Part shown: positions 1 to 55,924 of the stretch, in pieces
How positions within the stretch are numbered: the stretch's first letter is position 1
Layout: every line of letters starts with the position of its first letter
Virus record (IMG/VR): IMGVR_UViG_3300037311_000518
Span: 1-55,924 of that record
Length of the DNA: 55,924 nucleotides
Strand: one strand, 5' to 3'
Source: a virus
Lineage: Duplodnaviria > Caudoviricetes
Notes under the pieces: generated by a model
The model's input: only the letters and a program-made list of their open reading frames with translations
What the model was told of the DNA's origin: nothing
Database searches by the model: none
Program-made: the position numbers and the translations under genes

Positions 1-339
1 ATGAACACGATGAACCCCACTCTGGCCGTCCAGATTCTCGAACTCAACAGCGCGGCATCCTCGCAGATGGTTCAGATCAAAACGCTGGGACTCCCCTACC
101 ACGCGCGCATTGCGGCTCAGGCCGGCATTGAGCGTCTGGCAAACCGGCACATTGCCAACCTAGTGATCGACGCCGGCATCGCTGCCGAGCCGGCGCTACC
201 TGATGGGCACGAGTCGCTCCCGGCGGCCGCTATTGATGGTATTTGGAACGCCGCCATTGAGGAATTGGCGCGTGCTGCATTGTCCGCCGCGGCGGTTGCG
301 GTTGTAGCCCCGCTCATGCCGCAGGACGCCGACGTATGA
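1..339 (+). CDS. hypothetical protein
   Basis: ORF with an ATGA overlap into the next ORF. Confidence 0.5.
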   Translation: MNTMNPTLAVQILELNSAASSQMVQIKTLGLPYHARIAAQAGIERLANRHIANLVIDAGIAAEPALPDGHESLPAAAIDGIWNAAIEELARAALSAAAVAVVAPLMPQDADV

Positions 340-827
340 GCGCGGCGACTATCGATCGTCCGCCAACACCCCCGCGTTTTCGCGCGGGGTTCGGCCGACG
401 ACTACGTGTTCGGCTGTCGAACGGATTCTCATGGGCGCACGAGTTTGAGGCCAACGATCCGATCTCTCTGCGAGACGGTTGCGCCGAGGCGCATTTCGAG
501 CACCAGCACACGCATGCCGAGACTGTTGCCAGCCGTTTCCCAGAGTACCAGACCCGAAATCGGGACAGTGTTCGCAGGGCGGCGCGGTTGGAATCGCTGT
601 ATCTGTATGTCTGGCATCGTAGGCAGTGGCTGAATGCGAACTACGGCACCAACGGCGAGCGTCTCCTGACCGTGCGCGCCCCAGGAGCGGCGACTAACGG
701 CGAGTCGTGGTCGGATGCCGATTGGTTTGACGCCTGGACGCGCTGCGAGCGATGTAAATCGGCAGCAGAAATGTTGGATAGGTTCTGCGATGGGATCGGC
801 GATTTCATCGCCGACGAGCTGCTATGA
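336..827 (+). CDS. hypothetical protein
   Basis: 163 aa ORF with ATGA overlaps at both ends. Confidence 0.55.
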   Translation: MSAATIDRPPTPPRFRAGFGRRLRVRLSNGFSWAHEFEANDPISLRDGCAEAHFEHQHTHAETVASRFPEYQTRNRDSVRRAARLESLYLYVWHRRQWLNANYGTNGERLLTVRAPGAATNGESWSDADWFDAWTRCERCKSAAEMLDRFCDGIGDFIADELL

Positions 828-1072
828 CCGCGTTCGCCTCCCTCCTGCGCAGGGCCGACACCCTGCGCAGAACCGAGTCGGATCCTGTCCGCGAGGCGTG
901 GTGGACCGGCTACATGCGCGGTCTGCGGCGTGCGCACCACGGCGAAACGTTCGGCACTGCCGCCGAGCACGAGCTATGGCTGTCTGCCGCAGACTCGGAC
1001 GTTCCTGATCGCGCAGCGCTCGGGCGCGGCTACCGGGTCGGCCTGACGCTGACGATATGCGATCCGGACTGA
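824..1072 (+). CDS. hypothetical protein
   Basis: 82 aa ORF, translationally coupled to the previous ORF. Confidence 0.6.
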   Translation: MTAFASLLRRADTLRRTESDPVREAWWTGYMRGLRRAHHGETFGTAAEHELWLSAADSDVPDRAALGRGYRVGLTLTICDPD

Positions 1073-1075
1073 TCC

Positions 1076-1264
1076 ATGACGCGACCTGTCAAACCACCGC
1101 CCAAATACGACCGCACCGGTACGCAACGCGGCCGGCGCGCCGTCGAGCGCGGCCGGCGCATCAACGCCGTGCTGCAAAATCGGGAGGCCATCGACCGCTG
1201 GGACGCACTCGTGCAGCAGCACGGCAGCCAGCGAGCGGCGATCGAGGCGTTGCTGTTGCGGTGA
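1076..1264 (+). CDS. small basic hypothetical protein, possibly DNA-binding
   Basis: 62 aa, Arg-rich; its stop abuts the stop of the convergent tail gene. Confidence 0.5.
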   Translation: MTRPVKPPPKYDRTGTQRGRRAVERGRRINAVLQNREAIDRWDALVQQHGSQRAAIEALLLR

Positions 1265-2164
1265 CTACAGCGCCTCGCGCATCTGCAGGCCAGCCGCGTA
1301 CATCCGTTTCCGGTCAGAATATTCGCCCGTAAGGAACCCGTCTTGATGAACCCACGTCGGATCCTGAGTCAGGTAACCGTAGCAGCCCATGGTGTAGATC
1401 AACTCCGCGTCGTCGTTCTGCGGCAGCGCTATCAGAGGCCTTGACCGAGCGCACCACGATGCCAGTTGTTGCAGGCTGGGATAATCCACGTCTGTCGAAT
1501 AAATTTCGTCTTCAAGAAGGCCGCCAAATTCGAATGACGATATCCGTTGCCGTGGCTGTGGATGAGGATAGAACTGCCCGCCGATGCTGTAGACACCGCG
1601 CGCGTTCTCGGTGATGCCCTGCTGTATTGCGGCGAATTTGATTCCGTTCGTTGGCTGCCAGATCGGGCCAGCCCATATGCCTCCGCACTGGAATTGAGCG
1701 GCAGTCACATCGCCCGTATACGGATCTTTCGAACCGAAGACCACATCGGAATCGTTCATGAAAATCATGATCTCTGTGATTCGATCCATATCGACCAAGA
1801 CCGAATCCGGTAGCTCAAAAAAAAGATGCGACTGAAAATCTCCGATAGGCACGGGGTAGACTGGCAGGTAGAAGGAATCTGTCGCTGGCGTGTCGTCTTT
1901 CACGAGCACGCTGATCGTGTTAAGTCCGTACTCGACGATATTGACGTTCAGCAGCGCAACCATCCGAACCGGCCTTGCATCGCTCCATGAGCATCCGAAC
2001 TCAATGGCGCCAAACGCCCCGGATGACGCAAGAATGGCGACCTTTGATGTTCGTGTATCAAGCATGTTTTCTTCTGGAGCGTCTGTCTCAAAGGTCCCCT
2101 GATCAACGATCATCGTCCCGTGCTCGAAGCACCAGTTTCGCCAAGCGAGTATCGAATTTGCCAT
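1265..2164 (-). CDS. putative tail/virion structural protein
   Basis: 299 aa, last gene of the tail operon, SD GAAGGA upstream, acidic and beta-rich composition. Confidence 0.65.
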   Translation of the reverse strand: MANSILAWRNWCFEHGTMIVDQGTFETDAPEENMLDTRTSKVAILASSGAFGAIEFGCSWSDARPVRMVALLNVNIVEYGLNTISVLVKDDTPATDSFYLPVYPVPIGDFQSHLFFELPDSVLVDMDRITEIMIFMNDSDVVFGSKDPYTGDVTAAQFQCGGIWAGPIWQPTNGIKFAAIQQGITENARGVYSIGGQFYPHPQPRQRISSFEFGGLLEDEIYSTDVDYPSLQQLASWCARSRPLIALPQNDDAELIYTMGCYGYLTQDPTWVHQDGFLTGEYSDRKRMYAAGLQMREAL

Positions 2165-2282
2165 TTATGTTCCTTCGTTACGCCTCACGGCGTTACATGA
2201 ATAGATGAGCGATGCTCGTGCGCTTAAATGTCGGTGATGACGTCCATCGGCGCGGTCACTATTTTTAGCGCTTTGGAATAGA

Positions 2283-2630
2283 TCAAGTGAACGACCAAGA
2301 TGCAACAAGGCCGCTCGTGCTTATGCGTGTAATCGTGACCGACGTGCCAGTGACATTGATCGACCATGCGAGGCCTGGCGAACCGTCGAACATGACGTAG
2401 GCAAGATAGTCTCCGTCGTCAAGATCGTAGAATTGCGCACCGGATGCCGTTGCGCGATAGAAATCAACTCGCCCGCCTCGCGTCGTCAGCGCAATCACCG
2501 CTCCGTCTGGAGCGTCGTCTATGTCAACAACAACCGATGTCGGTTTTTTCGTTCGGGTGAAATAACCACCGAAAGGGTTTACGCTCCCAGAAAACGGAAT
2601 AGCGAGACCAATGTCGCCTAGGTCTGCCAT
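2283..2630 (-). CDS. hypothetical virion-associated protein
   Basis: TGATG overlap with the upstream gene; start taken at MADLGDIG. Confidence 0.55.
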   Translation of the reverse strand: MADLGDIGLAIPFSGSVNPFGGYFTRTKKPTSVVVDIDDAPDGAVIALTTRGGRVDFYRATASGAQFYDLDDGDYLAYVMFDGSPGLAWSINVTGTSVTITRISTSGLVASWSFT

Positions 2631-3550
2631 CACACGAGTTTCCACGTGTTGGTCAATTCAATGATGCTGATTCCAGTGTTTTGTTTCATCGCCCGGAACG
2701 TTGCTGTTGGATCGTAGGCGGTGTCTGAAAATGTGTCTGCGGCGGTTACAGTACCCATTCCGTTGTGTTGTGGCTCCCACAGATGCGGGATGGCGCCGCG
2801 TCTGGTCAATCCACTAACAGAGCAAGAGGCGTATAAATTTTGTCGGCGTATCTTTCCAAGATACCCGGAACTCAAATCCGGTGCGTTTGTGATTGATCCG
2901 ACTGTACTACCACTGGCATAAACTGCACCGGCAGTTGATTTGGTTGTTCCATCTATTGATCTTGCCCAGTAGATTTGGGGTGTTGCGGGCGCAGTCAAAA
3001 TTGTTGCGCCAGTTATATTTGTTGCGCTGCCGCCTGTTCCGCCAACACCTCTTTGCCATATGAATGTTCCCCACGTATCGGTGTCACCATTCTGGGCAGC
3101 ATCCATGAACATGAATGGACCGTAGTCATCCACGCCATCCAGCTGACTGAAGTACATGAATCCGGTATCCCAAGCAACGATGGCAAATTCCCTGTCGGTT
3201 GTGCTTGCGGAGCTGCTTACCTGAATAGTCGATGTGGAGTTTGCCACTTGTGCGACAGTAGGGAATGGATCGACCAGTGTTGATGCGTCAGAGGCGTCCT
3301 CGCAACCGCGCACTGTTGCTTTCCGTGCATCACCGGAGATCGCACTACTGTGCGCAACATATACCCTAAATCTGTTCCCCGTTGCGGGCCGAAATATTGA
3401 TTCATTGGTTCCGGCGTTGTGGTACTCACGCGACCATCCAACCTGAGGCAACGCCCAATTCAATAGCGCATTCAAATCGCCATTCGTTCCGCTGTTCCTG
3501 GTCGCTCCTGATGATGCGTTAGTCAGATATACGAAATTCGAGAATGCCAT
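2630..3550 (-). CDS. putative tail tip/receptor-binding-type structural protein
   Basis: 306 aa, S/T/G-rich, at the distal tail position. Confidence 0.55.
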   Translation of the reverse strand: MAFSNFVYLTNASSGATRNSGTNGDLNALLNWALPQVGWSREYHNAGTNESIFRPATGNRFRVYVAHSSAISGDARKATVRGCEDASDASTLVDPFPTVAQVANSTSTIQVSSSASTTDREFAIVAWDTGFMYFSQLDGVDDYGPFMFMDAAQNGDTDTWGTFIWQRGVGGTGGSATNITGATILTAPATPQIYWARSIDGTTKSTAGAVYASGSTVGSITNAPDLSSGYLGKIRRQNLYASCSVSGLTRRGAIPHLWEPQHNGMGTVTAADTFSDTAYDPTATFRAMKQNTGISIIELTNTWKLV

Positions 3551-4089
3551 TACGTTACCTGCAAGCTGAACCAGCGAACGCCGGTGTTAGCGGTGATGAC
3601 GATCTGGAGGACTTCGCTCTGAGCGATGCTGGTAGATGTCCATGTAGATAGATCGCCGCTGTCCGATGTTGACGCACTCACCGACGGCTGATTGCTGCCC
3701 GTAATTGAGTCGGAAACATCAGGGATCGTTGGGAAGCTATCTTTTCGGATGTCGATCGTGATCGAGCCGGAAGGCTTGCACAGCACTTTCCAACCGGATG
3801 ACAGGCTGATTCCTCGCGGAACGACTACCTCGAATGGTGTGTTTGTCGGAAGAATCGGCCCCTGACCGTCCCCGCTGCCAAGCGAAACCTCGAACCCTCC
3901 GGATGATGATCCAGATCCCGGAATTGAACCGATTGGAGAGCCGTTGACGGAAACATCCCAATCCGTGCCGTTGAATTCGATCAGGCCGATATCGCCGCCG
4001 TCATGAAATTCCAGTTGGGCAAGTGAATCTTTCTCAACCCCGTGCGAATCAATCCGGTCACCGGCGCCAAGTCGAAACGGTTTGGCCAT
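3550..4089 (-). CDS. putative tail structural protein
   Basis: 179 aa, S/G-rich, follows the tail hub-like gene. Confidence 0.55.
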   Translation of the reverse strand: MAKPFRLGAGDRIDSHGVEKDSLAQLEFHDGGDIGLIEFNGTDWDVSVNGSPIGSIPGSGSSSGGFEVSLGSGDGQGPILPTNTPFEVVVPRGISLSSGWKVLCKPSGSITIDIRKDSFPTIPDVSDSITGSNQPSVSASTSDSGDLSTWTSTSIAQSEVLQIVITANTGVRWFSLQVT

Positions 4090-4092
4090 TGG

Positions 4093-6000
4093 CTATCTCC
4101 ACACTGTCAGCGTCAGTACATTGTTTCGGTATTGCCCGTGGACGGCGACAAGCAGTGCCTTGATCGCGGAGCCGGCGAAGAGTGTATCGTCCAGTTCAAC
4201 AACCGCACCCGGATAAAGCGTCGCTGCATCTTGTGGTGAGTCCATGGCGACGGAGAAGGTCCAGAATCCTCGACGACTGCCGTACAAGTCGGTGATTCGA
4301 TCGGCCTCTGATTGGGCATCAGATGAGTTGTACAGAAGAGTCCCAATCGCCGGCGCTCCGACACCGTGCCGATAGAATCGATGTAGCCGGTTGTCCCCTT
4401 TTCGCTTGTACTTGTAATCGGCCATGAAAGGCGGTCGATTCGGATGCGTGATTCCGGCCAGTTCGTCTTCCGAATATGGACTCCAGTTCTTCCCTGCCCC
4501 GTATGTGTCCGAAATGCCTGGCGCAAGGTCCGGCTGATAGATCGGATAATCGATCAGGTTAAGGCGGGAGACTTTTAGGTCGGGATCGGACGTTGGCTCA
4601 TAAACGGTTCCCATGCGAACCAACCCATCCGGACCGACGTATGTCCATCCTGAGACCGATGCCATCAGTGCATTGATGGCCTGTCGAGCGGTGGTTCCGG
4701 AACGATCGTAAAATCCGACTCTCGGCTCACGCATCCACGTCAGTGCTGTCGGGACAAGCTCGGAAAAGTCGATGCTTTCTTCCGTGATGCCGCCACGCGC
4801 AAGCAGGTGCCATAGTGAGTTGTACAGCCAATCGCCAATGGCTCCGTTGTCCATTTTGTAGGCGTAGAACGCATGCAGACTGAGAGAACCGGCCGTATTG
4901 TCAGACGCCGTTCCGCCGAGACGAATCGTTCTGTTGGCGCCTGCAGCGACATAGATCGGTACGCAGAATTCCCCCGGCGTGAAAACCCTGTACAGGGTCC
5001 CCGTGTCACGAAACCGAATGCCCAGATGCGCGGCGGCGTTCCCGTTGATCTGGCCTATTTTCCCGCACACCATGTACCAGCCAGCGTTCGTGTCGGGCAA
5101 TACATTCGCCGTCGTCTGGATCGACGCAACCTGCGATGAGCCCCATTCGAACTCTGCGCCGATCCCGTCCATTTCGGATACGGTTCCAGAACCCGTTGAT
5201 GTCCAGCCTGTCGGAGTCGCGCCCGGCCATTGTGCTGGATCGTAGAATTTTCCGTTCCCGGAAAGCAGATCCGTATACGCCGTGTTCGGACCGACTAAAT
5301 CCGCTGTCACCCTCGCCGATGGCGAGGTGGACATTTCAAACCCCGTACGTTGCGCGTTGTAGTCCCATTGCGGCGGTGAATTGCTCGGGTCGTCAGCAAT
5401 CGATCCGCCCGAGTAGACGAAATCGATCTGCTCGACGTTTGAGTCGTTTAGATGAAATTCCAGATTCGTCTGGTCGTATCTTGCTGGTTCGGCCAGATAC
5501 ACGCTGCCAATTGTGATTGGAAGCGGCGTACCTTGCAGTTCCGCATTTGGAACACTGTCGTCGTAGAGCACCGGCTGCAACGGACGATCCAGTTTCGAAT
5601 CCATCCCGCGCAGATTGATCTTGATGGTCTCCTGAAGTTTTTCTACCGAATCCATGATGCATCTGGCGACAACGACAGAATCATCGTATCCGTCGCCTTT
5701 ATTCACCATCCGCAAAATGCAGGCATTGTCCCTGGCGTTTGCGAAAATGATGTTGTCAATCGCCGCCGTGTTGTCGGTATTGGCCAATTCCAGTGCGCCG
5801 AACCCTGTAGTAGGAGAATCGCCCCAAATCACGTTACCGACGCGAACCGAAAAAGTCGGATCGCCAACGATACGGCCATCGTATTCACGCACGCCGATGC
5901 TGTCGGTCGATTTCGAATACCACTGCTGAGAGGAAAAATAAAGGGGGACGAATCCCCCATCGAAGTACAGCTCAGCCAGCAGAATGACTTCACGCTGCAT
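4093..6000 (-). CDS. tail tip/hub protein
   Basis: 635 aa, immediately after the tape measure gene; possible inserted carbohydrate-binding-like central domain. Confidence 0.65.
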   Translation of the reverse strand: MQREVILLAELYFDGGFVPLYFSSQQWYSKSTDSIGVREYDGRIVGDPTFSVRVGNVIWGDSPTTGFGALELANTDNTAAIDNIIFANARDNACILRMVNKGDGYDDSVVVARCIMDSVEKLQETIKINLRGMDSKLDRPLQPVLYDDSVPNAELQGTPLPITIGSVYLAEPARYDQTNLEFHLNDSNVEQIDFVYSGGSIADDPSNSPPQWDYNAQRTGFEMSTSPSARVTADLVGPNTAYTDLLSGNGKFYDPAQWPGATPTGWTSTGSGTVSEMDGIGAEFEWGSSQVASIQTTANVLPDTNAGWYMVCGKIGQINGNAAAHLGIRFRDTGTLYRVFTPGEFCVPIYVAAGANRTIRLGGTASDNTAGSLSLHAFYAYKMDNGAIGDWLYNSLWHLLARGGITEESIDFSELVPTALTWMREPRVGFYDRSGTTARQAINALMASVSGWTYVGPDGLVRMGTVYEPTSDPDLKVSRLNLIDYPIYQPDLAPGISDTYGAGKNWSPYSEDELAGITHPNRPPFMADYKYKRKGDNRLHRFYRHGVGAPAIGTLLYNSSDAQSEADRITDLYGSRRGFWTFSVAMDSPQDAATLYPGAVVELDDTLFAGSAIKALLVAVHGQYRNNVLTLTVWR

Positions 6001-9000
6001 TTCGATACCCCGGAGGTTTTTGCTTGGTCATTTCGTTAGCGGTGACCTTTGTGTTCTGTGCAATCGCAGATAGCAGCTCGCCGTTCTGCTTGATGAGCTG
6101 TTCGACTTTCCTTTCGAGCGCAGACGAATCTCCGCTGGAATTCATTGATTCGCCGGAACCGAGGTAGTAGTCGCCGTTACGGACACGATCGGCGACACTG
6201 GCCGGAATGACCATTTCGCCCTTGTGCAGGAAGGCCATCTGGTTCGACGGGACGAACGGGGTGCCTTGCGCGTACCCGTTGACGCCCATCTGCTCTGCGA
6301 TGTCCTCCATGATCTCGATCAGAGCGACGATGCCGCCATCGATGTTCGAGAGGTAATCGAGATCGGACAAAGCGCCGGGCGGATCGACCCCCGCAAAGAA
6401 TGGAGCCAGTAGGTCGCGAATGCCGACAGGCAAGGCGTTGATTGCCGCTTCTGCTTCCCCGATGGCAGCGTTTGCGTCTGCCTCGTTCGTCGCGCTGGTA
6501 ATCGCGGTCAGATACGGTTGCAGCTGATCCCTGATGTCAGGTGACAGCGCATCGATCGTGTCTTCCAGTGCGAGGAAGATCGGGCTGTTCGCATCTGTCA
6601 GTGCGCCAAGGTCTTGCCCAAGAGACTCAGCGAGTTCGGCGAGATCGGCGCCGAGATACTGGGCAAGATTCAACAGTCCGGTTCCGGTCTCGTTGACCAG
6701 CTCCTGTACGTTGTAGCCGAGTTCTGCCGCTAGCTCACGCACACCATCAGCGAGGCCTGGAAGATTTAGGCCAAGCGCATCGACAAGCTGACCAAGCGGA
6801 AGGCCAAGGTCCATTGCGAGCTGCGCGAGCGCCTCCACCGATGCCCCGGTGATCTGCTCGATATTGATGCCCAGATCTTCGGCGAGTTGAGCAATCGGGA
6901 TGCCCAACGTCTCCATGAGTTCAAGGATTGGCGCGTTGAGCGCGACCGACAGGGCTGCCAGATGATCTACAAGCTGCTGAGCCAGCAATGCCCGCTCGAT
7001 CGCGTTTTGCGCGACCATTTCCGAGCTCGGCGTGACAGACACTGGGCCGCCGAAAACGGGCGTGTTCGGACCTATCTGTTCGTTCTGCGGACCTGCGCTA
7101 ACAAGGCCGGCCAGGGCCATCCGGACGGACTCGAAAATGCCCTCGTACGCGCCGACACCGCCGTAGTAGCCCTGCGCCTCGGTCAGATAGGCATTGGCCG
7201 CGCCCTGTAGCTGCGCCAGCGCATCGAGATCGCCGCCCTGCGCAAGCGCCAGGATTCTCTCGTATTCGGCCTGAGCTTCGCCGAGTCGCTCCGTGGGGTT
7301 CAGCGGCGACAGGTTGGAAATACCCAACCCACGGACATACTGATCGAGCTGTTCAAGCAATTGCAGCTCGCGAGCATAGCGATCCTCGACAGCCTGCTCC
7401 ACCGCTCCGATTCCGCCCATTTCGGCGTCGTAAACCGGATCGTTGTCAGCGCCGAATTCCTCGAATCCGGCATAGCCCAACTGGGCGGCGAGCTGTTGCG
7501 CCGATCGCAGAATCTGCTGAGATAGCTGTTCAAGCTTCCGGGCATGCCATTGCCGCGCAAATGTCAGCTCGGCTTCGGACGCTTCCGCTCGTCCGTTGGC
7601 ACGGGCAAGTTCCTGAATGGTTGCGACGTGCTCCTGATACTCAGCGTCGAGATCGATGATCGACTGCAATGGGTCCGACCAGCCATCCGTCGCGAGATTC
7701 GTCAATAGCGCATTGATTTCGTCGAACGCAGCCGCAGCATTCTCTGCGGCCTCTTGCGCTTGTTCTGCGGCATCCTCCAGCAAGTCGTAATACTGGTCGG
7801 CAACGCCGGCCAGTCGAAGCAGCGTGGCAATCTGTTCCTGCCCCTCCTCGGTCGTGGCGTCGAGCGATTGCATCAGCGCCCACATGGCATCACGCGTTGC
7901 GGGAACTTCAAGGCCGACTTGTTCGAACGCACGGTTCAGTTCGTCAGTCGCAACCATGAGCCGATGTTCGTCGGTGGCGAATGCGGACACGAACGTCGTC
8001 ATGCCCTCGATGAATTCCTCGATGCCACCTACAGCCTCGATCAAACCGACGCTGATCTGCGCAAACCGCTCCGGATCTGTCTCGTCGATGGCCAAGCCGA
8101 GATATCGGATCGCTTCTTGCACGACTTGAACACTGGTCGCGACACGAACCAGCGTTTCCCCCAAACCTTCGCCGACCTGCTGGAACTGAGCGATGAACGG
8201 AACGACGTGGCCAGCAAGGTCGTCGAAGATTTGCGAGAAGACCGCCTCAAGTTCCGCCTGCTGTTCCTCTGCGGTGAGATCCATGAGGCTGATGTTGATT
8301 TCCGCAAGCTGGAACGCTTCGATCGCTGCCTCGATTTCCTCGGGAAGCAATCCAAGCGCAAGCGCGCCCTCGCGAACTGTTCCCACGATAGAGTCGATGA
8401 TGAGCTGGAACTGATTCTCGAATTCGTCTTCTACATCTGCAAATGAAGTACGGGTTCGACGAGAACCGAATCGCCAACTACGCGATTGCACCTCCTGATA
8501 TGCACTCAGGTCGATGTCACTGATCGAACCGCCGCCAATGTGCAGGCCTTGATCCGTGACTCTGGAAGATCCGCCAAGGAGCATGTTCGCTAAGCTCGGC
8601 ATTCCAAGCACTTGGGCACCGAAAGACCCGGCTGAAAAATCAAACGGCCGCGGCAATGCCGAGAACGTTGCTTCACCAGCACCGCGTGCCAGCATGACCG
8701 TTGCGTTAGAGATTCCACTTTGCAGCGCAAGCAGCGCGCTCAGCATCCCGCGATTGATGCCGACTAGCTTGCTCGTCGCGTCCGCTGTGATCTCGGTGGC
8801 GTTGAGCATGGATTCAGATTTGGCGTCAGCATCGCCGAGTACGGAGCCGGTGCCCTGAACATCTTGTCGCTGTTGCGCTGTGTTCGTGAAGCCGCCGCCA
8901 AAGCTGCCGATGCTTCCGACAAGTTGCGAAACTGCAGCGGCCATGGCGGCCATTCGGGCGAACGCGGTGTACGGATCGCCCATGCCCTGATTGACGATCG

Positions 9001-11278
9001 CGCCAATGGCTGTCGTCAGGTTGAGCGCGGCCTGAGCTACTTCCAGCGCTTTGTATGCGTTCGAGCCCTCTGTCGTCATCGACTTGAGGCTGGAGATGCC
9101 TTGACCGATGGCATCCGTGGCGTACATCAATGTCTCTTGCCGGAGGTTGCCCAATGCGCGCTGCATCTGGGCCACCCTCTCAGGATCGAATGCCTCATCC
9201 ATCGGGCCGGGCAATTCTTCGATCTCTGCCCGCAAGTACTTGATCTTGTCGATCAGATCGACAAAGGGATCGTTGTCACCAAACTCCGAAAGGATGTCCT
9301 GGATTTTCTCGAACTCTTCCGTCGAATCGAACATTTCGCCGGCCATCTCGCCGATCTGATCGATCTGATCGGCCATCAACGGACGGTTTGCAGCAATGGC
9401 GTCGCCGATAGCGCGCTGCGTCTCGGCATAGACGAACGCCTCGCGGGCACTCATCCGCATGACCATCGCTTCCTCGGCGTAGGCTGCTGCGAGGTTCCCG
9501 ACGACGTTCTGTTGCTTCTTCGTCTCGGCAATCTGCTTGCGGGCAGCGGCGACGTCGGCATCTTTCATGCGAACGACTGCGGCCAGTGCTTCGGCATACA
9601 GACGCTCTCCTTCAGCCGTGCCATCGAGCAGTGGGGCGAGGTTCCGCAGCGATTCCTCATAGCGCAACTGAATTGCCAGCAGGGGATCGAACTGCGCAAC
9701 CATCGCCATGATCGTCTGGTTGGCGAACGACTCGGCCTCATCCCTGACGCGGGCCATTTCCTCCGTGGCCTTGCCGGCGGCATCCGTCAGATCGACGATG
9801 ATGTTTTTCTTGCCGTCCCCCTGTGGCGCATAGAGAATCTCGTTCAGACGCATCGCGGTCGCGTTGGTCTGTAACAACGAGGCCATGAGCTGCTCGACAT
9901 CGCCACGGGCCTTGTCGATCCCCTCTTGCCCGTATGACTGAGCGCCGTACATGTCGCCGACAGCGTTGGCATTCCCGCCGAACGCGCGCATACCCATACC
10001 GCCGCTTGCGGCAGCATTGGCGCGACGCTGACGGCCCAGTTCTGCTTCCGCCTCGGCTGCGGCAAGCGTCGCTTGCGCCTGCTCTAACTGCGACCGGATG
10101 ATCTCTCCAGATAGCTGGAGCGACCGAACCTCGGCGGCGATCAGATCTTTCTTTGCGCCAGCGTACGAACTGACAACCTTTTCCGAAGCGTCAAGCGCTG
10201 CTGTGAACTGACGGGTCACGCGCTCGGCGTCAGTTTCGGCAGTTTCAAGGCTTACGAAGTAAGCAACCGCGATACCAATCGCGCTGGCAATCAATCCGAT
10301 CGGACCGGCAAGTGCGGCCTGCACAGCGGCAAATCCTGTTGCCGCGACGCGGGCTGCGCCAATGGCGGCAGTGAGCTTGCCCAAGGCGCTGATAAAACCG
10401 AGCAACGCACCTGCAACAACTTTCGTCGCGATGAAGACCGCCAGCTCGTCCAGAACGCTGATGAACGCCTTGATCCATTCAATCGCTCGTTCCAGAGCGC
10501 CAGATTCTCTGATCTGTTTGACCCATTCGACCATTGCGTTCGTTGCGTCTACCAGGTACGGCAGAAACTCACTGGCGAGCGCATATCCGAGACCGCCCAC
10601 GGAATCCATGAGCTTGCTCAGGTTGTCGTTGAAAGTCTCTGCGGCCTTAGCCGTGTCAGTGGACATGACAAGTCCGAGCCGCTCGGCTTCGTCGGCATAT
10701 GCGGACAACCCGTCCCTGCCGGAATTGAGTAGCGGGATCAGGTCTGCCCCGGCCTTTCCGAACACGCGTGTCGCAAGTGCAGTCTTTCCGGCTGAGTCCT
10801 CCATCTTCGAGAACGCCTCGGCAACATCGACAAACAATGCCTCTGTGGATCTAAGCTTCCCGCTGGCATCGGTAACGCTGATTCCTAGCGCACGGAATAC
10901 GGCCTGCTGCTGCTTGAGACCGCCGGCAGCATCGGCCGCAGATCTGGACAGACGTACAAGGCCAGTCTGTAACTGCTCAACCGAAACACCGGCCTGATCA
11001 GCGGCGAACCTGTATCCGGACAGTGCCTCGACGCTGATGCCAATTTTCTGCGCCATCTTCGCCGCCTGATCGGCGGCGTCGATGGACTTCTTGACCATGG
11101 CGGCGACGGCTACGCCAGCAACTGCCGCTGCCGCGCCAATCGCCTGGAACGTACGATTTAGACTGCGCTCCATATCGGCAGCCGTGCGCTTGGCGACACG
11201 ATCCGCCTTCCCCATGTCGCTTGTAAACGAGGCGATGTCAGCCTCGACAGCAATAGCAAGCCTGCCTAGTGCAGCCAT
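5990..11278 (-). CDS. tail tape measure protein
   Basis: 1762 aa, Ala-rich and helical, TMP-like N-terminus, follows the tail chaperones. Confidence 0.95.
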   Translation of the reverse strand: MAALGRLAIAVEADIASFTSDMGKADRVAKRTAADMERSLNRTFQAIGAAAAVAGVAVAAMVKKSIDAADQAAKMAQKIGISVEALSGYRFAADQAGVSVEQLQTGLVRLSRSAADAAGGLKQQQAVFRALGISVTDASGKLRSTEALFVDVAEAFSKMEDSAGKTALATRVFGKAGADLIPLLNSGRDGLSAYADEAERLGLVMSTDTAKAAETFNDNLSKLMDSVGGLGYALASEFLPYLVDATNAMVEWVKQIRESGALERAIEWIKAFISVLDELAVFIATKVVAGALLGFISALGKLTAAIGAARVAATGFAAVQAALAGPIGLIASAIGIAVAYFVSLETAETDAERVTRQFTAALDASEKVVSSYAGAKKDLIAAEVRSLQLSGEIIRSQLEQAQATLAAAEAEAELGRQRRANAAASGGMGMRAFGGNANAVGDMYGAQSYGQEGIDKARGDVEQLMASLLQTNATAMRLNEILYAPQGDGKKNIIVDLTDAAGKATEEMARVRDEAESFANQTIMAMVAQFDPLLAIQLRYEESLRNLAPLLDGTAEGERLYAEALAAVVRMKDADVAAARKQIAETKKQQNVVGNLAAAYAEEAMVMRMSAREAFVYAETQRAIGDAIAANRPLMADQIDQIGEMAGEMFDSTEEFEKIQDILSEFGDNDPFVDLIDKIKYLRAEIEELPGPMDEAFDPERVAQMQRALGNLRQETLMYATDAIGQGISSLKSMTTEGSNAYKALEVAQAALNLTTAIGAIVNQGMGDPYTAFARMAAMAAAVSQLVGSIGSFGGGFTNTAQQRQDVQGTGSVLGDADAKSESMLNATEITADATSKLVGINRGMLSALLALQSGISNATVMLARGAGEATFSALPRPFDFSAGSFGAQVLGMPSLANMLLGGSSRVTDQGLHIGGGSISDIDLSAYQEVQSRSWRFGSRRTRTSFADVEDEFENQFQLIIDSIVGTVREGALALGLLPEEIEAAIEAFQLAEINISLMDLTAEEQQAELEAVFSQIFDDLAGHVVPFIAQFQQVGEGLGETLVRVATSVQVVQEAIRYLGLAIDETDPERFAQISVGLIEAVGGIEEFIEGMTTFVSAFATDEHRLMVATDELNRAFEQVGLEVPATRDAMWALMQSLDATTEEGQEQIATLLRLAGVADQYYDLLEDAAEQAQEAAENAAAAFDEINALLTNLATDGWSDPLQSIIDLDAEYQEHVATIQELARANGRAEASEAELTFARQWHARKLEQLSQQILRSAQQLAAQLGYAGFEEFGADNDPVYDAEMGGIGAVEQAVEDRYARELQLLEQLDQYVRGLGISNLSPLNPTERLGEAQAEYERILALAQGGDLDALAQLQGAANAYLTEAQGYYGGVGAYEGIFESVRMALAGLVSAGPQNEQIGPNTPVFGGPVSVTPSSEMVAQNAIERALLAQQLVDHLAALSVALNAPILELMETLGIPIAQLAEDLGINIEQITGASVEALAQLAMDLGLPLGQLVDALGLNLPGLADGVRELAAELGYNVQELVNETGTGLLNLAQYLGADLAELAESLGQDLGALTDANSPIFLALEDTIDALSPDIRDQLQPYLTAITSATNEADANAAIGEAEAAINALPVGIRDLLAPFFAGVDPPGALSDLDYLSNIDGGIVALIEIMEDIAEQMGVNGYAQGTPFVPSNQMAFLHKGEMVIPASVADRVRNGDYYLGSGESMNSSGDSSALERKVEQLIKQNGELLSAIAQNTKVTANEMTKQKPPGYRNAA

Positions 11279-11289
11279 GGGTTCTCCAA

Positions 11290-11313
11290 AATAAAAAAGG
11301 CCCCGAAGGGCCT
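11290..11313 (-). terminator. intrinsic terminator between tail chaperone and tape measure genes
   Basis: Minus strand reads AGGCCC-TTCG-GGGCCT followed by TTTTTATT. Confidence 0.7.
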
Positions 11314-11692
11314 AGATGGGTTGTCGAGTCACACGGTCGACGCGAATGATTCGGCCAAGCCCAGCAAACGCTGAACGGACCTCTTCATCTATATCCTTGG
11401 CTGTCTGACCGATTTCATCTTCCAATTCCTTCCATGGATTAGCGAAAGCCATCAATTCCTTGGGCTTTACACGCTTCCCCTTCTTTGAGGCCTTGTTGAT
11501 CTGGACGCTGGTTAACTGAGCCAGCGCCAATTCTGTTCGCTCTATGGCAAAACCTTCGCGAAGGTGGAAGGCGATCAGATAACGAAGTTCGGTTCCGGTT
11601 ACTGTTCTAAGCAGCTCGCCGGGCGTCCTGCCGTATTCCCGAGCGATCTTGAAAATCAGTCTGAGTCGTCGGTCCCCAGCGAGTCCTTTCCC
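11312..11692 (-). CDS. tail assembly chaperone gpGT, C-terminal (T) part expressed by -1 frameshift
   Basis: The -1 frame is open from the slippery GGGAAAG (11692-11686) as GKGLAGDRRLRLIFKIAREYGRTPGEL... and runs into ORF 11312-11530. Confidence 0.85.
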   Translation of the reverse strand, partial: GKGLAGDRRLRLIFKIAREYGRTPGELLRTVTGTELRYLIAFHLREGFAIERTELALAQLTSVQINKASKKGKRVKPKELMAFANPWKELEDEIGQTAKDIDEEVRSAFAGLGRIIRVDRVTRQPI

Positions 11693-12024
11693 TCGGAATC
11701 ATCCTCATCGTCACCCTGTTCGATGTCGTTGACCTCGGATACCGCCTTCCAGAATGCCATAGACAATGCATTCGGCATGCTTCTGGCGATGTTGAATGGA
11801 ATGCCCTTGCCATCCTCGTCAACCACCGCTGCCGAGATCATCCGAGAACGGAACGACATCTCTGCGTCCTTGTTCTTCTTCTTGAGGCCGCGTTCGCCAA
11901 TGGCCTCCACTTCCGACGCGGGCAGAACTTTCACGAAGAACTCGTACTTCTTTCCCTTGTAATCGAAGAATTTCGCGATCGGTTCAGACGAACTCGCCGC
12001 CTGGATTTGCTGTAGCAGATTCAT
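11656..12024 (-). CDS. tail assembly chaperone gpG
   Basis: Lies between tail tube and TMP genes; contains in-frame G GGA AAG near its 3' end. Confidence 0.85.
   Translation of the reverse strand: MNLLQQIQAASSSEPIAKFFDYKGKKYEFFVKVLPASEVEAIGERGLKKKNKDAEMSFRSRMISAAVVDEDGKGIPFNIARSMPNALSMAFWKAVSEVNDIEQGDDEDDSEGKDSLGTDDSD
11686..11692 (-). other. -1 programmed frameshift slippery site GGGAAAG (lambda G/GT type)
   Basis: Same heptamer as lambda G-T, in the correct phase. Confidence 0.85.
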
Positions 12025-12132
12025 GGTTCATTCCTTGGTGCCGAGCGGACACAAGGCGCAAAGCCACGGCAAACAGCCGCATTCCCTGCGCCGCCCGACA
12101 TAAAGCCGTTGGGGTCAGCCGTTGGATTGCGG

Positions 12133-12603
12133 TTACGGGATTTCGAGGATGTCGCCGGAGACTCGGATCGAGATGTCGGCCATCCACACCGAGTCGATCT
12201 CGCCGGAACGCTGCAGCTGGTTTACGCCGCCCTCAAACAACATCCATGAGCGGCCGGACGCCAAAATGAAGTCGGCAGGCGGGCCGGCGTCGTAAGTCGG
12301 GTCGTTTCCGTATCCGTTCGAGAATCCAACGGCCCACTTGTAGTTACCGCCAGCCACGATTTCGCCGAGACGCAGGTAAGCAGGGCTTTCAAGATCGATT
12401 GCCATCTGGAACGTTGCTGTTCCGTTATCGATCAGACCGGGAAGGTATCGCCGTGATTTCAGATCATCGAGACAGGTGATATCGATCTCTGATGCCTGTC
12501 CGCCAACGCCACTCAGGCCGCGAATACAAGCAATCTTCAAGACCGCTGCATTGTCGGTATCGAGCAGATAAAGCTCGGTACCTTGGGTTTTAATCTCTGC
12601 CAT
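12133..12603 (-). CDS. major tail tube protein
   Basis: N-terminal KTQGTELY and GG..SEIDITCLDD motifs; synteny. Confidence 0.9.
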   Translation of the reverse strand: MAEIKTQGTELYLLDTDNAAVLKIACIRGLSGVGGQASEIDITCLDDLKSRRYLPGLIDNGTATFQMAIDLESPAYLRLGEIVAGGNYKWAVGFSNGYGNDPTYDAGPPADFILASGRSWMLFEGGVNQLQRSGEIDSVWMADISIRVSGDILEIP

Positions 12604-12712
12604 TTCGGTGCCTCATTCGAATGAAGCCCGGAGCCGCGCCATCACGGCCGAGCGGTACGCCTCACGGCGTTCCAAACCCGCATGACCGGATGGCCGGTGA
12701 ATCACGCAGGCA

Positions 12713-12738
12713 GAAAAAACCCGGCTTTCGCCGGGTTT
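12713..12738 (-). terminator. intrinsic terminator upstream of the tail tube leader
   Basis: Minus strand reads AAACCCGGC-GAAA-GCCGGGTTT followed by TTTCT. Confidence 0.65.
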
Positions 12739-12753
12739 CCATGGATGGTTTTG

Positions 12754-13131
12754 CTAGCGTCTTTGCCAGCAGGTGAAGTCGAACGAGACTCGCCAATTTC
12801 TGGTTTCGATATCTCGATCGGTGAAGTTGTATGTCACGTAACCGTGAAGTTCGAGTGCGTCACGTACTGCAACAAATACGTTGTCTGCGTCAGATCTGGT
12901 GTTAGCGTAAACGTCGAATTGCAGACGAAGGCTGTCGATAGAAGGTGCGCAATCCAGCTTGTGATGAGGCGTACCTGCAATCAGTCGATAGACTGCGGCG
13001 GCAGGTCCTGATGAAGGTTTCGGCTCGGTCTCTGGAATCTCGTCGCGAAACACACGCATCACAGACGCGGGCTTTAGCAACGAAACGACATCCGGCGATG
13101 CGTTCATCCATGACACCACAGGCGGCATCAT
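12754..13131 (-). CDS. tail completion/terminator protein (DUF3168-like)
   Basis: LQFDVYA and RDIETRNWRVSFD motifs; position before the tail tube gene. Confidence 0.8.
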   Translation of the reverse strand: MMPPVVSWMNASPDVVSLLKPASVMRVFRDEIPETEPKPSSGPAAAVYRLIAGTPHHKLDCAPSIDSLRLQFDVYANTRSDADNVFVAVRDALELHGYVTYNFTDRDIETRNWRVSFDFTCWQRR

Positions 13132-13616
13132 GTCTTTCCCCTCGTCAGCTTGCGGACCGCCATCTCTATGGCCTTGGCAAACGATTCTCTGAACTGCATG
13201 GCGGCCTGCTCTTTTTTCGATTCGAATGCAGGACGCATGAATGGTTGAGCCGGCATGTTTTGTGTGCCGAACTCGATCATCATGCCGTAGTACGCGTCTC
13301 GCACGTCATAGGTCTTCCCGACTTTGCCTTTTCGAACATTTGCCCTGGTGTTCGCGTAGTGCCTGCGCTTTCGCCGGACTTCGATGAAATATCCTTCCCG
13401 ACCCCTTGGATTCTTTCTCTGTCGAGCGGTGACAATGTTTTTTTTCAGAAGCCCAGTATCTTCTGGTGCGTTAGCGATTGCCTGATCCTTGATGACCTTT
13501 GCAGCCTGAAAGATGGCGTATCGAAGCGGACCGCCACCCTTGCCAGCGATGGCGTCCGGAAGTTCGCGAAGGCGCCTGCTAAGTTCTGCAAGCCCTTCGA
13601 CTCTGATCTGTGCCAT
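13128..13616 (-). CDS. HK97 gp10-family morphogenesis protein
   Basis: VEGLAEL...AP.DTG.L and EFGT..MPAQPFMRPAF motifs. Confidence 0.9.
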   Translation of the reverse strand: MAQIRVEGLAELSRRLRELPDAIAGKGGGPLRYAIFQAAKVIKDQAIANAPEDTGLLKKNIVTARQRKNPRGREGYFIEVRRKRRHYANTRANVRKGKVGKTYDVRDAYYGMMIEFGTQNMPAQPFMRPAFESKKEQAAMQFRESFAKAIEMAVRKLTRGKT

Positions 13617-14290
13617 CAGGCGGCATGCCAAAGATGCGCGTATGGCGCGTCTGCATTAAGCTCAGGAGTGCCAAGCGTCCAGTGCAGAATCTTCGGGTAC
13701 TCAGGCATATCGTCCACCCCGACAAGCACGTTCCACTCCTTCGGCAGCGATCCAATTTCATCATCGTGCAGCCAATAGAAGGCATGAAGATCGCGCCCAG
13801 GGCGTTCGTTCACGTCCTGCAAGCTCAACCTTCTGTTTGCCGGGTGGTCAGCATTGATCAGCATCACGCTCGACCAGTTCTTGCGCGGGTAGCGTGTCTG
13901 CACCTGGCCGTCCATCTTTTTCGTGCCAGAATCAGGCATTGAATGCTTAACACACATCACCGCATAACGCGGATCAGCGAGAGCGAACAGTTCCGCAACA
14001 TCGGAAACAAACACCACATCTGAGTCAACAAACAAGGCCCATCCTTTTTGTGCTAGATGGGGCACAAGAAACCGGCTGATAGCAAACTCCGTAGCGCACG
14101 GCGCATTGCTATGAAGGTCATAAATGCCGCCGCGATGATCCTGCGACCTTCGTAGTAATCCCGAAGCAGCCAGCGTGTCTGCCTTCAGCGGGGTTACCAA
14201 AACGTTGGGTGAGCGCCTGCGAAGGCTGGACTCTGTCTTTTCGTAAGACCTCTTCTCCCGAGAGTCCCATCCGATGTATACCCTGTGCAT
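13616..14290 (-). CDS. GT-A fold glycosyltransferase (nucleotide-diphospho-sugar transferase)
   Basis: VYIGWDSRE, TEFAISRFLVP, DSD (DxD), RKNWSSVM, EWN.L and ILHWTLGTP motifs; start MHRVY coupled to the upstream stop. Confidence 0.85.
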   Translation of the reverse strand: MHRVYIGWDSREKRSYEKTESSLRRRSPNVLVTPLKADTLAASGLLRRSQDHRGGIYDLHSNAPCATEFAISRFLVPHLAQKGWALFVDSDVVFVSDVAELFALADPRYAVMCVKHSMPDSGTKKMDGQVQTRYPRKNWSSVMLINADHPANRRLSLQDVNERPGRDLHAFYWLHDDEIGSLPKEWNVLVGVDDMPEYPKILHWTLGTPELNADAPYAHLWHAA

Positions 14291-14793
14291 TAGCGGCATA
14301 CCGCAATAATCGTTGTGCCTGAAAACATATTCGCCTCGAACTTTCCGAAGTGAGATAACAACTGGTGCTTCCACCAGTCCATGTTTTGCTGATTCAAATG
14401 CGCGTTTCGACCATCCGGAAGGAACTTCCCGGCTGGCCCGGTGTGAATGGTGACGAACGCGACCCTACCGGTCGCGCTTCGAAGCGAAGCCAGCACATCT
14501 GATAGGAACTCCGGTTCAACATGTTCCAGAACATCAATGCAACAGACCAAATCAAACTTTCCTTTCGGAAAGTTCGATATCTCTGGAACGCAAGGGTCAT
14601 ATTGTTCGAACCTCGCCTGCGTCTTTACGCTCTGACGAAGCATCCCTTTTCCGGCTCCGTAGTCCAGAATTGAACGCGGCCTGATGCGATTGATAAGCGC
14701 CTGAACCTTTGGCGCCATTTTTACCGACGCAGCTCCGTACCTCTGATTAAGGTGCATCTCTTCCTGCTGGAGCCGGTAGGATTCAGATAGCAT
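14290..14793 (-). CDS. class I SAM-dependent methyltransferase
   Basis: ILDYGAGKG motif I; FDLVCCIDVLEHV. Confidence 0.85.
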   Translation of the reverse strand: MLSESYRLQQEEMHLNQRYGAASVKMAPKVQALINRIRPRSILDYGAGKGMLRQSVKTQARFEQYDPCVPEISNFPKGKFDLVCCIDVLEHVEPEFLSDVLASLRSATGRVAFVTIHTGPAGKFLPDGRNAHLNQQNMDWWKHQLLSHFGKFEANMFSGTTIIAVCR

Positions 14794-15436
14794 CCGGCCA
14801 GCCCATGATTACGTCATGCTTCATGCGGTGCAGAACATTTGCGCCCATTGAAGTCAGTAACGCCACCGGCTCCTGTAGCCTGTAACGATCGTGTTGACCG
14901 TTACTCTCGACAACGATGACCGGTCTGCACTTCGCGATCGTTTTGGCCGACCCTTCCAGCACAGCCGATTCGTAGCCTTCGGTGTCGATCTTGATGAAAT
15001 CAACGCACTCAAGGTCAAGCTCATCCAACGACACAATCGCAACGCCTCCGTTTTCTGTGACGCAAGATTTGCCACTGTTTTCCGCATCAACGACCAGCCC
15101 GACTAGCCCCGGCCCTTTGCCGACGGCAAGCTCATGGATTACTACGTTATCTACGCCTTCCATGTTCCTGCGCCAGCAGGATGCGTGTTCAGGAACTGGC
15201 TCAAAGGCATGGACCAGATCGAATTCGCGAGCCAGCCACATTGACCAAAACCCAACGTGAGCGCCAACGTCAACTGCAACCCTGCGGGTCTTTGTGAATG
15301 AAAGTGCCTTTTGCAGCTTGGCGAACTGATACACGCCGACAGAACGTTCGCCATAGTTACGCATCGGCTCCTTGGCCATCATCCGCTCAAAGTGCATATC
15401 AGAATCAGGCAGCCAGATTCCTTTCGCCATCTTCAT
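14783..15436 (-). CDS. FkbM-family methyltransferase
   Basis: VDVGAHVG, AFEP, FIKIDTEGYE..VL.G and RPVIVVE motifs. Confidence 0.9.
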   Translation of the reverse strand: MKMAKGIWLPDSDMHFERMMAKEPMRNYGERSVGVYQFAKLQKALSFTKTRRVAVDVGAHVGFWSMWLAREFDLVHAFEPVPEHASCWRRNMEGVDNVVIHELAVGKGPGLVGLVVDAENSGKSCVTENGGVAIVSLDELDLECVDFIKIDTEGYESAVLEGSAKTIAKCRPVIVVESNGQHDRYRLQEPVALLTSMGANVLHRMKHDVIMGWPDAI

Positions 15437-16092
15437 TTCGCGCACATTTCCATGAATTTTTTCCGCGGACCCTTGAAGTCCCAGATCGGTGTTTTCGGAC
15501 TCTGGCCTGAGCTGAATGAAGTGAACACATGGAACATCGGCATGAAACAAACCTTCACATCGTCAATCGTCCTGACAGAGTTTTCACTAGGTTGAATCTT
15601 CATGTATGACACCAGCGCATCAATGTCTGCGCCCCAAGTCAGCGACGCTGGTGGCAGCGACTTTGCGTGTTCGGTCATCGCCAACCACATGGAATAAAGC
15701 TGCTCTGATGGCAGGAAGCCAATCACACTATTGACAATCGGCTTGGGCTTTGTGCGAGTCAGCAAAACCAAATCCCAATCCCCGAAAAGGCAATCCAGTG
15801 GCCCCTTTACCAGGGAGTCGGGGCTCACCATCACACTCGGGCCTTGGGCCTGACGTATGGCCTCGGCCTGCGCCTGGAGTATCCACAGCATCAGGCCAGA
15901 ATCTTTCGCATTGCCGATCCGGATGTCAGCCGCAATGTCAGTTACATCGTCCGAAACGACAACCGTTTCATATCCCTGCTTTGCTGCGCTTTTGCGTAGC
16001 CAGCCCATCGCCTTGCGCCAGTCAAAGCCAGACTGGTTGCTCTGCGCCTTTGGTGGCAAGCTGCAGTCCGCATAGAATGTGACGATCTTCAA
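15433..16092 (-). CDS. putative glycosyltransferase-like protein (GT-A-like, degenerate DxD)
   Basis: PDSLV, WGADIDAL and C-terminal DFKGPRKKFM segments; TTGA coupling; cluster context. Confidence 0.5.
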   Translation of the reverse strand: MKIVTFYADCSLPPKAQSNQSGFDWRKAMGWLRKSAAKQGYETVVVSDDVTDIAADIRIGNAKDSGLMLWILQAQAEAIRQAQGPSVMVSPDSLVKGPLDCLFGDWDLVLLTRTKPKPIVNSVIGFLPSEQLYSMWLAMTEHAKSLPPASLTWGADIDALVSYMKIQPSENSVRTIDDVKVCFMPMFHVFTSFSSGQSPKTPIWDFKGPRKKFMEMCAK

Positions 16093-16901
16093 ACCCACCC
16101 CTCGACACGCAAGTGCCCGAATAACGCGCCGCTTGAAAGCTCATCCCTTCTCCATTGGCAGTACGCGATATCGGACAGTGCGGCCAACCTATGCTCTGCT
16201 GACAGCGGAACAATGCTTTCCAAATGCTCCAGATCGGCACGGTAATAGACCGCTCCAGGCCCTGACTCTGCAATCACCGGAACGCCGTGCAATATCGCAT
16301 CGGCCCCGATGTTCCCCGTCAGGCAGACAACAGCCCATGCGCCACGGATCGCTTGTACGACGCTGGTGAGTTTCGAACTTGGAACCCCACCTATAGGCGG
16401 GTTCTTCGGTTTCTCCCGGACGATGATCTTCCTGTCCGTGATCTCGCGAAGCCGTGCATACATACCGCGCTCCCACTCACCGTAGGACAGCCCCTTGATG
16501 CTGCACTGCTTGCGTCCAATCCCGCAGAGCAAAACGTACTCACCACGCTTGGTGACCGGCTCGACATTCAGGCCAAGCGAATTGAATCTGTCAGCTGGGT
16601 GAGACCTTAGATTCAGGTGCAAATCCGGTTGCTGAGCGTTGATGGAAATCCGGAAATGCTTTTCGATCGGATAGCCGGCGAAGTACCCCTTATCCCCCAC
16701 AACGCGAACCGCGTTCACGTGCCTGGCAAATGGCTTTGCCCCCTCCCCCAATCCATACATCCACACCAAGTCGGCGTCACCGCCGTCCTCGTCCACCGGC
16801 AGAACATCGCAGTCAACCCCGTGGACTCGACAGCCCGCCGCGAAGGCCAATGCCAGCTTGTGAATGCGCTCCGGGCCGTGCCAGTACGCTATTGCTTTCA
16901 C
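16089..16901 (-). CDS. KpsS/KpsC-like (capsule biosynthesis family) glycosyltransferase-like protein
   Basis: DKGYF, IIVREKP, AWAVVCLTGNIGADAILHGVPV and AYCQW motifs; paralog of 16898-17632. Confidence 0.6.
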   Translation of the reverse strand: MKAIAYWHGPERIHKLALAFAAGCRVHGVDCDVLPVDEDGGDADLVWMYGLGEGAKPFARHVNAVRVVGDKGYFAGYPIEKHFRISINAQQPDLHLNLRSHPADRFNSLGLNVEPVTKRGEYVLLCGIGRKQCSIKGLSYGEWERGMYARLREITDRKIIVREKPKNPPIGGVPSSKLTSVVQAIRGAWAVVCLTGNIGADAILHGVPVIAESGPGAVYYRADLEHLESIVPLSAEHRLAALSDIAYCQWRRDELSSGALFGHLRVEGWV

Positions 16902-17632
16902 ATCAACCTCAAGAATGGTTCTCCAGTTTCGATTTCGTTTACCGTCCACTGCGCCCATGCAAGTCGCCTAAACATTGCAAGGCGATCGGCATCGGAACGC
17001 TTGGGCGATCCGCCAATATCTGAAATAGGCAGGGCTGCCTGAGCGCCTATCCATCCGGATAGTCCGTAATAAACAGGGACGCCGAACAACAGCGCCTTCA
17101 ATGCAGCGCCCGATCCCCAAGTCACTACATAGGCCGCGTGAGCCAGATCGTCGTTCAGTGGCTTACACGGTCGTATGCCTGGATGCTCACGAACACGGCC
17201 ATATTTCGCAGCGGGCCATGATCTCGGCATGGCGATCCCCGGTTCACCGATTCCCCTCTGCGGCAGAACGACTACCTCGTGTCCGCTTCGCCACGGATGC
17301 AGCTCGACGCCGTAACGATCCCATCGATCCGGACCTTCGTCGTGCCACAAACCCAGGCCGTTGTGGTGTCCGATGGCCAGTGCAAACCACTTGATGCCGA
17401 GCCACTCTTTACCTAGATAACCGTTCTCCGCAACCAGTACCGTTGCACCGACGGACTCAAACCGCCGTGCGTCGTGTTCATTGACGCCGCTGCGGTTCCA
17501 GATCAGGAGCACATCGCCAGGCTTCGGGTCAGGTAGTTGTTCGACCACGCGGCATCCAGCGCGAGTCAGTCCGGCGGTGAAGCTATCTCGGCGATAATTG
17601 GGGCCGTTCCGAAGAAGGTTCAGCGCTCGCAC
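16898..17632 (-). CDS. KpsS/KpsC-like (capsule biosynthesis family) glycosyltransferase-like protein
   Basis: ENGYLG, VREHP, AAYVVTWGSGAALKALLFGVPV and LAWAQW motifs. Confidence 0.6.
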   Translation of the reverse strand: MRALNLLRNGPNYRRDSFTAGLTRAGCRVVEQLPDPKPGDVLLIWNRSGVNEHDARRFESVGATVLVAENGYLGKEWLGIKWFALAIGHHNGLGLWHDEGPDRWDRYGVELHPWRSGHEVVVLPQRGIGEPGIAMPRSWPAAKYGRVREHPGIRPCKPLNDDLAHAAYVVTWGSGAALKALLFGVPVYYGLSGWIGAQAALPISDIGGSPKRSDADRLAMFRRLAWAQWTVNEIETGEPFLRLM

Positions 17633-18222
17633 AACACATGCTCCAGAGATTCACGCCGGAAACACGTCAGCGCTGTTTCACGAGTGGCGTTCACCACGTC
17701 TACGCCCGCTTTTTCCAGATCACGAGCCAACGGAACGAATCTATCGGCCCAGGTTGCGACCGGTTCTGAATTGCCCCAACCCTTTGGGTAATCTTCGTGG
17801 AAGTGCTTTGTAATCCCGGCGTGACGCATGTCGAAGCCGAGCAGGATCATTCTTCGAACACCCCAGTGGTACGCCAGATTCAGTGCTTGATATCCGCTGT
17901 TGCCACCAGAATGAACTGCATTCGTGTCACGGCATAGTCCAGGCAAGAACCGGCATTCAATGAAATTCAAGCCGCTCTCGTCGGCTCGTCTTCCGGTAGT
18001 CCATCGTTCGCCTCGAAATCCAGATCCGTATCGTTCCCACCATTTTCTGTCTGCGGCGTAGAGCACGTCGCTCCACGGGGCAAGCTCCCATGCCCTGTTG
18101 ATCGCGATGACTCCGTTTCCGGTTCGCTCTCGCCATTGTTCGACAAGATCGACGTCGGATTTGTTGAGGCTCGGTCCAGACGCGATGATGCACGCGGCCG
18201 GCCACCGCGGAGAGCCAAAGGG
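17620..18222 (-). CDS. Maf/MptE(DUF115)-like putative glycosyltransferase, probably reached by -1 frameshift from ORF 17967-18362
   Basis: The frame upstream of the GTG at 18066 encodes CIIASGPSL...VIAINRAWELAPWSDVLYAAD.KWW but has no start codon; downstream motif NSGYQALNLA...ILLGFDM. Confidence 0.7.
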   Translation of the reverse strand, partial: PFGSPRWPAACIIASGPSLNKSDVDLVEQWRERTGNGVIAINRAWELAPWSDVLYAADRKWWERYGSGFRGERWTTGRRADESGLNFIECRFLPGLCRDTNAVHSGGNSGYQALNLAYHWGVRRMILLGFDMRHAGITKHFHEDYPKGWGNSEPVATWADRFVPLARDLEKAGVDVVNATRETALTCFRRESLEHVLCER

Positions 18223-18362
18223 GCTTTATCAACCTTGGCTTCACGTATCAATCCAGAACGTTTCCAAGCCTTGATCGCATCTTCTGGAACATTTACAGGA
18301 TCACCCTCTCGAAACTCGCCATAAGGCGTCGATCTGAAAGAGCGTGTAGCTACATATGTCAT
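17967..18362 (-). CDS. small virion-associated-type protein; N-terminal about 48 aa shared with the frameshift fusion
   Basis: ATG with AGGA upstream, directly after the head-closure gene; contains in-frame C CCT TTG. Confidence 0.65.
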   Translation of the reverse strand: MTYVATRSFRSTPYGEFREGDPVNVPEDAIKAWKRSGLIREAKVDKAPLALRGGRPRASSRLDRASTNPTSILSNNGESEPETESSRSTGHGSLPRGATCSTPQTENGGNDTDLDFEANDGLPEDEPTRAA

Positions 18363-18373
18363 GAGATGAATCC

Positions 18374-18715
18374 TCAGCCTTGATTGATGCCGTTAGTGAC
18401 TGGCAACGTCATCCACTCCGAACCGCTATTGGGGTCTGGGATGACGCCAGCAATGTTGTAGATAGTTCCGCCGAACTGGATACGACACGAGTGATCGATA
18501 TTTGATCGCGCTCGAATGGTGATGCGAGCGGTCACTTCCGACTGGATGGCCTGCGCAGACAGCAATTCTCTCGCGCTCAACGGCTCTATTGAGGCCCAGC
18601 ATTCTGCGACATTAGACCATCCCTCTCCGATGACATCGCCATCGTCGTTAACGATAGACTGCATTCGCTCTATGGTGATTCGATGACGGAGCTTGCCAGG
18701 ATCAAACAGCTTCAT
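18374..18715 (-). CDS. head closure / head-tail adaptor (HK97 gp7, SPP1 gp16-like)
   Basis: GKLRHRITI, WASIEPLSARE and ITIR..YNI motifs. Confidence 0.9.
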   Translation of the reverse strand: MKLFDPGKLRHRITIERMQSIVNDDGDVIGEGWSNVAECWASIEPLSARELLSAQAIQSEVTARITIRARSNIDHSCRIQFGGTIYNIAGVIPDPNSGSEWMTLPVTNGINQG

Positions 18716-19044
18716 TTCAGCGTCGGCAACCTATGTGTATACAGCAACGCGACAACGGGCCGAGGCAAAAGGAACTGATCCCAGTCCTTGCCTTCAACGC
18801 CGGTTGGATCGCGCAGAAAATAACCGGCAAGATAGATCACGGCGCGCTGAATATCGGACGGAACGCCGATGATGTCGCCATTGCTGTCTATCGTGATTTC
18901 GCCATTTGAGTCGTGGTAATCAGCCTCAGTCTGATTCAGATGTCTCAGTACTGCAGCACTTGCAGCCTCAATAGCCGGGGCGACCGCTGGGTCATTTTCG
19001 TCATAGCGCAGCGCGATTCTCGCTTGTTCGACAGACACCAACAT
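18712..19044 (-). CDS. head-tail connector (HK97 gp6-like)
   Basis: LVSVEQAR..LR.D, VPSDIQRA and LP..V.ALL motifs. Confidence 0.85.
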   Translation of the reverse strand: MLVSVEQARIALRYDENDPAVAPAIEAASAAVLRHLNQTEADYHDSNGEITIDSNGDIIGVPSDIQRAVIYLAGYFLRDPTGVEGKDWDQFLLPRPVVALLYTHRLPTLK

Positions 19045-19047
19045 GGT

Positions 19048-20076
19048 TCAAACCCCGATTTTCACGGTCGGCGGCGGACCTAGATCTCGTCCGTGTTTTC
19101 CATCTACGCCGTCGCGGCCACTTCGCGCAGCAAGAGACCACTCATCTCGCAATTCAATGCACGGCTTTTTGTTCGTGTTCTTTGTAGCGATCCATAGGCC
19201 AGTAGGGAGCGAATAACAGTCGCCAGCTTGAGCCTTGCATCCCTCTCGCCAATAACCCTTGTAGTGAATTCCGCCGGCTGGATAACGGATCTCACGCTCT
19301 CCGAACTTCAGTGCTATCTCATGCGTTTTAGGGTCATATTCAGGGATCGGATCAGCCATGTTATTGCCGTCCTTGCCAACCACTTTCCCGAGGCGAATTG
19401 CATCACCCTTGCTGGTCGTGACGATCAGCTCGCCATCTCGATCGATCATTGCGCCAGCCAAACCAACGCCATCAGCGCCAGGGTCTCCTTTCTCGCCACG
19501 TTCGCCCATTTCGCCTTTCTGGCCGGTGGCGCCGTCTTTGCCATCGGTTCCGTCTCGCCCATCTTTGCCATCGACGCCGTGCTTAACCGGGTTGGCTTCA
19601 AAATACTTGGAAACACCATCGGCGACGTGCAGCGCAACCAAGGTCGACAGTTCATCTGTCGACAATAGTTCCTGGACAACTTCAGTGATATCGATTGGCT
19701 CGGCGTCCTTTCCGTCGGCGCCATTGTCACCACGATCGCCCTTGTCTCCTTTTTGAGGCGGATTTGCCTTGATGTATTCGGCAACGCGCTGCTCGATCTG
19801 TTCATTTGTCGGAGGCGGCCCCGGCTCGCCACGGTCGCCGCGCTCGCCCTTTTCCCCTCGTGGTCCGGTGTCTCCAGATTGGCCCCGTTCACCAGCCGGG
19901 CCGGTCTCACCACGCTCGCCGCGAGGCCCCGCCTCGCCAGGATCGCCTTTCTCGCCACGTTCCGGCACGATGAGTTGGCGAGACTCGAGGGCCGAAATAC
20001 GGCGTGTCAGCGGAATCAACATGTCCGCAACCATGTCGCCCAGGACTTCGCCAATCGCCTTGTAGTCAAGCTGCAT
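19048..20076 (-). CDS. collagen-like (Gly-X-Y repeat) head-associated protein
   Basis: Three G-X-Y tracts; C-terminal YKGYW..G...W.LAA.SGRDG domain; follows the portal gene. Confidence 0.8.
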   Translation of the reverse strand: MQLDYKAIGEVLGDMVADMLIPLTRRISALESRQLIVPERGEKGDPGEAGPRGERGETGPAGERGQSGDTGPRGEKGERGDRGEPGPPPTNEQIEQRVAEYIKANPPQKGDKGDRGDNGADGKDAEPIDITEVVQELLSTDELSTLVALHVADGVSKYFEANPVKHGVDGKDGRDGTDGKDGATGQKGEMGERGEKGDPGADGVGLAGAMIDRDGELIVTTSKGDAIRLGKVVGKDGNNMADPIPEYDPKTHEIALKFGEREIRYPAGGIHYKGYWREGCKAQAGDCYSLPTGLWIATKNTNKKPCIELRDEWSLAARSGRDGVDGKHGRDLGPPPTVKIGV

Positions 20077-21427
20077 CGATCAACATCCTTTTGTCTACGC
20101 GCTTGCGCATTTCATGGCACAAGGCCGCTGTCGCCATGGTGCGCGCCCCGTCTTCCGGCGCTGGTGCAGGATTGAACGGATCTGACAGCGCATCGCGTTT
20201 CGCGAGGGCTTCAAGACTGTAATTCTGCTGTTGCATGTAAACCGTGTCGCCGCCTTCAAGCGGCCACAATCCGAACTTCAATCGCGCCTCGTTCGGCGTG
20301 GATATCGACGAGCCAACAAGTTTTCCCTCGACCTCAGCCTGCTTTCCGGCATCCATGCGCAGCAATGGCGCTAGGTCAAGTTCAATACCATACGGTTCCG
20401 GCATCGACAGACCGGAATCGAGCAGGTATTCCATTGACTCGATGTGAGACTGAAGCGCGTCGGCGTAGTAGAGCTGATTTAGATCATCGACCTTCAGTCC
20501 GGCAGGAATTGATCCAATGCCGATCTTGAAAGGCGGAACTCCAAATGGCTGACAAATCTGTTCGTCGCTGTATTTCATTTGCTCGACGAGCTGCGAATCC
20601 GCCGCGTTGATCGCCATCTGCTCGTATTTCAGGTCACCACCGAGAATAGCGATCTTCCCCGCTTTTTCACCAGTGAAATTGCTGTCCCAATACTCTTTAA
20701 GCTCTGCTGCTTGTTCGTCGGTAATTCCAGCAGGCGCCGTCAGTATTCCGCCTGGTCGAGCACCGTTGCCAAAGAACGTTGCTGCGCTTGTCAGAATTTT
20801 CAGATTTTTGACAGTCGGCCAGTATGCCGCGCACAGCGGAGGAACGCCGATCAGCGGGTGGTGAAAAGTGTTTGCCCGGTCGTGGATGATCTCTCGTGCA
20901 GGAACGGTAACCTGACGGCCGCTGTAGCTATCCCCAAGCAGAGACGACACACTGTCGCTATTGAGCTGGTAAAAGACATCCCCGCTGTCGGAAACCAATG
21001 GCAAAACTCGGCATGGGTCAAGCACGTAAAGACCGTCGACCTTGCCGGTCTTGTCCCTGCGCTTCAGTACATAGGTGTTCCCATGGATCAGCTTGGAAAG
21101 CATCCATGATTCTCGGAACTGTTGCCCGTTTTGGTAATGATTGGGTGAATTGAAGAGCTGCTTCCATTCTCCTGGCTGGACTGTTTTCCAGATGCCGTTT
21201 GCGTAGCCTTGTTTCAGCAGGAACGGGAGCTTTCCGATGTCCTGAGAAATTCTGGATATGCAGGCATATAACGCCGGATAACACAATACGTCGCCACGAG
21301 TTTCGGTGACGTTCTTTTGCCAAGCGCCTGTGAACGATTCTGCGATGAGGCGCCAACCGCTACGATACGACGGGACTGGATTCAGCGCCTTCTTCGATCG
21401 CGTGATCTCAAGGCCAAACAGTCTCAT
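20066..21427 (-). CDS. portal protein (HK97 family)
   Basis: ACISRISQDIGKLP, PN.YQ, GNTYV, FF.NGARPGGIL and TPNEAR motifs. Confidence 0.95.
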   Translation of the reverse strand: MRLFGLEITRSKKALNPVPSYRSGWRLIAESFTGAWQKNVTETRGDVLCYPALYACISRISQDIGKLPFLLKQGYANGIWKTVQPGEWKQLFNSPNHYQNGQQFRESWMLSKLIHGNTYVLKRRDKTGKVDGLYVLDPCRVLPLVSDSGDVFYQLNSDSVSSLLGDSYSGRQVTVPAREIIHDRANTFHHPLIGVPPLCAAYWPTVKNLKILTSAATFFGNGARPGGILTAPAGITDEQAAELKEYWDSNFTGEKAGKIAILGGDLKYEQMAINAADSQLVEQMKYSDEQICQPFGVPPFKIGIGSIPAGLKVDDLNQLYYADALQSHIESMEYLLDSGLSMPEPYGIELDLAPLLRMDAGKQAEVEGKLVGSSISTPNEARLKFGLWPLEGGDTVYMQQQNYSLEALAKRDALSDPFNPAPAPEDGARTMATAALCHEMRKRVDKRMLIDAA

Positions 21428-21428
21428 G

Positions 21429-21758
21429 TCAATCCTGATCGCGAAGCGCGGAACGAATCTTTTCTGCGCCGGCACGGTGGTGGACGTTCAGACCGCGCGC
21501 ATTCGCCAGCGCACGGAGTGCGTCAGGATCCATGGCATCGTATTCGTCAGCCGTCACCGGCTCGCATGACGACGCTGGAGCAGGCGTGATGGCGGCTGCC
21601 GGTAGGCCAGTGGAAGCCGGTTCCATGTGCCGCGTCGCGTAAGTCTGGGTCGCCAGTCGCGCGTATCCGACCCGAACCAATGCGCGAGCCTTGCTGTCGC
21701 CGATCGTTCGGCGCGAGCCTTTGGCGGGCCCTTTGAGCATCTCGACTTCAGTCGCCAT
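21429..21758 (-). CDS. small head-associated protein with C-terminal Rho-N/HeH-like helical domain
   Basis: C-terminal YDAMDPDALRALANARGL...KIRSAL segment; near the capsid gene. Confidence 0.6.
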   Translation of the reverse strand: MATEVEMLKGPAKGSRRTIGDSKARALVRVGYARLATQTYATRHMEPASTGLPAAAITPAPASSCEPVTADEYDAMDPDALRALANARGLNVHHRAGAEKIRSALRDQD

Positions 21759-22251
21759 GATGATCTCCAAAGGGGAAGCGCGTTATTGCGCTCCCCGGTG
21801 TGTAGTTGGTGACGCTGACGCCCGCATTCCTTCGCGCCCAGTCGTCGAATTGTTGAAGCAGGATCGATCGCCTCTGATCGCTCGTGTTCCGCAGCCCGTT
21901 CGTGTATGGGCCGAAAAAGTGAGATCCGTGCATGTCGAATCCGTAGAGACCGATGCTTCTGGCGCCTATCATCAGCGCGACATCCAGCGCCATGACGCCT
22001 GATCCTGTGCCGGCGCATACTGAGAAATACTCGGCACCATTGACATCGGTAGAATTGCAGAAGCGGAGTGCATCAAAATCCAATGCTTCAGGATGTTTCA
22101 ACCACCAGCCTCGATCGGCAGCAACAAGTGCATCCGCTCGATCCACAAGCTGAAATGCGTTCCCGACCACGACAAGGCGATCGCATCTCAACGCATCCTC
22201 AACGAGTGCCGGAGCACTAGGCCCCGGCGCCAGCAGCGCCCAGGTTTCCAA
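21748..22251 (-). CDS. second Maf/MptE(DUF115)-like putative glycosyltransferase
   Basis: LLAPGPSA, VVGNAF, LVAAD.GWW, SGVMAL..A...GA..I.LYGFDM.GSHFFG motifs; TTG start is uncertain. Confidence 0.65.
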   Translation of the reverse strand: METWALLAPGPSAPALVEDALRCDRLVVVGNAFQLVDRADALVAADRGWWLKHPEALDFDALRFCNSTDVNGAEYFSVCAGTGSGVMALDVALMIGARSIGLYGFDMHGSHFFGPYTNGLRNTSDQRRSILLQQFDDWARRNAGVSVTNYTPGSAITRFPFGDHHGD

Positions 22252-22253
22252 GC

Positions 22254-22284
22254 AGAGAAAGGCGGCGGAGCGAACCCCGCCGCC
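22254..22284 (-). terminator. intrinsic terminator after the major capsid gene
   Basis: Minus strand reads GGCGGCGGGG-TTCG-CTCCGCCGCC followed by TTTCTCT. Confidence 0.65.
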
Positions 22285-22291
22285 ACTTTCA

Positions 22292-23716
22292 TCACGATGT
22301 CGGGAAACCGTCGATCCACTGGACAGCGCCAGAACGACGCGCGCCCCACCAGATGAACCGTTCAGCCCGGAAGGCGATACTGTTTGTCTGGAACATCGAC
22401 ACCATCTGGGCCGAAGTCGGCGTACCGCTGTCCATGGACGGGGCCGTATCCATGACAAGCGACGCCTCCGTGCTCATGTCCAACGTCACCGCCCCATCAT
22501 CGGCCAGATATATCTCCGACTCATCGACAAGAATCAACGGAGCGCCACCAGAACCGCCGTTATTAGCGAGATACTGCGACACACGAAGAGGCACGCCCTC
22601 CAGTGTGCCACCCGTAGGGGTCACGCCAGGGAAGGCCGGTGCGCCGAGGGCGTCGCGAGTAAACGCGAGCAAGCGAGCAACTGCGGGGGTGGTGTAGTAA
22701 GCCGGACGTGCACCAATGAACGTGCTGTCCCAAGGCGCCCAAAGTCGCAGCAGCGCGGCTCGAATGTCGTCCGGATCAGTCGTTGCGGGACCAGCAATCG
22801 GAGACACGCCATTCAACAGGCCGGCCGGATTGACGTTGGCTACCGCAACGACATCTGGATCGAACAGATCCGAGTCGACGCGGGCAATCACAGTATCAGC
22901 CAACGAATCGCGCACCAGCATTTCCGCAGACGGATCAGAGAATCGAGCCAATTCCTGCGTGATAACAGCAATACCTGCGACCTTGGTGAACGGAACCGTG
23001 ATTGCGGTGTAATCGAATTTCGTCACCGGCTTGGCGTTGCTCTGTCCAACCCAGCCCGCGGTTCCGCCGCTGGTCTGGCCCGCGATACGGACGTTGAACG
23101 GTACCGGACGAAACTGCGCCTGCCCGATAAGGGTGCGCGGCCGCAGGTATTCAATGAAGTCGCCGCCAAATGTCTGTGCATCAACAAGCGGGGCTGCCCA
23201 CGTCGATTCCGTGGTGGTACCTGCTGAGACGGCAGCCTTCATCTGATACAGGCTCTGAAGGTTTGCGCCTTCGGCTTGTGCTTTCAGCGTCCGGACAACC
23301 GCTTCTGTCTGGGGATAGTGCCGCTGCGCTAACGTGAATGCGACTGAGTGATTTCCCTTGGCTGCCGTGAGGCACATCGCATAACGGGCGAATGCGATAC
23401 CCGGATCGAGTTTCTCTGTCTTCTTGAGCTCAAGGCCGATACGAGAGCCAGCCGGCGCCCCTTCGGATGCCTTCGCCTGGTCGACAACGGACTGCGCGGT
23501 CTTTCCGGCGGATTCCTCCAGCCGAGCGAAACGCGCAATGTCGGCATCTAGCGTCTTGATGCGGGACTCGATTTCGTCGAACTCGGCCTGCGCGGCCGAG
23601 TCCATGGTCTCGCCCGTTTCGATCACGCTTTTCGCGATCTCCTCGTGGCGGGCTTTCTGCGCATCGCGGGTCGCGCGCAGATCGGCGAGATGCTCGCCGT
23701 ACGTCTTTCCTGCCAT
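22292..23716 (-). CDS. major capsid protein (HK97 fold, N-terminal coiled-coil delta domain)
   Basis: FIEYLRPRT, AGWVGQ..AKP, KVAGIAVIT.EL and SMFQTNSIAFRAERFI.W motifs. Confidence 0.95.
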   Translation of the reverse strand: MAGKTYGEHLADLRATRDAQKARHEEIAKSVIETGETMDSAAQAEFDEIESRIKTLDADIARFARLEESAGKTAQSVVDQAKASEGAPAGSRIGLELKKTEKLDPGIAFARYAMCLTAAKGNHSVAFTLAQRHYPQTEAVVRTLKAQAEGANLQSLYQMKAAVSAGTTTESTWAAPLVDAQTFGGDFIEYLRPRTLIGQAQFRPVPFNVRIAGQTSGGTAGWVGQSNAKPVTKFDYTAITVPFTKVAGIAVITQELARFSDPSAEMLVRDSLADTVIARVDSDLFDPDVVAVANVNPAGLLNGVSPIAGPATTDPDDIRAALLRLWAPWDSTFIGARPAYYTTPAVARLLAFTRDALGAPAFPGVTPTGGTLEGVPLRVSQYLANNGGSGGAPLILVDESEIYLADDGAVTLDMSTEASLVMDTAPSMDSGTPTSAQMVSMFQTNSIAFRAERFIWWGARRSGAVQWIDGFPTS

Positions 23717-23885
23717 TTCAAATTCCTACATTTGGGAATGGCTTCGCTTCTCAGCGATGCCTTTTCGTCCGTCTCACGACGGTCGTGCTTCGCAGCCCTA
23801 TGGCCCTGCGGGGCAATGCCTGCGTCAACGTGCCGCGAGTGCGGCTATCACCGGCGGCAGTGCGGCCGGCGAGATAGGTGAAGGG

Positions 23886-24512
23886 CTAGGCCCTATGAAT
23901 CTTCAGTGTCCCGCGCTCTGTGAACGCCATCTCGTCAGGTTTTTGTGCGCGGATAATCGGAACGGTGCCGCGCTTGGCAGCGGCATCAAAACGGCTGATC
24001 TCGCGAACATCCTTGAGAGAAAGTTCTCGCATGGACTTGACCGATGTAATGATCGCTTCTGGGAGCGCCGGCACAGAAACCGTACTCAGCTCGTAAATCT
24101 CGATTGAATGAAAATCAACGCCGCCGTCTTCCATAAAGGCGTACTTGAGTGGTCGAAATCCGATACTGACCGCTCGAACTATTCCGTACGAGATTTCGCC
24201 CCATGCTGTGTCAACCCGGTCCTTCAGTGGGCCAGGTTCAGTGATGACGGGAATCTCTGCGTCAAACTCAATACCGGCTTTGGTCGGCTTGCGGAACCGG
24301 ACGACGCCAATCGGTTGATCGTGCCTGTGCTGATGCAGGAGAACAACGGGATTCTTGAATGACGCGCCCATCGGGTTGATGACATCGCCAACGCGATCCG
24401 TCGCTGGTGTGGTGGCCCATCCGCTGAAGGTTCTCCGGCTCTCGTCGACCGCCTTCACTTCGAAGGCGGCGAACGCGCGATTATTGACTTCCATATTCGT
24501 CTCCGCGCTCAT
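23886..24512 (-). CDS. prohead protease (HK97 family)
   Basis: FSGWATTP.TDRVGD, LLHQH.HDQPIG, VSIGFRP and ELSTVSVPA motifs. Confidence 0.92.
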   Translation of the reverse strand: MSAETNMEVNNRAFAAFEVKAVDESRRTFSGWATTPATDRVGDVINPMGASFKNPVVLLHQHRHDQPIGVVRFRKPTKAGIEFDAEIPVITEPGPLKDRVDTAWGEISYGIVRAVSIGFRPLKYAFMEDGGVDFHSIEIYELSTVSVPALPEAIITSVKSMRELSLKDVREISRFDAAAKRGTVPIIRAQKPDEMAFTERGTLKIHRA

Positions 24513-26260
24513 CCGAGGATGAGCATCCTGTATTCGGGTGGCTTTGCTGGTTCCGCATTCAGTGACGCGCCGATGGCCATCAGCAGCGCGGTCATGTCGT
24601 CGATCTTCTCGGGCGCGCGCTTCTTGTCTGGCGCCATATTCATGTTCTGGTCTGTTCGTGCGACGAGGTTGCTGGCGCACCAGGTCAGTACCGGATCCTT
24701 TCCGTGCGCGAAGTTGCCGGCGATGTACGCACGCTCAAGTGCCTGCATGGCAGGGTGGTACGATTTCGGCCCCTGGATGAACTGAACCATGGGCAGGCTA
24801 GCCGCCGTCAGTCGATTCACCAGGTCCGATGCGTTCCAAGCGTCATACGCGATCGCGCCCGGCTTGAATCGTTTGCAGGCCGCGAGAATGTCGGCCTCGA
24901 CCTTCTCGTAGTCGCAGACATCGCCATCGGTCTGGATGATGTGACCGGACTGAACCCATGCCGCATACGGAATCGTGCCGCGCTCTGTGCGCTGCGATAC
25001 CGCGTACTGCGGCACCCAACGCAAGCCCCAGGTGTAGTAAACGCCATCAACCGGCCAGACGATCCGGAATGACGTGAGGTCGCGAGTGCTGGCAAGGTCC
25101 AAGCCGGCCCAGCAAGGCTTGCCCTCCAGAAATGCAAGATCGACAGGACGCGTGCATTGAGCCCATCGTTCTAGGTCGATCCAAGCTTCCGCCGAGGCCG
25201 CCTCGCGATTGAGCCGCTTGATCTTGAACTCCGCCATCTTCGATGGCATCGACTTCGCTTCGACCGCCTCCTTGCGGATGGCGTTGAGCAAGTTCGGATT
25301 GACGTCGATCAGCGGGTTGGCCTTAATCCAAGCCGCCTCGTCGAACTCGCTGTCCTTGTCGTCTAGGGCGAAGAACAGGGCGAGGAAGTGGTCAGCCTCG
25401 TTGCCGAACACGCCTTGCAGAACCTGCTTGGCAAAATTGCGCAGGTCCGACCATGGTCCCGGATTCGGGTATCCCTCGGTCGTGGTGTATAGCCACAAGG
25501 GCGAGCGCCGAGCGCCGGCAGCCGAGGTCAGGACGTTGACAAGATCGGCCGTCTTGTGAGCATGAATCTCGTCTAGGCCGACATGCGACGGGTTCAGACC
25601 GTCCTGCGTGCTTGCCTTTGCATTGATCGGCTTGAAACTGGCGCCGGTCTCGAACCTTGCTATTGAACTGGCGAAACAATCCAGCCCGAATGCCTCGCGA
25701 AGGTCGGGGGTCTTTTCGACCATCCGTTTCGCGACGTTGAAAATAATCCGCGCCTGCGATCCAGTCGTTGCGGCAGAGATGATCTGAGCGCCCGGCTCAT
25801 TCTCGCAACACTGGCAGTACAGCAGGATCGCTGCGGCCAAGGTCGACTTGGCGTTCTTCCGTGCCACCGCGAATAAGGCCGACGTGAACCGCCTCGATCC
25901 ATCATGGTTTCGGAACCCGAACAGTTGAACCACAAAGAACACGTGCGAAGGGTGAAGCAGGATTTCTGCTTGATCCGTCCCGTCCGGGTTTTTCCAAACG
26001 CCCTCTACGTGCGGAAGTTTCTCGATGAAATCGCAGGCGTCGGTCGCGTGCCATGAATCGAATGTGAAAGGGGAAGATTTCGCCTTGGCGCGTTGCAAAT
26101 CTTCTTTGAAGCGCTTCGCCGCCAGCCGAACCCACTTGCCGTAGCGTTTCCCCGCCTTGTCCGCAATCGCCTCATCGGCATAGGCCGTCGCGATCGCTAC
26201 ATAGTCACGCGGTCCGCTTGCCGTTTCCGGCGAATCGGTTCCCTTTCTTTTCCTCGCCAA
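24509..26260 (-). CDS. terL: terminase large subunit
   Basis: Walker A ARKNAKST, Walker B LDEIH, nuclease motifs GLDLAST.D and KIDD. Confidence 0.95.
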   Translation of the reverse strand: MARKRKGTDSPETASGPRDYVAIATAYADEAIADKAGKRYGKWVRLAAKRFKEDLQRAKAKSSPFTFDSWHATDACDFIEKLPHVEGVWKNPDGTDQAEILLHPSHVFFVVQLFGFRNHDGSRRFTSALFAVARKNAKSTLAAAILLYCQCCENEPGAQIISAATTGSQARIIFNVAKRMVEKTPDLREAFGLDCFASSIARFETGASFKPINAKASTQDGLNPSHVGLDEIHAHKTADLVNVLTSAAGARRSPLWLYTTTEGYPNPGPWSDLRNFAKQVLQGVFGNEADHFLALFFALDDKDSEFDEAAWIKANPLIDVNPNLLNAIRKEAVEAKSMPSKMAEFKIKRLNREAASAEAWIDLERWAQCTRPVDLAFLEGKPCWAGLDLASTRDLTSFRIVWPVDGVYYTWGLRWVPQYAVSQRTERGTIPYAAWVQSGHIIQTDGDVCDYEKVEADILAACKRFKPGAIAYDAWNASDLVNRLTAASLPMVQFIQGPKSYHPAMQALERAYIAGNFAHGKDPVLTWCASNLVARTDQNMNMAPDKKRAPEKIDDMTALLMAIGASLNAEPAKPPEYRMLILG

Positions 26261-26621
26261 GCGGTTTCACCTTGCCCTGCGCAACCGGCGTCAGGCCGAA
26301 GTCGTTGATCAATGCCCGGTACTGGGCAACCATGTGGCCGGTCGGAGACTCGCCGGCGGCGTATAGCTGAACGATCTTCCCGTGCAGTGCGCACAAGTGG
26401 CCAAGGGCCGAAATCCCCGCCTCAGTCAGCAGCCGATTGGCGTGAAGGATCGCCGCTAGTCGATCAAACTCTCGGATCGCATGTCCGTTCGGGAGCCAAT
26501 CTGGCGCTGCGGGAATTGAGTCAACGAGCGGAAGATCGACGTGTGTATCCGGTGCTCGGTCGGGCCTCAAAGTGCCGGCCACCGCCTTCAAATGGGCCGG
26601 CCGTTTTCCTGGTCCGGGCAT
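26205..26621 (-). CDS. terS: terminase small subunit (P27 family-like)
   Basis: PGKRPAHLK..GT, PDWL and FGLTP motifs; SD CAGGAG. Confidence 0.85.
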   Translation of the reverse strand: MPGPGKRPAHLKAVAGTLRPDRAPDTHVDLPLVDSIPAAPDWLPNGHAIREFDRLAAILHANRLLTEAGISALGHLCALHGKIVQLYAAGESPTGHMVAQYRALINDFGLTPVAQGKVKPLGEEKKGNRFAGNGKRTA

Positions 26622-26639
26622 GGGATATCTCCTGATTAA

Positions 26640-26735
26640 TCTGGTTTTGCAACCTGGCGGCGCGAATAAACACCTGTGCGCCCGCTGTCCGGCGTGAACG
26701 CCTTGGAATTTTTGGATACCCGCCCCCTGATTGGT
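26640..26735 (-). other. candidate cos region
   Basis: Intergenic between HNH and terS with a GGGGGCGGG motif, as in HK97-like cos phages; exact cut site not determinable. Confidence 0.35.
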
Positions 26736-27059
26736 TCAGACGCGGGATGGTCGGAGCGGATACCCATCAATACCGACCTTTTGAGCTAATCGCCTGCCTG
26801 TGTCCTTGGCGGTCTTCGCTTCATGACACTCATTACAGATTGCTCTAAGGTTCGACTCATCATCCGTGCCGCCGTTTGCCAGCGCCTGGATGTGATCAAC
26901 CGCTGTCGCCTCCGTCACACGGCCGTCGAAGGCGCATGGCTGGCACAGGTACTTGTCACGCTCCAGGATGCGCTGCCTGAGTCGTCGCCATGGCCGGCCA
27001 GATAGGCCTTGCCTGTCTTTGCTGCGGTCCCAGGCCTTGCCTCGGGTTTGTCGCCTCAC
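26736..27059 (-). CDS. terminase-associated HNH endonuclease
   Basis: RD.YLCQPC, VDHI, GGTDD..NL..IC..CH..KT motifs. Confidence 0.9.
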   Translation of the reverse strand: MRRQTRGKAWDRSKDRQGLSGRPWRRLRQRILERDKYLCQPCAFDGRVTEATAVDHIQALANGGTDDESNLRAICNECHEAKTAKDTGRRLAQKVGIDGYPLRPSRV

Positions 27060-27191
27060 TTAGTCGCCCGCTTTCGATCAAGCGTCTTACGGATTCGTGC
27101 CGCCTGTTCCTTGAGCCACTTGGCCATCCGCTCCCGACGCTCCTTGCAGCCGCAGCTCATGGCAGGACCCCCGACCGTTTGTGCCAATCCG

Positions 27192-27509
27192 TTACTGTCC
27201 TGTACCCTCATTCGATAGCGCTCGAATTTTCCGTAACTGCGAATTCGCGAGGTGCAGCGCCGTCACCGCCTGGTCGTACATGCCCAAAATGTCGGCGTTG
27301 GTTAACACGTCGCGCCGGATATGTTCGATGCTAACCGGCTCAGTCAGCTCGTCCGGGATCGGCACGAACTGCCGAACCGGCACCTCGACTAAAACCGATT
27401 GGGGGGCCGTCACCGGCTCCTGCTTGACTCCACTGCTCGCGCAGGCGCTCAGCAATAGCAGGGCACACAGGCTGGTCAGCCCAAGCCCGGCAGTCGTCGT
27501 GTTCCACAT
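27192..27509 (-). CDS. o-spanin (Rz1-like lipoprotein)
   Basis: Lipobox LSAC; overlaps the 3' end of the i-spanin gene in another frame. Confidence 0.75.
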   Translation of the reverse strand: MWNTTTAGLGLTSLCALLLLSACASSGVKQEPVTAPQSVLVEVPVRQFVPIPDELTEPVSIEHIRRDVLTNADILGMYDQAVTALHLANSQLRKIRALSNEGTGQ

Positions 27510-27879
27510 AGGTCTTTTCCCTGTCGTGTCTCAGTGCATCGAGTGCCATGGCTGCGGCGCGCTTGGACGCGGCTAGCGCTTGACGGGCTTCTGTGATTCG
27601 TTGTTCCGTAGCTCGGTTCTGTCCGATCGCGGATTCCAATCGCTCTCGAAGGTCAAGAACATTCTCGTAGTTGGCGTCGTTGGCCTTAGTCAGATTACTA
27701 ATAGACTCGGCGCGCGTGTCGGCAAGCGATTGCAGGTCGGACACCTGTTGCTCCAATTCCTGTATCCGCTCGCCTCTGGCGGTGTAGCCCTTCCACAGCA
27801 AACCGACACCGGATACCAGCAGTACGCCAAACAGCAGCCAAAGACCTGCCGACGTGATGATACCTTTCGTTCGCTTCAC
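27340..27879 (-). CDS. i-spanin (Rz-like)
   Basis: N-terminal TM, coiled coil, C-terminal CRAWADQPVCP. Confidence 0.75.
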   Translation of the reverse strand: MKRTKGIITSAGLWLLFGVLLVSGVGLLWKGYTARGERIQELEQQVSDLQSLADTRAESISNLTKANDANYENVLDLRERLESAIGQNRATEQRITEARQALAASKRAAAMALDALRHDREKTYVEHDDCRAWADQPVCPAIAERLREQWSQAGAGDGPPIGFSRGAGSAVRADPGRAD

Positions 27880-28124
27880 GATTCATTCCGCAATGAAAAC
27901 AACGGACCACGAGCGTTCTTGTAGTACAGGTTCCGGCAGTGGTCCCGTTGAATAGTTGTCACGATGAGCGCGCTCGCCATGGTCTTGTTCGCGCCGTTCT
28001 TGAAATCGAGTCGCCGATCCATGTCCGCCAATGTCGCGTTGTCGAGCCGCTTGGTCTGCCACTGATATAGGTTGGTAGCCAGCGATGCGGACAGCAGCAG
28101 GCATAGAATGGACAGGGTGCGCAT
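27876..28124 (-). CDS. hypothetical exported/membrane protein
   Basis: Hydrophobic N-terminus; coupled to the spanin gene. Confidence 0.45.
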   Translation of the reverse strand: MRTLSILCLLLSASLATNLYQWQTKRLDNATLADMDRRLDFKNGANKTMASALIVTTIQRDHCRNLYYKNARGPLFSLRNES

Positions 28125-28492
28125 CACTTGCCCCGTAGCTCCTGAATCCAGCGCCATGCAACCAGCGCCAACGATTTCAGGCGCTCGGTGGATACGTAGC
28201 CTCGGCCGATGTAACCGATGGCGAGTCCGATTAGGAAGGTCATGTCTTCTCCGTCCCGCGCTCTCCGGCCCCGATCAGGTCGTGCCGGTTGTCGTCGTTG
28301 ACGCCAGCGAGTAGATGGTCGATCCAGCCTGTCTTGCTCATCTGTCGCACCTCCTGAATGGGTGGACCGTCGCGATCCCGAATGCGTGAACACATCCAGC
28401 AATCGCAGCATTTTGGTGTTCGGGCGACCTTGCCGATCTGCCGCGGATTCAACGCATGGCCGTATTAGTTTCGACGATTGCGCTTGATCCGA

Positions 28493-28669
28493 TCAGTCTC
28501 GTGCCGGCGGATCGACCTGTTGTTGCGCATGCCGCTTGCCCTCAACACGTTCGGCCTTGTGTGTCCGGTGCTTGCCGAACGGGCCGACGATGCCGCCACA
28601 CTTGTTGAACGGTCGGCGCGACCAGTATTCGTAGCCCGGCGACTTACTTGCTTTGTGCGTACGGCTCAT
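28493..28669 (-). CDS. small basic hypothetical protein
   Basis: ATGA overlap with the endolysin stop. Confidence 0.4.
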   Translation of the reverse strand: MSRTHKASKSPGYEYWSRRPFNKCGGIVGPFGKHRTHKAERVEGKRHAQQQVDPPARD

Positions 28670-29247
28670 TCGACTGTGAAGGATTTCAGGGTGACGTAGT
28701 GATTCAGTCCTGACTCGCAATGTTCGCGCTCGGCAGCACGGCGGTTAGACAACCCTCGGACGAACTTGTAGCGGGTCGATCCGTCGGCATTCACGCCGAC
28801 CTTGACGTAGCTCCACACCGGGCGACCGCTGTCGCTTACATGCAGTCGCCGACAGCCAAGCCTCCAATCGCCCCGGTTCCACGCCTTCATGGCGGACGAT
28901 CCACAGGTAGCGCCCGATCCGAAGTTCCACGCATGCGAGCTTGCTGCGTCGAATACAGTCTGCGGCGGACGTCGCGTGAAACAGGCCAGCAATTGACGCT
29001 GAACCTTTTCGATTGCTGCGCGCTCCTCGCGCTGGCACTTTTCCTCGGTCCAGATTTCGCCGACGACAATCGGCGTATCCGTGACGTGTCTTGTCAGTCC
29101 ACGGCATACCGTTGGTAGACCGCTGGCCAAACGATCGGCATAGACCGTGTATTCGCTATCGCCCTCCCATCGGCCTAGGAACGCATAAAGAATTGGCGAG
29201 CAAAGGACCAATCCCCATGCAGCCAGCTTTGTGGCCGGACGCATCAA
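28666..29247 (-). CDS. endolysin, GH24 lysozyme, probable SAR type
   Basis: Hydrophobic N-terminus followed by WEG...Y.D....PTVC.G.T (E-D-T triad); GL.NRR.AE. Confidence 0.9.
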   Translation of the reverse strand: MMRPATKLAAWGLVLCSPILYAFLGRWEGDSEYTVYADRLASGLPTVCRGLTRHVTDTPIVVGEIWTEEKCQREERAAIEKVQRQLLACFTRRPPQTVFDAASSHAWNFGSGATCGSSAMKAWNRGDWRLGCRRLHVSDSGRPVWSYVKVGVNADGSTRYKFVRGLSNRRAAEREHCESGLNHYVTLKSFTVE

Positions 29248-29546
29248 CTATCATCCTCTCCGATCGAGGCGGGCCGACCGGTATTTCGCAGCACTTCCAT
29301 CTGTAATCGATGGCGTTCCGCACGACGATCGGCTTCTTCGAGCGCCAATCGCGTCGTGATCTTGTGATCTCTTCGGCGGTAGTAGTAGTTTGTGAGGAAA
29401 CCTGCCATAGCGATCAACAAGCCCAATACAGCGACAACGTTGTTTACTGTCAGCCAGCCCGCAATCGTTGTCGATGCGCCGGCATACATGGTTTTGTTAC
29501 CCGCAGACGCGATAGCAGCGTCTGTCAGGTGGTCACGCAGGCTCAT
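29244..29546 (-). CDS. holin
   Basis: TM segment followed by NYYYRRRD; directly upstream of the endolysin. Confidence 0.8.
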   Translation of the reverse strand: MSLRDHLTDAAIASAGNKTMYAGASTTIAGWLTVNNVVAVLGLLIAMAGFLTNYYYRRRDHKITTRLALEEADRRAERHRLQMEVLRNTGRPASIGEDDS

Positions 29547-30277
29547 GACGCCAGCCCCGGGTTTGCATGCTGGAACGCGAAGAGCTGCGATGTCGTGAGC
29601 GATCCCGATGCTGACGGCAAGACCGTACCGGCGAGCTGCCCAGCAAAATACTCGGCGCGCTTGATGCCCGCAGCCATTAGCCAGTACGTTCGGCCCGGAA
29701 CGAGCTTGATTCGATTCGCTCGCGTATCACCCGGCACCGTCGACCACAACAGCCATGCGCCGCCGCCGCCGATCGACCAATACGGATCGTTGACGAACTG
29801 GCCGCGCTTGTCGGAAATTCCGACCAGGGCGCGCACGCCTCCGCCCATGTTCGTTCGCTCGATGCCGCCCTCGTAACCAGCCGGCGGCGCGATGAACTGG
29901 ATGCAGCACACATCCGCGCGCTCGACGGTGACACGATCGTTCGCGTATTTGGTCTTCGGGTAATAGGCGTTCGCACCGACGGAATCCGTGTTGTACGGCG
30001 GACGCCATGCACCCAGTTTCGTCTGGAAATTGGGAACGCCAGTCCACTGCAGCCACGTGTAATTGCGGATGTTGAACTGCGGGAACAGCGTTCCGTATGA
30101 CAGACCTGACGGCGGATCTACGGGACCTGGCTGATCCAGCGCTGACGCGAAAGCGTTGTTCGCACTCACCGCAGCGGCGGCCGCACTCACCGCGCCCGCT
30201 GGATAACTCGACATCTGCGACTGAATTCTGTCGGCAAAACCGCGAATCTCCGTCGGGGTGATGATCGGCGTTGGCAT
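29543..30277 (-). CDS. hypothetical protein
   Basis: 244 aa, coupled on both sides. Confidence 0.6.
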   Translation of the reverse strand: MPTPIITPTEIRGFADRIQSQMSSYPAGAVSAAAAAVSANNAFASALDQPGPVDPPSGLSYGTLFPQFNIRNYTWLQWTGVPNFQTKLGAWRPPYNTDSVGANAYYPKTKYANDRVTVERADVCCIQFIAPPAGYEGGIERTNMGGGVRALVGISDKRGQFVNDPYWSIGGGGAWLLWSTVPGDTRANRIKLVPGRTYWLMAAGIKRAEYFAGQLAGTVLPSASGSLTTSQLFAFQHANPGLAS

Positions 30278-30525
30278 CAGTCGTCCTCGTTCACGGTCAG
30301 TGCCTGCAAAGAGGCCCAGTTGTGTGCGCCGCTAGCGAAAAATTCTCCCCAGTCATGGCACTCGGCGAATTCCATGCCATCAGGCATTTCAATCACGGCA
30401 CTGATGCCTGTGAGCTGACCCGATCGAGCATCGAACAAAAGCCGCTCCAGAAGCGCAATCAAATCGGGGTTGCCACGCTCGGACTCTCCACCCTTTCCGA
30501 CGACTGCCAACTTCGGTTTTGCCAT
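30277..30525 (-). CDS. hypothetical protein
   Basis: Start taken at MAKPKLAVV. Confidence 0.5.
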   Translation of the reverse strand: MAKPKLAVVGKGGESERGNPDLIALLERLLFDARSGQLTGISAVIEMPDGMEFAECHDWGEFFASGAHNWASLQALTVNEDD

Positions 30526-30526
30526 T

Positions 30527-31762
30527 TCATGCCGCCCGGGCCAGCATGTTGCTGGAAACCCGAACCCGGCCAACCTCGCCGAATTCTTTGTGATACGTGA
30601 TGACCGTGGCATCGCGCCCCGACATCCATCCGCCGCGGCTTGCGTAAGCGTCCGGCGCCGACAGCGTTCTGTGCTGTTCAACGACCATCAAGTTCGTCTC
30701 CTTCACATCGATGTGATGCAGATGCCCCATATGGGCATAGCTGTGCTTAGTTCGTCCGAAGACTTCCCGGAACTTGGCAGCAAACACATCGTCGATGTCC
30801 TTCACCCGCCGCTTGTGTCCGTGATGGAAAAACAGACTCGTCTTCCCATGTTCAATGCAGTAGTAGGGGTCAGGACTCAGGTCGACCGAAATTCTCGGCT
30901 CGTTCTCGTATAAGGCGTGCAGCCACTCCCTCAACCAGATTGATCCGGCTGGGTCATGGTTTCCTTCCGCCATCAGCACATGCACACGCTGGTGTTTCGC
31001 CAGAAGCATGCCGATGACCTTGCGAACCAGCCTTATCGCAACTCGCACGATCTTCTGGTATCGCGTGTCTGCATCAAGCAAATGCTTACTGGCCGGCGTG
31101 AGCGCCTCCAATCCATCGATATGAATGAAATCGCCAAGCTGGGCAAAAATCCCAAGTTCCGCATCGGGCGATTGCCGGATCGCCTCAGCGAACCAGTCAA
31201 CCATAATCTGCTCAGCGATCGCCGTGTCCCAATCGGCCCCCGTTTCCTCGTGCCATGAAAGCATGCCGAGGTGGTAGTCGGTCAGGACATAACAATTTGC
31301 CAAGTCAGGTAGCGACCGCTTAGGAGTCGCCGCAGGCTTCACGCGTGGGATCGTCTCGGACATGGCCTTCAGACCAGTCTCGACCATCTCGCGCATGCGA
31401 TCCGGATCGATCTGCGATTTGACCCACTGCGACCGGACTTTGCCTTGATCGTCGTAGAGCGTCGAAACACCCTTGACCCTATACCCATCAGGTACCGGGT
31501 GGCTCCAGTCGTGTGCCGGACTGAGACCGCGCGAAGCTTCACGACGGGCGGCATAGTCCGCCATCAAATTCTTCGGCGTCCGCTTGTTCGGGAACGGCGG
31601 CAGCAGGATGTTTAGCGAACGCTCGACCTTTCGGCGGCGCTCCTTGCAAGAAGTTTGCGAAATTCCGAGGCTGGCAGCGAAGTCGATCAGGCCGCCCTCG
31701 CCCGTTCTCGCAACACGCTCGTGGTAGGCCATCCACGCGTCGCGAAACTGTTCCGGTGTCAT
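30527..31762 (-). CDS. calcineurin-like metallophosphoesterase with N-terminal HTH-like region
   Basis: TDYHLG, LGDFIH.D, GNHD, HHGH and GHLHH motifs. Confidence 0.85.
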   Translation of the reverse strand: MTPEQFRDAWMAYHERVARTGEGGLIDFAASLGISQTSCKERRRKVERSLNILLPPFPNKRTPKNLMADYAARREASRGLSPAHDWSHPVPDGYRVKGVSTLYDDQGKVRSQWVKSQIDPDRMREMVETGLKAMSETIPRVKPAATPKRSLPDLANCYVLTDYHLGMLSWHEETGADWDTAIAEQIMVDWFAEAIRQSPDAELGIFAQLGDFIHIDGLEALTPASKHLLDADTRYQKIVRVAIRLVRKVIGMLLAKHQRVHVLMAEGNHDPAGSIWLREWLHALYENEPRISVDLSPDPYYCIEHGKTSLFFHHGHKRRVKDIDDVFAAKFREVFGRTKHSYAHMGHLHHIDVKETNLMVVEQHRTLSAPDAYASRGGWMSGRDATVITYHKEFGEVGRVRVSSNMLARAA

Positions 31763-32208
31763 TCCTCGTCCCGAGTGACCGGAAGGCGAAGATCCTCGAC
31801 GCCATCACGGACCATCAGCTCGGCCATGTTGTGAGGGATGATTCTCGGTTCGTTGTGTTCTTCAACAGGTGCTACAGGGATCCTGGCGTTGCGCGGCAAG
31901 GGTGCGCCAGCATCGCGCTCTAGCTCCTCTTGAAGCTGCGCTAGAGCACGCCATGCGACCTTTGCGCTGTGCCGGGTTCCGTCCTTGTCGAAACCGCCGG
32001 CATCAACCTGATGCCGAAGAATCTTGTTCGCATGATCTGTCGACTTTCCACGCGCCCAATGCATCGGCTGCCCGGGGTTGTGCTGGTCGTTTCCGATCTT
32101 GCTGACCCGAGCAACCTCAGCCAGAGCAGCCGGGAAGTAGTACAGCAACCCATCCGCCATCGGATACTCGTTCCGTTCGTCAGCGCCGGATGGGAGCGTG
32201 CCGGTCAC
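31759..32208 (-). CDS. dATP/dGTP diphosphohydrolase-domain (DUF5664-like) protein
   Basis: YFPAALAEVARVSKIGNDQHNPG.PMHWAR.KS.DH...RH and DG.RH.AKVAWRALA motifs. Confidence 0.75.
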   Translation of the reverse strand: MTGTLPSGADERNEYPMADGLLYYFPAALAEVARVSKIGNDQHNPGQPMHWARGKSTDHANKILRHQVDAGGFDKDGTRHSAKVAWRALAQLQEELERDAGAPLPRNARIPVAPVEEHNEPRIIPHNMAELMVRDGVEDLRLPVTRDEE

Positions 32209-32438
32209 GTGGACGGCCCCGATTGATTCCCGAACCTCATGCCGTTGAACCAGCGACGAATCACGTAACTGCGTGCAAGGCTGATCGCCGTGAACACCAG
32301 CCCGATGCCGAACGCATCGATAGGCGTCACGTTGAAGCCGAACATCGGCAGGACGATCAGGTTGGCCGTGAAGTTGATCGAGAATCCGATCCCGATATTG
32401 ACCCATGCCTCAATGAAGGAGCCCAGTTTCGTTTGCAC
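32205..32438 (-). CDS. small two-TM phage membrane protein
   Basis: QTK..SFIEA..NI.IGF...FT.IS..RSY..RR.FN; SD GGAGG. Confidence 0.7.
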   Translation of the reverse strand: MQTKLGSFIEAWVNIGIGFSINFTANLIVLPMFGFNVTPIDAFGIGLVFTAISLARSYVIRRWFNGMRFGNQSGPST

Positions 32439-32569
32439 GTTTCCTCCCGAAATAGAGACAGCCCCACACGCTCACGCCGGGCCTTGGGAGGGCAGGAACC
32501 CGTGTGGCGGCGGGGCTGATGACGTTGCCCGTTTCGGGCTATGCATATTCGCAATTCATGAATTGACGT

Positions 32570-33151
32570 CTAAACGCACGTCAGCAGTAGATCGCGAAGC
32601 TGCTTCGGCGTTTTCGAATAGTCTGCGTCCAGCGTCGGGTTAGCTTCGGCCATGACCTCGGGGACCATGTACGGCCGCCGATCCGGCTGATACCACTTCC
32701 GGATATCAGCCATCACGTTGTAGAAATGTACGTAACTATTCGCGGCGCGACAGTAGGTTTCCAAATCGATCGGCGCATCGATCTCGCGTATGAGCCGAAC
32801 GGTTCTGCGCTCGCAGTCGGCCTCGATCTCTCGTGAGGACTCTATCTGTTTCCTGATTCCCCTGACTCGCTCACCAGCAAGCCAGCCAGCCCAATTGTCG
32901 TGCTCCGATTGACGCCATAAAGGCATCCCCTCGGCCCATTGCGTGAGATGGCTGTATTCATGCAGCAGCGTACCGAGCCTCCTCGGGTGGCCCCACGCAA
33001 CAGCAATGATCGGCTGATCATCGCCTGGGTAGAAATAACCTGATACCTGCAAACCGTCCGACATCACAAAATTGCCGGGCGATGTCAGCACGGATACGCC
33101 GAAGACGTGCGCTCTACGGGTTATTTCCCGCAGAATTTGATCCTCGGTCAC
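32570..33151 (-). CDS. putative zincin-type metallopeptidase
   Basis: LLHEYSH (HExxH) plus downstream E.DCE; SD GGGAG. Confidence 0.6.
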   Translation of the reverse strand: MTEDQILREITRRAHVFGVSVLTSPGNFVMSDGLQVSGYFYPGDDQPIIAVAWGHPRRLGTLLHEYSHLTQWAEGMPLWRQSEHDNWAGWLAGERVRGIRKQIESSREIEADCERRTVRLIREIDAPIDLETYCRAANSYVHFYNVMADIRKWYQPDRRPYMVPEVMAEANPTLDADYSKTPKQLRDLLLTCV

Positions 33152-33305
33152 AGTCTCTCCCTATGTAAATAGGCCCCGACTGTCAGACAGCCGCCGTCAT
33201 TTCGATGGGTGCGCGCATAAGGCGTCTCACGACGAGCGAGCGCGAGGCGGTTTCGGTTGGCCATTCTGGTTGCATCACCCGAAACTGATCCCGGGTGCTG
33301 AAATT

Positions 33306-33524
33306 TGGAGCTTGCGGGCCGAACGCTACCTCGGCACTGTGGGCAATAGGCGCGTACCGGCGCCTAGTTTTACTTCCTCCCTTTCGGGCTACCCCCTGGA
33401 CCAGCTTGCCGAAATCCTCGGCAACCTAACCGCGGCAGATGTGACCGGCACTATGTGCCACATCACGGACCGGCAGGGTTCTCGCTCCACTGATTAGCGC
33501 TTTCGCTCCAGCGCCGCCGCAAGC
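33306..33524 (-). ncRNA. candidate 219-nt structured RNA with tRNA-like ends
   Basis: 5' GCTTGCGG pairs with 3' CCGCAAGC followed by TCCA; adjacent GCCGA/TCGGC arm; several internal hairpins. Confidence 0.5.
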
Positions 33525-33563
33525 ATTGATTTTTGTCGACGCTTTCGTCGAATTACGGTCGTT

Positions 33564-33851
33564 TCAGACGGCAAATCGCCGAGTGTGTCGAGTTATCGGC
33601 ATGGTCCGCCATGTCGAATTCACGCAATGGCCTCTACTCAGGATGTGCTCGTCGCTGATGGTTTCCCGAGAGAGCCAGATGCGAACCCGGCCAAGCTGTA
33701 CGGCGATCGACGATTCTCGGCCCACTGCTGTGTCCCTGGCTTTTGCAAGCCGGAACACTACGTCTGATTTTGCCTGGACCAGCTGTTCCCGATTACATCG
33801 GGACACGAACGCCTTGACCTGCCGCTCTGTGCAGTTAAGGTAGTCAAGCAT
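33564..33851 (-). CDS. hypothetical protein (first late gene)
   Basis: ATG with SD GGAG just after the tR'-like terminator. Confidence 0.5.
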   Translation of the reverse strand: MLDYLNCTERQVKAFVSRCNREQLVQAKSDVVFRLAKARDTAVGRESSIAVQLGRVRIWLSRETISDEHILSRGHCVNSTWRTMPITRHTRRFAV

Positions 33852-33861
33852 TCGGTCTCCA

Positions 33862-33890
33862 GAAACAGAAAACCCGGCACTTGGCCGGGT
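33862..33890 (-). terminator. tR'-like terminator downstream of the late promoter region
   Basis: Minus strand reads ACCCGGC-CAAGT-GCCGGGT followed by TTTCTGTTTC. Confidence 0.7.
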
Positions 33891-33919
33891 ATTGTTGATG
33901 CTAGTAAAGATAGCTTATT

Positions 33920-33944
33920 TAGTGGATACCCAAGGTATCCACTA
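33920..33944. promoter_or_regulatory. perfect 11-bp inverted repeat in the pR'-like late promoter region
   Basis: TAGTGGATACC-CAA-GGTATCCACTA, overlapping the Q stop codon. Confidence 0.55.
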
Positions 33945-34583
33945 TGCGGCCCTTCCTAACGCATGCCTGAACTCCGAAGACGCCGTTATCTGGGCCTGCA
34001 TCAATTCGGAGTACACCCAACGGTAAACATCGGTCCACGCCTTCGTAAAGGCGCGATGCGTCAGCCCCATCCGCTTCGATCGACGCCTGATCGGTTCCGG
34101 CTCGATACCTGTCCCCTTGCAATGCCCGCAGACGATGACCTCGCCGGATGCCTCCAGTTGGGCCTTTTTCTTGCCCTTGCAAACCTCGCACACGTCGCCG
34201 TGGATGATCTCCTGAATAACTGCCCTGACCAGCGCCATGTACCGATCGGCGTGAAACTTCGGCCAGATACCCGCGTTCAACGATCCGCGAAGTACATTCA
34301 GTGTCCCGCGCCCGTTGCTGAGCATCATTCGCAACTGATCGTTTATCCTGAGATTTTCTCGCCGGATGTACTCCGAGCGAACCAAATCGAAAACGTCCAA
34401 ATCCAACTGCCGCCAATCCAACATTCCAGGGCAATGCATTCGCATCAGGACTTTTCCGCCGAGCTTGTTTTGCACCATCCCCAACGCTGCGGCGATGTCC
34501 TGATCGCTTAGCTCCTGAGTCCCGCCGGATCCGATATCGAATCGAGCGGTCTTTGGGTTAAGACGTGTTAGTAGCTCGCTCAT
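33942..34583 (-). CDS. late antitermination protein Q-like
   Basis: LS.QDIAAALGM and two CxxCxG knuckles; position after RusA and before the late operon. Confidence 0.8.
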   Translation of the reverse strand: MSELLTRLNPKTARFDIGSGGTQELSDQDIAAALGMVQNKLGGKVLMRMHCPGMLDWRQLDLDVFDLVRSEYIRRENLRINDQLRMMLSNGRGTLNVLRGSLNAGIWPKFHADRYMALVRAVIQEIIHGDVCEVCKGKKKAQLEASGEVIVCGHCKGTGIEPEPIRRRSKRMGLTHRAFTKAWTDVYRWVYSELMQAQITASSEFRHALGRAA

Positions 34584-34930
34584 ACCGCCTCCAAAGTCAC
34601 GTCAAGTCTCGGCCGGTTACGGTCGATCCCGGCCTTTCGGATGTGCAGCTCCACGATCTGCGAGTCATCCTCAAACACACGGGCGGCCTGCAACGCATCG
34701 CAGGCAGCCTTGTTGAGGTTGTCGATGTCGCGACGCCGGTTGTCCGGCATGTAGGCATCTACCGTCATCTTCACCGCCGATCTGCCCATGCTCGGGTGAC
34801 GACCGATCATCACGATGTTTCCGACGAGACGCCGATACTCTCTGCCCTCTCGCGACAGCAGGACGCGGCCCTTCACGCTGCGCCAAATGAGGTTCACGCT
34901 GGGCGGCCATGGCAATTCGAGACGGATCAA
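34580..34930 (-). CDS. rusA: RusA Holliday junction resolvase
   Basis: LPWPPSVN and PDNRRRDIDNL.KA..DAL...DDSQI motifs. Confidence 0.92.
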   Translation of the reverse strand: MIRLELPWPPSVNLIWRSVKGRVLLSREGREYRRLVGNIVMIGRHPSMGRSAVKMTVDAYMPDNRRRDIDNLNKAACDALQAARVFEDDSQIVELHIRKAGIDRNRPRLDVTLEAV

Positions 34931-35121
34931 CGCTGCCTCCAGAATCCGAATATCGCCATGAAGTTGTCGGGAAATCCCAGACCTTTCCGCTTGTCCAGTT
35001 CACGCGCCGCTCGATCACGATATGCAGCTCGCTTGCGATGCTTGCGCTCCCAGCTGCCCGTTCCATGGCGACGCTCGCATAGTTGCCTAGCAAGTCGCTC
35101 CAGTGTGTCGAAGTCCGTCAT
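34927..35121 (-). CDS. hypothetical protein
   Basis: Coupled small ORF starting MTDFDTL. Confidence 0.4.
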   Translation of the reverse strand: MTDFDTLERLARQLCERRHGTGSWERKHRKRAAYRDRAARELDKRKGLGFPDNFMAIFGFWRQR

Positions 35122-35308
35122 GCGCGGCGCTTCCAGTTTCGGAAACCATGCCGCTTCATTTTGTGCTGCCGGATCAGGCGCAACTGACGAGTCCAGAAGT
35201 TGGAAACACGAAGCTCTTCGATTGCCCACAGAAATTGCCTTGACGCGCCGCCTAGACGATCCAGCCCTTCGGCCATGTCGATGATCGCGCTGGAAAGTGG
35301 CGTCGCTT

Positions 35309-35491
35309 TCATGCTGCCTTCTTCGCCAATCGGTTCAATTCCGCACGAAGCTCCGGTCCCGCCGCATTCCACAACGCCCGCTTCTCGGCTGGATTCGCGG
35401 CTTTCAACATCTCGACCCATTTCGGCGCTACATACCGTGCCCACGCCTCGCGATCGGTCAGGTACAGCTCGTATTCCTCGGTGTGATTCAT
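35309..35491 (-). CDS. hypothetical protein
   Basis: Coupled small ORF starting MNHTEEY. Confidence 0.45.
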   Translation of the reverse strand: MNHTEEYELYLTDREAWARYVAPKWVEMLKAANPAEKRALWNAAGPELRAELNRLAKKAA

Positions 35492-35694
35492 GCAGCGACA
35501 TAGGCGTACTCGACGCGGCCACCATCCCTGACGCGAACTCTGCGCAATTGGCCGCGCTTCCACTCTCGTCTAAGCCTTTGGCTCGCTGCGGCGATATCCA
35601 ATCGCTCCATGTCGGCTAGCTGCCGAGCGGTCACTGGCCTGCCGTGACCGAGTGGGATAGGAGCAATCGGGGTTGTCAGTGCGCGTAGGTTCAT
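35488..35694 (-). CDS. small winged-HTH-like protein
   Basis: VTARQLAD...AASQRLRR...G.LRR; ATGA overlaps. Confidence 0.5.
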   Translation of the reverse strand: MNLRALTTPIAPIPLGHGRPVTARQLADMERLDIAAASQRLRREWKRGQLRRVRVRDGGRVEYAYVAA

Positions 35695-37013
35695 GCGGCA
35701 TACCTCGATTCGTAAGCCAGGTTTTCAAATCTCATCGTCGGGCCAAGCCATGCGGTCTTAATCATTCCTAAGGGACCGTGCCGATTCTTCTCGATGTTGA
35801 TTTCGGCTATCCCTCGCTCATGGCTGTTTTCGTTGTAGACCTCATCGCGGTACAACATTGCGATGAAATCGGCCTCACGTGTAAGCTCGTCTGAGTTAGC
35901 CAGATCGCCAGCCAAAGGTCGTTTGTCGGCTCGTGTTTCTACTTCGCGCTTGACCTGTGCCAGTGCGATTACCGGAATGTCTAGATCACGTGCCAGGTCT
36001 TTCAGAGTTCGTGCGACCTCAGCGACTTCCTCGTCCCGCTTCTGAGCTTTGCGATAACGGATGCGCTGAACGTAATCGACATACAGGGCCTGTAAACCGT
36101 GCATCGATTTCCACTTGCGGGCGATTCGGCAAACCTCATCTAGGGTCGGAGCAGAACGATCGTAGATATAGAACTTCCGATCCCTCAGGCTGGTTAACGC
36201 ACTGGTCAGTCGTGTCCAGTGCTCAGGCTCCAGCTTCCCGTTGCGGAGGGCTTCGCCTGGGACATTTCCTGTTCTAGCGATTAGACGCTGCGCGAGCTGC
36301 ATCCTTGGTTGCTCGCCAGATATCACGCCGACGACTTTGCCTTCATGGCTTGCATGCTCGGCGAATCCGAACAACAGAGCGGTCTTGCCCATTGATGGAC
36401 GTGCTCCGAAAATCATCAGGTCGCCGTCGTGGCAACCGCCAGTCCGGTCATCCAGCTTCGTGATACCCGTCGGTATCCCGCGAAGTTTTCCGCCTGCCTC
36501 GCATGCCTCATTGATCTCGGCCAAAGCTTCGCGCAATGCAGCATTGAGATCGGATTCATGGTTCGTCGACGTCTTCGACAAGTCCATCAAATCGCGAACG
36601 GCGGAATCGGTCAGGGCTACTGCATCGGAGTCGTCGAACGCCTGACTGGCGATCCTGGTACCGATGTCGATCAGGTTTCTCAGGACCGCTTTATCGCGGA
36701 CGATCTTCGCGTACGCCTCGATGTTTGCCGCCGATGGTGTCGTGTTCGCGATTTCGATGACGTACGCAATACCGCCAACCTGATTAGCACCACCGTTGGA
36801 CTGAAACCACTCGGCCAGAGTGACCGCATCCCTAGGTTGCTGACGATCGGCCAACGAAGCAATTGCACGAAAGATCAGCCGATGGTCATGCCGGTAAAAG
36901 TCAGACTCGGAGAGCTTGCCAGCGATGCGATCCCATGCGCGCTCCGACAGCATCAGGCCGCCAAGCACCGCCTGCTCGGCCTCAATCGAGTTCGGCGGAA
37001 TTCGAATGTTCAC
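35691..37013 (-). CDS. dnaB: replicative DNA helicase (DnaB family)
   Basis: PPNSIEAEQAVLGG, GARPSMGKT, VDYVQ, AQVKR and IEKNRHGP motifs. Confidence 0.95.
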   Translation of the reverse strand: MNIRIPPNSIEAEQAVLGGLMLSERAWDRIAGKLSESDFYRHDHRLIFRAIASLADRQQPRDAVTLAEWFQSNGGANQVGGIAYVIEIANTTPSAANIEAYAKIVRDKAVLRNLIDIGTRIASQAFDDSDAVALTDSAVRDLMDLSKTSTNHESDLNAALREALAEINEACEAGGKLRGIPTGITKLDDRTGGCHDGDLMIFGARPSMGKTALLFGFAEHASHEGKVVGVISGEQPRMQLAQRLIARTGNVPGEALRNGKLEPEHWTRLTSALTSLRDRKFYIYDRSAPTLDEVCRIARKWKSMHGLQALYVDYVQRIRYRKAQKRDEEVAEVARTLKDLARDLDIPVIALAQVKREVETRADKRPLAGDLANSDELTREADFIAMLYRDEVYNENSHERGIAEINIEKNRHGPLGMIKTAWLGPTMRFENLAYESRYAA

Positions 37014-37690
37014 CATTCCTCCCGCTTCGTTCGGGGTGAGACCGCCCCTTTGGGCAGGACGTTGCCCATGACCCATTCCGCCTTGAATCCAGTCCATCCC
37101 CGCTCACAGCAGGCCTTGAGTGCGTCTTCGAAAGACCAGCCAGCCTTTTCCGCTTCCCGCCGTATTCCCCGAACGGCAGTCTCGGTGATTGGGGCCTTTT
37201 TGGCTTTCCGAAGCGCCTTGAAGTCATTGACGACCAAAGGGTCGATTCCGTCGAACAAGTCAGGCGCGGATGCGCCTTTATCGTCTACGCATACGAATAC
37301 GTCTAAGTGTTCATTTGCTATCGTTTGATCAGCATCTGCTATGCATGTGCTAAGCAGTTGATCGTCGGTTGATGGAAACTTGCTTTTCTTTGCTCGCGCC
37401 TGCTGTCTAAAATCCAGCATTTCAAGGTAACGCTCCCCGTCCGATGCCGGGTACACCCTTACAAGACCCGCGTCTGCACAAGCGTGCAGCCACTTGCCTA
37501 CGTCCGAGTCGGAAACCTTGCTTAGCTGTCTTGGATAACACGCCGCCCGCAGCATCCCAGGATCAGCGTAATAACGGCCGAAGTCGTCCACTACCGACAT
37601 CAATCGACGATAGAAGACCTCATCCGCCCATCCCAATTTCGAAATGCGAGAACTTGTGAGAATCCCCTCTCGCAGAATCCTATTTGGCAT
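37010..37690 (-). CDS. phage replication initiator protein
   Basis: MPNRILREGILTS..., DDFGR, C-terminal DF..LRKAKKAP.T...RGW.GF; upstream of the helicase. Confidence 0.8.
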   Translation of the reverse strand: MPNRILREGILTSSRISKLGWADEVFYRRLMSVVDDFGRYYADPGMLRAACYPRQLSKVSDSDVGKWLHACADAGLVRVYPASDGERYLEMLDFRQQARAKKSKFPSTDDQLLSTCIADADQTIANEHLDVFVCVDDKGASAPDLFDGIDPLVVNDFKALRKAKKAPITETAVRGIRREAEKAGWSFEDALKACCERGWTGFKAEWVMGNVLPKGAVSPRTKREEW

Positions 37691-37868
37691 CGCGCCCCTC
37701 CTGGCGATGCAATGCATTGAACAAGTCAATCGGTGATTTCACGCCACAAAGCCGTTGCCATAAATCTGCCCGCTCCGAATCGTCCCGACATCCACGCCGT
37801 AGCGCGTCCAGCGCGACGCTGTACGGAGAATCTGGCGTGATAGGGAGACCGGTGCGGGCGGGTATCAT
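37680..37868 (-). CDS. hypothetical protein
   Basis: Small coupled ORF. Confidence 0.4.
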   Translation of the reverse strand: MIPARTGLPITPDSPYSVALDALRRGCRDDSERADLWQRLCGVKSPIDLFNALHRQEGRDAK

Positions 37869-38065
37869 CGTTTTCCCATCGCCTTTCTGAGCCACGACGA
37901 CACGCGCGAATCCTCCGGTGTGAACTCGATGATCGGGTCCACGTCCTGCGGACGAGCAAATGACATGCGCTCGCTGCCATCGATCTGCACGGCCAAACCA
38001 AGCACGGTGGCCTCGCGGTCCTTGTCGGGTCCCGTCAGAATCCGAACTCGGGAGCCGGGTTTCAC
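37865..38065 (-). CDS. KOW-motif small protein
   Basis: KPGSRVRILTGPDKDREATV. Confidence 0.5.
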   Translation of the reverse strand: MKPGSRVRILTGPDKDREATVLGLAVQIDGSERMSFARPQDVDPIIEFTPEDSRVSSWLRKAMGKR

Positions 38066-38177
38066 GGCCGTACCTTGAAACCGATGTGATCGGCAGCGAT
38101 CAGGAACACGGCTGCCACGCAACACGAGACGACGCCGATCAAGACAAACGGAATCGCAATGATCGTTCGGAGGGTTT

Positions 38178-38399
38178 TCACGAATGACCCTCCGTCTTAG
38201 ATCCACAGTTGTCTCTTACGCGGCACTGATAAAAGAGCTTGCCATCAATGCTGATATTTGAAATAAAGTTGGTAACCTCATCGTGATCCATATCCGTGAG
38301 GCATGGCCCTGACCATTCAACAGATACGCCTCTTACACAAATACCCATCTCGGCGATTTCTCGTATAGCTTGGAAGATGATCTCGCGCGGGGTTCTCAT
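38178..38399 (-). CDS. hypothetical protein
   Basis: ATGA overlap with the upstream gene. Confidence 0.45.
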   Translation of the reverse strand: MRTPREIIFQAIREIAEMGICVRGVSVEWSGPCLTDMDHDEVTNFISNISIDGKLFYQCRVRDNCGSKTEGHS

Positions 38400-38782
38400 G
38401 CCGCCTTACTCCATGCCGCTATGGTTGCTGTGACGGCAGCGCGGTTGCGATCGCGCTCCGTTACCTTCCCGGTCATCGCACGAAGCTGTTCCTGTCGCTG
38501 TCGATATTGGCGCAGCAGGTTGCAGCCGGTCGCGAAGCAAAACAGCGCCACCTTGTTTTCCGGCATCGATTTTTTCCCTCGCCTGATCTCGCTCAAATAG
38601 CTGTCCGATGACCAGCCGCACAATTGCGCAATCTGCACCTGTGTCCGCCCATACTTTGCCCGGCATATCTCGATCGATCGTGCAATCGCCTGATCATCTG
38701 ACCTGCATAACTTGACCACGCGACCAGGCACGTCGATCGGATCTTGGATACCACTAACCCACGGAAAAGATTGTTGATTCAC
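38396..38782 (-). CDS. CII-like/HTH transcriptional regulator
   Basis: TQVQIAQLCGWSSDSYLSEIRRGKK HTH; position between cro and the replication genes. Confidence 0.6.
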   Translation of the reverse strand: MNQQSFPWVSGIQDPIDVPGRVVKLCRSDDQAIARSIEICRAKYGRTQVQIAQLCGWSSDSYLSEIRRGKKSMPENKVALFCFATGCNLLRQYRQRQEQLRAMTGKVTERDRNRAAVTATIAAWSKAA

Positions 38783-38848
38783 AAAAATTCGCCCCTGTTC
38801 GCAAATGTTCGCTTTAGTTCGCAAAAGGCAGTGGGTTAAAAAGTCAGC

Positions 38849-39076
38849 ATGAACATCGATAAACGAATTCAAAGTGCGCTCGCCCGCATCCGGCGTATTA
38901 AGAACTACGGCGAGAATGTGATCTGTTTTGAGCGGGTCTTGCTTCAACGCGAACTCAGAGCCGCTCGAGAACGAATGAGCGGCGACGAGTGGTCGGCTTT
39001 CATGGGGCAACTCGTAAGGGCCCTGGCGCATCGCGGGGACCGCGTGGCATGTCGAGAGGACGATCGCCGTGAATAG
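38849..39076 (+). CDS. hypothetical protein (counter-oriented)
   Basis: 75 aa helical ORF divergent from the CII-like gene. Confidence 0.4.
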   Translation: MNIDKRIQSALARIRRIKNYGENVICFERVLLQRELRAARERMSGDEWSAFMGQLVRALAHRGDRVACREDDRRE

Positions 39077-39213
39077 GCAGCCGGTGAGCCCAACCAAGCG
39101 CCACGGAGCGCCACACATCGAATCATTCGACATGAGTGACCCCGCTGGGATTGGAACCGCCCTGCCCCCGGTATGCTGGCTGCGCCCCAACAAGCACACC
39201 AAGGGAGGGCGAT

Positions 39214-39585
39214 ATGGGAATAAGCACACCGCATGGCGCTGTGCAGGCCGCGCTCGGCATGACAGCCATTACCACGTACTGGCTGATCTGGACCTGGATC
39301 GTCATTGCGCACCTGTTTCTGATCCAAATAGCCGTGATAGCCATTTGGGTAACAGGGGCCACCTTCGACGACGTTTCTGCCTGGCTATCTGCATTGCTTC
39401 AAACCAGAATTGCCGCAGCTCTGTCAGTTCTTGGTCTGTCAATCCTGCTGCTGGTTGGTCTGTACTGGCGAATTGTGAAATTGGCGCATGGCCTGATTGG
39501 CAATCCTGGGTCGAGGATCCACCGGGCGATCGAGGATGTGATCCGCAAAGCGGCGGAACGATACGATCACGACGCGCGGGGTTGA
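39214..39585 (+). CDS. multi-TM membrane protein (counter-oriented moron)
   Basis: SD GGGAGG before ATG 39214; two to three hydrophobic segments. Confidence 0.5.
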   Translation: MGISTPHGAVQAALGMTAITTYWLIWTWIVIAHLFLIQIAVIAIWVTGATFDDVSAWLSALLQTRIAAALSVLGLSILLLVGLYWRIVKLAHGLIGNPGSRIHRAIEDVIRKAAERYDHDARG

Positions 39586-39684
39586 TCTCGCTCATCTCAC
39601 GCCGCCTCCCGATCGATCGGCGACGGCCCGAAGATGTTGGGGCGCTGATACGATCTGCCTCTCGATGGGAAATGGGAGACAGCC

Positions 39685-39900
39685 ATGGAACGACTCGGGC
39701 CGCACAATCTGACGCGAACGGAGATACTCATCCTGACCGCCTCGGCCAGCCACAAAGCCGACGAGCTAATTCAGCAAGCCGAGGACGCCGGCGAATCGAT
39801 CGAGCGACCGACTGCGGTACGCATAGCTCTAAGCGCCCTGTTTCAGGACATGGAATTAGTCCGCGATCCGGTAGCGAAGGCATACGTTCGGTCCAATTAG
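39685..39900 (+). CDS. hypothetical protein (counter-oriented)
   Basis: SD GGAG before the ATG. Confidence 0.45.
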   Translation: MERLGPHNLTRTEILILTASASHKADELIQQAEDAGESIERPTAVRIALSALFQDMELVRDPVAKAYVRSN

Positions 39901-40119
39901 ATTCATGCGGCATTTCTGGCGGCCCTCTGCTTCGGAGCGGATGCTTTCGTGACGCCGACTTTTCGGCCGTCTGGCTGATACGATCCGATCATGGGATTGT
40001 TGGGAAAACTCAAAACGCGCATCGCGCGATGGTGGCAAGGGACGTACATTCCGCCTCCGAAAAACAATCCCGCAAGTCGGCTGGTTTTCATCTCGACTGG
40101 TCGATACGAACGGCCGGCC

Positions 40120-40476
40120 CTACGCCGAGCGCTCGACGCCTCCTTGAGCTGGTTGAGAAAGAACACCGACACGATCGCCTCGCGGGTCATCGCTGGAGCA
40201 ATCCTTGGCGTGCTCGGATTTCTTGGGATCGTTGGCTGGCGCTGGCTGTTTGGCTGACCCGGGCACAAGAGACAGGCCGGCATCTAGCACAATCGCCGGC
40301 ACATCGAATGGCATGGTTTGAAGAAGCCGGACCAGCGCCTCTCGCTCGTAATGTCGCAGTGGGCGTTCGGACGTCAGGACCAATGTCTGCCCCGGTTGAA
40401 GCGCGTCAATCACGTGTAACGCCTCTGTCGAAAAGAGAGGCTTGTGGCGGAACCACGAAAAGATGCGCGCGAGCAT
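40120..40476 (-). CDS. hypothetical protein downstream of cro
   Basis: TAATG coupling to the cro stop. Confidence 0.4.
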   Translation of the reverse strand: MLARIFSWFRHKPLFSTEALHVIDALQPGQTLVLTSERPLRHYEREALVRLLQTMPFDVPAIVLDAGLSLVPGSAKQPAPANDPKKSEHAKDCSSDDPRGDRVGVLSQPAQGGVERSA

Positions 40477-40730
40477 TAGGCGGCCTCTCGCTTAGGGCCG
40501 ACCGCGACCTTCCGCCCGTCTGGCAGGGTGTGCCATTCGACGTCGGAGCGGAGGATTTCGCAGGGGATGCCGGTGGCGGCTTCGATAGCGGGGCATCGGT
40601 CGGGAGGGATGGGCCTTTTATCGACTCGCCATTCATTCACCTGCTGGGGGAACGCATTGATTTTTCTGGCAAGTTCAGCCTGTGATCCGGCGGCGGCGAT
40701 CGCTCGTTCGATTGGATTTGGCTCGGACAT
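40476..40730 (-). CDS. cro: Cro-like (YdaS family) repressor
   Basis: AIAAAGSQAELAR...QQVNEW...IPPDRCPAIEAATG...LRSDVEW. Confidence 0.88.
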   Translation of the reverse strand: MSEPNPIERAIAAAGSQAELARKINAFPQQVNEWRVDKRPIPPDRCPAIEAATGIPCEILRSDVEWHTLPDGRKVAVGPKREAA

Positions 40731-40737
40731 GATGAAA

Positions 40738-40778
40738 CTAAAGCATAGCTTTAGCAAGAAAGTCAAGCGACGCTTTCT
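40738..40778. promoter_or_regulatory. OR operator pair overlapping the PR promoter
   Basis: Perfect palindrome CTAAAGC-ATA-GCTTTAG (40738-40754) and GTCAAGC-GAC-GCTTTCT (40762-40778); minus-strand TTGACT-18-TTTAGT. Confidence 0.75.
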
Positions 40779-40812
40779 TACCCAGCCAGGCGATGCGTCG
40801 CATCATCAATCC

Positions 40813-41319
40813 ATGCTTGATAATTCAGAATTGGCGCGAAGGATCCGCTTCGCCATTGAAAAAGCGGGGAGAGGGACGGCCGCCAGGATCGTTCGAGAGA
40901 TCGAGAGGGCGAAGGAAAGCTTCACGGCACAGGCCATTACCGGATGGAAGCGCACGGGAAAGATTGATAGAGCCCATATCCCTGTCCTTGCTAAGGAGAC
41001 CGGACGCAGAATTGATTATTTTCTGGATGCGTCGGTTTCTGACGATGAATCCCTCGACGCGTCTCAGTTCGCGCGACTCCGCCGAGAAACACTGGTGAAC
41101 ATAATCAATGCCGCCGAGGAATCGAGCGACGGGCTGACTGAAAAGGGCCTGTTAAAGGCATTCGATTTGCTGGTCGGTCCTGATGCGGAAATACACGACG
41201 TTCCGGACCAAGATAAATCACGGAAGCCGGACGCGAAAGAAGATGCCGCTGACGAGGGACGAGATCAAGGAACTAGCGCAAATCCTCGACGCGCGCGCGG
41301 GCCTGGAAAGAAGGGCTAA
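40813..41319 (+). CDS. CI-like repressor (N-terminal HTH, no S24 peptidase motif)
   Basis: Divergent from cro; ELARRIRFAI...TAQAITGWKRTGKID....VLAKETGR.IDYFL. Confidence 0.75.
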   Translation: MLDNSELARRIRFAIEKAGRGTAARIVREIERAKESFTAQAITGWKRTGKIDRAHIPVLAKETGRRIDYFLDASVSDDESLDASQFARLRRETLVNIINAAEESSDGLTEKGLLKAFDLLVGPDAEIHDVPDQDKSRKPDAKEDAADEGRDQGTSANPRRARGPGKKG

Positions 41320-41704
41320 ACCCAAGCTCCGCCTGATCACCCCACCGACCCCGAGGCTGCTGGATCACATCGCCCGCGAGGCGCACCTGAAACGGATTCT
41401 GTGGCTGGCCCGGTCCTACCGGCTGGAATGGCTCGTTGACCAGGCGACCTTCGGCGTGGCGTCAGTCACGCTGCTGGAGGACTGCGACCTGATCCGGCTG
41501 CTGCTCGACATGGAGCGTGCGCGCGAGTGCATTGCGGACGGCGTTTCGTTCGAGGATGCGGACCTTGTGCGCAACGTGACGGAGCCGGGCACGGCGTCGA
41601 GGATCAGTCGGCAGCTTGAGGCCGAAGCAGATCGCGCGTCGATTGCCGTCGAACGGATGGTCGCCCGCCTGCACAAGAAGTCTCCGGCAGAGCCGCCGTT
41701 TTAG
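41243..41704 (+). CDS. hypothetical protein cotranscribed with the repressor
   Basis: 153 aa helical ORF overlapping the CI 3' end. Confidence 0.6.
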   Translation: MPLTRDEIKELAQILDARAGLERRAKPKLRLITPPTPRLLDHIAREAHLKRILWLARSYRLEWLVDQATFGVASVTLLEDCDLIRLLLDMERARECIADGVSFEDADLVRNVTEPGTASRISRQLEAEADRASIAVERMVARLHKKSPAEPPF

Positions 41705-41723
41705 GGCGACCCGCAGGAATTGG

Positions 41724-42692
41724 TTATTGGGCCTCGATTTCAGCCTGCAACCGGGCGATTTCGGCTTGGATCGCCGACATGCTGTAGGACTTGCCCTCGA
41801 TCACGATGGACTCAGGCGTTGTGCCTGCTGTGCTCGCATCAGCCTTGGCATCCAAAGTCGCGCTCATATCCAGGTTCGGATCAGTTTTCAAAACCCCCTG
41901 CTGGCTGTCGGCAGCCTGTTCGGCAAGGGTATTGCCCATCATTCGTTTTCCGATCGATGGCAACCCAGCGCCCGTGAGCGAAGTCCCCTTGCGATACGTC
42001 CAAGAGCGGCCGATCAGGGTATCTACGCTGTTGTTGAAGGCGTATGCCGTGTAGTGCGTGCTCGAGCTATCCAGCAGCACCAGCCATCTGGGCAAAGATG
42101 GATTGTCCGTGAGTCCACCCAATGCAACCCGAGATGCCGCACCATCCACTCTCCGGCCGCGGAAGCCGCCTGAAACCGAAGTATCGAGATCCTGAAACCA
42201 GAGGATTTCCCCAAAGTAGATGCCCAATGACCCGTCGACGAAGGTCCAGATGCCGAGCATGATGTTGGGGTCGCTCAGGCTGTTCGCCATGTAAATCTGT
42301 CGCTGAATCGGGATCACAATCCCGCCGGGCAGAAGTATCTGGCCAGTCGTCGGTGACGTGAATTCGAAGGTCGCCTGCCCCTGGTCGCCTAGTGTTGGGG
42401 CGCGATAGGGGCACCCGAAACACTGACCGTTCGTCGCAGAGGCCCAGTAGCCCGTCATGCGACCGGTGTCGCTGTTCAGGCGCCCGAACGTGGTGAAAAA
42501 CGCCGACTGGACGCCGTTGGGCTGGAACCCGTAATAGGTCACGAAAATGCCGTCGTCCTGCAACTCTATGCCGTATCCGCGACCAGACTCGGCCGGGTTC
42601 CACCACATGCCCGGCTCCGGGATCACCGCCTGAGCCTGCGCGCAAAACCCAAGAACTGCCGCCAACAAGGCTGAATTGATCGATCTGAACAT
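41724..42692 (-). CDS. secreted protein with WWNPAESGRG motif (moron)
   Basis: Signal peptide ending AQA; SD GGAG; located in the immunity region. Confidence 0.75.
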   Translation of the reverse strand: MFRSINSALLAAVLGFCAQAQAVIPEPGMWWNPAESGRGYGIELQDDGIFVTYYGFQPNGVQSAFFTTFGRLNSDTGRMTGYWASATNGQCFGCPYRAPTLGDQGQATFEFTSPTTGQILLPGGIVIPIQRQIYMANSLSDPNIMLGIWTFVDGSLGIYFGEILWFQDLDTSVSGGFRGRRVDGAASRVALGGLTDNPSLPRWLVLLDSSSTHYTAYAFNNSVDTLIGRSWTYRKGTSLTGAGLPSIGKRMMGNTLAEQAADSQQGVLKTDPNLDMSATLDAKADASTAGTTPESIVIEGKSYSMSAIQAEIARLQAEIEAQ

Positions 42693-42841
42693 CCTGTGTC
42701 TCTCCAGTAAGGCCATCGGCCATTCCCTGTAAGGATGCCTCAACACGCAGGCTGTCTCACCCGCCGTTGCACAAGTTCACCCTTACGATAGACGGAAACT
42801 ATCGATCTGTTCGAATCGATCGCGCCAATCCATGAAGAAAA

Positions 42842-42882
42842 CTAAAGCTGCGCTTGACATATAACTAAAGCGATGCTTTACT
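42842..42882 (+). promoter_or_regulatory. OL operator pair overlapping the PL promoter
   Basis: CTAAAGC-TGC-GCTTGAC (42842-42858) and CTAAAGC-GAT-GCTTTAC (42865-42881); TTGACA-17-TTTACT. Confidence 0.78.
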
Positions 42883-42967
42883 TGCCCCATCCACAGGAGA
42901 TGGGCGGATGGGGATCACGGGGAATATGTTGGAGCTGGTGCGGGGCGAAATGCCTCTGCACCACCCC

Positions 42968-43483
42968 CTACCCATCGCGTGGCTTCGGAAGCACGAGATC
43001 GAAGCTGGCCCGTGCGACTTTCCCGCTTCCGTAGGCGACCAGTCCGCAGTCCGTGCAGGCGTAGCAACGGGGATGATTACTGACGGTTGGGAAGTCTGTT
43101 CCGTGCTCGGTGAGCAGCAGGACGGCGGAGCGTGGCTCAAGACGCTGCGGAAGCGGAATGTACTGGCGCTGATTCTGCACAAGCGCAATGTGACCTTGCG
43201 GCCTGAGCCGCAACAGCTTTCGGGCGAGCTTCATGGCCCAGCCGTCTTTTTCCACTCCCTGCCAAGTGCAGAAGCCTGCGGAGTAGACCGTTACGGCTAT
43301 GAACCCGGTGTTTATGACCTTGACAGCGAGGCGATCCGGCTCGTCTCCGCCCTCGAACCGTACTTTGACGCACTCGACCTTCAATCGGGCGATGTCCTTC
43401 CACCAGGCACGGAAGGCGTTGTAGATGCCGAGGACAGCGCCGAGGACGGCAATGGCAAGCGTAGTGATGTCGATCCACGTCAT
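42968..43483 (-). CDS. N-terminally membrane-anchored protein (sieB-like position)
   Basis: SD GGAGG; TM segment ITTLAIAVLGAVLGIYNAF; antisense within the PL operon. Confidence 0.65.
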   Translation of the reverse strand: MTWIDITTLAIAVLGAVLGIYNAFRAWWKDIARLKVECVKVRFEGGDEPDRLAVKVINTGFIAVTVYSAGFCTWQGVEKDGWAMKLARKLLRLRPQGHIALVQNQRQYIPLPQRLEPRSAVLLLTEHGTDFPTVSNHPRCYACTDCGLVAYGSGKVARASFDLVLPKPRDG

Positions 43484-43655
43484 ATCGGCGCCTCCTATCC
43501 GAGCGCAGATCGTAACGCGGAGGCAGGCCAATGATCCGCCGCGCCCTCATCCTTATTGCCGTGGCCGTCGGCGCCCTTGCCGCGATAAAGCTGTTCACCA
43601 GCATCGGCGCCGACCTCAAAGCCGCAAGCGAGTGCCGGGCACTGCGGGGTGATCT

Positions 43656-43967
43656 GTGATCGCCGTGCCGACTCATGATGCGGCGTACGAGCGCGATGTG
43701 CTCAGTCAGGACGCCATCGAGCGCATGGCGTTGCTGATGGCCAGTGACCCACACGCCATTGCGAAACACGTGCTGGTCGAGACAACGTTGCAGGACTCGA
43801 CCAAACGCATGATCGCGCATTGGATCGTTCGCGGGATCGAGTCCGGCGCGTTGCCGGGGCGAATCCGGGACGAGTTTTTCGCCGAAATGTGCGGTCCCCG
43901 TGCGTACGGGATCTGCCCGGCCGAAGAAGAGCTGCGCGAGGCTCGCGAGCTGGCGGTGCAGCCATGA
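43656..43967 (+). CDS. hypothetical protein
   Basis: Coupled ORF in the PL operon. Confidence 0.5.
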   Translation: MIAVPTHDAAYERDVLSQDAIERMALLMASDPHAIAKHVLVETTLQDSTKRMIAHWIVRGIESGALPGRIRDEFFAEMCGPRAYGICPAEEELREARELAVQP

Positions 43968-44109
43968 GCGCGACAGTCACCGACATCACCCGCATTCGCG
44001 CGGTTGCCGTACGCGTAGAGCGTCGCGCGATCGCAGGCGGTTGCAATCGCGACGTTGCGAGGTTGCTGAGTCGTCGGGGTACGAAACCAAATCCGAAGGG
44101 AGCTGCGTG

Positions 44110-44352
44110 ATGAGCGAGCGCAAGAATGTCGGCGGCGAGATCGCTTTCGATCCTCGCCATACTTGCAAGCGATCTGACATCGCAACATTGGATCACGGTC
44201 GTCCTGACGGATCACCGATCGTCAATCGCGTTTGCTTGACCTGCCTGACGCACTGGTACGGGGAAGCTGGAGTCGCAGTGTTTGAGTTTCCGCGTCGAGT
44301 CTGGGAAGCATGGATGACAACCGGACTTATCAGCAAGGGCGGCTCGGCATGA
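44110..44352 (+). CDS. hypothetical Cys-containing protein
   Basis: SD GGAG; HTC...CLTC. Confidence 0.5.
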   Translation: MSERKNVGGEIAFDPRHTCKRSDIATLDHGRPDGSPIVNRVCLTCLTHWYGEAGVAVFEFPRRVWEAWMTTGLISKGGSA

Positions 44353-44564
44353 CCGCATTCCCGCACATCCGCGACCCGCAGCGCGAATCGATCTTCGATG
44401 ACATCGAGCAAATGAAGGCGCTTGGCGAATCTCTGAATCCGACGCGCTCGAACCTGATGCAAATGTTCGATGCGATCTGTCGGCCGGTTATCCACTCCAC
44501 CCGAAACAACGCCCCGCGCGCCGAACAGTACACGGCCGCGCAGGTTATGGGAGACGAGCCATGA
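44349..44564 (+). CDS. hypothetical protein
   Basis: ATGA overlaps. Confidence 0.4.
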   Translation: MTAFPHIRDPQRESIFDDIEQMKALGESLNPTRSNLMQMFDAICRPVIHSTRNNAPRAEQYTAAQVMGDEP

Positions 44565-44667
44565 ACCGCCGCCGCACTGACCGAAAGCCGTACATCACGC
44601 TCGGCCCGCTGCCGTGGTTTGTCATGACACTAACAGTGCTGATTGTTGCGTATATCGAGGTGACGAA

Positions 44668-44871
44668 ATGATGCAGAAATCAGAATGGGCGTACGACGCC
44701 CCGAAGTGTCCGAACGATCACGACCCGCTGCATGTGACGCACCTTGCGCACGGCGGACAGCATGCATACGAGTGCAACCGATGCCAGATGCGGACCAGGA
44801 AGCACGCGGAAGAGTCCGACGCGCTGAACGAATGGGCGCGGATGGTTGCGCCGGTCGAGATCGCCGCATGA
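44668..44871 (+). CDS. small zinc-ribbon (Lar-like) protein
   Basis: CP...YECNRC...DALNEW. Confidence 0.45.
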   Translation: MMQKSEWAYDAPKCPNDHDPLHVTHLAHGGQHAYECNRCQMRTRKHAEESDALNEWARMVAPVEIAA

Positions 44872-45169
44872 ATCATCCACAGAGCCGCACTGTGCCGGTA
44901 ACGCGCCCTCTCCTGCGCGATCCGGACTTCTCCCCGTCGTGCCCGCCGACGATGCGGCAGCGGGCAATTTTTCAACGGACAGGAATGTGCAGTGGTGATG
45001 CGCAGCGAGAAGCAGGACGCGGCCGCTACCTACAAGGTCCGGCCGGCCTAGGTAACTGGATGCACGATGCGGTCAAGCCGGAGATCACCGCCGGCCCTGT
45101 CCACCCTTTTATCCGCGCTCGCCCCTGTCACTCCTGCGGGCGCGGGCTTGTATTCGATGAGGAAATGAA

Positions 45170-45406
45170 ATGGCGAAGTATTGGCTAAGTAAGTACGCAC
45201 TCAGCAAAGGAATTTTCGAGATTGAAGGCGAGGAAGGCAGATACGGAATCAGACAGGTTGGCTCTTTTCACTCGCTGTTCCGACTCGGAAGAGATGTCCA
45301 TATCGAAAGGTCGGATGCGCTAAAAGCGGCTGAAACCATGCGCGTTCGAAAGATCGCCTCAGTCAAAAAGCAGCTCTCAAGACTCGAAAAGATGAGTTTC
45401 GAATGA
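45170..45406 (+). CDS. hypothetical protein
   Basis: KYALSKGI and RKIASVKKQL.RLEKM segments; SD GAGG. Confidence 0.6.
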   Translation: MAKYWLSKYALSKGIFEIEGEEGRYGIRQVGSFHSLFRLGRDVHIERSDALKAAETMRVRKIASVKKQLSRLEKMSFE

Positions 45407-45446
45407 ACTCAACACGTTGCGCGGGCGTAACCGCGCGGAGGATTAG

Positions 45447-46373
45447 ATGAACGCCGTATTAGCCGAACAAACCGATACCGTCGATCAGCCCAAGAAACAG
45501 CTTCGGCCGTATCAGGACGCGATCAGCAAGGCCAAGGATCGATTCGCCAAGGTCGCCGGCGATGGCTTGGACTATGACAAGGAGTCGATCTTCGCAGCGC
45601 AGGCGCTGATGAAAACAGACTATGCGATGCAGGTCGCGAACAAGAACCCGAGCAGCGTGCATCTGGCGATGATCAACGTCGCGAGCACGGGCCTGACGCT
45701 GAACCCTGCGAACGCCTACGCCTACCTGGTCCCTCGCGACGGCGCCATTGTTCTGGATATCAGCTACAAGGGCCTGATAAAGATCGCTACCGACTGCGGC
45801 GCAGTCCTGTGGGCTCGCGCTGACGTGGTGCACGAGAACGACGGGTTCACCTACCGCGGCCCGGCCGCCATGCCGGATCACACAGCCGACGCCTTCCGGG
45901 ATCGTGGAGAGATTATCGGATGCTACGCCATCGCAAAGACAGTAGACGGCGACATTCTGACCGAGATCATGGACCGCGCCGAGATCGAGAAGATCAGGGG
46001 CAAGTCTGACCTGTACGCCAAGCGCAAGTCTGGCCCGTGGGTCGAATGGTTCCAGCAGATGGTCAAGAAGGCCGTGATCAAGCGCGCTTCAAAGACCTGG
46101 CCGTACACAGACCGCATGTCTCGCCTGATGGAAGCCATCGAGCTGGCGAACGAAGGCGAAGGCGGCTACACGCTGGATGCGCCGGCCGTCGAGCTTGTTA
46201 GTGAAGCTCAGATCGCGACGATCAAGGAATGGATCGAATCTACCGAGTCCGATGAGGCCAAGTTCTGCAAGGCGATGGGCGTCGAAACTGTCGAGGCGCT
46301 GCCTGCTGCGAAGTACGCGGCGGCAATAACGCTGTTCCAAGAAAAGTCGGACAAGCTGGCGGCGCAGAAGTGA
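45447..46373 (+). CDS. recT: RecT-family single-strand annealing recombinase
   Basis: GLTLNP...AYLVPR, ISYKGLI and PW..WF.QM.KK.VIKRA.K.WP motifs. Confidence 0.92.
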   Translation: MNAVLAEQTDTVDQPKKQLRPYQDAISKAKDRFAKVAGDGLDYDKESIFAAQALMKTDYAMQVANKNPSSVHLAMINVASTGLTLNPANAYAYLVPRDGAIVLDISYKGLIKIATDCGAVLWARADVVHENDGFTYRGPAAMPDHTADAFRDRGEIIGCYAIAKTVDGDILTEIMDRAEIEKIRGKSDLYAKRKSGPWVEWFQQMVKKAVIKRASKTWPYTDRMSRLMEAIELANEGEGGYTLDAPAVELVSEAQIATIKEWIESTESDEAKFCKAMGVETVEALPAAKYAAAITLFQEKSDKLAAQK

Positions 46374-46981
46374 TCGTTCTCGATTGCGTACAAGGATCGC
46401 CCGAGTGGGTAGCTGCCCGTCGCGGCATCCCGACCGCGAGCGAGTTCGGGCGGATTATCACACCAAAAACCGGGAAGCTGGCCGCGGCGTCCGAAGCGTA
46501 CATAGCTGAGCTGATCGACGAGTTGGTGCGGCCTGACGCCGAGCGCGGTTTCAGCGGAAACCGGCACACCGAACGCGGCAAGGCGTTAGAGCCGGAGGCG
46601 CGCGACTGGTATGCTTTTTCGGCTGACGGAGACGTGCGACAAGTCGGTTTGTGCCTGACGGACGATCGGATGGCCGGGTGCAGCCCCGATGCGCTCGTGG
46701 GTGAAGACGGCGGATGTGAGATCAAGTCGCCCGACGGTCCCGCGCATGTCCGCTACCTGCTGGCTGGCGTGTTGCCGGACGAGTACAAAGCGCAGGTCCA
46801 CGGCTGTATGTGGGTTACTGGCCGGGCGCAGTGGCATTTCGTGTCGTGGTGTCCGCCATACCGGCCGCTGCTTGTGCGCGTCGATCGTGACGGCTACACG
46901 GATCTGCTGGGGCAGGCCGTTGGTGAGTTCTGCGCCGAGCTGGCCCGTGCGCGCGACCAGATTCTGGGGGCAGCCGCGTGA
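46370..46981 (+). CDS. YqaJ/lambda-type exonuclease
   Basis: QGSPEW..AR.G.PTASEF, RG..LEP.AR, CSPDAL, EIKSP and QVHG.MWVT motifs. Confidence 0.92.
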   Translation: MIVLDCVQGSPEWVAARRGIPTASEFGRIITPKTGKLAAASEAYIAELIDELVRPDAERGFSGNRHTERGKALEPEARDWYAFSADGDVRQVGLCLTDDRMAGCSPDALVGEDGGCEIKSPDGPAHVRYLLAGVLPDEYKAQVHGCMWVTGRAQWHFVSWCPPYRPLLVRVDRDGYTDLLGQAVGEFCAELARARDQILGAAA

Positions 46982-47430
46982 GCCAGTCCATCGTCAATAG
47001 CCAGGAAACGCTGTCGCGCCTGCTTGGAGACATCCGGGAGGCATGGCAGCGGCACAAGTACCTGCGCGTGACAATCAAGACCGGAAAGGATCGCTCGCTC
47101 GATCAGAACGCAATATCGCACGTTTGGTACGAGCAGGTCGCGAACGAATTGCGCGAGGATGATGCGCTCGGTGTCAAACGGTTTTGCAAGCTGCACTTCG
47201 GCGTTCCGATTCTCCGAGCCGAGGATGCCGCATTCCGCGAGTTCTACGACGCCGGCCTCAAAGGCCTGACGTACGAACAAAAGATCAAGGCGATGGACTA
47301 CCTGCCCGTCACTTCGCTGATGACGACAACGCAGCTATCGGCCTACTGCGTGGAAATGCAGGATCATTTTCGGGCGCGAGGCGTAACGCTGGAATTCCCT
47401 GAGGCTGATAAGCCAAGGAAGGCGGCATGA
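46978..47430 (+). CDS. NinB-like recombination accessory protein
   Basis: RSLDQNA..H.W and TS.MT..Q.S.Y motifs. Confidence 0.7.
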   Translation: MSQSIVNSQETLSRLLGDIREAWQRHKYLRVTIKTGKDRSLDQNAISHVWYEQVANELREDDALGVKRFCKLHFGVPILRAEDAAFREFYDAGLKGLTYEQKIKAMDYLPVTSLMTTTQLSAYCVEMQDHFRARGVTLEFPEADKPRKAA

Positions 47431-47723
47431 GGTCGAAAAACTCCAAGCCGCTTACCCGCGCAGAGTCCGAGCATGTCGCCCTGGTCAAGTCCGTCGGCTG
47501 CGTGGTCTGCAACAGCGGGCCGCCGAACGAGGCGCATCACATCGAACAGGGCCTGCACTTCGCCACGGTTGCCCTCTGCCCCGACTGCCATCGCGGCAGT
47601 TTCAACGGCTGGCACGGCCAGAAGCGAATGTGGCTGATACGGAAATGGAACGAAATCGACGCACTGAACGAGACAATCAGGCGCGTTAATGGAATGCAGG
47701 ATAACGAGAGGAAAGCAGCATGA
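47427..47723 (+). CDS. Ref-like/HNH-type zinc nuclease
   Basis: GCVVC, EAHH and LCPDCH.G..GWH motifs. Confidence 0.65.
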   Translation: MRSKNSKPLTRAESEHVALVKSVGCVVCNSGPPNEAHHIEQGLHFATVALCPDCHRGSFNGWHGQKRMWLIRKWNEIDALNETIRRVNGMQDNERKAA

Positions 47724-48127
47724 GCAGCTACAACCACGTCACATTAATGGGCCGACTCGGCGGCGATCCAGATCTTCGGTACTCGCCTGACGGAACCGCG
47801 TTCGCAACCCTGAGTGTCGCCACGTCCGAAAATTACAAGGACAAACAGGGCAACAAGCAGGAACGGACCGACTGGAATCGAGTGAAGTTGAGCGGCCGAG
47901 TCGCGGAGATTGCTGGCGAGTACCTAAAGAAAGGGGATCTTGCGCTTTTTGAAGGAAAGCTGCGCACCGACAAATACCAAACCAAGGATGGCAAGGACGC
48001 GTACGACACACATGTCCGATGCTTTGGTATGCAGTTGATTGGCGGTAAACGCGATGGCCAGAAAGCGGAGCGACCGCAAGAGCAGCAGGCGGCGGCCGAT
48101 GACTTCGACGACTCAATCCCATTTTGA
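47720..48127 (+). CDS. ssb: single-stranded DNA-binding protein
   Basis: N.VTLMGRLG.DP, ATSE, EGKLRT and C-terminal DFDDSIPF. Confidence 0.95.
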   Translation: MSSYNHVTLMGRLGGDPDLRYSPDGTAFATLSVATSENYKDKQGNKQERTDWNRVKLSGRVAEIAGEYLKKGDLALFEGKLRTDKYQTKDGKDAYDTHVRCFGMQLIGGKRDGQKAERPQEQQAAADDFDDSIPF

Positions 48128-48318
48128 TGCCGTCCGCGCGAGCGCTGGAGGAATGATGAATAACTGCGTCACCTGCGTCTACTTCGACGGCAACCGCGAC
48201 GCCGGCAGAATGGAGCCTGGTCGCTGCCTGAGCCTCGACAGCATGCGCGGCGGTCACATCGTGCGGGCGTACGAGCGGTGTGCGAATCACTATGCGGCTG
48301 AGCTGGAGGCCCGCGACG

Positions 48319-49005
48319 ATGGCTGATGGCGCGCAATTGGGTTCGGGCATTCGTCGTCTGAGGGTGCTCGTCGCCTGCGAATTCAGCGGCACGGTTCGTG
48401 ACGCCTTCATCAGTGTTGGGCATGACGCGATGAGCTGCGACCTGCTGCCAACCGAGAGGCCGGGACCGCACTACCACGGTGATGTGCGTGACATCATCTG
48501 GGATGCATGGGATCTGCTGATCGCGCATCCGCCCTGCACGTACCTATCTAGCTCAGGACTGCACTGGAACACAAGGGGCAGAACCGTCGATGGCCGACCT
48601 CGTGCGCACCTGACAGACGAAGCCGTCGAATTCGCCCGACTGTTCATCGAAACCGCGTCGCACATACCCATGCGCGCCGTCGAGAATCCGATCGGTTGCC
48701 TGTCAACCCGCATTCGCGAACCCGATCAGATCATCCAGCCGTGGCAATACGGCGAGGACGCCAGCAAAGCGACGTGCCTATGGTTGAGCGGTCTGCCATC
48801 CCTTAAGCCAAGGGCGTTCCATCCGCCGCGACTGGTCGTCCACAAAGACAAGTGGGCCATGCGATGGTCGAATCAAACCGACTCCGGGCAAAACACGCTT
48901 GGACCATCAGACGATCGATGGGCTGAACGCAGTAAAACGTACGTCGGCATCGCCGAAGCCATGGCGAGCCAGTGGGGTCAACTCCCGGCCCGGGAGGCGG
49001 CGTGA
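48319..49005 (+). CDS. phage DNA cytosine methyltransferase-like protein
   Basis: RVLVACEFSG.VRDAF, DLLIAHPPCTYL (PC), VENP, K.TCLWL and RSKTY.GIA.AMA.QW motifs. Confidence 0.8.
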   Translation: MADGAQLGSGIRRLRVLVACEFSGTVRDAFISVGHDAMSCDLLPTERPGPHYHGDVRDIIWDAWDLLIAHPPCTYLSSSGLHWNTRGRTVDGRPRAHLTDEAVEFARLFIETASHIPMRAVENPIGCLSTRIREPDQIIQPWQYGEDASKATCLWLSGLPSLKPRAFHPPRLVVHKDKWAMRWSNQTDSGQNTLGPSDDRWAERSKTYVGIAEAMASQWGQLPAREAA

Positions 49006-49023
49006 TGGATGCTCGGAGCGAAA

Positions 49024-49398
49024 CTACGCCATCTTGTCTCTTTCGTGTCGGCAGTTCTGGCACACGAAATCATCAAGCTGGTAGGCGGTCACCAGAGACT
49101 GGTCATCGATGTATCCGCCATGCGCGCAGCTGCTCACAGAGTCATCGCCGGATACGAGTCCTACTGGACCTTCGCACGGAACCCGGTAGATCAGCGGTCG
49201 GATCGCCGCTCGATAAACGCGATCCTGAGCGGGCGTCAATGCCTCAACACCGACATTCGGATCGAGTAACAACCGCGCGATGCCTGACACGTTTTCCCAT
49301 AAATGGCCGCTGTCTACTGCGGAGCGCTCTAGAACTTCCGGCTGCTCGTCGTAGAGATAGCGCAGCGCAGCGCGATTTACGGACGACTCTTTCGACAT
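49024..49398 (-). CDS. hypothetical Cys-containing protein (counter-oriented moron)
   Basis: Strong SD GGGAGG; C..C..CQNC. Confidence 0.6.
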   Translation of the reverse strand: MSKESSVNRAALRYLYDEQPEVLERSAVDSGHLWENVSGIARLLLDPNVGVEALTPAQDRVYRAAIRPLIYRVPCEGPVGLVSGDDSVSSCAHGGYIDDQSLVTAYQLDDFVCQNCRHERDKMA

Positions 49399-49498
49399 GG
49401 CTCACCCTCCCTCTCTGGTGTCGCGAAATCATGATCCTTAGCGGACTGCTTCGCAACAACCCTGCAAACGCACCCCTACTCACCCAGGACATCGCAGC

Positions 49499-49924
49499 AT
49501 GAGCGACATTGTTTCCCGCGCACGAGAACTTGCGCATCGCGCTCACGACGGGCAGGTGGACAAAGCCGGCCGTCCGTACATCGAGCACGTTTCGCGTGTT
49601 GCTGCGGCGGTGGCGGGTGATCCGGAAGCTGAGGTCGTCGCTTGGCTTCATGACGTCGTCGAAGATCATCCGGAGTATTCCGACGAAGTGTTTTCGTTCC
49701 CGCCGCTGATTGCCCGAGCCATAGATCGGATAACCCGGAAGACAGTGCATCCTGAGACATATTTCGCGTGCATCCGGCTCGACCCGATCGCCCTGCGCGT
49801 CAAGCTCGCCGACATCGCGGACAACGTAGATGAGTCGCGCCTGGCACTACTTGATCCTAAGACCGCTGATCGTTTACGCAAAAAATATGCGCATGCGCTG
49901 AAGGCGCTAGGAGTCAAACCATGA
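49499..49924 (+). CDS. HD-domain hydrolase, RelA/SpoT (small alarmone hydrolase)-like
   Basis: AH.GQ.DKAG.PYI.H, WLHDVVED and VKLADI.DN motifs. Confidence 0.85.
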   Translation: MSDIVSRARELAHRAHDGQVDKAGRPYIEHVSRVAAAVAGDPEAEVVAWLHDVVEDHPEYSDEVFSFPPLIARAIDRITRKTVHPETYFACIRLDPIALRVKLADIADNVDESRLALLDPKTADRLRKKYAHALKALGVKP

Positions 49925-50184
49925 GCAAGCCAACCAACCCGTACACCCGTTTGCTCGAATCGTTCCGAGAATACGTTCACAAGGTTACCTATCGGCACCG
50001 AAAGACGATGTGGGTTTACCCAAAGGGCAGGCTCAATGGCAGCTGGAATCTGACTAGTCTATCGGAGCGCGTTGCCGCTGCCGATCAGCTCGGATACGAC
50101 GTGCAGCTTGTCAACACGGACGACGGGCTGGGTGTCGTCTACGTGAAACGTGTGCCTGAAGCGCCGTACGAGGTTCTCCCATGA
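49921..50184 (+). CDS. hypothetical protein
   Basis: ATGA coupling. Confidence 0.55.
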   Translation: MSKPTNPYTRLLESFREYVHKVTYRHRKTMWVYPKGRLNGSWNLTSLSERVAAADQLGYDVQLVNTDDGLGVVYVKRVPEAPYEVLP

Positions 50185-50723
50185 CCACGCTCACCGAGGC
50201 GCTGAGTGCTTGCGCCGCCAATTTCCGGGAGATCGGCAAAGGCGTTATCGATAAGCAGCGAGTGATCTATGACTACTGCGCTGACCAGATCGACGCGCTG
50301 AATGCCGAACACGGATCCACCATGCTGGCATTGCTGCGGGAGCGGTCTGCGTCGCTTGCCCCTATCGAGTGCGACGAGGCAATGGATCGCACGTACATCC
50401 CGCTCCCTGCCGAATGGGAAGTTCAGACGCGAGGCAAAGGTTCCACGTTCCGCATCGCGCGAACCGATGGCTATGGTGATCGGTTCGCGATCACGGAAGA
50501 ACGCGTCCATGCTGAGCTGGAGCAGATGGCACGCGATATCCACGCGAGATACACAGCATTGCTGCGGGAGCGTGATGAACTACGACGGCTTGTTGATGAG
50601 CTGGCGACGGACTTGGAGAACGAAATAGAAAACCGACGATCTGGCGAGCTTCCACGCCGCATTGAGCGTGACCTGATTATCGTTCGAGAAGCTCGCGCTT
50701 TTCTCACCGGAATCACGCCATGA
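50181..50723 (+). CDS. hypothetical protein
   Basis: ATGA coupling; coiled-coil C-terminus. Confidence 0.55.
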   Translation: MTTLTEALSACAANFREIGKGVIDKQRVIYDYCADQIDALNAEHGSTMLALLRERSASLAPIECDEAMDRTYIPLPAEWEVQTRGKGSTFRIARTDGYGDRFAITEERVHAELEQMARDIHARYTALLRERDELRRLVDELATDLENEIENRRSGELPRRIERDLIIVREARAFLTGITP

Positions 50724-51142
50724 CTACGCTCGAACAGCGAGCGCGAGAACTTGACGCAATGGTGCCGAGCGCCGAACAACTTCGACTCAGCATGGGCGAA
50801 TTGTCGGCCGAAGAAGTACGAATCGCGAAAGCCGCGTATCGGCTGGCGCTCGTACAACATTTTAAGCCATGCGCCGTAGACATGGTGGCAGATGCAGAAA
50901 CGAAACGTGTTGATCAGCTGACCGAGGAAGTGAAGGCGCTCAGGCGGGATGCTGAAAGGTATCGGTGGATCGAAAAGCATGTAACTGAGCTACCCACGAA
51001 AAATTCCATGCGAGGCGAATTTGCAGAACAAAAAACACAGTGGGTTCTACCAACGCTGATTTCATGGGCGGATTTCTGCGGGCCGATCCCGTTTGCTGTC
51101 GCCATCGAGAACGCCATCGCGAACGAACGGGGCGGAACGTGA
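50720..51142 (+). CDS. hypothetical protein (Ead/Eaa-like DAERYRW motif)
   Basis: LRRDAERYRWI. Confidence 0.55.
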   Translation: MTTLEQRARELDAMVPSAEQLRLSMGELSAEEVRIAKAAYRLALVQHFKPCAVDMVADAETKRVDQLTEEVKALRRDAERYRWIEKHVTELPTKNSMRGEFAEQKTQWVLPTLISWADFCGPIPFAVAIENAIANERGGT

Positions 51143-51330
51143 AGACTTCCAAGATTGTCCGCGCGAAGGCTCTGTTGCTTGAAGTTCAGGCCAACGGCCA
51201 CGTGCCAATGATCGAAAAGAACTGGTTGGTGTTTAGACCACCGTTGCCTTTAGATCAACTTATGGAAGCGAGCGAGTTATCGAACGAATTGGTGTCTCTA
51301 CTTGAGAACGAACGAAAGGAGCAAGGGTGA
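51139..51330 (+). CDS. hypothetical protein
   Basis: GTGA coupling. Confidence 0.45.
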   Translation: MKTSKIVRAKALLLEVQANGHVPMIEKNWLVFRPPLPLDQLMEASELSNELVSLLENERKEQG

Positions 51331-51560
51331 AATCTATGGCACTCATTAGTGACAGAACCGAAGGATGGCGGCTCAACCGGATCAATGTCGGTCCGCCGTA
51401 CCACGTCGAGCTGGTTGGTCCATACAAACTAACGCAGGTGGAAGATGCACGCGGAAATGGCGCTTTATCTGGGACAGATGGCGCGGTTTTCTGCGCTACC
51501 CCTGAACTGGCGGTCCGGCTTTGCGAAATGGCAAACGCTGGAATTCTGGATCGTATCTAA
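51327..51560 (+). CDS. hypothetical protein
   Basis: SD AGGAG; TAA stop lies in the attC R' box. Confidence 0.5.
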   Translation: MKSMALISDRTEGWRLNRINVGPPYHVELVGPYKLTQVEDARGNGALSGTDGAVFCATPELAVRLCEMANAGILDRI

Positions 51561-51614
51561 CGTCCGAAATAAGCCGCGTTGCGAAGCAAAGTCGGCTTGA
51601 ATGAATAGTTATGC
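51555..51614 (-). other. attC: integron attC site (60 bp)
   Basis: Minus strand: R'' GCATAAC-TATTC-L'' ATTCAAGC-CGACTTTGCTTCGCAACGCG-L' GCTTATT-TCGGAC-R' GTTAGAT. Confidence 0.88.
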
Positions 51615-51634
51615 CTCATAGCGACGAGACGAGC

Positions 51635-52309
51635 ATGCGAAAAGCAGTGATTGGCAACGCAACCTTGTACTTGGGTGACTGCCGGGACATTCTCCCGACG
51701 TTGCCTCCCGCAGATGCGGTAATAACTGATCCGCCATACGGGATCACATACCAGTCAAACGCTGGCGTTGGTGCGGGGACGCGGCCAATTTCCAACGATG
51801 GCACCCGCGTTTCCCTGCGTCTTTACAAAGCAGTGATACCGCTTTTGCATGGAGCGCCGACGCTCTGGTGTACCCGATGGGACGCTTGGCCCGACGTGTG
51901 GGAGCTGTTCGCAGCGTCGATGAAGGTAAACGGCCTGCTTGTCTGGGATAAGGGTCAGCCCGGAATGGGTGACCTGAAACACTGGGGGCCATCCTATGAG
52001 CTGATCGCATCTTGCGGACCGGTGCGCACGCGTGGATCGCGAGATTGCAGCGTGCTGCGCTACAACACCGTCCCGTCGCAAAACCGAAACCATCCGACAG
52101 AAAAGCCGGAGGCGCTTTTCCGCTACTTGGTGCAGAAAGTGACCGATGAGGGCGACGTGGTTCTTGACCCATTCATGGGAAGCGGTACTACCGGCGTGGC
52201 GGCAGTGAGTGAAGGCCGAAAGTTCATTGGCTGCGAAGTTGACCAATCCTACTTCGACATTGCATGCCGCCGCGTCGAGGATGCGCAACGGCAGGCGGCA
52301 ATGTTTTGA
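51635..52309 (+). CDS. DNA amino-methyltransferase (N6A/N4C, beta class) on a gene cassette
   Basis: LYLGDC, TDPPYG, HPTEKP and VLDPFMGSGTTG motifs. Confidence 0.92.
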   Translation: MRKAVIGNATLYLGDCRDILPTLPPADAVITDPPYGITYQSNAGVGAGTRPISNDGTRVSLRLYKAVIPLLHGAPTLWCTRWDAWPDVWELFAASMKVNGLLVWDKGQPGMGDLKHWGPSYELIASCGPVRTRGSRDCSVLRYNTVPSQNRNHPTEKPEALFRYLVQKVTDEGDVVLDPFMGSGTTGVAAVSEGRKFIGCEVDQSYFDIACRRVEDAQRQAAMF

Positions 52310-52313
52310 TGAG

Positions 52314-52369
52314 GCATAACGTCTGAGTTAACGCGCGCCGAAGGCGTCGCGTTGAACGAAATGTTAGGC
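52314..52369 (-). other. attC: integron attC site (56 bp)
   Basis: Minus strand: R'' GCCTAAC-ATTTC-L'' GTTCAACG-CGACGCCTTCGGCGCG-L' CGTTAAC-TCAGAC-R' GTTATGC. Confidence 0.88.
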
Positions 52370-52410
52370 CAGGCAGCAACAACGCGCTGTGTAGCGCAGG
52401 AAGGTGAACG

Positions 52411-52614
52411 ATGGACGACAAAAACGACTACACGCTTTATTGGCGCGACGGGAAGCATGAAAGCGTGCGCGGGCGTGACATTGCCGACGCAATGAATAGA
52501 GCCGGCTACGGTGGCGGAGCCGTGGCCGCTCTTGACTTCTTTGGGCACGGCAAGACGCCGGCCTATTACTGGAATGCTGACCGCGCAGAGTGGGAAGCTC
52601 TGCCCAACCCGTAA
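52411..52614 (+). CDS. hypothetical protein on a gene cassette
   Basis: SD GAAGG; TLYWRDGK...G.DIADAM..AGYGGGAV.ALDF. Confidence 0.65.
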   Translation: MDDKNDYTLYWRDGKHESVRGRDIADAMNRAGYGGGAVAALDFFGHGKTPAYYWNADRAEWEALPNP

Positions 52615-52616
52615 GG

Positions 52617-52634
52617 GCCTAACTAGTGTTATGC
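52617..52634 (-). other. attI-like/secondary integration site or truncated attC at the head of the cassette array
   Basis: Minus strand GCATAAC-ACTA-GTTAGGC; GTTAGGC complements R'' of attC 52314-52369. Confidence 0.55.
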
Positions 52635-52671
52635 CGCAACGATGCAGCCACATATCCAGGAGGTAGATTGC

Positions 52672-52983
52672 ATGACCATCAAACAACCCAAGCCGCTGTC
52701 GGAGCGACTGTCGGGTTTGCTCATACATAGGGACGAGTACGGATATGCAGATTCGATAGACATCTGGGACACGGTGTTCCTGCATTTGAATGTAGGAACG
52801 TGCCGAAACGAAGAAAATGTTGATGCACTTATACAACTGCTCCGCGAAGCCTCCGAACTTGCGCGGAGGGTGGAAGGTGCACCGAAAGTCAAGGTTCGAG
52901 GGAAGATCGGCGAGGTATGCACAGTGCCCGTATCGCACGACTACTGCGGCAAGCGCGTCGCGCTGGTGGAGGTGGGGGAGTGA
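52672..52983 (+). CDS. hypothetical protein
   Basis: SD GGAGG upstream. Confidence 0.5.
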   Translation: MTIKQPKPLSERLSGLLIHRDEYGYADSIDIWDTVFLHLNVGTCRNEENVDALIQLLREASELARRVEGAPKVKVRGKIGEVCTVPVSHDYCGKRVALVEVGE

Positions 52984-53158
52984 GAATGATGCGAATAGAC
53001 CTGCCCGAAGGTAGGGTGTCGATGACGTGGCCTGACGACCTGTCGGTCGAATCAGCCGAAACGATGGCGCAGCTATTAGAGCTGCAAGTGCGTGGTGTGC
53101 TGCGTTGGGCGAAGCTGCCGGCGCGGGCCGCACAATCCGTAACAGACGAGGTAACGCC

Positions 53159-53392
53159 ATGACCCGCCCCAGCGACCAGGCGATTGCGCTCAAGCCGTGT
53201 CCGTTTTGTGGCGGTGAAGCGCACGTTGCCCAGCCGACCCTGCTAGGTGGCTACATGATCCATTGCGATACGCCATCGTGTCAGGCGCAGTGTCGCCTGT
53301 CCGGTGATTTCGCGAAGGCCGCCGCCGCATGGAACCGCCGAGCCCGCGAGCTGGATGGCGATGTCAATGATGTGGGTGGGTTATGTCCGTAA
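53159..53392 (+). CDS. Lar-family restriction alleviation protein
   Basis: LKPCPFCGGEA...C...C...AAAAWNRRA. Confidence 0.8.
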   Translation: MTRPSDQAIALKPCPFCGGEAHVAQPTLLGGYMIHCDTPSCQAQCRLSGDFAKAAAAWNRRARELDGDVNDVGGLCP

Positions 53393-53580
53393 CTGAACTC
53401 GACAGCTACCGCCCGCATGTCACGCTCCGCACGCCGGACGGCAACGTGCACGTCATCCCCGTCGCGACGTTCGACCGCATCATCGCCGGCGAAATCTCCG
53501 TGCGCGACATCGACGACTGCGATCTGATCGTCCGTGCAGTGTTCTCGGATTGGTTGCTGGATTTGAGGGAGCGTGCGTGA
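53383..53580 (+). CDS. hypothetical protein
   Basis: Coupled ORF. Confidence 0.5.
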   Translation: MSVTELDSYRPHVTLRTPDGNVHVIPVATFDRIIAGEISVRDIDDCDLIVRAVFSDWLLDLRERA

Positions 53581-53885
53581 TGTCGATAGTCCACATCCAC
53601 GCGCCGAAGGCCACAGCAAAACGCGTGATCGCCGGCCACTGCCCCGACTGCAAGAAGCGATCCCGGTTCCTAGTGTTCCACACACCGTGGTACGGCAACA
53701 ATCAGACCTGTCTGCGCTGCGGCCGCGAATGGGCGGATGGCGAATGGATGCGTTTCCCGTTTGTGCGTGGCGCACGGGAAGCTAGCATCGCAACAGCAAA
53801 GATGCGCTGGCGGCGAATGCCGCCCGTCTCCGAGAATCACTTCGGCATCGAGCCCACCACCGACCACGGCGGGGAGAGGGACTAA
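53580..53885 (+). CDS. zinc-finger hypothetical protein
   Basis: CPDC...WYG...TCLRCG..W.DGE. Confidence 0.55.
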   Translation: MSIVHIHAPKATAKRVIAGHCPDCKKRSRFLVFHTPWYGNNQTCLRCGREWADGEWMRFPFVRGAREASIATAKMRWRRMPPVSENHFGIEPTTDHGGERD

Positions 53886-53887
53886 AC

Positions 53888-54136
53888 ATGGCCACAAAAG
53901 ACATCACCGATTTGCAGGTTTGCCAAGCCGTCCGGGCTGGCATGGATCATCCCGGTCCGTACGATGGCAACCATCACCGCCACGTGATCTTAGCGGCCAT
54001 GACCGGCGAGCATCTGAAAGTGTGCTGGCGCGCATTGGAGCGCGCGCAAACACGCGACTTGATCGACTGCGGCGTCGGCTTGCATGTCGCGTACCTGACT
54101 GATGCAGGAAAGGCTTTACTTGGAGATGATGCATGA
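53888..54136 (+). CDS. hypothetical winged-helix-like protein
   Basis: SD GAGG; KDITD..VC...KVCWRA.ER...LTDAG. Confidence 0.55.
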   Translation: MATKDITDLQVCQAVRAGMDHPGPYDGNHHRHVILAAMTGEHLKVCWRALERAQTRDLIDCGVGLHVAYLTDAGKALLGDDA

Positions 54137-54289
54137 CGAAGTTCAATTCCATCCTTTGCGTGATCGGGATGGCATTGTCGGCCTCCGCGGTCATGATCTT
54201 TCTAGACCCGACCCCAATCATTCAAGGCGGCCTCATCGCTGTCGTGGTCATGCTGTCGGTCTATCTGGGACTGACGGCGAGGAGCTGAC

Positions 54290-54484
54290 ATGACCGTCAC
54301 CGAACTACGCGACGCACTGAACGCGTTGATTGAGCAGGGGCATGGGGATCTAATCGTCGCCATGGCATACCCGGTTTATGCCTTCACAGATCGAGAAGAC
54401 GACGAGATCAGCGAATTGAGGATCGTCGACGAGCCGGTGCGGGCATACCGGCCCATGGCGACGCCGTACGTGCGGATTATTTGA
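54290..54484 (+). CDS. hypothetical protein
   Basis: MTVTELRDAL..GHGD; SD GAGGAG. Confidence 0.5.
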   Translation: MTVTELRDALNALIEQGHGDLIVAMAYPVYAFTDREDDEISELRIVDEPVRAYRPMATPYVRII

Positions 54485-54509
54485 TCGAGTTGAACTACCC
54501 ATCCCAGCA

Positions 54510-54758
54510 ATGAACCCCGCCCTCGTACAAGAACCCGAATTGGCCGCCGTCACCGGATACTACACACCGGCCGGTGATCCTGACCGCGGGCAGATCAAAC
54601 GCTGCCTCAAGCGGATGGGTGTACGCTATTTTGAGGGCAAGGGAGGCCGGGTGTGGACGACGACGGACCTGATCAACAGGGCGGGCGGACTGGTGTCCGG
54701 CCAGCCGGCAGCGAACGACGACGACGCGATGGCGCCGTACGGTCCAGAATTCCTGTGA
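54510..54758 (+). CDS. putative excisionase (DUF4224-like)
   Basis: ELAAVTGY...RCL..MGVRYF.G.GG.VWTT.D.IN; directly upstream of the integrase. Confidence 0.65.
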   Translation: MNPALVQEPELAAVTGYYTPAGDPDRGQIKRCLKRMGVRYFEGKGGRVWTTTDLINRAGGLVSGQPAANDDDAMAPYGPEFL

Positions 54759-55924
54759 AGCGCACCGGCCCGAAGCGTCTGATCGATCCGACGATCCCGC
54801 GACACATCGATCAGTCGCAGATTCCGACTGGCGTGTATTGGGATCGCCGCCGATCGCGCTGGTATCAGCTCTACAAGAAGGACGACGGAGCACGCGGACG
54901 CCGGGACGGTCCTGACGCAACCGCGCGCATAGCCGATCTGCACGCATTCGCCGAAAAATTTGTGGACGATGAAGCCGGCACGATTCGTGCCGTGATGAAG
55001 TTGTTCCATGCGAGCGCGAAGTTCAGGGGTCTGGCGCAAGCGACGCGCAAGGGTTACGAGCAGTGCCGGCAGTGGATCATCGTGGAGACGACGGCCGACG
55101 GCGGATCGCTCGCCGATGCGACGATCGACCGGCTCACGCGCCAGCACATCCAGCGACGCATCGACAAGATTTCCGAGGCCACGCCATCGAAAGCGAATGC
55201 AATTCTTCGCTATCTGCGCCGGACACTACGCTGGGGCCAGAATCGCGGACACTGTCGGACGAACCCGGCCGAAGGCGTGGAACTTGCCGAGGAAAAGAAG
55301 AAGGCATCGATGCCGGAAAGCGATGCCGTGTTCATCGCCACCCTGACATTCGCCCAAGCCTGCGCGCGACTACCGGCGCACACCGAGGGCAGCGTACCGG
55401 CGTACCTGCCGCTCGTGATGGAACTGGCGTACCTGTGCCGCCTGCGCGGCGTCGAAGCGCTCGATCTTACCCTGGCCAGCGCCTGCGCGGACGGGTTGAC
55501 TGTCTCGCGAAGGAAGGGCTCGCGCTCGAACCTAGTCGAATGGAACCCGAGGCTGCGGGCGGTTTGGGATTCGGCCCTTGCCGAACGCGCGCGCACCCTG
55601 GCGCGAAAACAGGCACAGGGCGTGGTCGTACCGATCGAGATCGACCCGGGAAAGCGGCGAGTCTTCCTGGCAGAAAGTGGCGCGCCGCTCACGCGCAGCG
55701 GCCTTTCAAGCGCATGGCAGCGTTTCATGGCGATCGCCACAGATCCGGTGAAAGGCTGCATCACGCCAGAGCAACGATTCACATTGCACGGCGTCAAGCA
55801 CCGCGGGATCACGGATACGCCGGGCACGCGCGCCGAGAAACAAGACGCGGCCGGGCACGTCGACCCGCGGATGACCGAGCGCTACGATCACTCCGTCCCG
55901 CGCGTGAAACCGGCTCGGGAATGA
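54755..55924 (+). CDS. int: tyrosine recombinase (phage integrase)
   Basis: LCRLRGVE (R), RRKGS (K), FTLHGVKHRG (variant HxxR), AGH and RY catalytic motifs; no recognisable IntI-specific insertion. Confidence 0.92.
   Translation: MKRTGPKRLIDPTIPRHIDQSQIPTGVYWDRRRSRWYQLYKKDDGARGRRDGPDATARIADLHAFAEKFVDDEAGTIRAVMKLFHASAKFRGLAQATRKGYEQCRQWIIVETTADGGSLADATIDRLTRQHIQRRIDKISEATPSKANAILRYLRRTLRWGQNRGHCRTNPAEGVELAEEKKKASMPESDAVFIATLTFAQACARLPAHTEGSVPAYLPLVMELAYLCRLRGVEALDLTLASACADGLTVSRRKGSRSNLVEWNPRLRAVWDSALAERARTLARKQAQGVVVPIEIDPGKRRVFLAESGAPLTRSGLSSAWQRFMAIATDPVKGCITPEQRFTLHGVKHRGITDTPGTRAEKQDAAGHVDPRMTERYDHSVPRVKPARE

What the first reader, a model, noticed from the sequence alone, without database searches (positions are those of the whole stretch)
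51555..52634. Phage-borne integron cassette array: two complete attC cassettes without an integron integrase
Seen in sequence: two canonical attC sites (60 and 56 bp) on the minus strand, with R''/L''/L'/R' boxes, 5/6-bp spacers and the extra C in L''. Each cassette's leading core site exactly complements its own R'': GTTAGGC/GCCTAAC for the 52411 cassette and GTTATGC/GCATAAC for the methylase cassette. Established knowledge: this complementarity is the footprint of circular cassettes inserted by IntI. The only recombinase in the window is a phage integrase with no recognisable IntI insertion. Inference: the phage borrows a host IntI, which is often SOS-induced like prophages, to acquire, excise or shuffle accessory early genes. 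That would be a phage-integron gene exchange system.
Basis: partly seen in the sequence, partly recalled or inferred. Interest (0 to 1): 0.88.

Follow-up and report, generated by a model that had tools for sequence, protein, structure and literature searches.

The report
Integron gene cassettes inside a prophage
A temperate phage carries two genuine integron-type gene cassettes (a DNA methylase and a small unknown protein) but no integron integrase; phages carrying such cassettes are already described, although here the genes lie backwards relative to their recombination sites.

Summary
A covariance model built only from six true attC sites of plasmid integrons hits exactly two places in the 55.9-kb window. 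These are 52314-52369(-) at 47.1 bits and 51555-51614(-) at 38.3 bits, the same range as held-out true attCs.

They bound two cassettes. Cassette A is 52320-52622 and holds orf67. Cassette B is 51561-52319 and holds an N6_N4 DNA methylase. In both, the leading core is the exact complement of the cassette's own R''. Both cassettes occur elsewhere, with homology ending at these borders.

The window is a real temperate phage and holds no IntI. A homologous methylase cassette, also flanked by two attCs, lies in an unrelated Mu-like prophage. The MAG holding that prophage has IntI.

The kind is in print: Qi et al. 2023 (PMC9892861) report 17 phage CALINs, including methylase cassettes. So this is a new member of a known kind.

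One thing may be new. The ORFs are antisense to the attC top strand, and the same holds in four other phage-embedded arrays. IntI-dependence, the host's IntI and an empty site remain untested.

The parts
52617..52634 (-). Left junction mini-site GCATAAC-ACTA-G|TTAGGC. It has an R''-like and an R'-like box but no L boxes. The crossover lies between 52623 and 52622.
   Evidence: Third-best R1 hit in the window, 13.9 bits, E 0.52, not significant alone. GTTAGGC is the 7/7 complement of the R'' of attC_A. Its geometry resembles the attI1 simple site read in L005, with one more spacer base.
52320..52622 (-). Cassette A, 303 bp.
   Evidence: Bounded by the G|TT crossovers of the left core and of attC_A. 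Homology to metagenome locus L042 (79% nt) runs 52410-52623 and stops at the left core. There a different full attC precedes it.
52411..52614 (+). orf67, a small protein of unknown function, antisense to the attC top strand.
   Evidence: ORF. Codon-usage LLR +17.9 against -18.4 for the other strand. No Pfam, PHROG or NCBIfam hit. AF2 model pLDDT 84.9. Fold matches uncharacterised phage proteins in BFVD, best E 2.4e-7 and TMq 0.87, second is Burkholderia phage BcepSaruman at 5.4e-6. No PDB match at E<=0.001.
52314..52369 (-). attC_A, 56 bp.
   Evidence: R1 47.1 bits, E 3.7e-9. BLAST best hits are true attCs. The + (bottom) strand folds at -16.5 kcal/mol, z -3.75, 0 of 200 shuffles as good.
51561..52319 (-). 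Cassette B, 759 bp.
   Evidence: Bounded by the crossovers of attC_A and attC_B. Homology in L007 (94.4% nt) runs 51601-52320. Contigs of runs X3, X5 and X8 stop at 52320/52321, and in X3 also at 51557/51558, with unlike flanks.
51611..52309 (+). Orphan N6_N4 DNA methyltransferase, antisense to the attC top strand. The first ATG lies inside R'' of attC_B. An alternative ATG is at 51635.
   Evidence: PF01555 2e-26. phrog_67 1.8e-57. NCBIfam adenine-methylase models all below cut-off. LLR +36.0 against -4.5.
51555..51614 (-). attC_B, 60 bp.
   Evidence: R1 38.3 bits, E 5.4e-7. The + strand folds at -9.4 kcal/mol, z -2.31. Short, very deep unitigs (35-44 nt, depth 147-190) of three laid runs cover 51570-51611 only.
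51327..51560 (+). orf77, the phage backbone gene at the right junction. Its stop codon TAA (51558-51560) is the TTA of R'.
   Evidence: 19 representative homologues. 8 of 12 aligned homologues end in the same alignment column as orf77, so its C-terminus is native. In viral contig L034 a homologue (64%) is followed by an unrelated gene with no attC.
52642..52983 (+). orf113, the flanking phage gene on the other side. A start at 52672 behind AGGAGG is more likely.
   Evidence: ORF. Only 2 proteins in 5.8 billion, one being the window's own.
53105..53392 (+). Lar-like restriction-alleviation gene (context).
   Evidence: phrog_599 4.7e-12.
54510..55924 (+). Excisionase and phage tyrosine integrase at the prophage end (context). 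Not an IntI.
   Evidence: phrog_1266 2.9e-8 and phrog_1 2.6e-26. TIGR02249 finds nothing in the window.

Best explanation
The interval is a two-cassette CALIN, a cluster of attC sites lacking an integron integrase, embedded in the early-left accessory region of a temperate phage. It lies between recT/exo and lar-xis-int.

Shown: there are two structurally canonical attC sites. The cassette borders are exact. Each cassette also exists independently in other genetic contexts. The phage encodes no IntI.

Inferred: a host integron integrase inserted the cassettes by recombining the folded bottom strand of an attC (the window's + strand) with a double-stranded non-att site. That site reads ...ACTAG|TTAGAT on the minus strand and lies immediately after the stop codon of orf77. 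Either B went in first and A then entered at the same upstream junction, or both entered as one circle.

Inferred: because the ORFs are antisense to the attC top strand, they are co-directional with the phage early operon. They have no room for promoters of their own, so phage read-through transcribes them.

Inferred: the orphan methylase protects phage DNA from host restriction, next to the Lar-like gene. The function of orf67 is unknown. It belongs to a small family of phage-type proteins.

Inferred: in an IntI-positive host the cassettes could be excised or exchanged.
For: attC identity:
- R1 hits.
- BLAST to true attCs beside intI.
- L-box covariation over 38 sites: 94.7% of cells paired against 82.0% in shuffles, 0 of 500 shuffles as high, 5 of 7 L-box pairs with changes on both sides. 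This alignment is fitted to the model.

Borders:
- The core is the complement of the cassette's own R'' in 2 of 2 cassettes.
- The right junction is fixed to within 3 nt, because orf77 keeps its native last residue.

Independent mobility:
- Cassette B in chromosomal locus L007: 94.4% nt over 51601-52320, with RND efflux genes beside it.
- Cassette B in contigs of 3 laid runs from 3 studies, with unlike flanks.
- Cassette A in array L042, with other neighbours.

Parallel case: L008 is a Mu-like prophage with transposase A and B, Gam and a Mor-like gene. It has attC, a methylase (81% aa), attC and a phrog_464 gene in the same antisense layout, with the same core rule. Its MAG has IntI at 462 bits against a cut-off of 265, with attCs beside it.

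Phage context.

No promoter-like site on the + strand in 49000-54700.

Published precedent: IntI1 recombined 5 of 6 phage-borne attCs (PMC9892861, section 3.4 read). Cassettes insert at non-att genome sites and are expressed from nearby promoters (bioRxiv 10.1101/2022.09.11.507474, abstract and one results section read).
Against:
- R1 rests on 6 sequences and its E-values are rough.
- The host genome beyond the provirus could not be searched, so host IntI is unknown.
- No empty-site relative was found.
- The R''-like GCATAAC of the left mini-site is identical to the R'' of attC_B. It could therefore be a collapsed attC, which would favour capture of the array in one piece.
- The reconstructed target lacks the CRGM motif of attG hotspots.
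- In L007 the homology stops inside attC_B at 51601, 57 nt from the contig end. No attC could be called there.
- The IntI contig and the prophage contig of the Dokdonella MAG are joined only by binning.
- Of 19 methylase loci only 1 has attCs, and of 25 orf67 loci only 1. Most family members are ordinary genes. Of the methylase homologues, only L009 was checked and lies among phage genes.
Confidence: 0.78

Rival explanations
1. The array was captured in one piece from a bacterial integron or CALIN by illegitimate or homologous recombination, as proposed for Vibrio prophages. It did not enter by IntI-mediated insertion into the phage. On this reading the 18-bp mini-site is a collapsed attC of an upstream cassette.
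For: - The mini-site's GCATAAC equals the R'' of attC_B in 7 of 7 positions, and it carries both R boxes.
- Qi et al. note inverted GTTRRRY motifs at the edges of phage CALINs and suggest off-target homologous or illegitimate recombination.
- In L042 a full attC occupies the position of the mini-site.
Against: - The right junction coincides with the G|TT of attC_B to within 3 nt, and orf77 is intact to its last residue.
- No partial cassette lies at either end.
- Phage genes follow directly on both sides.
- The same two-cassette, attC-less left edge is seen in L008 without a TAAC box in the few bases directly before its left core.
Confidence: 0.15
2. The hairpins are the phage's own terminators or regulatory palindromes, and they only resemble attC by chance.
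For: - They sit between genes.
- The attC_B fold is weak on the minus strand (z -1.51, 16 of 200 shuffles as good).
- Nothing relevant reached threshold in Rfam.
Against: - Model scores equal those of held-out true attCs, with a strong strand asymmetry.
- The best plasmid BLAST hits are true attCs.
- The units they bound recur elsewhere with the same borders.
- Terminator-like sites in the region are no more frequent than in shuffles (6 found, 5.4 expected), and none lies on an attC.
Confidence: 0.02
3. Artefact: a chimeric metagenome assembly or a wrong provirus boundary has placed bacterial integron DNA next to phage DNA.
For: - The record is a metagenome-derived provirus estimated 79% complete.
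- One IMG/VR 'provirus' with this attC type (L040) ends in a true intI with a conventional array. Host integrons can therefore be swept into such records.
Against: - The cassettes are flanked on both sides, within 30 nt, by + strand genes of one operon. That operon runs from recT/exo to lar, xis and int.
- The junctions are at crossover points, not at arbitrary positions.
- One run holds all sampled words of 50700-53400, although it may be the source itself.
Confidence: 0.03

Closest known systems
CALINs in bacteriophage genomes (Qi, Rajabal, Ghaly, Tetu, Gillings 2023, Front Microbiol, PMC9892861; outline and section 3 read)
   Same: At least 2 attC sites without IntI inside a phage genome. 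Cassettes encode orphan DNA methylases (5 reported, including N6_N4_Mtase). Inverted GTTRRRY motifs lie at the array edge. The paper proposes that phages draw anti-restriction genes from the cassette pool, and IntI1 recombined 5 of 6 phage attCs.
   Different: This is a temperate integrase-type prophage from a metagenome. Here the ORFs are antisense to the attC top strand, both cassettes were traced in other contexts with borders at the crossovers, and the right junction is precise. Their supplementary tables list the 17 CALINs and their borders. I could not see them, and they may bear on orientation.
attC sites of plasmid-borne class 1 and class 3-like integrons (L001, Diaphorobacter plasmid NZ_CP049911; L002, IncP plasmid LC623924)
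   Same: The same box order, spacers and extra L'' base. attC_A is 83% identical to the first attC of L001.
   Different: There is no intI, attI or Pc beside them. The cassette ORFs are inverted, whereas 6 of 12 L002 segments are called conventional, 1 is weakly inverted and 5 are unclear.
Cassette insertion at non-att genome sites, attG (Loot et al., bioRxiv 10.1101/2022.09.11.507474; abstract and section 33 read)
   Same: The cassette is inserted outside attI and attC at a G|TT. Expression depends on a neighbouring promoter. Isolated cassettes lack IntI.
   Different: The target lacks the CRGM motif at +6..+9. It has an attI-like inverted TAAC/GTTA pair, holds two cassettes, and the recipient is a phage.
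Vibrio anguillarum prophage Va_90-11-286_p16 carrying part of the host chromosomal integron (as described in PMC9892861, section 3.1)
   Same: A temperate phage carrying integron cassettes.
   Different: That phage holds IntI and a subset of the host's array, captured at excision. Here there is no IntI, only two cassettes, and they lie deep inside an operon.
Mu-like prophage of a Dokdonella MAG
   Same: A two-cassette array with a homologous methylase cassette (81% aa), antisense ORFs, the core rule kept, and insertion at the 3' end of a phage gene.
   Different: The phage backbone is unrelated and transposable. The partner cassette is different (a phrog_464 gene). IntI is found in the same MAG.

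Membership tests
integron attC site | Inverted core boxes R'' (RYYYAAC) and R' (GTTRRRY) | tested here: met
   A has GCCTAAC and GTTATGC. B has GCATAAC and GTTAGAT. Each site has one departure from the strict consensus. That is normal: the strict pattern found only 1 of 10 true sites.
integron attC site | L''/L' boxes with an unpaired base in L'' and unequal spacers, which give strand asymmetry | tested here: met
   Alignment to R1. Minus strand 47.1 and 38.3 bits. The plus strand of A scores 11.0 bits and the plus strand of B is not listed at E<=10.
integron attC site | A covariance-model score in the range of true sites | tested here: met
   Held-out true sites score 38.5-47.3 bits: aadA2 44.8, GES 41.3 and 38.5, unnamed L002 cassettes 45.4-47.3. 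The model is home-made from 6 sites. IntegronFinder's own model was not available.
integron attC site | Recombined by an integron integrase | not testable with these tools
   Needs an attC x attI assay.
integron gene cassette | A unit between two G|TT crossovers whose circular form restores a complementary R''/R' pair | tested here: met
   2 of 2 cassettes match at 7/7. True arrays are perfect at 5 of 14 junctions.
integron gene cassette | The same unit is found in other arrays or contexts with breaks at its borders | tested here: met
   B: L007, runs X3, X5 and X8, and L008. A: L042.
integron gene cassette | A promoterless ORF co-oriented with the attC top strand, so that Pc can express it | tested here: not met
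   Both ORFs are antisense to the attC top strand. They are promoterless but could not be read from a Pc.
complete integron | intI with attI and Pc beside the array | tested here: not met
   TIGR02249 gives 0 matches in the whole 55.9-kb record.
CALIN (cluster of attC sites lacking an integron integrase) | At least two attC sites close together with no intI nearby | tested here: met
   Two sites 700 bp apart and no IntI.
attG-type secondary-site insertion | GWT at the crossover plus a CRGM motif at +6..+9 | tested here: inconclusive
   GTT is present. Positions +6..+9 of the reconstructed target read TACG, which is not CRGM. The paper describes a very broad landscape of sites.

The most novel reading that the evidence does not exclude
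There may be a pool of phage-adapted cassettes, holding anti-restriction methylases and small phage proteins, whose ORFs lie antisense to the attC top strand. In a bacterial integron such cassettes would be silent, because they are antisense to Pc. They would be expressed only when IntI drops them into a phage operon. Integrons would then double as silent stores and exchange hubs of phage accessory or counter-defence genes, shared between unrelated phages.

Support so far: in 5 phage-embedded arrays without IntI (window, L008, L035, L037, L041), 11 of 15 inter-attC segments are called inverted, 0 conventional and 4 unclear. PHROG hits resolve 2 of the 4 unclear segments as inverted. Arrays beside IntI are mostly conventional (L002: 6 of 12; L040: 10 of 13). 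The one phage-type methylase cassette in the true Dokdonella integron L026 is also inverted.
Probability: 0.3. Interest if true: 0.72.

Novelty: new member of a known kind. Interest (0 to 1): 0.52.

Why it matters
This is a clean, sequence-level case of integron cassettes entering a phage genome at a non-att site. The junctions are precise, and both cassettes can be traced in a bacterial chromosome, in other arrays and in an unrelated Mu-like prophage. The 2023 description of phage CALINs left the route of acquisition open, and this case supports site-specific insertion by IntI.

The antisense arrangement bears on a further question. If it proves general, phage-type cassettes could not be driven by Pc. 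Integrons might then store genes that benefit phages and not the host. That idea can be tested with standard attC x attI and expression assays.

Tried and rejected
- Rfam scan of 51000-53200 at E<=10: only a trypanosomatid snoRNA at 16.9 bits against a gathering score of 40. This is noise.
- blastn of the interval against 50,697 phage records: 2 records, each 95 nt inside the methylase, with nothing on the interval itself.
- Relatives for an empty-site comparison. orf113, orf180 and the integrase gave none in viral contigs. The integrase gave none in genome contigs. RecT gave L006, which shares only recT and has no attC. orf77 gave L034, which has no attC but a different downstream gene. The empty site therefore remains untested.
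- The first orf77 alignment was too diverse for a locus search and was redone with 4 sequences.
- Read laying: none of the 4 runs covered 52429-53247, so they say nothing on cassette A or orf113.
- PHROGs on 8 L007 ORFs gave 0 hits. Pfam then showed chromosomal efflux genes.
- Pfam on 10 candidate cassette ORFs of L037 and L041 gave 0 hits. Orientation was then judged by codon-usage LLR and PHROGs.
- The longest-ORF heuristic was replaced by the LLR, because high-GC shadow ORFs mislead it.
- A second, looser attC pattern scan of viral contigs found 0 matches.
- PDB fold search for orf67 gave no match at E<=0.001.
- The promoter and terminator scan gave nothing above shuffles.
- The metagenome scan failed once because the machine was busy. 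It was repeated successfully.

Full report
**What is there**

On the minus strand, 51555-52634 reads as follows:
- GCATAAC-ACTA-G|TTAGGC
- the reverse complement of a 67-aa ORF
- a 56-bp palindromic element
- the reverse complement of a 232-aa N6_N4 DNA methylase
- a 60-bp palindromic element ending G|TTAGAT, whose TTA is the stop codon of the next + strand gene, orf77

All genes from about 45 kb to the end of the window are on the + strand.

**Are the two elements attC sites?**

Nothing relevant reached threshold in Rfam, so I built a test from true sites.

BLAST of the first element against 72,556 plasmids gave 15 records. Only two cover at least 70% of it. One is the first attC behind intI on a Diaphorobacter plasmid. 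The other is an attC in a class 1 integron on an IncP plasmid.

I built covariance model R1 from six true attCs of those two arrays, none from the window.
- Over the window and five integron loci it found 23 hits at E<=10. The window contributes 52314-52369(-) at 47.1 bits and 51555-51614(-) at 38.3 bits.
- Held-out true sites score 38.5-47.3 bits (aadA2, GES, unnamed cassettes).
- With filters off, the whole window gives these two hits (E 3.7e-9 and 5.4e-7) and then nothing better than E 0.52.
- Wrong-strand scores are about 11-16 bits, so the attC top strand is the window's minus strand.
- Control DNA gave no hit below E 0.3: L006, L034, L007, L009 and L010.
- Over 38 model-aligned sites the L-box helix covaries. 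94.7% of cells are paired against 82.0% in shuffles, and 0 of 500 shuffles reach that. This alignment is fitted to the model.
- As single-stranded DNA, the + (bottom) strands fold better than shuffles (z -3.75 and -2.31).

**Cassette borders**

The crossovers give cassette A at 52320-52622 (303 bp) and cassette B at 51561-52319 (759 bp). Each leading core is the exact complement of its own R''. In true arrays the match was perfect at 5 of 14 junctions, 6 of 7 positions at 8 junctions and 5 of 7 at 1 junction.

The right junction is fixed independently. 8 of 12 aligned orf77 homologues end in the same column as orf77, so phage sequence runs to the last codon and the junction falls within 3 nt of G|TT.

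The left edge is an 18-bp pair of R boxes without L boxes. It scores 13.9 bits, which is not significant. It resembles the attI1 simple site read in L005, with one more spacer base.

**Both cassettes exist elsewhere**

Cassette B:
- Contigs of four other metagenome runs were laid on 50700-53400.
- In X3, two contigs cover 51557-51987 and 51961-52321 and then run on unlike sequence.
- In X8, an 842-nt contig covers 51591-52320 with unlike sequence on both sides. X5 is similar.
- X2 holds a 215-nt piece with one difference.
- Very deep unitigs (depth 147-190) match only 51570-51611. This attC is therefore a high-copy repeat in those samples.
- In genome contigs the methylase found 19 loci.
- L007 (97% aa) is 94.4% identical over 51601-52320. 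It stops exactly at the border, next to RND efflux genes.

Cassette A:
- The orf67 family found 25 metagenome loci. Only the closest, L042 (91% aa), has attCs.
- In L042 one attC lies directly before the gene, as in the window, and another lies further on. A full attC, cut by the contig end, sits where the window has the mini-site.
- Homology runs 52410-52623 and ends at the core.

**A second phage**

L008 is a contig from a Dokdonella MAG. It holds a Mu-like prophage with transposase A and B, Gam and a Mor-like activator. This is followed by attC(-), a methylase (+, 81% aa), attC(-) and a phrog_464 gene (+). The core rule is kept for both cassettes.

That MAG has IntI (462 bits against a cut-off of 265) with attCs beside it on another contig. 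The link between the two contigs rests on binning.

In L009 the methylase (71% aa) lies among phage genes, namely Erf and a replication initiator. It has no attC there.

**Context in the window**

The window is a genuine temperate phage:
- large terminase (66% aa to Pseudomonas phages TC7 and phi2), major head and tail fibre proteins
- RecT, exonuclease and an HD hydrolase
- a Lar-like gene, excisionase and integrase

The record is the provirus alone, estimated 79% complete, and TIGR02249 finds nothing in it. Host IntI could therefore not be checked.

**Orientation**

In both cassettes the ORF is antisense to the attC top strand and starts at the R'' side. There is no room for a promoter, and no promoter-like site lies on the + strand.

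I trained a codon-usage log-likelihood on 13 window genes. It validated on 13 of 13 true genes and 2 of 2 shadow ORFs. Applied to inter-attC segments, it gave these calls:

| Array | Context | Inverted | Conventional | Unclear |
|---|---|---|---|---|
| window | phage genes, no IntI | 2 | 0 | 0 |
| L008 | Mu-like prophage | 1 | 0 | 1 (inverted by PHROG) |
| L035 | phage genes, no IntI | 5 | 0 | 1 |
| L037 | phage genes, no IntI | 1 | 0 | 1 |
| L041 | phage genes, no IntI | 2 | 0 | 1 (inverted by PHROG) |
| L002 | plasmid class 1 integron | 1 (weak) | 6 | 5 |
| L040 | record with IntI at 489 bits | 1 | 10 | 2 |
| L036 | 7-kb fragment, context unknown | 0 | 5 | 3 |
| L038 | not examined | 0 | 1 | 0 |
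| L001 | plasmid integron | 0 | 0 | 2 |

In the true Dokdonella integron L026 the second cassette is an inverted methylase.

The sample is small, and L035-L041 were chosen by one attC-subtype pattern. I found no statement on this in the papers I searched (term searches in two papers).

**What is known**

Qi et al. 2023 (PMC9892861; outline and all of section 3 read) screened 10,705 phage genomes.
- They report 3 complete integrons, 1 In0 and 17 CALINs.
- They report five methylase cassettes, including N6_N4_Mtase.
- IntI1 recombined 5 of 6 phage attCs.
- They note inverted GTTRRRY motifs at CALIN edges.

Loot et al. (bioRxiv 10.1101/2022.09.11.507474; abstract and one section read) show cassette insertion at non-att genome sites. 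The finding is therefore a new member of a known kind.

**Verdict**

The antisense arrangement, recurring in unrelated phages, is the part worth following up.

Noticed in passing
L008:7532-9068 (Dokdonella MAG contig): A Mu-like prophage carries a two-cassette attC array directly behind its Mor-like gene. The cassettes hold a methylase (81% aa to the window's) and a phrog_464 gene. The Mor-like ORF runs 18 nt or more into the attC.
   Followed up: yes
L035-L041 (IMG/VR contigs): Seven viral contigs carry this attC subtype, with 41 R1 hits at E<=0.01. L040 alone has 15 sites on the array strand and ends in a true intI, so it may be a host integron swept into a provirus call. L035, L037 and L041 have arrays among phage genes.
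   Followed up: partly
L002:2970-4625 (IncP plasmid LC623924): Six attCs are spaced about 319 bp apart, forming a run of near-identical small cassettes without clear coding potential inside a class 1 integron.
   Followed up: no
window 51570-51611: In three laid runs (X3, X5, X8), unitigs of 35-44 nt at depth 147-190 match only the core of attC_B. The cassette body is at depth about 4-7. This attC type is a high-copy repeat in those communities.
   Followed up: partly
window 53105-53392: A Lar-like restriction-alleviation gene lies 0.5 kb beyond the cassettes. Together with the methylase it forms an anti-restriction cluster.
   Followed up: no
L026:3125-3883(-): In the true Dokdonella integron, the second cassette is a different DNA methylase (phrog_24333, 2e-16). 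It lies antisense to its attCs, while the first cassette is conventional.
   Followed up: partly
L008:9200-9445: Two direct copies of a repeat about 120 nt long, holding a GC-rich hairpin, lie just beyond the array. They look REP-like and are not attC by R1.
   Followed up: no
window 50942-51012 and 53335-53400: Run X2 holds short pieces matching phage backbone outside the cassettes, with 3 and 5 differences. It may contain a relative of this phage.
   Followed up: no
L007:1-90: The 94%-identical methylase cassette keeps R'' and the spacer of attC_B. It then diverges inside the attC, 57 nt before the contig end. The cause is unexplained and could be a different attC or a rearrangement.
   Followed up: partly

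Follow-up and report, generated by a model that had tools for sequence, protein, structure and literature searches.

A two-cassette attC array with bottom-strand genes in a temperate prophage, probably part of a mirrored population of phage-associated cassettes

Results and Discussion

Positions 51561 to 52622 of the window (the whole 55.9-kb stretch of viral DNA that was analysed) probably hold a two-cassette CALIN in a prophage early operon, with bottom-strand genes and with membership in a widespread, mirrored, phage-associated cassette population; we put the probability of this reading at about 75%. The operon would run from early recombination and anti-restriction genes to the integrase of a temperate tailed prophage. 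Each cassette would pair one gene with a canonical attC, the gene lying on the bottom strand of that attC, such that the attC would come first along the mRNA, then the gene, and the cassette would end at the next AA|C. In integrons, cassettes are promoterless genes inserted for reading by the Pc promoter, and the strand selectivity of IntI is explained as serving this rule. A promoterless gene oriented toward its own attC on the top strand is not what we found here, as both genes are on the bottom strand.

The prophage setting

The window is a temperate tailed prophage by its PHROG and Pfam matches, which include a tape measure protein, portal, major head protein, TerL, DnaB, RecT, and an integrase. 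Matches of the same kind outline a co-oriented operon on the plus strand (45447-55924) that contains RecT, an exonuclease, a second DNA methylase (48280-49005, plus), an HD protein, the cassettes, a Lar-like protein (53105-53392, plus), and a phage integrase (54653-55924, plus, cut by the window end; phrog_1; XerC model 22 bits). RecT, the exonuclease, the methylases, Lar, and the integrase are all encoded on the plus strand. The cassettes lie between a 77-aa phage ORF upstream (51327-51560, plus), which had no family match in Pfam and PHROG searches, and a 103-aa phage ORF downstream (52672-52983, plus) with an AGGAGG ribosome-binding site. A TIGR02249 search found no intI in the 55.9-kb record; the integrase of the window is a phage integrase. 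Two attC sites 700 nt apart and without intI constitute a CALIN, and 51561-52622 is not a complete integron, which would have intI, an adjacent attI, and Pc.

attC sites and their strand

In order to locate attC sites, we used a covariance model, R1, made from 17 canonical top-strand attC sites: 16 from arrays adjoining integron integrase genes and the aadA1 attC of R100. R1 is our own model and not that of IntegronFinder. With filters off, a search of the whole window with R1 returned exactly two real matches, both on the minus strand: S1, the attC of the methylase cassette (51555-51614; 48.4 bits, E 4.6e-10, full length), and S2, the attC of the cassette with a 67-aa ORF (52314-52369; 56.7 bits, E 2.9e-12). 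The next-best matches had E values of 4 and 6.2. Both sites align to model positions 1-60. As a control for strand, R1 matches in 21 IntI-adjacent arrays fell on the strand expected from intI in 179 of 183 cases, with the remaining 4 being weak echoes of strong ones.

Read on plus, which is the bottom strand, S1 has R' ATCTAAC (51555-51561) and R'' GTTATGC (51608-51614), and S2 has R' GCATAAC (52314-52320) and R'' GTTAGGC (52363-52369). Both thus show the attC box arrangement RYYYAAC ... GTTRRRY with conserved AAC and GTT, together with L boxes, an unpaired central spacer, and extrahelical bases on one arm. The plus-strand folds of both sites carry a single bulged T and a single bulged G on the 3' arm, 7 nt apart, the same pattern as on the aadA1 attC bottom strand; for aadA1, the R100 annotation establishes the strand of the gene. 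The plus-strand fold of S2 has a free energy of -16.5 kcal/mol (z -2.85). On plus, both loops read GAA, the bottom-strand attC loop consensus according to the available text of Nivina 2016. Single-base bulges on the top strand of IntI-oriented arrays, mostly A and C, were confined to the 5' arm in 89 of 181 candidates and to the 3' arm in 18. These pure single-base bulges were used in place of a count of total unpaired bases, which was confounded by branched loops (110 vs 62, the wrong way).

The minus strand is the top strand of S1 and S2, and plus is the predicted recombinogenic strand. This agrees with the first-pass annotation, which had placed the attC top strands on minus and both ORFs on plus: R1, the folds, the GAA loops, and the gene matches all point the same way. 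That annotation would have been overturned by folding that favoured the other strand, and both folds and loops have plus as the bottom strand. If plus were instead the top strand, these would be normal gene-then-attC cassettes, the 77-aa ORF would be a third cassette, and the downstream junction, S3, would be a truncated attC. The box pattern RYYYAAC ... GTTRRRY is identical on both strands and the terminal inverted repeats are orientation-neutral, which speaks for this assignment. However, R1 has no plus-strand match at E <= 10 at either site, and the bulges and loops of S1 and S2 fit the bottom strand. It is also the attC 5' of the methylase that is conserved, in four loci, whereas the 3' attC is unrelated between copies. 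We consider this assignment extremely improbable.

Cassette limits and cargo

Cassette B, with the methylase, spans 51561-52319: it begins with the C of the AA|C crossover in S1 and runs up to the A that precedes the C of the same motif in S2. Cassette A, with the 67-aa ORF, spans 52320-52622, between the AA|C of S2 and the one at 52621-52623. The outer limits initially proposed, 51561 and 52622, are exactly the two AA|C crossover points. Cassette B has a 12-nt perfect inverted repeat (51608-51619 with 52309-52320) that corresponds to R''/R' complementarity, and cassette A has an 8-nt inverted repeat, GTTAGGCC (52363) with GGCCTAAC (52616). Plus-strand stop codons had been said to fall in or just before R' boxes, and TAA (51558-51560), TGA (52307-52309), and TAA (52612-52614) do lie in, or 4-5 nt before, ATCTAAC, GCATAAC, and GCCTAAC. 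As attC R' boxes, the boxes held up in S1 and S2, and the one at the proposed third site (52617-52635) did not.

The gene of cassette B (51635-52309, plus) encodes a 224-aa N6/N4 (beta-class) DNA methyltransferase that matches PF01555 (E 2e-26; 93.7 bits against a cut-off of 26.7) and has DPPY and FxGxG motifs in its translation. Its resemblance to phage genes, suggested at the outset, is borne out by phrog_67 (E 3.9e-57). The start at 51635 aligns with the starts in two other loci with this methylase (L001 and L031); an alternative start at ATG 51611, inside R'', is less likely. Judging from its family, the enzyme most likely protects phage DNA from host restriction.

The gene of cassette A (52411-52614, plus) encodes a conserved 67-aa protein and is preceded by a Shine-Dalgarno-like stretch, GGAAGGTG. 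Six homologues were found among 5.8 billion proteins, at 54-91% identity and with 27 invariant columns. The protein has no Pfam, PHROG, or NCBIfam match, and its scores of 0.81-0.82 in a protein atlas are at chance level. True cassette genes on the minus strand would have spoken against the proposed arrangement; the five minus-strand ORFs within the cassettes have no Pfam match at E <= 0.01. The distance from attC to start codon in the two cassettes is only 20-40 nt.

Mobility of the methylase cassette

Similarity between copies of the methylase cassette follows its limits. Identity between the window and L030, a locus in a MAG with a 97%-identical methylase, is 94.4% inside cassette B and 33-37% outside; between L001 and L031 it is 92.3% inside and 30-36% outside. 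In both pairs homology stops exactly at the AA|C crossover. The attC 5' of the methylase travels with the gene, at 67% identity between L001 and L031 and 59% between the window and L001, with flanks at ~30-37%; in L030 a recognisable attC has been lost. The methylase cassette is a mobility unit bounded by crossover points and present in differing contexts. The methylase led to 10 loci, and 46 of the 47 attC matches in them lie opposite to this gene.

Four sequencing runs from three studies contain only ~51591-52320, at 90-96% identity. Two of them are RNA libraries, whose contigs show no strand and may come from DNA carry-over, and no evidence of transcription was drawn from them. In run X5, a 144-nt contig touches both 51591-51611 and 52315-52340; it could represent another attC of the same family.

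The insertion site

S3 (52615-52635) was rejected as an attC, as R1 finds nothing there; we read this sequence as the junction between the cassette end and the phage target. Two inverted R-box-like heptamers lie there with 4 nt between them, without an L stem. Together with 51555-51560, S3 would rebuild a G|TT secondary (attG-like) target on the minus strand, and both outer junctions contain G|TT. The attG consensus given in the available text of the Loot preprint (10.1101/2022.09.11.507474) is GWT. Such a secondary G|TT site, between two phage genes, may be where the array entered or was built, and an empty site would still contain the TAA stop of the 77-aa ORF, which lies inside R' of S1. 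Simple secondary-site insertion does not account for the R''-like heptamer in S3, which matches the start of cassette B.

Searches of GenBank phages, of the viral_contigs set, and of metagenomes with the 103-aa protein revealed no close relative with an empty site. The metagenome scan gave two distant loci (L300 and L301) with no attC nearby, neither of them a true empty site; in L300, homologues of two flanking genes lie ~300 nt apart without an attC. Single-protein scans of viral_contigs found no relatives of the 77-aa, 103-aa, or 67-aa proteins, and no DNA like 50700-53400 was found among GenBank phages. Only two GenBank phage records resemble the canonical Xanthomonadales-type attC, and both contain class 1 integron DNA.

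Cassette orientation in viral contigs and bacterial arrays

We scored orientation in a cargo-blind sample of attC sites by the strand of the genes found up to 700 nt away. The census is limited to a single attC sub-type, defined by the pattern, and to contigs called viral by IMG/VR, and its home-made gene caller mis-called two loci (L008 and L026) of known methylase strand. In the first viral sample, 112 of 149 sites were inverted, with 14 sense, 15 mixed, and 8 with little coding; a replicate from 58 new loci gave 50 inverted sites out of 65 (9 sense, 3 mixed, 3 with little coding). In IntI-adjacent bacterial arrays put through the identical pipeline, only 2 of 144 sites were inverted and 123 were sense (14 mixed, 5 with little coding). 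The difference is large (Fisher P = 1.9 × 10−52, for sites that are not phylogenetically independent), amounting to ~88% inverted in viral contigs vs ~2% in bacterial arrays. The neighbours of viral attC sites are phage genes, and of the 10 largest bottom-strand ORFs within arrays, 4 are DNA methylases by Pfam. Among nine neighbour ORFs from L001 and nine from L024, Pfam gave sub-threshold Dam-like matches only, plus the IntI domains of one L024 ORF.

Calling the longest ORF per cassette in bacterial arrays gave 91 sense, 5 inverted, and 21 ambiguous cassettes, with 15 lacking a clear ORF and 6 skipped for size. In GC-rich viral loci, where this measure is ambiguous, 13 were inverted, 4 sense, and 14 ambiguous, with 2 lacking a clear ORF; the four sense calls come from intervals that contain several small ORFs on plus. 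An ORF census based on GC3 > GC1 > GC2 was replaced, since its noise in bacterial arrays was too high (107 on the same strand vs 83 on the opposite one).

The idea of a phage-adapted class in the first-pass annotation is supported in that the census reveals a bottom-strand, phage-associated population, to which these cassettes, co-oriented with the surrounding phage operon, probably belong. It does not hold as a universal rule: 23 of 214 sites in the viral samples (14 and 9) were sense, as were the cassettes of phage TJE1.

The inverted cassettes might also be ordinary bacterial ones, similar to the promoter-bearing exceptions of the toxin-antitoxin type, that landed in a prophage by chance, in which case there would be no phage-specific class. 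Bacterial arrays do contain some inverted cassettes (2 of 144 sites, or 5 of 132 cassettes when the longest ORF is used), and a few promoter-bearing exceptions are mentioned in the available text of Nivina 2016. The excess in viral contigs argues against such an origin, as do the short attC-to-start distances in the window, and the one inverted host-integron cassette that was inspected (L056) encodes a phage-type methyltransferase. We regard this origin as unlikely.

IntI lies downstream of, and co-oriented with, inverted cassette genes in three viral loci (L024/G154, L014, and L174/G205). G154 is a complete phage, and its IntI is followed by a phage integrase. A co-transcribed phage IntI was rejected as the general cause of the orientation, since IntI is present in only 1 of the 48 viral records with an inverted majority and in none of the eight records that are at least 90% complete.

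The absence of IntI from 47 of those 48 records would suit a reading in which the hairpins are phage regulatory or terminator elements that resemble attC without being integrase substrates, with the genes as ordinary phage morons. Their position between co-oriented genes is likewise expected for terminators or processing sites. This reading is nevertheless very unlikely given the 48-57 bits from a model trained on IntI-adjacent sites, the R boxes, the spacers, the two correctly spaced bulges, and the GAA loop. Moreover, copies cease to be homologous at the AA|C cleavage point, a true IntI adjoins the array in some such phages, and no T-run follows the stems.

Another reading treats the mirror orientation as a by-product of replication, not expression. 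Only attC sites with the bottom strand on the lagging-strand template would fold, arrays would grow only in the folding orientation, and genes co-oriented with the fork would end up on the bottom strand. It is compatible with our explanation of the window and gives a different reason for the existence of the class. The replication genes (DnaB, 35691-37097, minus, by PHROG match) and the RecT-to-int operon (plus) diverge from ~38-43 kb, so a fork leaving there would use plus as the lagging-strand template. Orientation relative to replication has reportedly been linked with excision rate in integrons. On the other side, the available text of the Loot preprint (10.1101/2022.09.11.507474) describes no leading/lagging bias of secondary-site insertion in E. 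coli. We view this reading as possible but doubtful.

Expression, movement, and significance

Returning to the mirrored phage cassettes as we understand them, read-through from the phage early promoter is their most likely mode of expression in the window, because there is no room for promoters and the genes run in the same direction as RecT, Lar, and int. The cassettes would most likely be moved in trans by a host integron integrase, or by a phage-borne IntI in some related phages. IntI was above the cut-off in 87 of 151 genomes of the order of a Dokdonella MAG that carries a related prophage, and the MAG itself has IntI (462 bits). If captured by a bacterial integron, mirrored cassettes would be antisense to Pc, as had been predicted from the window; the integron of the Dokdonella MAG holds such an inverted cassette, which encodes a phage-type DNA methyltransferase.

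We are evenly divided on a broader proposal, in which phages keep their own opposite-handed cassette pool, methylase-rich, expressed by early-promoter read-through, shared among phages whose hosts range from 38 to 67% G+C, moved by host or phage IntI, and insulated from the bacterial pool by its handedness. Were this the case, phage cassettes would be silent in bacterial integrons and bacterial cassettes silent in phage arrays, and while the phage replicates, handedness might also place the recombinogenic strand on the template of the lagging strand.

If a large mirrored class is real, integron recombination would also serve the exchange of phage accessory (anti-restriction) genes. Handedness could then be a simple sequence marker that separates phage-derived from bacterial cassettes, and there would be a concrete reason for the inverted, silent cassettes in some chromosomal arrays. 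Such a class would also be relevant to the origin of cassettes and to how their mobility is tuned by orientation with respect to replication and transcription, two open questions that these loci make accessible to testing.

Comparison with known systems

Orphan DNA methyltransferases have reportedly been described in phages. Like these and other morons, the methylase of cassette B is a stand-alone enzyme among anti-restriction genes (Lar and the second methylase) in the early operon; unlike free-standing morons, it comes within a site-specific recombination cassette whose ends are defined. The array shares its attC architecture and AA|C crossover with sedentary chromosomal and mobile integrons (class 1, Xanthomonadales arrays). 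In those systems, top-strand genes are driven by Pc beside intI, whereas the window has bottom-strand genes and no intI, attI, or Pc.

Clusters of attC sites in phages are already known (Qi 2023, PMC9892861), and the mirrored orientation as a rule appears to be the new part. In its available text, that study gives 17 CALINs among 10,705 isolate genomes, describes TJE1 and PH101 as having the typical orientation, and reports that phage attC sites recombine with attI1 under IntI1. As there, we find attC sites and cassettes inside phage genomes, inverted GTTRRRY motifs at the boundaries, and recurrent DNA methyltransferase cargo, including N6_N4_Mtase. Bottom-strand genes are not reported as a rule in the same text, and we found no description of a mirror gene-to-attC orientation in the literature, although the supplementary tables of Qi 2023 may hold orientations.

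A parallel for the putative insertion itself is attG, as described in the available text of the Loot preprint (10.1101/2022.09.11.507474). Insertion there takes place at a short G|WT motif that is neither attI nor attC, in a double-stranded target cleaved near the centre of a small inverted repeat, and the inserted cassettes depend on local promoters; the same may apply to the array in the window. The Loot work concerns the E. coli chromosome and laboratory cassettes, whereas the present array is in a natural prophage, with two tandem cassettes whose genes are mirrored relative to attC.

Strand of the attC Sites

The rule for assigning an attC strand was derived from two controls: a known R100 cassette, using the plasmid's annotation of intI1, aadA1, and qacEdelta1, and natural arrays adjacent to integron integrases (IntI). 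Along the coding strand, the aadA1 attC carries its extra bases on the 5' arm; thus, the bottom strand folds with a bulged T and G on the 3' arm. We took 20 IntI-adjacent stretches, oriented by intI, which yielded 181 hairpin candidates. Single-base bulges were confined to the 5' arm in 89 candidates and to the 3' arm in 18; a further 30 had them on both arms and 44 lacked them, with A and C predominating among the bulged bases. A covariance model, R1, built from 16 short array sites and the aadA1 attC, recovered 183 sites in the arrays. The intI-expected strand held 179 of them, and the other four were weak echoes of strong matches.

R1 matched the minus strand of the window at S1 (51555-51614, 48.4 bits) and S2 (52314-52369, 56.7 bits), and with filters off, the whole window held no further site below E 4. 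On plus, each site folds into a hairpin with a bulged T and a bulged G, 7 nt apart, on the 3' arm and with a GAA loop, the loop consensus that Nivina (2016) gives for bottom-strand attC. S1 and S2 are therefore attC sites with their top strands on minus, as the first-pass annotation had read them.

Cassette Genes and Boundaries

The same annotation had placed both cassette genes on the plus strand, and the homology evidence agrees. The first gene encodes an N6/N4 DNA methylase (PF01555, 93.7 bits; phrog_67, E 3.9e-57), with a likely start at 51635 that lines up with starts in relatives. The second, in cassette A, is a 67-aa ORF on plus; its six homologues are 54-91% identical, and their alignment has 27 invariant columns. 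A search for family matches returned none known. Five minus-strand ORFs overlapping the cassettes had no match in Pfam. Both cassette genes lie on the attC bottom strand.

The R'' of S1 and sequence at the R' of S2 form a perfect 12-nt inverted repeat, as expected of one cassette's own attC. Between the window and a copy of the methylase cassette in a metagenome-assembled genome (MAG; L030), identity is 94.4% from R'' to the AA|C crossover point and 33-37% on both flanks; between a viral copy (L001) and a Dokdonella prophage copy (L031), it is 92.3% within the cassette and 30-36% outside. The 5'-side attC of the methylase is conserved between copies (67%, L001 to L031) while the 3'-side attC is unrelated, so the 5'-side site is the gene's own. 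Four metagenome runs (two of DNA and two RNA libraries), from three wastewater and activated-sludge studies, match the window only across about 51591-52320, with 90-96% identity, and their contigs stop or diverge at 52320. The window contains two cassettes with canonical attC sites and exact modular ends.

Some copies differ in their attC. Two metagenome contigs (X10 record 1, X5 record 9) have a methylase-cassette attC just before about 51591 whose lower stem matches S1; in its upper stem and its loop, both arms have changed in a way that resembles compensatory change. L030 (1-90 and 760-1500), with a 97%-identical methylase, keeps the R'' and AA|C end and has no R1 match or recognisable attC stem; this may reflect attC decay after capture. 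By eye, its downstream ORFs form a candidate small toxin-antitoxin pair.

Prophage Context and Candidate Insertion Site

The window, 55,924 bases in length, is catalogued in IMG/VR as a provirus and comes from a temperate tailed phage. Family matches place tape-measure, portal, major head, large terminase, DnaB-type helicase, and exonuclease genes on minus. From about 45 kb, the plus strand encodes RecT, an exonuclease, a DNA methylase (48280-49005), an HD protein, a Lar-like protein, and, last, the phage integrase. Both cassettes sit within this plus-strand RecT-to-integrase block and occupy a phage operon context. Neither this non-cassette DNA methyltransferase, the second in the operon (48280-49005, plus; phrog_757, E 1.6e-57; no Pfam match), nor the Lar-like restriction-alleviation gene (53105-53392, plus; PF14354, E 2.2e-10) has a flanking attC. 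Thus, of three anti-restriction-type genes in the operon, one alone is a cassette.

The limits of the array are exactly 51561 and 52622. With 51560 joined to 52623, the upstream ORF retains its stop codon and a small inverted R-box-like pair flanks G|TT on minus. This reconstructed target fits the GWT motif described for secondary-site cassette insertion by Loot et al. (10.1101/2022.09.11.507474). No close relative with an empty site was found among GenBank phages, viral contigs, or a metagenome scan; in a distant relative (L300), homologues of two of the flanking genes are separated by about 300 nt, and there is no attC. At the junction after the last cassette (52615-52635), only 4 nt separate the crossover from an R''-like heptamer that matches the start of the methylase cassette. 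Either a collapsed attC or a small core-type palindromic target may account for it.

Gene Orientation in Viral and Bacterial Arrays

In 10 loci found through the methylase and oriented with it on plus, 46 of 47 attC matches lay on minus, the exception being a weak echo. For a cargo-blind sample, IMG/VR was scanned with a strand-specific IUPAC attC pattern, which hit only the expected strand of previously collected loci. At least 120 stretches matched; we used the 80 listed, in 67 of which R1 found 156 sites. Gene strand was scored with a self-trained codon-usage gene caller as coding bases per strand within 700 nt of the site, and a site was called inverted when at least 80% of them lay on the attC bottom strand. 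The caller mis-called two loci of known methylase strand (L008, L026). The census covers one attC type, that of the pattern, and viral status is the IMG/VR prediction.

Among the matches listed, 149 non-identical sites comprised 112 inverted, 14 sense, 15 mixed, and eight with little coding sequence. The same script gave two inverted, 123 sense, 14 mixed, and five with little coding for 144 sites in bacterial IntI-adjacent arrays (Fisher P = 1.9e-52, with sites counted singly and without phylogenetic independence). As a replicate, a complete scan with a sub-pattern gave 114 stretches, including 58 new loci whose 65 sites were 50 inverted, nine sense, three mixed, and three with little coding; the inverted loci span 38 to 67% G+C. 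The excess of bottom-strand genes in viral contigs is strong and replicated, and it partly supports the class of phage-adapted cassettes inferred in the first-pass annotation.

The largest neighbours of ten inverted loci included a serine integrase, helicases, a tail fibre, a portal, RecE-like exonucleases, and a ribonucleotide reductase, and DNA methylases made up four of the ten largest in-array bottom-strand ORFs. Cassette genes adjoining the N6/N4 methylase in two viral arrays (L001:3950-4507, L024:2457-2945) score below threshold against the phage Dam family PF05869 (25.5 and 20.9 bits; cut-off 28.1), which suggests arrays with several different methylases. The isolated Tetrasphaera phage TJE1 (Qi 2023) is sense: its three experimentally validated attC sites (L220 242-293, 1016-1075, 1462-1519) match on the strand of the annotated genes, which include a methyltransferase. 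Both handednesses thus occur in phages.

Integrases and Possible Mechanisms

IntI was present in only one of 48 inverted-majority viral records; most are thus integrase-less clusters. Three viral loci bear IntI (L024, L014, L174). The L024 phage (G154; 54.9 kb, complete by CheckV) encodes terminase, protease, capsid, tail, RecT, and its own phage integrase. One operon, spanning the contig ends, contains at least nine attC sites and is ordered RecT, cassette genes, IntI (L219:9125-10222, minus; TIGR02249, 412.7 bits), and, directly downstream, the phage integrase (L219:7645-9009, minus). Its attC top strand faces away from intI, as in any integron array, and all its cassette genes face intI. 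Three of the six sense-majority loci among the matches listed in the first sample have IntI beside the array and look like ordinary integrons.

A Dokdonella MAG that carries a related prophage also encodes a true integron integrase (462 bits; cut-off 265); beside it are an attI-like junction and, behind a plus-strand ORF, an aadA1-like attC. In the order of this MAG, 87 of 151 genomes have IntI above the cut-off. The second of three cassettes in the MAG's chromosomal integron, which is canonical, is inverted and encodes a phage-type DNA methyltransferase (L056:6271-7005; phrog_24333, E 1.7e-16; no match in Pfam or NCBIfam), with its start codon inside the attC.

We propose that the cassettes would be moved by host IntI, common in the likely host order, and occasionally by phage IntI, and would be expressed by read-through from a phage early promoter, with the methylase probably acting in anti-restriction. 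The handedness could arise because the cassettes must be co-transcribed with the phage operon. Alternatively, since the polarity of an array is preserved when attC recombines with attC, a cassette pool shared among phages could be locked into it, or it could serve to place the recombinogenic strand on the lagging-strand template during phage replication.

Comparison with Known Systems

In 17 of 10,705 phage genomes, Qi (2023; PMC9892861) reported attC clusters that lack an integrase and carry methylase genes; the study also showed experimentally that phage attCs are recombined by IntI1. In the account of Nivina (2016), promoter-facing cassettes are absent from sequenced integrons, save a few promoter-bearing exceptions. 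Clusters of attC sites in phages were thus already known; full-text literature searches turned up no account in which bottom-strand genes are the usual state in phages.
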